Virus record (IMG/VR): IMGVR_UViG_3300020042_010673 | Coordinates: 1-25,844 of that record | DNA from: a virus | Lineage: Duplodnaviria > Caudoviricetes | Direction: 5' to 3' (one strand) | Length of the DNA stretch: 25,844 nt | Shown here: piece after piece, positions 1 through 25,844 of the stretch | Numbering within the stretch: the stretch's first letter is position 1 | How the letters are laid out: every line of letters begins with the position of its first letter | The notes under the pieces: generated by a model | The model's database searches: none | What the model saw: only the letters and a program-made list of their open reading frames with translations | Told to the model about the DNA's origin: nothing | Made by a program: the position numbers and the translations under genes

Positions 1-105
1 TGTTAGGGTATCCCACCAAGCATCAAAGGCAGCTTCCTCTTGCCGGCCATCCCTTAGGTGCTGAAGATGTGCCTTTTTTCTGCGTTTTGTTGGGTCTGAT
101 GCCAC
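1..105 (-). CDS. Hypothetical protein, N-terminal part (runs off the window)
   Basis: Manual translation from GTG at 105: MASDPTKRRKKAHLQHLRDGRQEEAAFDAWWDTLT, open to the window edge and co-oriented with all other genes. Confidence 0.5.
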   Translation of the reverse strand, partial: MASDPTKRRKKAHLQHLRDGRQEEAAFDAWWDTLT

Positions 106-134
106 TTGATTACATTTCTAACTGTTTATTATCA

Positions 135-476
135 TCAGTCAATCAGGGAGTTTGTCCACAGCTTCCGGGTCTTGTCATAGCTTAGGAAGCCATACCGGAC
201 AGCATAGACCCTAAGCCTTTTAAGTCTGGCCTTGGATGGGTCTAGACCTTGGGCAGTCAGGGCATCAGCCATCAGCTGCTTGCTCTTTAGTGCCTCAAAT
301 GCCCTAGGAAGCCTTTTGATGACTTGGCTGACTGTTGATGCCTTCCGTTCCTTCAAAGCCTTCCTAGAGGCAATCAGGCTATCAAGATTGGCCTTCATAG
401 CTTGGCCGTTAACCTTCCACTGCTTAGACCAATGCTGAAGGCTGGCAAAGTGCCTCTTGGGATTACTCTTGGGCAT
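135..476 (-). CDS. Hypothetical basic protein, possibly DNA-binding
   Basis: 113-aa K/R-rich ORF on the coding strand, downstream of the helicase. Confidence 0.6.
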   Translation of the reverse strand: MPKSNPKRHFASLQHWSKQWKVNGQAMKANLDSLIASRKALKERKASTVSQVIKRLPRAFEALKSKQLMADALTAQGLDPSKARLKRLRVYAVRYGFLSYDKTRKLWTNSLID

Positions 477-505
477 AGAATACCGGCAAAGGGGAAGGGG
501 TTGGG

Positions 506-585
506 TAAAGGCAGCATCCCCTAGGGGCTAGCGAAGCGTTAAAGCCCCAAAGGGGTAATGCCTTTAAATTACCCTTTAGGGTAAT
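506..585. repeat. Cluster of nested inverted repeats, candidate replication origin
   Basis: TAAAGGCA(506-513)/TGCCTTTA(559-566) encloses CCCCTAGGGG(518-527) and CCCC-AAA-GGGG(545-555); followed by ATTACCCT-TT-AGGGTAAT(568-585). The origin role is inferred from position next to the helicase gene. Confidence 0.55.
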
Positions 586-671
586 AGGTCTGTGCCGGCC
601 TAGGATTAGGGCTGACTTAGGGGTGGTCATAGGGAGCTATTAAACGATTAGATAAACACTTTTTCTGTTTA

Positions 672-1991
672 TCATACATCTTCTGAGGGTGGTGGTGCGT
701 TGTTAATCTCCCACTTGATTTCACCCCTGACCTTGCTGTGCCGGATACGCAGTGACTCAGTGAACATCCCTTGGCCATCCCGCATCCCAGCCCGGCCGCC
801 ACGCTTGCCCAGCTTGAAGATGAAGTGGGGCAGCTCTTGGTCTTCCCTACGCAGAATGGCTGTGCTTCTGAACCAATTTGCTAGCTCACTACTGCCGGTG
901 AAATCGTAGGTGGACTGCACATTGCCGTCAGCCTTCTTAGGGGGCTTATTCTGGTGGTGGACTGCGATTAGGGCACACCCTGTCCGCATCAGGCAGGGCT
1001 GAAGAATGTGACGCAGGAAGTGGCTGCAAAATTCTTGCTTGGACACATCCCCACCAGCAAATCCCAGCAGGGGGTCGCACACCAATAAATCTGCACTATG
1101 GGTCTTAACTAGGTCTTCAATCAGCTGGCCAAAAGCATCACCGGTCTTCACTGCTTCCCGGTAGATGAAGACATTTTCAAATAGCATCTGCCGTTCAGCT
1201 GCGGACAGGTGAAGGTCTTTCAGAATGTCCTGCCACTGCTCCCCTAAATCACCCCCATCATTTTCAGATTGCAGCAGGACAATCCGCAAGGGCTTAACCG
1301 GCTTGATGCCCCACAGGGCTTTGCCTAGCGACCAATTAACCAGCATTGATGTTACTAGGGTGGACTTCCCGCAGCCGGCCTGAGCTGAAAAGAGTAGGCT
1401 GCCACCCTTACACAGCCACCGGTTACCAATCAGGTTGTTAGGGTCATTGTGCCGGTCAAAGGCCATCAGGTCTTCTAAGGCCATCCGCTGTGTGGTTGTC
1501 TGGCCTGTGCCGGCTTCCAGCAGGGCTTTGGCTTGGGCTTGGAAGGAAGCTGCCAGCTCACCCGGCTTGAAAGCCCCTGATAGTGCCTTAGCGGTAATGT
1601 CCCGGGCTATGTAGATGAGCTGTCTGGCTTGGTGCTTCTCAGCTAGGATACCGATAGCCGGCTTGATGTTAGGGCTAGGGCTGAACAGGGTTGCCGTCAG
1701 CTCATTGATGTAGGCCACCCCACCGGCTTGGTCTAGGGCTAGGGTGCTGCGTAGGTGGTTGCACAGGGTCAGCTCATCCGGGGCAAGCCCTTCAGCAATC
1801 ATCTGCTGACAGGCTGTGTAGATGGTCTGGTGCTTTGGTTCAAAGAAGCTGGCCGGCTGAAGGTTCAGCTCTGTGCAGGTCTTCAGGATGCCGGCAGACT
1901 GCCCTGCATCCACTAGGATAGATGCAAGCACAGTCCGTTCAGCATCCAAGTCAGAAGGGGGCAGCTGACTTGGGGCTTTGTGTGTGGTCAT
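672..1991 (-). CDS. Replicative helicase: DnaB-like N-terminal domain fused to a RepA/AAA_25-type RecA-fold ATPase
   Basis: N-terminus PPSDLDAERTVLASIL...FFEPKHQTIY...AGGVAYINEL resembles DnaB_N; Walker A AQAGCGKS, LQSEND, Walker B LLVCDPL, VHHQNK and FTGSS motifs typical of RepA-like helicases. Confidence 0.85.
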   Translation of the reverse strand: MTTHKAPSQLPPSDLDAERTVLASILVDAGQSAGILKTCTELNLQPASFFEPKHQTIYTACQQMIAEGLAPDELTLCNHLRSTLALDQAGGVAYINELTATLFSPSPNIKPAIGILAEKHQARQLIYIARDITAKALSGAFKPGELAASFQAQAKALLEAGTGQTTTQRMALEDLMAFDRHNDPNNLIGNRWLCKGGSLLFSAQAGCGKSTLVTSMLVNWSLGKALWGIKPVKPLRIVLLQSENDGGDLGEQWQDILKDLHLSAAERQMLFENVFIYREAVKTGDAFGQLIEDLVKTHSADLLVCDPLLGFAGGDVSKQEFCSHFLRHILQPCLMRTGCALIAVHHQNKPPKKADGNVQSTYDFTGSSELANWFRSTAILRREDQELPHFIFKLGKRGGRAGMRDGQGMFTESLRIRHSKVRGEIKWEINNAPPPSEDV

Positions 1992-2047
1992 TGGGTCTTA
2001 GGTGGCCGGCCAAGCTGCCTTGGGGTGGCAGCCGGTCAACCTATGTT

Positions 2048-2479
2048 TTAGAATTCAGGTGCTTCGTTAGTGTCAACCTGCTGGCCGAAAGGATGAAACT
2101 TGGTGACCTTACAGATGGTCTTGGTAGTGCCGTCATTGAAGGTAACATCTTCCTGCACCACAGTCACCTTCAGCCACTTGCCTTCAGCCTTGGCCAGAAA
2201 GGTCTTCAGACCTTCAGCAGACCGGACAGGCAAGCCAACCTTGTCACCGGTGGCTGTGCCAACAAAGGCAGCAGCACGCTTCAAAGCACCATCAGTGCTG
2301 GCAAAGAAGGTGTCATTGATTTTCTGGCTGTCCTTGGTGGTCATCAGCACCTTGATTTTGGCATCACCCTTCTGGGTGGTGGAAATGTCTTCATCACGGA
2401 TGCGGCAGACCTTCACCACATAGTCACCGGGTGTCTTGATGGCTGTGAGCTTTGGGCGGTTGTCGTTATTGAATGTCAT
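2048..2479 (-). CDS. Probable single-stranded DNA-binding protein (DUF669-like)
   Basis: PGDYVVKV...GKWLKVTV pattern, acidic C-terminal tail ending in F (DTNEAPEF), located in the recombination/replication module. Confidence 0.6.
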   Translation of the reverse strand: MTFNNDNRPKLTAIKTPGDYVVKVCRIRDEDISTTQKGDAKIKVLMTTKDSQKINDTFFASTDGALKRAAAFVGTATGDKVGLPVRSAEGLKTFLAKAEGKWLKVTVVQEDVTFNDGTTKTICKVTKFHPFGQQVDTNEAPEF

Positions 2480-2485
2480 AGGTAG

Positions 2486-2746
2486 TTATTGGTTAGTTTC
2501 GTTGGTGAAAGGTTTAACAGTCAGGCTGCCATCATTCAGCAGCTGCTGAAGCAGGATGGCGGTTGCCGGGTTGTCTGTGGTGACAAACCCATTGCCGCTG
2601 TAAAGGTATTGCTTCCCAAAGGTAATGCCCTTGGTGGTGTCAGTGTTTGCAGGTGGGTTAGGGCAGTGAAAGAAGTAGGCCGGCTGCTTGTTGTCACCCT
2701 TTGGCTGGATGATTTCAGCCACCCAGATTTTGCGTTTGGTGTCCAT
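2486..2746 (-). CDS. Hypothetical protein
   Basis: 86-aa ORF; start overlaps the exonuclease stop codon (TGATG). Confidence 0.7.
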   Translation of the reverse strand: MDTKRKIWVAEIIQPKGDNKQPAYFFHCPNPPANTDTTKGITFGKQYLYSGNGFVTTDNPATAILLQQLLNDGSLTVKPFTNETNQ

Positions 2747-3624
2747 CAGGCAAAGGTGATAGCGTCCACTTCGTCCTTGGACTTATAAGGTTCAAGGATG
2801 GTGATTTGCTTTGGGTAGGCCGGCCAGCTGTTGAAGGCAGTGCAAGCCTTGAAGCTTTCAAAGGTCTGCATCACTTGTGCCATCCCTTCGGCCAGCAGCT
2901 CACCACTGATTTCATAGACCCCGGTTGCGTTAGGGGTGGCCTTCTCTACGCACACCATCCGGAAACCCTTAGCCCGGATGCCAAAGACCTGCTTGAACAG
3001 AAGGCAATAATAGGCGGCCTGATACTGATAGCCCCACTTATAGACTGAGCTGCGGACTGTGTAGCTGCTCAAACGCTTCTCAAAAGTTTTCAGGTCATAA
3101 ATCCAACCATCTTCAGAAATCAAATCCAGCTGACCCTTCAGGGCAATGCCGTCATAGGTGCAGGTTAGGGACAGCTCTTGTGCCACCGGCTTGACCCCCC
3201 AATGTTTCATTTCAGCGGACAGGGCTAGTCCCATCTTCAGGGCAGCTTCCTGTTCATCAGCATCAACAATGGTCTTACCCTTGGCCTGTTCATTGAAGTT
3301 ATCCCACCAAGCAATTGCCTCAAGCGTTTCAGCCTTGGGCTTCTTAGCGTTACGCTGCTTGTCAGTAGGCTTCTTAGGGGCATCTTCAGGGACAGTAATT
3401 AGCTGGGTGCTGAACAGCTCCGGTTCAAGGGTGGCCAGATGCACTAGCGTTCCCATCCGCAGGGCTGCGGTTTCCTTCCGGGGACTGTTAAGGTAGTCTT
3501 TGAAATGGAAGGGTGAAACCAATAGGAGCTTGCCGGCAGATTGGTTCAGGCCGGGGCAAGCATCATAGTCAGCCCTAGTCCAATTAGCAGTGGGCAGTGC
3601 GTTAATCATTTCTTTAGTTATCAT
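2746..3624 (-). CDS. PD-(D/E)XK exonuclease, RecE/exonuclease VIII-like (DUF3799-type)
   Basis: LNQSAGKLL, GTLVHLATLEP, LKGQLDLI, IYDLKT and YQYQAAYY motifs. Start reassigned to ATG 3624 (MITKEM) because the longer ORF start overlaps the upstream gene. Confidence 0.88.
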   Translation of the reverse strand: MITKEMINALPTANWTRADYDACPGLNQSAGKLLLVSPFHFKDYLNSPRKETAALRMGTLVHLATLEPELFSTQLITVPEDAPKKPTDKQRNAKKPKAETLEAIAWWDNFNEQAKGKTIVDADEQEAALKMGLALSAEMKHWGVKPVAQELSLTCTYDGIALKGQLDLISEDGWIYDLKTFEKRLSSYTVRSSVYKWGYQYQAAYYCLLFKQVFGIRAKGFRMVCVEKATPNATGVYEISGELLAEGMAQVMQTFESFKACTAFNSWPAYPKQITILEPYKSKDEVDAITFA

Positions 3625-3859
3625 TGGTGGGGGTGGGTTTGGATTTGGTGGGTTTGCAGAAAGGGAAATCAATGAAGCCGGTGTTGGCCAGCTGGCAGAA
3701 TAGGGCAGCATCCGTCTTGGTGTCGAACCTAAGCAGCATACCATCCCAAGAGAGGAAGCCGGGGCTGTGCTTGAACATCCCACCGGTTACCAAGATGAAG
3801 TGCTTGGTGCTGCCGTTGCTGTCCCGGCCTTCTTCAGTCTTGTAGGTTGGGTTAGCCAT
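3614..3859 (-). CDS. Hypothetical protein
   Basis: 81-aa ORF with short overlaps to both neighbours. Confidence 0.65.
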   Translation of the reverse strand: MANPTYKTEEGRDSNGSTKHFILVTGGMFKHSPGFLSWDGMLLRFDTKTDAALFCQLANTGFIDFPFCKPTKSKPTPTNDN

Positions 3860-4061
3860 TGGGGTATTTCTTCCGGTAGGCTGCGGCCTGACGCTCTAGG
3901 GCATCAACCCGGTTACGCAGCTCCCTGTTATCCCAATCAAGCTGACGGCAGATGCTGGCCATTTCTTTCTGCCGGCCAAGTAGGTCAGCCATAATGTCTA
4001 GGATTTGACGCAGCTTAGACTCAGGCTGTCTTTCCATTGGGTCTGGTGTATTATCAACCAT
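3852..4061 (-). CDS. Hypothetical coiled-coil protein
   Basis: 69 aa, heptad-like LDWDNRELRNRVDALERQ; 8-nt overlaps with neighbours. Confidence 0.7.
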   Translation of the reverse strand: MVDNTPDPMERQPESKLRQILDIMADLLGRQKEMASICRQLDWDNRELRNRVDALERQAAAYRKKYPNG

Positions 4062-4272
4062 TTCGGTTTTTGGTGAAGTGGTTGATGTTCAATGGTTGGT
4101 TGGAAAAGCAGGCTTTTAGGATGGCTTCCACAGATGCAAGGCGGGACTTAAGTTTTTCAAAGTCCTGCCAACTTACATAGTCACCAGCTGGGGCATTTTG
4201 CTTATCATCTTTAGCTTCCAAGTAATTGTCATAGGGAACAGGATGATAGGTGTAACGCTTAGGGTCTTTCAT
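4054..4272 (-). CDS. Hypothetical protein
   Basis: 72 aa; ATGA overlap with the upstream gene; GDYVSWQDFEKL pattern. Confidence 0.7.
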   Translation of the reverse strand: MKDPKRYTYHPVPYDNYLEAKDDKQNAPAGDYVSWQDFEKLKSRLASVEAILKACFSNQPLNINHFTKNRNG

Positions 4273-4478
4273 TTCTTTGTCAGGGTGCGGATGGTCTTAA
4301 TCAGGTTGTCAGCAGCAGTCCTTTCTTCCCGGGAATAAAAGAAAGCCCGGTCAGCAAGGATAGCCAAGGCACAGGCAGCGTCTTTCCACACAGCCAATTC
4401 AGCTTGGGTGTCTTGATGCTGCTTGGCCTGTGCTTCCAAGGCAGCGTCAGCCAGCTTGATTGGGATAAGGTTACCCAT
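4269..4478 (-). CDS. Hypothetical protein
   Basis: ATG 4478 (MGNLIPIK) overlaps the ERF stop by 8 nt; 69 aa. Confidence 0.7.
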   Translation of the reverse strand: MGNLIPIKLADAALEAQAKQHQDTQAELAVWKDAACALAILADRAFFYSREERTAADNLIKTIRTLTKK

Positions 4479-5214
4479 TGTTAACTGCCTCAATAAAGGC
4501 TTGGGTCATCTTAGGGTTGCCGGTCAGCATAGTCACCTTGTCTTCAGGGAGGAATTCCAGCAGCTCACCTTCAGCCAGCCAACCCTTCTTCCAAAGGATA
4601 GCTTCAGCTGCCTTCAGCTGTGCAACAGTGGTAATGCCAATGCCTTCCCACCACTTGCCAGCAGAAGCGTCAGGCTGGGGCTTCTGGATAGGCTTAAAGG
4701 GCTTAGGATAGGCAGGGGCTTGGTAGCTCTTGCCGGTGGCTGTGTTGCCGTCATCATCAGTGGTGTCTGTGTCAGCACTGATGCCGGTAATGGTGCTGAT
4801 GGCATAGCGTCTAAGATAAGTGGTGATGCTACCCAGCTGCTGAAGGTTAGTGCCTTCAGACTTCACAGCCAATTCACCAAAGTCAAACCGGTGGCCGGAT
4901 GCGTGCAGCACTTCAGTCTTCAGGGCAATCCGGGTTTCAGTGGTGTAAGGGGTCTGAAGGATGGTTAGGCCATATTTCAGAAAGACCGGTTTAACTTCAG
5001 CCAAAAGGTCACTTAGCCCAAAATACTTGGACTTGAAATGTGGGTTAAACTTTTCAGCTGCCACGTTAGAACAATGGTTCACGGCCAGAACCAAGGCTTC
5101 ATTAGGGGTGAGCTGCTTGGCAGCTTCACTGATGCCTTCAAAGGCTGTGGTGGTGGAAGGCAACAGCTGTTGGCTGGCCGGCTGGTTTTCGTTTTGGTCT
5201 TTGGTTTTTTTCAT
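4471..5214 (-). CDS. erf: ERF-family single-strand annealing protein
   Basis: NPHFKSKY and QQLGSITTYLRRYAI...DDDGN, the ERF signature motifs. Confidence 0.9.
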   Translation of the reverse strand: MKKTKDQNENQPASQQLLPSTTTAFEGISEAAKQLTPNEALVLAVNHCSNVAAEKFNPHFKSKYFGLSDLLAEVKPVFLKYGLTILQTPYTTETRIALKTEVLHASGHRFDFGELAVKSEGTNLQQLGSITTYLRRYAISTITGISADTDTTDDDGNTATGKSYQAPAYPKPFKPIQKPQPDASAGKWWEGIGITTVAQLKAAEAILWKKGWLAEGELLEFLPEDKVTMLTGNPKMTQAFIEAVNNG

Positions 5215-5233
5215 TGGTGTTAGGGGAAAGGTG

Positions 5234-5305
5234 AGCCACAGGCCGGACTTGAACCGGCAGCCACCTGTTTACAAAACAGGTGCACAACCATTGTGCTACT
5301 GTGGC
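5234..5305 (-). tRNA. tRNA-Thr(UGU), CCA not encoded
   Basis: Cloverleaf: acceptor GCCACAG/CTGTGGC, D stem GCAC/GTGC, anticodon arm CCTGT-TTTGTAA-ACAGG, T arm GCCGG-TTCAAGT-CCGGC, discriminator T followed by CAC. Confidence 0.93.
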
Positions 5306-5315
5306 AGTCGGGTGT

Positions 5316-5525
5316 TCAGGACTTCTTTTCAGTCTTCTCAGTGATGGACAGGAAAGCAGCAAGGCTTTCAACATTGTTCAGGTTAACACGCTTGGTCTGG
5401 CCGGCAGTGCCTGTGCCCAAATTCCAAAGGGGCTGACCCTTGTGGATGATGGGCTTGAGCTTCCGGGCAACAGTGCCACAGGGAAGGATGACATACTGTG
5501 TGTTTCCAATCGGTTTGATTTCCAT
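5316..5525 (-). CDS. Hypothetical protein
   Basis: 69 aa; C/A-rich leader AAACCTATG like other genes in the window. Confidence 0.7.
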   Translation of the reverse strand: MEIKPIGNTQYVILPCGTVARKLKPIIHKGQPLWNLGTGTAGQTKRVNLNNVESLAAFLSITEKTEKKS

Positions 5526-5539
5526 AGGTTTGGTGAGGG

Positions 5540-6013
5540 TTAAGGTTGCGTGGTAAAGGCATAGTCCAACAGCAGCAGGGCATCTGCCGTTGCCAGCGTC
5601 AGGTTATCAAGCCCGGGATACCTGCGTGAAGCTTCTGCCTTCAATGCGGACTTCCACCGGCTTTGGGTCAGGCTGCCCTTGGCAATCCCAAGCCGGCTTT
5701 GCCAGACCTGTGGGGCAACCAAGATAACCCGGTGCTGCCGGCCAGCAGCCCAACCTTCCAGCCATCCGCAGGACTTGCCTAGCTTAAAGGCAGCACTGCT
5801 TGGGATTAGCCGGCCGACAAAGGGAGGGACTTTCTCAATGAAGACCACAGCCCCAAATGGGATGAGCTGTGCCAGCTCAGCCGGGTCAGCAGGTATCTTG
5901 TGCAGCTTGATGTTAAGCTTCCCATCTGTCAGGGTTGCTACGGCCACACCACCGGAAGCACCGGGGTCAATGGCAGCAACGGCAGGGAAGTTATCTAGAA
6001 GGCTAATTTTCAA
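5540..6013 (-). CDS. ruvC: RuvC-like Holliday junction resolvase
   Basis: AAIDPGASGGVA, VFIEKV, SAAFKLG, PQVWQ and ADALLL motifs of phage RuvC; TTG start. Confidence 0.88.
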   Translation of the reverse strand: MKISLLDNFPAVAAIDPGASGGVAVATLTDGKLNIKLHKIPADPAELAQLIPFGAVVFIEKVPPFVGRLIPSSAAFKLGKSCGWLEGWAAGRQHRVILVAPQVWQSRLGIAKGSLTQSRWKSALKAEASRRYPGLDNLTLATADALLLLDYAFTTQP

Positions 6014-6021
6014 GGGAAGGA

Positions 6022-6453
6022 TTATCTAAGCAGCTTGGATTTACGCTGGGTAATGGCAGGGCAACGCTCTATGTCAAATCCCCTTTTCCGGTATCCACTG
6101 AAGCCAAGATTATGGATGGCATAAAGGTCAACCAGCGTAGCCGGCCGGCCTGTGACTTCCTTAAACCGGGCTGCATTGATAGACAGCCAGCTGTGCAGGT
6201 AGTCCCTAGCCACTGCCCCATCAAGGGCTTTGTGATAAGGGTAGGCCGGCAGACCCTGCTTGATACGCCAAGCGGATGTGTCCTGCCAAGCTGCGTAGTG
6301 AAACTGTGCCAGCCCAAGCCCAGCACCTTTGTCACCCCGGGCTGAAGGGTTGCCACTGCTTTCAATGGTAATGACCTTATCAAGCATAGCTTGGGTAATG
6401 GTGGCTTTGGTCACGCTGCACATCAGCAATAGTGGTAGCACAAAGTTTCTCAT
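6022..6453 (-). CDS. Lysozyme-fold lytic transglycosylase with N-terminal signal peptide
   Basis: IESSGNPSARGD..GLGLAQF catalytic motif, AIHNLG motif; start reassigned to MRNFVLPLLLMCSVTKA (ATGA overlap with the upstream stop). Confidence 0.82.
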   Translation of the reverse strand: MRNFVLPLLLMCSVTKATITQAMLDKVITIESSGNPSARGDKGAGLGLAQFHYAAWQDTSAWRIKQGLPAYPYHKALDGAVARDYLHSWLSINAARFKEVTGRPATLVDLYAIHNLGFSGYRKRGFDIERCPAITQRKSKLLR

Positions 6454-6758
6454 TTGCGGACAGGCATTGAATAGCCCTTCTGCACTTCGCCATCTTCCCA
6501 AGTCAGCCGGTAGCTCAGGGCGAGAAAGCCACCATAGGCAATGTGTGCATCAAGCCAGACTTCTTTGATGAAGGGCAGGGACTTCAGGTGCTGTTCCTCA
6601 TCAGCCAGCATAGCCTTGGCTTTCTTAAGCACACCCTTTTCTGTTAGGTCACCTTGCAGCAGCCGGTCATTCAGATAATAGAATTCCTGAAGCACATTGT
6701 GCAGGGTGAAGGTAGCTAGGTCTTTGCTCACTTGGGGTGGGGGTGGGTTGTAATTCAT
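6450..6758 (-). CDS. Hypothetical protein
   Basis: 102 aa from CCCT-ATG at 6758 (MNYNPPPP). Confidence 0.7.
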   Translation of the reverse strand: MNYNPPPPQVSKDLATFTLHNVLQEFYYLNDRLLQGDLTEKGVLKKAKAMLADEEQHLKSLPFIKEVWLDAHIAYGGFLALSYRLTWEDGEVQKGYSMPVRK

Positions 6759-6792
6759 AGGGTTGTCAAAGGTTAGGGGTGGGCAAGCCTTC

Positions 6793-7659
6793 TCACTTAT
6801 CCCACCGGATGCAGACAAGGTGGGGGTGACGCATAGACCCTGAAGGGGTGAGCTGCTGGCAAGCTACTTCGGCCGTCTTGCCGATGTAGTTACCGGGGTT
6901 ATCATACAGGTCTAGACGCAGGGCATCATCTAAGCCTGACCCTACGGCAACCATAGTGCCTTGGTGGTTAACCAGCATAGCACCGGCAGCACCATCATAG
7001 CGGCCTTTGCCGGGGGTGAAGCCAATAATGGTGCAGTCATAGGTTTCAGAATTCTTCAGCTTCAGCCAAGCCTTAGTCCGCTTGCCGGCAGCGTAGGTGC
7101 TGTGAATGTTCTTAAGCATCACACCTTCCCAGCCTAAACCGATGGCCGTATCAAGCAAAGCTTCAGGGTCAATGGCTTCACCATCGGTAACTTCAAAGAC
7201 CGGGACTAGCAGGACACCATCAGCAGCCAAGTCATCTTGGCCGGCCTTGGTGAACAGGTCACACAGCATTTCCCTTCTGGCAAAGTAGGGGATAGCTTCA
7301 GCTTCAATGTGGTCTTCAATGGCCGGCACATCAAAGACAGCCAGCCTTGCCAGCTCAGCTTCACCGGTCTTCTTCATCAGCTCACCTACCCCGGTGAAGA
7401 AGTCACCTTGGGCAAGGGCTTCACAGTCTAGGCAGAAGGTCTTACCAACCTGCTTGCCAAGACGCAGCAGGGCAGGGGTCAGCTTGCCTAGGCTGGTGAT
7501 GGCATTGCCGTTCCGGGTTTCATAGGTGACCCAGCCTTGGCTGGGGTTGATGGTGACAATGACCCGGATGCCATCCAGCTTGGGTTCAACAGCCCACACA
7601 GTGCCGGGCTTGAAGTCACCGGTGCAGCTGCTGGCCAGCATTGGCTTGATAGGTAGCAT
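6793..7659 (-). CDS. lig: ATP-dependent DNA ligase (minimal adenylation + OB-fold)
   Basis: EPKLDGIR (KxDG), LDCE, FDV, EGVMLK, WLKLK, VGSG and IRWDK motifs. Start reassigned to ATG 7659 (MLPIKPMLA). Confidence 0.93.
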   Translation of the reverse strand: MLPIKPMLASSCTGDFKPGTVWAVEPKLDGIRVIVTINPSQGWVTYETRNGNAITSLGKLTPALLRLGKQVGKTFCLDCEALAQGDFFTGVGELMKKTGEAELARLAVFDVPAIEDHIEAEAIPYFARREMLCDLFTKAGQDDLAADGVLLVPVFEVTDGEAIDPEALLDTAIGLGWEGVMLKNIHSTYAAGKRTKAWLKLKNSETYDCTIIGFTPGKGRYDGAAGAMLVNHQGTMVAVGSGLDDALRLDLYDNPGNYIGKTAEVACQQLTPSGSMRHPHLVCIRWDK

Positions 7660-7664
7660 AGGGA

Positions 7665-7853
7665 TTACTTCCGTTTGCTGGTGAACAGGGAACACAGGCT
7701 GACCCCAAGGATGACCGGGATGAGGATAGTGAGGAAGAAAAGGGCAATGCCGTAGCAGCCCTGTTCATAGTCAGCCGGGGTAAGGGGCTTGTCATAGGAA
7801 GCCCGGTGGTTAGCCGGGGTGGTGGTGTGTGCTTTCATAGTGCGGATGGTCAT
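7665..7853 (-). CDS. Small early membrane protein
   Basis: One hydrophobic helix (GIALFFLTILIPVILGVSLCSLF) and a basic C-terminus; start may be the second Met. Confidence 0.7.
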   Translation of the reverse strand: MTIRTMKAHTTTPANHRASYDKPLTPADYEQGCYGIALFFLTILIPVILGVSLCSLFTSKRK

Positions 7854-8096
7854 AGGGAAATTACTTGGTCACCCGGTGGCCGTAGGTTTGATGTTCCAAA
7901 CGGCACTGCCATTCAAGGCTAGCTAGCATCTGGTTAACTACCTTCCGCTTCAGGGCATTGGGCTTCTGGCCAAGGCTGTTCAGCCAGAAGATAGCCCGGT
8001 GCTTGGTGGCAGGAAGCACCCCCGGCAGGGCAAGGGCTTCAGTGATGGTGTGGGTTTTCATAGGTTGGGTGGTCATAGGGAAATTACTTGGTCACC
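7847..8096. repeat. 27-bp perfect direct repeat at two consecutive gene junctions
   Basis: TGGTCATAGGGAAATTACTTGGTCACC at 7847-7873 and 8070-8096. Confidence 0.95.
7861..8076 (-). CDS. Small early hypothetical protein
   Basis: 71 aa, bounded by the 27-bp repeats; ends VTK*. Confidence 0.7.
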   Translation of the reverse strand: MTTQPMKTHTITEALALPGVLPATKHRAIFWLNSLGQKPNALKRKVVNQMLASLEWQCRLEHQTYGHRVTK

Positions 8097-8299
8097 GGGG
8101 CTACGCTGGAAAGGAATTTCTTAATGCCGGCCAGCGTGGACTCAGACCCGGACTGCTGGCCACCACCATTGTCAGTGGCAAAGCCGGGCTTAAGATTGAT
8201 GAAGTAAGTCTTACGGCCAAAGTCTGACTCAATAAGGATTTCAGAAACGGCAGGATTAGACTTAAGGATTTGCAGGGTAGTCATAGGGCGGGTGGTCAT
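8084..8299 (-). CDS. Small early hypothetical protein
   Basis: 71 aa, YFINLKPGF pattern; ends VTK*. Confidence 0.72.
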   Translation of the reverse strand: MTTRPMTTLQILKSNPAVSEILIESDFGRKTYFINLKPGFATDNGGGQQSGSESTLAGIKKFLSSVAPVTK

Positions 8300-8306
8300 A
8301 GGTGAT

Positions 8307-8335
8307 AAATTGGATGGTCAGGGCAGGGTTGTCAA
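8307..8335 (-). promoter_or_regulatory. Sigma70-type early promoter, likely leaderless transcript
   Basis: TTGACA-N17-CAATTT, then 7 nt to the ATG at 8299. Confidence 0.6.
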
Positions 8336-8590
8336 AGCGTTTTGATTGGCCGGCAGGGTTAGGCTTCAAGGCTAACAGCGTAAGTTAGGCTGTCCTGATG
8401 GTTGACCTTGGCAGAAGCTTTCCGGCTGGCAAACAGGGCAGACCCAATCTGGTTGCCGTCAGCATCCTTAATCTGGGTTATCCATAACCGGCTGGTGGCA
8501 TCCCACCAAGTTTCAATCCGGTGGCTGGCTGTGTTGTTTGTCATAGCTAGGTTGGCCTAGGAAGCGTTTTGATTGGCCGGCAGGGTTAGG
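8335..8590. repeat. 29-bp perfect direct repeat flanking one small gene
   Basis: AAGCGTTTTGATTGGCCGGCAGGGTTAGG at 8335-8363 and 8562-8590; partial AAGCGTTTT at 9138-9146. Confidence 0.95.
8359..8544 (-). CDS. Small early hypothetical protein
   Basis: 61 aa (WWDATSRLWITQIKDADGNQIG), bounded by the 29-bp repeats. Confidence 0.75.
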   Translation of the reverse strand: MTNNTASHRIETWWDATSRLWITQIKDADGNQIGSALFASRKASAKVNHQDSLTYAVSLEA

Positions 8591-9137
8591 ACTGCACCCG
8601 GGCTTCAATGTCATCCCACACAGCAGCGTTGGCTTTGTTCCTGCGACCGGTGGCAGAAGTAGCCTTGGCCACATAGCCGGCTTGCTTCCAAGACAAGGGG
8701 TAACGCACTACCTGTTCAGCAAGGGACTTGTGAAACTCACTGCCCTTGGCCATAAGGATAGCCACCACATCAGCAAAACGCTCAGTCCGTTCAGCAATCT
8801 TGGCATCTTCAGCATCCTTTAAAGCTTTGTATTCAGCAGCCCAAGCCTGACGCTTGGCATCCCGGGCTGCAATTTCCTCAGTGGTCTTCCGGTAGCGGAT
8901 GCTGTCAGCATCAACCCCAATCTTCTCAGCACAGTCACTTCCAATAAAACGCTTCCGGCCGTCTTCATCCCGGATGACAATGTGGTGGATGATGCCCATA
9001 CCACATTGGGAACAGCTGCCACAGCCTTCAGGCAAAGCACTGACAAGGTTGTTATAGGCTGCCGGGTTATGTTCAGCCAAGGAAGCTGAAGGGATGCTGA
9101 AGAAGCCAATGACCTGAGCGTTACGGATGGATTTCAT
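8586..9137 (-). CDS. Early protein with putative Zn-binding domain and coiled coil
   Basis: CSQCG...H...FIGSDC motif followed by an A/E/K/R-rich helix; first gene behind the early promoter. Confidence 0.8.
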   Translation of the reverse strand: MKSIRNAQVIGFFSIPSASLAEHNPAAYNNLVSALPEGCGSCSQCGMGIIHHIVIRDEDGRKRFIGSDCAEKIGVDADSIRYRKTTEEIAARDAKRQAWAAEYKALKDAEDAKIAERTERFADVVAILMAKGSEFHKSLAEQVVRYPLSWKQAGYVAKATSATGRRNKANAAVWDDIEARVQS

Positions 9138-9175
9138 AAGCGTTTTATCTGGGTGGTGTTTGGTGGAACATCAGC

Positions 9176-9205
9176 AGACTAGGCCGGCCAACCCCTATCC
9201 GTCAA
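9176..9205 (-). promoter_or_regulatory. Sigma70-type early promoter
   Basis: TTGACG-N18-TAGTCT, about 40 nt upstream of the ATG at 9137. Confidence 0.6.
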
Positions 9206-9248
9206 ACCATTTACACAGGGGGTGGGTATTATAACCGCAGGGGGGTAT

Positions 9249-9416
9249 TTATAACGCCTTAGCCCCCTGTTTCCGCAGGGTTTGCCGGGCTTCCTGCCGT
9301 TTCCGTAGCCATAGCAGCTTAGTCAGCCGGCCGGCCAAGGGCTTAGCCTTAGCCTTCCTTGCCGTTTTAAGCAGGGCTTCTAGGTCAGGGGTGGTAAGTC
9401 TAGGGGTAAACTTCAT
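9249..9416 (-). CDS. Small basic hypothetical protein (55 aa, not in ORF track)
   Basis: Manual translation: MKFTPRLTTPDLEALLKTARKAKAKPLAGRLTKLLWLRKRQEARQTLRKQGAKAL; fills the gap between lysis and early regions. Confidence 0.55.
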   Translation of the reverse strand: MKFTPRLTTPDLEALLKTARKAKAKPLAGRLTKLLWLRKRQEARQTLRKQGAKAL

Positions 9417-9456
9417 ACCGGCCTAGGAAGCCAAGCCAGACCCCAGCAATCAAGCC

Positions 9457-9798
9457 TTACTTCCCGCCCCGGCCTAGGGTCATCTTCCAACCCAAAGCCC
9501 CGGCAATCATACAGCACCCAACCCCTAGGGCTAGGCTTACATCCCGGCAGGTCAGCAGGGCTTGTGTGGCACTGTTCAAATTCCTTTCCAAATTCTTGTC
9601 ATCAGCCACAAAGGTCTGACCGGGTATGTCCGTTATAATCAGTGCCATCACATTGGCTGACCGGATGCTGGTAAGGATGAAGTCAGCTGTAAGGTAAACA
9701 GTGATAGCACACAGGCCGGCAATCAGGATGCAGCCAATGACAGCCAGCAGAAGATTGGCCGGGTGCATCCCATAGGGCTTGGCTTCTGCGTCAGACAT
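9457..9798 (-). CDS. Two-TM membrane protein of the lysis cassette
   Basis: Two hydrophobic segments; start overlaps the holin stop (TAATG). Confidence 0.7.
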   Translation of the reverse strand: MSDAEAKPYGMHPANLLLAVIGCILIAGLCAITVYLTADFILTSIRSANVMALIITDIPGQTFVADDKNLERNLNSATQALLTCRDVSLALGVGCCMIAGALGWKMTLGRGGK

Positions 9799-10175
9799 TA
9801 CCGGGCTTTCTTCTTTTTCTTAGGTTGCTTGGTGGCTTTGCTCAATCCCCTTTGTGCTTCCTGCACCTTGCCCTTCATCTTTGCTTCAAGGAATTTCAAA
9901 CCATAGTTTAAGATTTCCGGGCTGGCAAAGCCGGCAATGCCACAGATGCAGACCCGGAGATTTTCAGACTGCACATAGTCCCGGGCTGCAAAGTTTACGA
10001 AGTAGGCAGTGACCATAGCTGCCACCCCTGACCTGACTAGGTAGCCCCAGCTAGGCCGGTCTGTTGACAAGAGCTGTCTGGCAACCATTGCAGACCCACC
10101 TAGTGCAGCGGAAATAACTCCCTGCTTCAAGGCTTCTTCAGAAGTAACTGCATCAAATGCCGGGGCTGCTGCCAT
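9798..10175 (-). CDS. Probable holin (LydA-like)
   Basis: Three moderately hydrophobic segments, ALGG...GIAGFASPEIL pattern, highly basic tail (KKKKKAR). Confidence 0.65.
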   Translation of the reverse strand: MAAAPAFDAVTSEEALKQGVISAALGGSAMVARQLLSTDRPSWGYLVRSGVAAMVTAYFVNFAARDYVQSENLRVCICGIAGFASPEILNYGLKFLEAKMKGKVQEAQRGLSKATKQPKKKKKAR

Positions 10176-10926
10176 TGTCTATGTCTGTTACCTTTGCAGT
10201 TTCAGTCACATTAGCCGGCACAGGCTTAATCCATCGGTAGGTCTTCACCCCCATTGCAAGCAGGGCTTGCAAGGCAGCAACGGAAAGTGTCACCCCGATT
10301 ATCCAAGGGAAGTAATTGCTTTCAATGACCCAAGGCAAAGCAGCAGTCATAGCACCACCGGCAACCACCAACCCGGCAGACAGCTTGCTGACCCCAACCC
10401 AATGGCCGAAGGCCACCAGCAGGACACCAAGGGCAATCATCCCAGCCCCTAGGCCGGTCAGGATAAGCAGACCCTTTTCCTTCCGGGCTGCTTCCAGCTC
10501 AAGGTGCTTGTCATCACACTGCTTCTTCAGGGCAGCAATCTCAGTCTGGGACTTCTTCTGCTCAGCTTCCATCTTCGCCCACAGGCTATCAAGGTCAGCC
10601 TTCATCTTCTGGCCGTAGGCTACGGCATCCGCATAAGCCTTGGGGTCACCGGCCATCCGCTGTCTGGCAAAGGCTAGGTCACCCGGCTGGGGGTCAGGCA
10701 GATAGGCAGCTGCCACTGACAGTTCTGCTTCAACCTTGTCAGGCTTGCCGGCAGTGTTGGCTTCCCTTGCCGTCTGGACAGCAGCAGCCACCCGGCTATC
10801 AGCTTTGTCCAGCTTAGCACCCAGCACTTCAGCAGTCTGGGGCTGAGCTTCCGGCAGCGGGTCAGTCTTAACTTCAGGCCGGCAGGATTGAAACAAGGCC
10901 AGCACTGCAACCAATGCCAGACGCAT
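10153..10926 (-). CDS. Lipoprotein-coiled coil-3TM protein, candidate unimolecular spanin
   Basis: MRLALVAVLALFQS-C lipoprotein-like signal, about 135-aa helical region, three C-terminal hydrophobic helices. Confidence 0.6.
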   Translation of the reverse strand: MRLALVAVLALFQSCRPEVKTDPLPEAQPQTAEVLGAKLDKADSRVAAAVQTAREANTAGKPDKVEAELSVAAAYLPDPQPGDLAFARQRMAGDPKAYADAVAYGQKMKADLDSLWAKMEAEQKKSQTEIAALKKQCDDKHLELEAARKEKGLLILTGLGAGMIALGVLLVAFGHWVGVSKLSAGLVVAGGAMTAALPWVIESNYFPWIIGVTLSVAALQALLAMGVKTYRWIKPVPANVTETAKVTDIDNGSSPGI

Positions 10927-10930
10927 TGGC

Positions 10931-11068
10931 TTACTTCTTCAGGGTGTCCAACGCAGCCTTAGCCTTCTGCTCGGTGGCCTGAAGCTTGGCAGTGTTGTTC
11001 CGATAAATCAGGATGCCGGTAGCAGCACCAAGGATGTAGCAGGTGACGGATGAAATAATCAGAAGCAT
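10931..11068 (-). CDS. 45-aa single-TM membrane protein (not in ORF track)
   Basis: Manual translation: MLLIISSVTCYILGAATGILIYRNNTAKLQATEQKAKAALDTLKK; leader ACACCT-ATG. Confidence 0.75.
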   Translation of the reverse strand: MLLIISSVTCYILGAATGILIYRNNTAKLQATEQKAKAALDTLKK

Positions 11069-11075
11069 AGGTGTA

Positions 11076-11252
11076 TTAGGTAAGCTTGGAATTTAGCAAG
11101 GTCTGCAATGCAGTTTGTGTGCTGGCATAATAAATTGTTACTTCGTCAATGTGGGTAAGGGTGTGACCGGCTAAAACCTTACCTATGACAGTGGCTTTAT
11201 TATCATAAATAAAACCAATGAAACAATCTGTGGCCGCTGTATATGTGTTCAT
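11076..11252 (-). CDS. 58-aa protein following the tail fibre, possible fibre chaperone (not in ORF track)
   Basis: Manual translation: MNTYTAATDCFIGFIYDNKATVIGKVLAGHTLTHIDEVTIYYASTQTALQTLLNSKLT; starts 2 nt after the fibre stop. Confidence 0.65.
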   Translation of the reverse strand: MNTYTAATDCFIGFIYDNKATVIGKVLAGHTLTHIDEVTIYYASTQTALQTLLNSKLT

Positions 11253-11254
11253 AA

Positions 11255-12865
11255 TTAGATTATAGAAAAGGCAGACTCACCAGATGAGTCCACTACTCTA
11301 ATCCTAAAGGCGTGGGCTGTGTTTGTGGACATACCTGTAAAATAAACAGTGTTACCAGAATGAACAGCTGAAGCATTAAAAGCACCTGTAGTGGTGTTAA
11401 CTATACCCCAATTACCTACCCCAATGTTCACAATCATTCTTGGAATTGTCGTGCCCCAGCCAAAGCCCATTGCTGCATTTGCCCTATCAATGGAAATCAC
11501 TTCTGAGGCAATAATGTTTGCCTTGATTTTATTTGGTTCAGCTACTGCCCTAGTGACAAAGAAGGTGGTGGCAATTTCCTGATTATTTGAAGTGGCAAGC
11601 TGTGATGGGGCTAGTGGATAGCCTGTGAAACTTGGGCTGGCTAGGTTTGCCTTTAGTGCCAAGGCAGTGTCAACCTGTGCAATGCTATAAACGCTAAGAT
11701 TTGTCCGGGCTGTGGTAGTGCTTGCTAAGTCTGAAAAATTATTAGCCTGACGCAGATAACGGCCATCAGCTGTGGCCTGCGTCAAAGGCGTTTCAAGTGG
11801 TGAAATACTTAAAGCACCTTCATCAATGACAGCTGACTTAAGGGTGCAGGGGATTTGAAGAATTGTCTGCCTAATATTACCATCAGAAATTTCCACTTCC
11901 AATGTGGTTTCAATGCTTTCAGCACCATCTAGGTAGCTGATGGCATTGGCAGTGTTCAGGTCAAGGTCACCTTGAAAGCCGGCAAATGAAAGCAAGCCGG
12001 AGCTATTAGCTGTAAGGCCACTAGTGTCAGGCTGGACTGTAACGGCAATGTCATAGGCAAAAGCCCCAACCTGCTGCACTGTCACCTTGTCGGCCAATGC
12101 GTTAATGCTAAGGGCATTTTGCACATCAAGTCCGGTGCTGCCTACGGCAATGGAAGCTGTGCTTACATCAGTCCCGGTAAGGGCATTGAAGGCTAAGTTG
12201 AATGTGCCGGACTTGGGGTCAGGGCTGATGGCCAGCCTATAGACAGCCCGGCTGCCATCCCAAGCTGATAGGGTGGTTATGCTGGCTGTGCTGGCAGACA
12301 AAGCACTGAAGCTTGTGGCCAAGGCAGCGACATTCTGCTGAAGGTGAACAAGGACAATTTCAGGCTTTGTGGCATCACCTTCCTGCAAAACCGAAATCCC
12401 AACACTGCTAAGCGGAATAAGTGCAGAAGCATCACCGGTGAAAAGCCCCCTACTGCCATTGGTAACAAATTTGATAACGTAGTTATCTCCAATCTTGGAA
12501 ACTGTTACATCACCAGCAGCATCAATGGAAGCAAGCTGGTTAAGCTTTGTTTCCATAAAGGCAGCAGTGGTGTTGTAATCCATCACATTGGTTGTGTTAC
12601 CACCAAAGGTCAGGGTGAAGTGGCCGGATGTAGGGCTGGCATCAATCTTGCCAACAGCAACCCGGATGCCGGGTGTGCCTAGGCCGGCCACTTCCTGCCG
12701 GGGATATGTGCCTAGGCCGGTTTCCTCAATAAAGAAAACCTGAAGCTTGGCTAGGTCACCCAGATAAAAGCTAGGGTTGCTGACCGGGCTGGTGCTGGAA
12801 AAGGTAGGATAGGCTAGCCCGGACTTAACATCAATGAACAGCTTATGTGTGGTAGGTAATGGCAT
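11255..12865 (-). CDS. Tail fibre / receptor-binding protein
   Basis: Fibre shaft motifs ANNFSDLASTTTARTNL and KANLASPSFTG...IATTFFV; two tandem G(H/T)F(T/N)LxF beta repeats; T/S/A/G-rich. Confidence 0.8.
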   Translation of the reverse strand: MPLPTTHKLFIDVKSGLAYPTFSSTSPVSNPSFYLGDLAKLQVFFIEETGLGTYPRQEVAGLGTPGIRVAVGKIDASPTSGHFTLTFGGNTTNVMDYNTTAAFMETKLNQLASIDAAGDVTVSKIGDNYVIKFVTNGSRGLFTGDASALIPLSSVGISVLQEGDATKPEIVLVHLQQNVAALATSFSALSASTASITTLSAWDGSRAVYRLAISPDPKSGTFNLAFNALTGTDVSTASIAVGSTGLDVQNALSINALADKVTVQQVGAFAYDIAVTVQPDTSGLTANSSGLLSFAGFQGDLDLNTANAISYLDGAESIETTLEVEISDGNIRQTILQIPCTLKSAVIDEGALSISPLETPLTQATADGRYLRQANNFSDLASTTTARTNLSVYSIAQVDTALALKANLASPSFTGYPLAPSQLATSNNQEIATTFFVTRAVAEPNKIKANIIASEVISIDRANAAMGFGWGTTIPRMIVNIGVGNWGIVNTTTGAFNASAVHSGNTVYFTGMSTNTAHAFRIRVVDSSGESAFSII

Positions 12866-12892
12866 CGGCTTCTATTAATGCAATTTGGTCAA
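12866..12892 (-). promoter_or_regulatory. Late-gene motif copy before the tail fibre
   Basis: TTGAC-CAAAT-TGCAT-TAA-TAG, 27 nt before the ATG. Confidence 0.65.
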
Positions 12893-13779
12893 GCGTTGGC
12901 ATCAGGGCTAACATCTGTCAGGACTACCTCACCCCAAGCCACCCATAAATCTTCTGCCCCATAAGCACTGTAGGTAAGGGTTGGCATTGGTGAAGGGTTA
13001 GTGCCTTCCAAACTATTGATGAAATCCTGCTGGGTGACTGTGTAGGTCAAAGCCACCTGTGTAATGCTTGGGGTAGTAACAACATAATTGTAACCACCAG
13101 CACCATCGGAAACCCAGCTGCCGGTTGACTCTAGCTTTTCAAGGTAACCTGTATAGGTCTTGCCAACAAAGACCGGATGTGGGCTGAAAATGAATTGGTT
13201 GATTACCCTAGTAACGGCCGGCAAGGTGGGTGGGGTTGAAGGTGGGGATGTTCCCGGTGGGTCTGAGGCATAGCCATTAAACCCTGAAATGTAGCTCATT
13301 GCCGGGCTAGGGGTGTAGGTTAACTGCCACCGGCCGAAGATACCACCAGCAGAAAGCAGCTCACCACCGGCTTGGATTGGGGCTGGCAATCTGTAAGCAG
13401 TGGTTGCTGTGCTGGCCGGGAAAAGGTTTTGGGATGCAGTCCCAATGAAACTGTTAACTGCAAAGTAATTACTTACATTACTATAAGCGTCTTCATCATA
13501 GACCAAGGCTGCACCACTTTCAGGGATAACATTGTGAAGGTGCTGCCAATAATACCTGAAGCCTTGATTATCCCCGGTTGAAGGTGTGTAGAGTTTCCAA
13601 GTCCGGATGCCACTAACTTCTTCTTCATTGGGTTTACCTGTGCCCCCTGTGTGCCGGTTGGACTTTACATAAACCAGCCCATTAAACTGAACCACACTTG
13701 GCTGGCCGGCTGCGTCAGTCCACTTGGGCGGGACTGTGCTGCTGGAAGGATAGAAGCCAGCTGGGTAAATGTCAGACAT
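12889..13779 (-). CDS. Virion tail-tip protein (hypothetical)
   Basis: 296 aa from MSDIYPAGF (8-nt overlap with upstream gene); beta/P/T/S-rich; position in the tail module. Confidence 0.7.
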   Translation of the reverse strand: MSDIYPAGFYPSSSTVPPKWTDAAGQPSVVQFNGLVYVKSNRHTGGTGKPNEEEVSGIRTWKLYTPSTGDNQGFRYYWQHLHNVIPESGAALVYDEDAYSNVSNYFAVNSFIGTASQNLFPASTATTAYRLPAPIQAGGELLSAGGIFGRWQLTYTPSPAMSYISGFNGYASDPPGTSPPSTPPTLPAVTRVINQFIFSPHPVFVGKTYTGYLEKLESTGSWVSDGAGGYNYVVTTPSITQVALTYTVTQQDFINSLEGTNPSPMPTLTYSAYGAEDLWVAWGEVVLTDVSPDANA

Positions 13780-14245
13780 TGAACCAATAAAAGAAAGCAG
13801 CACTAGCACCATAAGCCTGACGGCCAACAATCAAGCTGCTGGAAATTACTTGGTTAATGGTCAGGCTGTTTCCTGTCTTGGTGACTGTTGCAATGGTGAA
13901 GTGACCTGTGGTGCTGGTGTCTGCCGGCACTGAGCTGGCAAATTCAATGACAGCTGTGGTTGGGAATACCTGACCACTTGACCGGGTAACCTTTACATAG
14001 ATGAAGCCGGTGCTGCCAATTGCCAGCTTAGGCCGGGTAATTGCATCAAGGTAGGTAGTGGAAATCTTGGGCATCACCCCATTTACTGTCCCCGGCCAGA
14101 CGCTTACTGCCGGGCTTCCGTTGTTCGGGTTGCTGTAAACTTCAAGCGGATGCCGTCTGCGTCCCGGCTGGTCAACCTGCAAGCTGAAGCCTTTGCTGTC
14201 ACCTTGATAGGTATAGCCAACACCCTGCTGAATTTTATAGCTCAT
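13772..14245 (-). CDS. Minor tail protein (hypothetical)
   Basis: 157 aa, VWPGTVNG motif, TGATG coupling, tail module. Confidence 0.7.
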   Translation of the reverse strand: MSYKIQQGVGYTYQGDSKGFSLQVDQPGRRRHPLEVYSNPNNGSPAVSVWPGTVNGVMPKISTTYLDAITRPKLAIGSTGFIYVKVTRSSGQVFPTTAVIEFASSVPADTSTTGHFTIATVTKTGNSLTINQVISSSLIVGRQAYGASAAFFYWFNV

Positions 14246-14979
14246 CAGTTATGAGTTTCAAAAATCAGATTATTCCAGCCACCTGTGGCAACCCGGAAGG
14301 TGTAACGCACCTTATAGACATTGGCAAACTGTTCATAATTTACAGCAGTTACCAAGGCAAACCTTGTGTGATAGCTGCTGATAGCTGCTAAGACAGGTGG
14401 AAGGACAATGTTTTCCTGACCTGCAATGGTGTTGAATGTCTTACCAATCATCTTCTGATTGTCTAAAAGGATAGCTTTACTGTTGGTGTAATAGCTGCCG
14501 GTAAATTGAAGGTCAGGTGATTGGAATGATTTAACACCAACCAAAGCGTATTTGATAGCATCCGCATTGGACTCCGGGAAAGACTGTGATGCCTCATCCC
14601 AGCCAAGGTCTTTCAATGGCAGCCCGGTATTGCCGGCCTTACCCTGATAAAACTTAGGGTGGGTTTGGATAGGCTGTGTGCCTAGGGCAATGTCACCTGT
14701 AATCTGAACCTTGGTGATGTTGCCTGAAGAAAGCCCAACATACTCAGAAGTTATTGTGGCAATGTCGCTTTCATTGATGACATAGGAAGACCGGTGGCAA
14801 AGCAGCCGGCCATCTTTAGGGTGAGCTTCATTCTCCTTAGGCTTCTTTGACTCAGCAATTGAGGCATCACACTTGAAGGTTAGCCGGGAAGTCAGCAAAC
14901 CAAAGCCATCACTTTCAATGACCCAGCCCGGTTGAAGCTGTAGTGATGTTAGCTTATTTCCTTTTGAAACAGGTGGCAT
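14245..14979 (-). CDS. Distal tail/hub-like protein (inferred from position)
   Basis: 244 aa directly after the tape measure; QPIQTHPKF and terminal GGWN motifs. Confidence 0.6.
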   Translation of the reverse strand: MPPVSKGNKLTSLQLQPGWVIESDGFGLLTSRLTFKCDASIAESKKPKENEAHPKDGRLLCHRSSYVINESDIATITSEYVGLSSGNITKVQITGDIALGTQPIQTHPKFYQGKAGNTGLPLKDLGWDEASQSFPESNADAIKYALVGVKSFQSPDLQFTGSYYTNSKAILLDNQKMIGKTFNTIAGQENIVLPPVLAAISSYHTRFALVTAVNYEQFANVYKVRYTFRVATGGWNNLIFETHN

Positions 14980-14982
14980 AGG

Positions 14983-16350
14983 TTAGGCAATGAAGGTTGT
15001 TTGATTAGGGTCTTTAGTAAAGTCCACACCCGGCCGTTTGTTTTCATTGAAGACATTGTTAAGCTTCTCCATTTCCAGCAAAATCCTTTGTTCAACATTC
15101 AGGCTTTCCTTCTGGTAATCCATTACAGGTGGTGATGTTCCCGGGGTGAATTCACCGGCAATAGCACCACCAATTTCCCGAAGGCTGGACACAGTTAGCT
15201 TGTTAGACTTTTCAGCTTTCTTTGCAGCTTCCTTGGCTGTGTCAGCATTGGCCTTGGCTTCTGCGTCTAGAAGCTCACCAAGGTCTTTCCTGCGTTTCTT
15301 AAGGGCTTCAGCATCATCCTTATTGCTGGCAGCTGTGTCAGCATCCATCTGCTGTTGAACAATCTTTAATGCTTCTTCATTAAGCTTAGCCATTTCAAGA
15401 TTATGCAATTCATCAGCAGCAGCTTGACCTGCAATAGATGCACCCCTTTTCTTTTCTTCATTCCTTTTCTTGATTAAATCCAGCATTTCCTGCTGTGCTA
15501 TTTTGTCCATTGCAGCTGCTTCTGGGCTAAGGCTGCTGACACCGGATGCCCCACCTGATGCAAACCTTGCAGCTTTATCAGCTCTTACTCTTGCCCTTTC
15601 CAAGATTTCAGCAGCTCCGGCATCATTGCTGCTAAAGAAAACCTTAGCTGCTTCCTCTTTGGCAATGGCAGCTGCTTCCCTGTTGGCTTTCTGTTTAGCT
15701 TTTTTCTTACTATCTTCCAGCAGCTGCACTTCTTCTGGAGTAATACCGGGGTCTTCACCATACCCACTGATTACAGACTGTGCCTTTAAAAGAACAGGGA
15801 TAAGGTCAGCTGCGTTGCTACCTAGCATAACAGTAGCCAATGAAAGCTGTTCAGTGTTGCTGGTGGCACTGCCTAGGGTCTTAGCCATAGCTTCAATAAC
15901 CTGTGTAGGCTTGAGAAGGCCGGAAGCAATCTGCTCAGCTGAGAAGCCCAAAGCTTTCAGCATCCGTTCCTGTTCACTTCCTACCACTGTGGCTTGCTCA
16001 ATAATGCCGGTGACTTCTTTAAACAATTTACCAACCTTGTTAATGGAAATGCCTGAAGCATCAGCTGCGTTTTGAAGTCTTAGGAATTCATCCGCATTAA
16101 CTCCAATGTCAGCAGCCTTATCCCCAATCCCGGAATAAGCTTCAATGGCTTCCTGCACCTTCTTCTTCTGGGCTTCAATGGCATCAGTAACAAAACCAAT
16201 GGCAGATTGCACTAGGGCAAGTGGGGCTGCAAAGGAAAGGAAACCTTTGGCTAGGTCTGCTCCTAAATTCTTAATCTTCTTCTGCACTGTTTCAACAGCT
16301 TTAGAAGCTTGGTCTTTTGCTGAAATTGTGAATTCAAGTCCGTCTGCCAT
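14983..16350 (-). CDS. Tail tape measure protein (short)
   Basis: ISAKDQASKAV N-terminus, A/K/E-rich helical composition, LKALG and MLGSNAADLIPVL patterns; follows the tail chaperone. Confidence 0.8.
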   Translation of the reverse strand: MADGLEFTISAKDQASKAVETVQKKIKNLGADLAKGFLSFAAPLALVQSAIGFVTDAIEAQKKKVQEAIEAYSGIGDKAADIGVNADEFLRLQNAADASGISINKVGKLFKEVTGIIEQATVVGSEQERMLKALGFSAEQIASGLLKPTQVIEAMAKTLGSATSNTEQLSLATVMLGSNAADLIPVLLKAQSVISGYGEDPGITPEEVQLLEDSKKKAKQKANREAAAIAKEEAAKVFFSSNDAGAAEILERARVRADKAARFASGGASGVSSLSPEAAAMDKIAQQEMLDLIKKRNEEKKRGASIAGQAAADELHNLEMAKLNEEALKIVQQQMDADTAASNKDDAEALKKRRKDLGELLDAEAKANADTAKEAAKKAEKSNKLTVSSLREIGGAIAGEFTPGTSPPVMDYQKESLNVEQRILLEMEKLNNVFNENKRPGVDFTKDPNQTTFIA

Positions 16351-16361
16351 AGTTATTGTGG

Positions 16362-16386
16362 GTCTTTAGTTTTGCCATTAAGTCAA
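16362..16386 (-). promoter_or_regulatory. Late-gene motif copy before the tape measure gene
   Basis: TTGAC-TTAAT-GGCAA-AAC-TAAAG. Confidence 0.5.
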
Positions 16387-16947
16387 TCAGGCTGGCTTCT
16401 GGCTAGCTGCTTCAGCCTTAAGCCGGTCAATCAGGTCTTCATCATCCGTTGTCAGCAGCTCAAGCTTAGCCCCGGCCTGAATGTTGAAGGCTGTGGATAG
16501 CCAGATGGCTTTGGCTTCCGGCATAGTCAGGGCAGCTTCATAGCTGATGCCGTTACGGATTAGGGTAGCCAAGATGCACAGCTGCCAAGGCATCTGCTCA
16601 GCTGAAGACCCTGCTTCTTTCTTTTGATAAAATTTAGGATAGGTGTCTGGCTGATTGACATAGCGGACAAAGCTAAGGGAAGCCTGTGCAAACAATTCTT
16701 TAGATAGGGTCATCCGTAGGCCAAGCCACCTATCCCATAGGCTAAAGCTGTCCAAGCTCTCACCCGCACAAATCTTCAGGGCAATCAGCAGGTCAGCCGG
16801 GCTAAGCTCTTGGTCAGCCTGAAGGTAAGGGCTGGCAATACCTTCTAAGAAAATCCGGTGCTTCAGGCTGAAAGGCTTAAGCTTCTTCCCTAGGATGATA
16901 GTCCTAGCCGGGGTTAAGAAGGCATTAAAAAAACGCTGGTCAGCCAT
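16387..16947 (-). CDS. Probable tail assembly chaperone
   Basis: 186 aa between tail tube and tape measure; ILGKKLKPFSL and EAALTMPEAKAIW patterns. Confidence 0.65.
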   Translation of the reverse strand: MADQRFFNAFLTPARTIILGKKLKPFSLKHRIFLEGIASPYLQADQELSPADLLIALKICAGESLDSFSLWDRWLGLRMTLSKELFAQASLSFVRYVNQPDTYPKFYQKKEAGSSAEQMPWQLCILATLIRNGISYEAALTMPEAKAIWLSTAFNIQAGAKLELLTTDDEDLIDRLKAEAASQKPA

Positions 16948-16960
16948 TATGCTAACCAGC

Positions 16961-16985
16961 GTCTATTTATTGGGAAGACTGTCAA
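16961..16985 (-). promoter_or_regulatory. Degenerate late-gene motif copy before the tail chaperone
   Basis: TTGAC-AGTCTT-CCCAA-TAAA-TAGAC. Confidence 0.35.
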
Positions 16986-16991
16986 CCCGGG

Positions 16992-17342
16992 TTAGGTGGT
17001 GATGTTTTCAAAGTCAACCGCAGTAACGCTGATACGCATAAAGCCCTTAGCTTCCCCACGCTCCTCAATCTGGGTGATGTGGCCACCGGTAAAGGCAACC
17101 CCATTACCGGTGAAGGTAAGGGCATCACCAATAGCACCACTATAGGTTGAAGGCACAAGACCTTCAACAGTCAGGTTAACACGCTTGTCAGAATAACGGA
17201 CAGCAATGACTTCACCCACAGAGTTAACCACTTCATCAGCATTAGCCCAAGAGCTGCTGACTGTGTAGCTCTGGACAGTCAAGCCGGTGACTGTGCCATT
17301 AATGCCGTAGATGTGGGCTGTTCCTTTGGTAGTGGTGGACAC
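16992..17342 (-). CDS. Probable major tail tube protein (minimal, 116 aa)
   Basis: GTG start, T/V/G-rich beta protein, canonical position after the tail terminator, long AT-rich leader. Confidence 0.65.
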   Translation of the reverse strand: MSTTTKGTAHIYGINGTVTGLTVQSYTVSSSWANADEVVNSVGEVIAVRYSDKRVNLTVEGLVPSTYSGAIGDALTFTGNGVAFTGGHITQIEERGEAKGFMRISVTAVDFENITT

Positions 17343-17374
17343 GGATTTGGTAGGTTAAATTTTAAAGTGTTATG

Positions 17375-17398
17375 CTTTAACTATGCACCCCAAGTCAA
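17375..17398 (-). promoter_or_regulatory. Late-gene motif copy before the tail tube gene
   Basis: TTGAC-TTGGGG-TGCAT-AGT-TAAAG. Confidence 0.65.
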
Positions 17399-17413
17399 AC
17401 GACAGGCTAGGCT

Positions 17414-17848
17414 TCAGGCCGGGGCTAGCACCATTAAAACATCATATTCAATGCTAGTGGTAAGGGCACGCTCAGCCGGCTGATAGTTAAGACTGTTAAA
17501 GGTTGTATCATAGCAGGTGGCATCCCCGGTAGCTACAAAGGCTGCCTTGATGGTCGCTAAGCTGTCCATCAGGCCGGTGACTTCCTGAGTAGCGTTTCTA
17601 TGGGTAGTTTCAGTTTCATCATCAATGTTGTTAACCACCCCAATAGTTACCTTACACAAATAGTTTCCAAGACCCTGTGCAATGTCCGGGGCTGGTTGGG
17701 CTGACTCACAGCTAACCACAATGCTTGGAAGCAGCAGCTCACCTGTTTCTTCACCCCGGTAGATTTGGTAAGCAGCCAAGGCAGGTTCAGCCTTAAGCAC
17801 ATTTGAAATAGCTGTTTCAACAATGTTTAATGGGGACTTGGAAGCCAT
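17414..17848 (-). CDS. Probable tail terminator protein
   Basis: 144 aa, acidic, IYRGE...LPSIVV pattern; position. Confidence 0.6.
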   Translation of the reverse strand: MASKSPLNIVETAISNVLKAEPALAAYQIYRGEETGELLLPSIVVSCESAQPAPDIAQGLGNYLCKVTIGVVNNIDDETETTHRNATQEVTGLMDSLATIKAAFVATGDATCYDTTFNSLNYQPAERALTTSIEYDVLMVLAPA

Positions 17849-17851
17849 AGG

Positions 17852-18796
17852 TTATTTAGGTGATTGATTATTGTTAGCCTTGTTAAAGGCAATACGCATA
17901 AAGTGTCTTAGTCTTTTGGTCATCTTCCCAGCCCGGACAGCCATCACTTCCCGCTTTGTGCCGGCCAGATAGCCTACACCAAATATGTTGGCTAGGTCAT
18001 TCCGCACAGTCATCATCACATTGTTTGTGCCAGCACCACCATAGATGTTAAGCCCAACCCCTCCGTGTCCGGCTTTGTGTCTGGTAATCCAAGATGGTAG
18101 CTTGCGTAGGCCAAAGGATTTAGGCATCCCATTAATCATAGGTTTTCCAATTTTATTGATAGCGGTAACCCAGCCAGCCTTCATCCAACCAACCCTTAGC
18201 TGCCTACGCTTTGTGTAGGACTTTATAAGACTAAGCTCAGCAAAGGCTGGTGGTTCACCCCTAAGGTTTCCTTTGCTATTCTTGCGGATGCGTCCCTTGT
18301 AAAGCTTTCGCAAACGATTATGCCGGGCTTCCAAGGCACTGTCATTTTCTATGACATTGATGCGTCTGCCGTTCCAATTCTTAAACAGACTGCTAGCCCT
18401 TTTGAAAGCCCTTTCAGTGTCTGTGTCTAACCAGATTTTACTGATGATGCCGGAAGTTTTAGGTGGTTTGCCAGACCTCCACTTTTCAAATTTCTGCCTA
18501 GCATTTCTTTTTGAGTTAATAGCAACACCTAGGCTTTTGCTATCTTCTGAAACAGTAAGCCCAATGTCATTGGCCACAGCCCAATTTCCCCAAGTTAAAG
18601 CAATCTTCTTATCACCTTTGCCACCACTTATCCCATCTAAAGGGGGACTGTATTTGATAGCTTCCCGGCAGGTCAAAGCACCTTCCTCTTTAACTAGGTC
18701 AATAGACAGCTGCTTGGTGTAAGCACCAAAGTCTTTATAGGCTGTAACCAGCTTATCTGCTAAAGCCCGGTTAACTCTAATGTTGATGTCAGCCAT
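17852..18796 (-). CDS. Basic neck / tail-completion protein
   Basis: 314 aa, very K/R-rich, VGWMKAGW motif; between head closure and tail terminator. Confidence 0.6.
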   Translation of the reverse strand: MADINIRVNRALADKLVTAYKDFGAYTKQLSIDLVKEEGALTCREAIKYSPPLDGISGGKGDKKIALTWGNWAVANDIGLTVSEDSKSLGVAINSKRNARQKFEKWRSGKPPKTSGIISKIWLDTDTERAFKRASSLFKNWNGRRINVIENDSALEARHNRLRKLYKGRIRKNSKGNLRGEPPAFAELSLIKSYTKRRQLRVGWMKAGWVTAINKIGKPMINGMPKSFGLRKLPSWITRHKAGHGGVGLNIYGGAGTNNVMMTVRNDLANIFGVGYLAGTKREVMAVRAGKMTKRLRHFMRIAFNKANNNQSPK

Positions 18797-19125
18797 TAAC
18801 GCTGGTCAGCATCCTGACAGCTGAGCTGCACCCAAGCACTGCCGGGTTTGGTTGTCTTTGAAACAATCCGATAGACCCGGCCAGCCCAAGTGACCTTCTT
18901 ACCAATGGCCATAAAGGAAGCAGCTGCTAGGACGGCAGATGTAGCCGGCAGCTTGATAACTGTATCAATCTTATCCATCACCCCACCCAGCTCAAATGAT
19001 GGGCTAAGGGTAGCATCAGAAATCATACAGTCATAGTTAACCGCATTGATGGTCACAGTCTGGCCGGCTTCAGCAGACATAGCTTGAGCATCGGCCAGCT
19101 TCATAGCTGCAAAGGAAGCATCCAT
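18796..19125 (-). CDS. Probable head-closure (gpFII-like) protein
   Basis: 109 aa from ATG 19125; GQTVTIN...GKKVTWAGRVYRIV pattern. Confidence 0.65.
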   Translation of the reverse strand: MDASFAAMKLADAQAMSAEAGQTVTINAVNYDCMISDATLSPSFELGGVMDKIDTVIKLPATSAVLAAASFMAIGKKVTWAGRVYRIVSKTTKPGSAWVQLSCQDADQR

Positions 19126-19146
19126 TATAGATGCAACGCCTGACAA
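19126..19146 (-). promoter_or_regulatory. Late-gene motif copy restarting expression after the moron
   Basis: TTGTC-AGGCGT-TGCAT-CTA-TA immediately followed by ATG. Confidence 0.6.
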
Positions 19147-19225
19147 ATAGACCTAGCCGGCAATGGGGCTAGGATGCCCTAGGAAGCCTTTGGGCTAGCC
19201 GGCCTATGTCCTGCCTAGGGCAGAC

Positions 19226-19262
19226 ACAGAAAGACCCCACTAGGGTCTGCCTAGTGGGGTCT
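19226..19262 (-). terminator. Intrinsic terminator of the moron
   Basis: 13-bp stem AGACCCCACTAGG/CCTAGTGGGGTCT, 5-nt loop, short T tract. Confidence 0.75.
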
Positions 19263-19273
19263 GGTGTTGCACC

Positions 19274-19531
19274 TTAACCTTTGACTACCTTGCCGGTGGG
19301 CATCTTCACAGCTTGGCCTTCAGTCCACAGCACATAGCAGATGCTAGTGCCTAGCAGATGCCTGACTGCTGTGTGGGGAAGCCCCATCCACTTTGCCACT
19401 GCCACTGCCTTAACTTCAGCCGGCTGGCCGTCAGCAGTGCCACCATCATAATAGGCAATTACTTGCCCATTGGCTTTGGTGATTTGGTAAGCCCGGTAAG
19501 GGCAGGTTTCGGGTGCGTTGCGTTTTGTCAT
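19274..19531 (-). CDS. Moron-encoded hypothetical protein (85 aa)
   Basis: ATG 19531 after an A/C-rich leader (CCCAAAAACAAA); has its own promoter and terminator. Confidence 0.65.
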   Translation of the reverse strand: MTKRNAPETCPYRAYQITKANGQVIAYYDGGTADGQPAEVKAVAVAKWMGLPHTAVRHLLGTSICYVLWTEGQAVKMPTGKVVKG

Positions 19532-19643
19532 TTTGTTTTTGGGTTTGGTTTCCAGCTGACCGGTAGGGTCAGCCAAAATGATTATGACAAAGCTTCAATG
19601 AACAGGTGATGGTTAACCATTACAGCTAACCTTCACTTCTAAC

Positions 19644-19671
19644 ATCATAGCAGATAGTTTTATTTAGTCAA
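19644..19671 (-). promoter_or_regulatory. Sigma70-type promoter of the moron
   Basis: TTGACT-N16-TATGAT with extended -10 TG (TGC-TATGAT), AT-rich. Confidence 0.7.
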
Positions 19672-19705
19672 GCAAACAATTTTAACGCATCCGGAAAGTG
19701 GACAC

Positions 19706-19735
19706 AAAAAAGCCCCACCATTTCTGGTGAGGCTT
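19706..19735 (-). terminator. Intrinsic terminator after the major capsid gene
   Basis: AAGCCTCACCA-GAAA-TGGTGGGGCTT followed by a T run. Confidence 0.88.
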
Positions 19736-19756
19736 GAAGCTGTAAGGGTCTTAACC

Positions 19757-20632
19757 TTACGCAGTCTTGATACGCTTACCGCTTGTGCCTCGGGCGGCCT
19801 TGACACCAAAACGCATTGTGGCCGTAAGACGAACAATGCCGTCAGCATCCTGCGAGCGAAGCACCTGAACCGAAAGACCGGAAGGGTCAGTGGCTGTGGA
19901 AACTTCACCCGGGAACATACCGGCATAAGGGGCTGCCATACCGATTGCCAAAGAGTCAGCTCCACAGGCAAACGCTGCCAGATTTTCTGCGTTGGTAGGC
20001 AGGTCAGTGAATTCAAAGACTTGGAAGCCGGAGATTGTGCCAATCAAACCGGAGCTGATAAGCGAAGACTGACCATTGCCATTGAACGGAGCTGTAAGCG
20101 TAGCATCCTTACGGAGAGCACCGGCATAAGCACCATTAACCAGAAGGCAGCGGGGGTCACCGGCCTTAGCGTCATTCAGGTCTGTGTTCAGGTCAACAAC
20201 CTGAGCATAGTTGAAGTTAGCGGCAGTGATGACTTCATTAGCAGAGAAGTTAGCATTGATGAGGGTAGCACCAATTTCAGCGTGCACCTTCTTCACCAGC
20301 TGGTTGATAGCTTCCGGAACGAAAGCCCGGGCAAGGTATTCTTCACCATACTCACCAATTTCATCAGGCGAGAAATCCTTGGTGCTGTGCAGGTGTTTAA
20401 GCGTCACGCTGACGGCCGTCAAATTTGCGTCATCGGCCTCTTTGTAGCCACCATTAGCCTTGGAAAATTCCTTGGCAGCACCACCGGACACAAGGCTGAC
20501 CTGAATGGTCTTGCCAACAGCGTTGGTAGAAAGGTTGGTGGAGAAAGCGGACAGGAAACCCAAGCGACCCTTAAGGCCGGGCAGGATGATTTCGGAAAGG
20601 GCTGCCGGGGCAGCCGAGAATGTATTAGCCAT
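19757..20632 (-). CDS. Major capsid protein (HK97 fold inferred)
   Basis: 291 aa after the scaffold and before a terminator; GKTIQV, RCLLVN, GLIGTISGFQVFE and MRFGVK patterns of coat proteins. Confidence 0.85.
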   Translation of the reverse strand: MANTFSAAPAALSEIILPGLKGRLGFLSAFSTNLSTNAVGKTIQVSLVSGGAAKEFSKANGGYKEADDANLTAVSVTLKHLHSTKDFSPDEIGEYGEEYLARAFVPEAINQLVKKVHAEIGATLINANFSANEVITAANFNYAQVVDLNTDLNDAKAGDPRCLLVNGAYAGALRKDATLTAPFNGNGQSSLISSGLIGTISGFQVFEFTDLPTNAENLAAFACGADSLAIGMAAPYAGMFPGEVSTATDPSGLSVQVLRSQDADGIVRLTATMRFGVKAARGTSGKRIKTA

Positions 20633-20670
20633 AGTAGTAGTTTATTAGGTTAGGTTAAGGTTAGGAAAAT

Positions 20671-21489
20671 TTAGGAAAGGTTAAGAGGGTCAAGAATAGC
20701 CTTATGCTTACGGAAGAAAGCCTGCTTTTCTGTGCCGGCCTTCATCTTAAGGAAGGTAGCCCAGACGCTCTTGGCATCTGTGACTTCTTCCGAAGCAAGC
20801 TTGTCAGCAGGGGAAGCGTCAACCGGCTTCATCCCAAGATTGGAAATCACCTTGGCAGCTTCCTTGGAAGCAGTGACCTGTGTGGCCTGAGCGTCAGCAA
20901 GCAGCTTGGACAGCTCAGACTTTTCAGCTTCGGCCTGAAGCTTGTGGGCTTCAAACTCAGCCTTCAGCTTGGTGGCCTCATCAACAGCAGCCATCTTCTC
21001 AGAAGCAAGAGCTTCAAAGGACTTCTGAAGGTCAGCCTTCTCAGTCTGAATAGCTGTGAGCGTAGAAGCCAGCTTTTCAACCTGAGCTTCAGGGGTGAGG
21101 GATGTAGTTTCGTTAAGCATCTTATCAATGCACCTTGAGTCAAATGCCTTGGCTTCCCGGTCTAGCTTAGCCACTTGCTTTTCAGCCCAATCAGCAGCGT
21201 CCATAACATCACCGGAAACAGACCCACCCCAGATAAGCCAAGCCACAGCACCAGCACCCGGAAAGTCCGGGTTGCCGGGTTTATTCTTTGGGGCATCAAG
21301 GTCAGGCTTATGCCTAGCAAACCAAGCCGGCATCCTTCTCAGCTTGCTTTCAGTGGTAAAACCTTGGGCTAGCTCTCTAGCTTCATCCAAGGTTTTATCT
21401 GTCAGGCCATCACCACCCTGACCTTCCCGGTTGTAATCTAGACCCCTTTGAGCGTTGGCCTTGATGAAATTGGGAACATCAACAGGCAT
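20671..21489 (-). CDS. Head protein: N-terminal globular domain fused to a coiled-coil scaffold; probable internal start at 21120
   Basis: N-terminal 123 aa with RMPAWFARH and AVAWLIWGG; C-terminal 149 aa are A/E/K-rich coiled coil. Confidence 0.75.
   Translation of the reverse strand: MPVDVPNFIKANAQRGLDYNREGQGGDGLTDKTLDEARELAQGFTTESKLRRMPAWFARHKPDLDAPKNKPGNPDFPGAGAVAWLIWGGSVSGDVMDAADWAEKQVAKLDREAKAFDSRCIDKMLNETTSLTPEAQVEKLASTLTAIQTEKADLQKSFEALASEKMAAVDEATKLKAEFEAHKLQAEAEKSELSKLLADAQATQVTASKEAAKVISNLGMKPVDASPADKLASEEVTDAKSVWATFLKMKAGTEKQAFFRKHKAILDPLNLS
21121..21143 (-). promoter_or_regulatory. Late-gene motif copy inside the ORF, in front of in-frame Met124
   Basis: TTGAC-TCAAGG-TGCAT-TGA-TAAG-ATG. 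Confidence 0.65.
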
Positions 21490-21492
21490 TGT

Positions 21493-22311
21493 TCAGGCAG
21501 CCTTCTTAAAGACTTGCTTATAGGCAGTAGGTTCAAGCTGCGTCATCAGCACCTTGAAGCTGTCCACCAGACCGGTGGCCAGACCCTTCATAGCAGCATC
21601 CCGGCCGGACATAGAAGCACCGGTCAGGTCAGCATCAGCAACCATTTTACGCTTAAGCTTCACATTGCCCTTAAAGGTATTGGCCGTATCAATGACGGAC
21701 TTTTGCAGGTAGGCTTCCTGTGCAGATGTGACTTCAGTGCCGGGAATACCAATGCCCTTAAGCTCATCAGACCGGAACACCTTAACCTTGATACCCATAG
21801 CCTTGGCCTGTTCAGAAACATCTGTAACAACGGCATAGACCCCCACGCTTCCCACGGAAGCTGAAGGGCTGACTGCCACCCGGTCAGAAGCACTGCCAAT
21901 CCAATAGGCACTGCTGTTCATAGACCCGGCACTGAAGGCAATGGTTGGGATTTTCAGCCCACGGATTTTAGCAGCCAATTCTTCCACACCATCAATAGTG
22001 CCACCATCTGAATTGATGTTGAAAACAATTTGCTTTGGGTTGGCAGCAACAGCTTGGTCAATCCAATCATCAAGCACTTCAACATCTGTTGCCCCGATTG
22101 CTTCAATGGGGCTGAGTCCCTTGCCAATCATACCGGTCACCGGGATTACAAAGGTGCTTCCAACCTGATAGGGCTTAGGAGCTTCACCAAAGAATTTGGA
22201 AAGCAGGTCTGTGAAGCCAAGCTTTTCAGCTGTGGCAAGGTGCTGTTGGGCAATCTGGTAATCCACCAGAAAGACCTTCTGGCCTTGGATGGCTTTAATA
22301 AGGTTACGCAT
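21493..22311 (-). CDS. Prohead maturation protease, S49 (SppA / lambda C) family
   Basis: INSDGGTIDG, MNSSAYWIGSASD, VGSVGVY and GLATGL motifs. Confidence 0.9.
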   Translation of the reverse strand: MRNLIKAIQGQKVFLVDYQIAQQHLATAEKLGFTDLLSKFFGEAPKPYQVGSTFVIPVTGMIGKGLSPIEAIGATDVEVLDDWIDQAVAANPKQIVFNINSDGGTIDGVEELAAKIRGLKIPTIAFSAGSMNSSAYWIGSASDRVAVSPSASVGSVGVYAVVTDVSEQAKAMGIKVKVFRSDELKGIGIPGTEVTSAQEAYLQKSVIDTANTFKGNVKLKRKMVADADLTGASMSGRDAAMKGLATGLVDSFKVLMTQLEPTAYKQVFKKAA

Positions 22312-22322
22312 AATTAAAGTGA

Positions 22323-23846
22323 TTAGGTGTCTTGGTTTTCAGTGTGTTCCTGCTTTTCAATGGCAGGGCTTTCAGGCTGGCCGGCTTCGCCATTGTCAGC
22401 CTGACCCATCTGGACTTCAGCAGCAGTGGGCTTGCCCTGTCCCTGCTGAAGCCAATTGAAGCCGGGCTTGTAGAGCGTCCAAAGCGGGATGCCTTCCTGC
22501 TCAGCCAGCTGCATAATAAACTTAAAGTCAGCAGCACGCTTGGTCATTTCAGTCCGCAGGTCTAGACCACGCTGTGCATAAATCTCAGACATAGACAGCA
22601 AGCCTAATTCAACATCAGCCCGGTCAGACGCAGCATCCCGGCCGGCATCAATGGTCAGACGCTTGGGGGTAGTCCAGCTGACCTTCCACCAATCGGGGCT
22701 GTCAGGCAGCTCACCCTTGGCAATCTTAGTGCCAATAACATAAAGATAAACAGGGGTGCAAAGCTTCTCAATCAGGATGGTCTGCCACCGGCTAAAGATG
22801 CGGTCAGCCTTAGCTGCAATCAAACGCAAGGCAGCACCACCGGAAGCACCGGGGTTGCTGGTGAATTCATAGGGGATTGTCCCCCGGGCAATGTCCTTTT
22901 GAACTGCCTCTAGGAAAGCCACAAAATTATTACCGGGGCGTTTGCTTTCTAAGCTGGAAAGCTGTTCACCGGGTTCAAGCACAGCAAGCTTGCCACCAAG
23001 CTTCCGGGCTAGCTGCTCACCATTGCTGCCGGAAGCACCAAGCTCATCCTTCAGCTGGCCGGCCACAAAACCATTTTGCTTGTGCAGCACCCTAGTAAAA
23101 TCTGCGTCATTCTGGACAGCCAGCATTTCCAATTTCAGGATAGCGTCTTCCGATTGGATGTCTGCCCAGCTATGTTGTAGCAGGGGTAGTCCCCGGCTGC
23201 CGGAAGAATAATCCTGCTCACAAATCTGACGGACAGAAGAAGCTTCACGGAGCTTGCTCTTGCCGTTGCCTTCAAGGATGTTGAAAGCCCGGATGCGTCC
23301 AACGCTATCAAACTGCACCCCATCAATCATCCCGGCCGGCACAGGTTCACCAACAGGGTCACCAACCCGGTGACCTTCCAGCATCTGAAGCTTGGGCTGG
23401 CCTTCTTCATCTTTAACGAAAAGTGCAAAGCTATCACCATCACGGATAGCACCCCTAAGCAGGATGCGTTGGATTTCCACCCAGCTAAACCTTCCGGTAA
23501 TGTCTAAGCCCTTGGCAGCTTCAGTAAAAGCTTCTTCATACAGCTTAGCCTTGGCTGCATCTGAGCAATGTGACTGATGGGTTAGAGAGTCACCCACCAC
23601 ATAGGTCACGAAGTCACCAAAGATTTGACGGACTAGGCCACAGTTTCTTTCACCATACCGCAGACGCTTAATCATTTCCAGCCTGTCAGCCGGGGTATAG
23701 TCAGCACTAAAGTCAACCGCTGTGCCGTAGATGGCAGCCCGGTTTCCGTTATTCTGGATGCTGGTAAACTGCTGCGTGCCAGCCAGCTTCTTAGGCTGGG
23801 TGGCTTCTGCGGTTGTCTGGATGATACGCTTAGCTTTCTTGGCCAT
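22323..23846 (-). CDS. Portal protein, lambda family
   Basis: 507 aa; RDGDSF, LQMLEGHRV, DGVQFDSVGR, RGLPLL, LEPGEQL and W..PKRLTIDAGRD motifs. Confidence 0.92.
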   Translation of the reverse strand: MAKKAKRIIQTTAEATQPKKLAGTQQFTSIQNNGNRAAIYGTAVDFSADYTPADRLEMIKRLRYGERNCGLVRQIFGDFVTYVVGDSLTHQSHCSDAAKAKLYEEAFTEAAKGLDITGRFSWVEIQRILLRGAIRDGDSFALFVKDEEGQPKLQMLEGHRVGDPVGEPVPAGMIDGVQFDSVGRIRAFNILEGNGKSKLREASSVRQICEQDYSSGSRGLPLLQHSWADIQSEDAILKLEMLAVQNDADFTRVLHKQNGFVAGQLKDELGASGSNGEQLARKLGGKLAVLEPGEQLSSLESKRPGNNFVAFLEAVQKDIARGTIPYEFTSNPGASGGAALRLIAAKADRIFSRWQTILIEKLCTPVYLYVIGTKIAKGELPDSPDWWKVSWTTPKRLTIDAGRDAASDRADVELGLLSMSEIYAQRGLDLRTEMTKRAADFKFIMQLAEQEGIPLWTLYKPGFNWLQQGQGKPTAAEVQMGQADNGEAGQPESPAIEKQEHTENQDT

Positions 23847-23852
23847 AAAAGA

Positions 23853-24107
23853 TTAGTCCTGCAAGTTATCCCAAGTCTGCCGGATTACTGTTGTCCGTTC
23901 CCCATAGACAGTAGGATTAAGGACAGACAGGGCAAAGGAAGTTTCTGCAAAACGCTCTTTAGCCGGCATTGTTACCTGCTTCCCTACCGAAGTCCCGCTG
24001 TCAGAATAATTGACAGTGACTAGGCCGGTTGTCAGCTCAGCCAATGCAGCATCCCGCATTGAAAGCAAAGTTGCTTCAGATAACCCTATGAAAATGCCGG
24101 AAGCCAT
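23853..24107 (-). CDS. gpW-like head completion protein
   Basis: 84 aa between terminase and portal; helix-hairpin (VNYSDSGTSV)-helix pattern. Confidence 0.6.
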   Translation of the reverse strand: MASGIFIGLSEATLLSMRDAALAELTTGLVTVNYSDSGTSVGKQVTMPAKERFAETSFALSVLNPTVYGERTTVIRQTWDNLQD

Positions 24108-24128
24108 TTAGGATGCAGTTTAAGTCAA
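24108..24128 (-). promoter_or_regulatory. Late-gene motif copy before gpW/portal
   Basis: TTGAC-TTAAAC-TGCAT-CC-TAA immediately followed by ATG. Confidence 0.65.
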
Positions 24129-24138
24129 TTAGGGTTCA

Positions 24139-24204
24139 CACCTTGGCCAGCCCCAAGCAACGCTTATGAAGACCCATCCTATTGCATCACTTCTGGCCAA
24201 GGTG
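24139..24204 (-). ncRNA. Candidate hairpin small RNA with antisense loop
   Basis: 12-bp perfect stem CACCTTGGCCAG/CTGGCCAAGGTG around a 42-nt loop; upstream TTGACA-N16-CACATT (24244-24217); loop complementary to the start of gene 8586..9137. Confidence 0.55.
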
Positions 24205-24240
24205 CTACTGCCGGCAAATGTGCCCCGGCTTGGCCGGCTG

Positions 24241-25844
24241 TCAACCGGCATCCGCTTCAGGCTTAGGGTCTGCCGTCACTGCCTCAGTAGCTTCCCGGCC
24301 AATGATGCCCCAACGCACTGCAAGGATTAGACCCATCAAGGCACAATCCCAAGCGTGGTTTCCCTGCGTCTTTCCGGCCGGCATAATCCAATGGGGCTTC
24401 CCTGTCCGGCTATCCTTCACCCGGACTTCTGCTGTCAGCTGCTGCACATACTCATCAGGCACATTCCGGGGGTAGCTGTGCAGCCTACGCTTCTGCAATC
24501 CCGCCAAGAAATCCTTGGTGGCAAGGTTGCTCCAAACAATCATTTCACATCTACGCTGCTGGCCGGGAATAAAAATCAATTGTTTGTCTGAATAGAAACG
24601 CTTGGTGGTTTTGCCCCCCACATCCTGCACAGTGAAGTCAGCCTGACCACTACCCCTTAAAGCCTTCCAGCCCCGGCTAGCACATTGGGCATAGACCTCT
24701 TGGGTCTGGTCACCACAGTCAACCCCACACAGGGCTTTGTGGACATTGTGGGTCTTGGCCAAGTCATCAAGCTGCTGCCAAGTCTCAATCTTCCCATACC
24801 ACATCAGCCGGCTGTGACCGGTCTTTGCCCAGCTACGCACTTCAGCCCATAGGTGTCCACGCTGCACATCCGCTGCCATTGTCCGGAAAGGTATAGACCC
24901 ATCAGGGATGTTTCCGCTGTTCACATCCACCACCCGGCCTTCAGGGGTCAGCTTGGCTTCCAAGTCCCAAGCATCCCCAAGAGAATAGTCACCGGCCGTA
25001 GCCTGTGCCACCATTTCACCGGAGTCTTCAGACCAAGGCTGTGCCAGACGCTTCTGCTTAAAGATGCGTCTAGGGGCATCATCACCATAAAGGTCATAGG
25101 CTTCTTTGCCCTTCAGGAGCTTCACAGCTTCCTTGCCAAAGCTGCTATTACATAGGCAATTCCAATGCAGCCCAACGCTGCCCCAGCTGCTAGCCTGTTG
25201 GGTAGGCTTAAAGCAAGCACCCCGGTCAATCCGGTTGGCTTCAGCTCTTACACCCGGGCTGTCCTTAAGCCGGGTCTGGCAGTTACAACATTCATAGGTA
25301 GTGCCGGCTTCAACCTTCTGGAAGTCCCACATCCCGCCCACCTTCGCATCTTCCGGAAAGCGGATGTAATCCCACAGCCAAGGCTGCACATAATTGCAAG
25401 ATGGACAGGCAAAGCACCACTGCCGTTTGTCTGTGCTGTCGTGCAAGGTGTGAAAGTCATCCCCAATAACCCCACCTTGTGAAGTGATGATTACCCTACC
25501 CATCCAGCTGAAGCTTTGGGTTCGTGCCATTGCTTCTGCAATGTGACCCTTTGGGATTAACCAAGCTTCATCAATGATGACTGTCCGCAAGCTCAGGCGT
25601 TGCAGGTTGTTTTCATTCCAAGCACCCCGGCAGTAAACTGTCACCCCATTGGCAAAGTCAGCCACTGTGCTTTTGTCGTTATCACCTTCAGCAAGCAAAC
25701 CCTGCACCACCGGTGTCTGCTTCCACAAAGGCCGGACATAACGTAGGAAGAAGTCTTTGGCTTCAGGGTCATTGGCCTGAAGTATCATAAAGGGGGCAGG
25801 GGCATTGACTATCTGCCAAATGGAATAAAGCCGGATGAACAATG
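24241..25844 (-). CDS. Terminase large subunit, lambda GpA family (5' end outside window)
   Basis: Walker B TVIIDEAW, Zn motifs CPSC and CCNC, nuclease motifs AADVQ, VDCG and NHAWDC. Confidence 0.93.
   Translation of the reverse strand, partial: LFIRLYSIWQIVNAPAPFMILQANDPEAKDFFLRYVRPLWKQTPVVQGLLAEGDNDKSTVADFANGVTVYCRGAWNENNLQRLSLRTVIIDEAWLIPKGHIAEAMARTQSFSWMGRVIITSQGGVIGDDFHTLHDSTDKRQWCFACPSCNYVQPWLWDYIRFPEDAKVGGMWDFQKVEAGTTYECCNCQTRLKDSPGVRAEANRIDRGACFKPTQQASSWGSVGLHWNCLCNSSFGKEAVKLLKGKEAYDLYGDDAPRRIFKQKRLAQPWSEDSGEMVAQATAGDYSLGDAWDLEAKLTPEGRVVDVNSGNIPDGSIPFRTMAADVQRGHLWAEVRSWAKTGHSRLMWYGKIETWQQLDDLAKTHNVHKALCGVDCGDQTQEVYAQCASRGWKALRGSGQADFTVQDVGGKTTKRFYSDKQLIFIPGQQRRCEMIVWSNLATKDFLAGLQKRRLHSYPRNVPDEYVQQLTAEVRVKDSRTGKPHWIMPAGKTQGNHAWDCALMGLILAVRWGIIGREATEAVTADPKPEADAG

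Follow-up and report, generated by a model that had tools for sequence, protein, structure and literature searches.

The C4 (immI) RNAs of phages P1 and P7 and the CI RNA of P4 are processed from the transcript that they control and are released by RNase P. Their architecture, in which separate exposed stretches pair with two leader sites, resembles that of the hairpin described here. Phage C4 RNA is described as controlling ant (PMC8201110). In contrast, the present hairpin has no C4-type match in Rfam, possesses its own promoter at the 5' end, lies 22 kb from its putative target instead of sharing a transcript with it, and is predicted to address a helicase leader, not an antirepressor or immunity leader. 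CopA and Inc RNA represent the antisense RNAs of plasmid copy control. Another, RNAII of pMV158, inhibits translation of the replication gene repB (PMC4485353). As in these plasmid systems, the predicted target here encodes a replication protein; but the plasmid RNAs are cis-encoded, fully complementary and short-lived, whereas the hairpin RNA is trans-encoded, carries two seeds of 7–9 nt and looks stable. Phage sRNAs with known targets are few. Among those tuning phage development are sar of P22 (PMC2629481), PreS of lambda and VpdS of VP882 (PMC12197685). Unlike the hairpin, sar is cis-encoded against ant, while PreS and VpdS both require Hfq and act on host mRNA or on Hfq itself. The words helicase and dnaB are absent from the latter review (PMC12197685), and the open-access literature yielded no sRNA for Verrucomicrobiota phages or against a phage's own helicase. 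A collection of over ten thousand candidate viral RNAs (PMC10690425) may include this hairpin motif without a target.

The DNA analysed here, termed the window, is an IMG/VR virus record of 25,844 bases and falls short of its closest near-complete relatives by approximately 2–3 kb; all of its recognised genes lie on the minus strand. These encode a DnaB-like helicase, exonuclease, Erf, resolvase, ligase, holin, tail, capsid and protease proteins, a lambda-type portal and the terminase; neither an integrase nor a repressor was recognised among the 40 window proteins scanned. PDB matches of the helicase to DnaB are confined to the N-terminal domain, and the gene at 8586..9137 gave no family or structure match. 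The gpW label given to the 84-aa gene by the initial annotation is sustained by position only, with no family match in Pfam, PHROGs or NCBIfam. The features under discussion are collected in Table 1.

Table 1. Positions of the predicted RNA, its candidate targets and the neighbouring elements in the window.
Feature	Position	Strand	Remarks
Terminase large subunit	24241..25842	-	5' neighbour of the hairpin; cut by the window end
Predicted sigma70-type promoter of the hairpin RNA	24217..24244	-	-35 TTGACA 24244-24239, -10 CACATT 24222-24217
Predicted 68-nt sRNA	24138..24205	-	closing stem P1, 3' GGGG bulge, weak G-U-rich stem P2, apical loop
Tip seed UGGGUCUU	24169..24176	-	complementary to helicase leader -8..-1
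Bulge seed CUUGGGG	24151..24157	-	complementary to helicase leader -34..-28
TTGAC-N6-TGCA motif ahead of the gpW-like gene	24114..24128	-	kept where the hairpin is lost
84-aa gene ahead of the portal, gpW-like by position	23853..24107	-	3' neighbour of the hairpin
Start region of the first early gene 8586..9137, possible secondary target	9125..9144	-	match of the initial annotation; not conserved
TTGAC-N4-TGCC motif	2026..2039	-	just ahead of the upstream target site; promoter-like, may set the 5' end of the leader
Target site CCCCAAG	2019..2025	-	helicase leader, upstream site
Target site AAGACCCA	1992..1999	-	adjoins the helicase AUG
DnaB-like replicative helicase	672..1991	-	Pfam PF00772 (DnaB N-terminal domain), PF13481 (AAA_25); phrog_19

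A perfect 12-bp stem (24139–24150/24193–24204) occupies the gap between the terminase and the gpW-like gene behind a promoter-like TTGACA-N16-CACATT, and both elements noted by the initial annotation check at their coordinates; the -35 box overlaps the terminase stop codon. The interior had been read as an open loop, but it folds into a second, G–U-rich stem with a four-nucleotide GGGG bulge and an apical loop, so that opening the 21-nt segment 24179–24159 costs about 9 kcal/mol by folding calculation. This inner part contains 66% G+U, compared with 48% on the sense strand. The RNA had also been regarded as a product of the late region; the promoter has host sigma70 geometry, and therefore late timing is not required. 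Rfam returned no match to the hairpin in the window (E up to 1; tRNA-Thr only), in 20 loci at the gathering level or in four loci with E up to 1. Contigs from one run marked as RNA, which are probably DNA, leave the hairpin uncovered. A small protein gene on the opposite strand (ATG at 24166, 54 aa here) was considered and rejected, its frame ending within about 12–20 codons or its ATG being absent in close relatives.

Related freshwater phages carry 62 distinct variants of the hairpin, 54–77 nt in length. The 202 loci with a gpW-like gene gave 64 distinct hairpins above threshold and five distinct gaps below it, and 62 of the 64 were retained on the requirement of a promoter or a strong stem. 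TTG[AC]C is situated 33–40 nt upstream of the hairpin in 56 of the 64 variants, and the promoter bases A(-11), the A at +23, and T(-7), the T at +27, are present in 50 and 52 of 57, respectively; this conserved -35/-10 spacing places the predicted transcription start at the first stem base (+1/+2). The late-gene strand folds more stably than its complement in all but one of the 64 variants, and compensatory changes affect 6 of 23 predicted stem pairs among seven close variants and 6 of 12 among nine others. A covariance model built from 22 close variants scored strongly only for the window in 43 sources and missed the distant clades. At least four scattered lineages in a quick terminase tree have lost the promoter and hairpin while keeping the head genes, as expected of an accessory gene. 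Judged from these sequences, the hairpin is a conserved predicted RNA gene with its own promoter, short imperfect seeds and a distant target, the criteria of a trans-encoded base-pairing sRNA, and represents a real, conserved and apparently undescribed family of predicted phage sRNAs. In one relative (L119), the terminase and the hairpin promoter are separated by some 480 nt of inserted DNA that contains an open frame, and the hairpin is intact.

It is very improbable that the hairpin functions purely in cis, stabilising the 5' end of the head operon or serving as its attenuator or terminator, or that the words it shares with distant leaders are DNA sites for a protein, with no pairing in trans. 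The stem does begin at the predicted +1/+2, directly ahead of the gpW-like gene and portal, and at least four T fall within the next 9 nt after the stem in 18 of 62 variants (a run of four T in 7 of 62). Against this, the head genes retain a motif of their own where the cassette is lost, and the clade-specific complementarity to a distant leader described below, located in unpaired bases and with spacings that differ between hairpin and leader, would be left unexplained.

That distant leader belongs to the operon of the DnaB-like helicase. In the window it reads CCCCAAG (2025–2019), 19 nt, AAGACCCA (1999–1992) and ATG, and the bulge CUUGGGG and the tip UGGGUCUU are exact, colinear complements of the two sites, a combination occurring once on the window's sense strand. 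The two-seed score of the window, defined below, is reached by 10 of 2000 shuffles. The hairpin, whose tip and 3' bulge are thus matched to two sites of the helicase leader, is probably transcribed, and its RNA probably binds this leader and represses translation of the helicase. TTGA[CA] is found in 20 of 31 helicase leaders, in most cases with the TTGAC motif 42–53 nt before the AUG; 13 of these 20 have a late-like box and six have sigma70 -10 geometry. Where TTGAC fits a sigma70 promoter (6 of 20), the upstream site would occur only in read-through transcripts, while 13 of 20 resemble the late TTGAC-N-TGCA motif, and transcripts may start directly after it. That motif, TTGAC-N5-7-TGCA, stands 2–19 nt before many late-gene starts (window 24128–24114, 21143, 19146 and 17398, minus strand) and at the same places in G001, G002, G008 and G013, with a shorter-spaced form ahead of the helicase leader; because this spacing matches neither sigma70 nor sigma54, the motif may mark a phage-specific late promoter.

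The helicase leader was noticed on inspection of the top matches, when several tests on these same genomes had already failed. The two-seed score sums up the two best colinear Watson–Crick runs of a hairpin against positions -45..+3 around the start of that phage's helicase gene. Cognate pairs reach 13.32, compared with 10.18±0.42 when partners are permuted between clades (p<=1e-4; 17 clades, 29 pairs), and the maximum of 10,000 permutations is 11.70. Strict first rank among the phage's own starts is attained by 13 of the 29 pairs, and 16 of them score above shuffled sequences (p<=0.05; combined Z 5.8). With the first gene of the operon as the start, the score rises to 13.60 and 14 of 29 pairs rank first; for seven pairs this start was picked by eye. 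The matched bases have a mean unpaired probability of 0.64, as against 0.31 for the rest of the inner region (32 pairs). Among nine genes tested by the same permutation, the helicase gives z 8.0, erf 3.6, terminase 2.1, portal 1.8 and the five others 1.0 or less; the exonuclease had no usable rows. The tip site abuts or overlaps the AUG in most clades, and other clades keep the same two-site geometry with different words: ACCTCCAAGCCAT in G042 and G045, ATCGACC with CCACAACC in G040, ATCCCACC with CCCCACA in G008, and TCCCACAA with ACAAAAC, at the operon's first gene, in G044. In G002 and G003, where a gene has been inserted ahead of the helicase, the two sites remain at the operon head.

A hold-out set consists of new contigs with helicase alignments that were fetched after scoring; six distant loci (helicase and gpW-like match, no hairpin above threshold) and one duplicate were left out of the count. 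In this set, 11 of 13 new distinct RNA–leader pairs rank first among their own starts (shuffle p 0.003–0.007), all 11 from one clade. Changes of the tip are matched by the leader (GGAAGAGA/TCTCTTCC, GGAAGAAG/CTTCTTCC and AGAAGAG/CTCTTCT), and so are changes of the bulge (GGCGUGGG/CCCACGCC and GGCGUGGAU/ATCCACGCC). Each of the three hold-out seed classes scores best with its own leaders (16.2, 16.7 and 16.0 vs 12.0–15.7). The remaining two pairs are weak: L583 ranks fifth of 11, and L592 ranks second with both seeds in reversed order, as they also are in G014. Elsewhere, the fit is poor for G010, G011, G016, G018, L429 and L431 whichever start rule is applied (shuffle p 0.15–0.87), and in G002 the tip has changed and the helicase leader has not followed. 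RNAcofold did not return the two-seed complex (-3.9 kcal/mol, with a rearranged fold), loop–loop contacts being outside its model.

The erf leader was tried as a second target and rejected: z 3.6 by permutation falls to Z 1.4 against shuffles, and the window holds no match. The bulge seed matches 7–11 nt in the erf leaders of G006, G041, G049, G050 and G052, which is not significant against shuffles. The interval between the ssb-like gene and the helicase is an insertion hot spot (G002, G003, G004, G005, G011 and L429; 207 aa, or 328–368 aa), and the 207-aa insert of G002 and G003 opens with the initial codons of the helicase and has captured the helicase leader.

The initial annotation had proposed a discrete trans-acting antisense sRNA that acts on an early-region start, and this idea is well supported, but at a different gene from the one it named. 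Its pairing of the loop (24179–24159) with 9144–9125, at the start of gene 8586..9137, stands as described (20 of 21 nt). With -31.1 kcal/mol, it is the loop's best compact duplex over 55 candidate starts, an energy reached by only 7 of 1000 dinucleotide shuffles; the 12-nt Watson–Crick run arises at a start in 6 of 1000 shuffles and anywhere on the sense strand in 75 of 1000. The net energy is -19.0 kcal/mol at this gene, compared with -9.0 for the tip alone at the helicase start, and gene 8586 has the best net energy among 45 A/C-rich starts in the window and 49 in G001. Nevertheless, the pairing is not kept across relatives, and the conserved, covarying target is the helicase operon leader. 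Gene 8586 has six relatives in IMG/VR. In G001, the sole relative with both the gene and the same seed region, the start reads AACGATT, an uncompensated mismatch (-26.0 vs -31.1 kcal/mol); G003 has a different gene-8586 leader (-21.0 with the window's loop), and the close hairpin variant L069 has lost the anti-AUG. A top compact duplex over a start codon occurs in one of 38 genomes, the window. The excess of AACGCTT (11 vs 1.9), which had been cited alongside, is a composition effect of the genome's CG-context bias, since Markov models of order 3–5 expect 9.9–12.1. Perfect matches to the 18-nt loop complement number eight in IMG/VR, comprising five hairpin copies and three in unrelated-looking DNA.

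It is quite improbable that silencing of gene 8586..9137, or of the immediate-early cluster, by pairing over a start codon is the main role of the RNA. An immediate-early gene has the best net energy in G000, G001 and G002 (45, 49 and 47 A/C-rich starts), the top target falls into the immediate-early cluster in 7 of 25 genomes (about 3.3 expected), and 9-nt matches stand at the first early leader in G016–G018 and G042. However, once the window's clade is set aside, p for the first early leader or cluster is 0.02–0.22, depending on the null; no enrichment at starts is seen across the family, and gene 8586 is uncommon, with uncompensated variation at its start. Scans of whole loops for duplexes and of k-mers for enrichment over every start of the same genome were negative, such scans overlooking two short seeds at a single leader, and a test of the loop as one tag for many targets was also negative. 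Anti-AUG content in 15 of 25 loop clusters is more than base composition predicts (6.3) but no more than dinucleotide shuffles give (12.6, p 0.18). Furthermore, TATGAAGACCC, the complement of the tip, is frequent at host starts (present in 63 of 137 family genomes; 22 of 40 sampled matches are gene starts), and so matches at starts come cheaply. Gene 8586 is a possible secondary target limited to one clade. In G016, G017 and G018, the first early transcript carries a 9-nt complement of the 3' bulge where its 5' end is predicted, and this clade, which fits the helicase leader poorly, may have switched its target.

A duplex that covers the bases next to the AUG, within the ribosome footprint, blocks initiation. 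For the helicase leader, host sigma70 polymerase would produce an RNA of 55–75 nt whose paired ends would confer stability, and its exposed tip and bulge would capture the leader without Hfq. The tip duplex over -8..-1 would then block loading of the 30S subunit on a leader that lacks a Shine–Dalgarno sequence. The RNA is thus likely to act without a chaperone, in trans, as an antisense repressor of helicase translation, and this pairing would probably reduce replication of the phage DNA. That the same two-site pairing has the opposite effect, with the helicase message activated or stabilised through an opened leader hairpin or a shielded 5' end, is distinctly unlikely. The window leader (-45..+15) folds over the upstream site at -13.9 kcal/mol; in 13 of 20 leaders that site follows directly behind a promoter-like motif, where pairing could protect the 5' end; and lambda PreS is reported as an sRNA supporting replication via host dnaN (PMC12197685). 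Activation is nevertheless hard to reconcile with a tip site lying inside the ribosome footprint in most clades, with the many A/C-rich leaders of little folding capacity, and with the dispensability of the RNA in four lineages.

Under repression of the helicase, the RNA might rise with time and genome copy number and so provide negative feedback or a timer on replication, perhaps timing the passage from replication to packaging, and it may exclude later-arriving phages with the same seeds. Unlikely, yet conceivable, is a lock-and-key replication incompatibility set by the two seeds, in which the stable RNA of a resident phage shuts off the helicase of any newcomer that shares its leader and also limits the resident's own copy number. 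If so, seed–leader pairs would diversify into exclusion groups, and plasmid-like copy control by a trans-encoded RNA would operate in phages without a recognised integrase or repressor. Repression of the helicase would constitute a post-transcriptional brake on replication in abundant uncultured freshwater phages and would show compact, specific pairing with leaders devoid of a Shine–Dalgarno sequence in hosts seemingly devoid of Hfq. Natural variation identifies the target and supplies ready-made compensatory mutants.

The hosts are probably Opitutales, as the terminase alignment against a genome collection indicates: five of nine matches fall in Verrucomicrobiota/Opitutae MAGs, all five in one small-genome family, and as co-binned contigs they assign the host indirectly. 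In five of five candidate host MAGs, whose genomes are incomplete, neither Hfq nor CsrA was found. GGAG/GAGG is rare in the leaders of both phage (32 of 507) and host (25 of 158), and some Verrucomicrobia are listed as scarce in Shine–Dalgarno sequences (PMC10783764). It is extremely improbable that the main role of the RNA is to act on host mRNAs or to titrate a host protein. The core GUCGUUG is shared by 9 of the 25 loop clusters (at most 5 in shuffles) and is not always a helicase seed, and for two clade seeds there are complementary host starts, many of them on signal-peptide genes. By contrast, a 19-nt match with at most two mismatches occurs in only 2 of 137 host-family genomes, at unrelated genes, CCAACAACGAC lies at a start in 2 of 30 sampled host matches, and neither mimicry of nor pairing with host 16S rRNA was found. 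In its wider form, (G)UCGUUG(U), the core appears in 9–10 of the 25 loop clusters, above the shuffle expectation.

The window shows a strong CG-context bias on both strands (GCGC 0, TCGA 2, ACGT 6, vs CCGG 638), which suggests avoidance of host restriction sites. A tRNA-Thr(UGU) is located at 5233–5305 on the minus strand, between a 69-aa gene and erf. Direct repeats accompany the starts of small early genes at 7819–8581 (58 nt spaced 223 nt apart and 36 nt spaced 227 nt apart), an arrangement typical of gene-cassette exchange.
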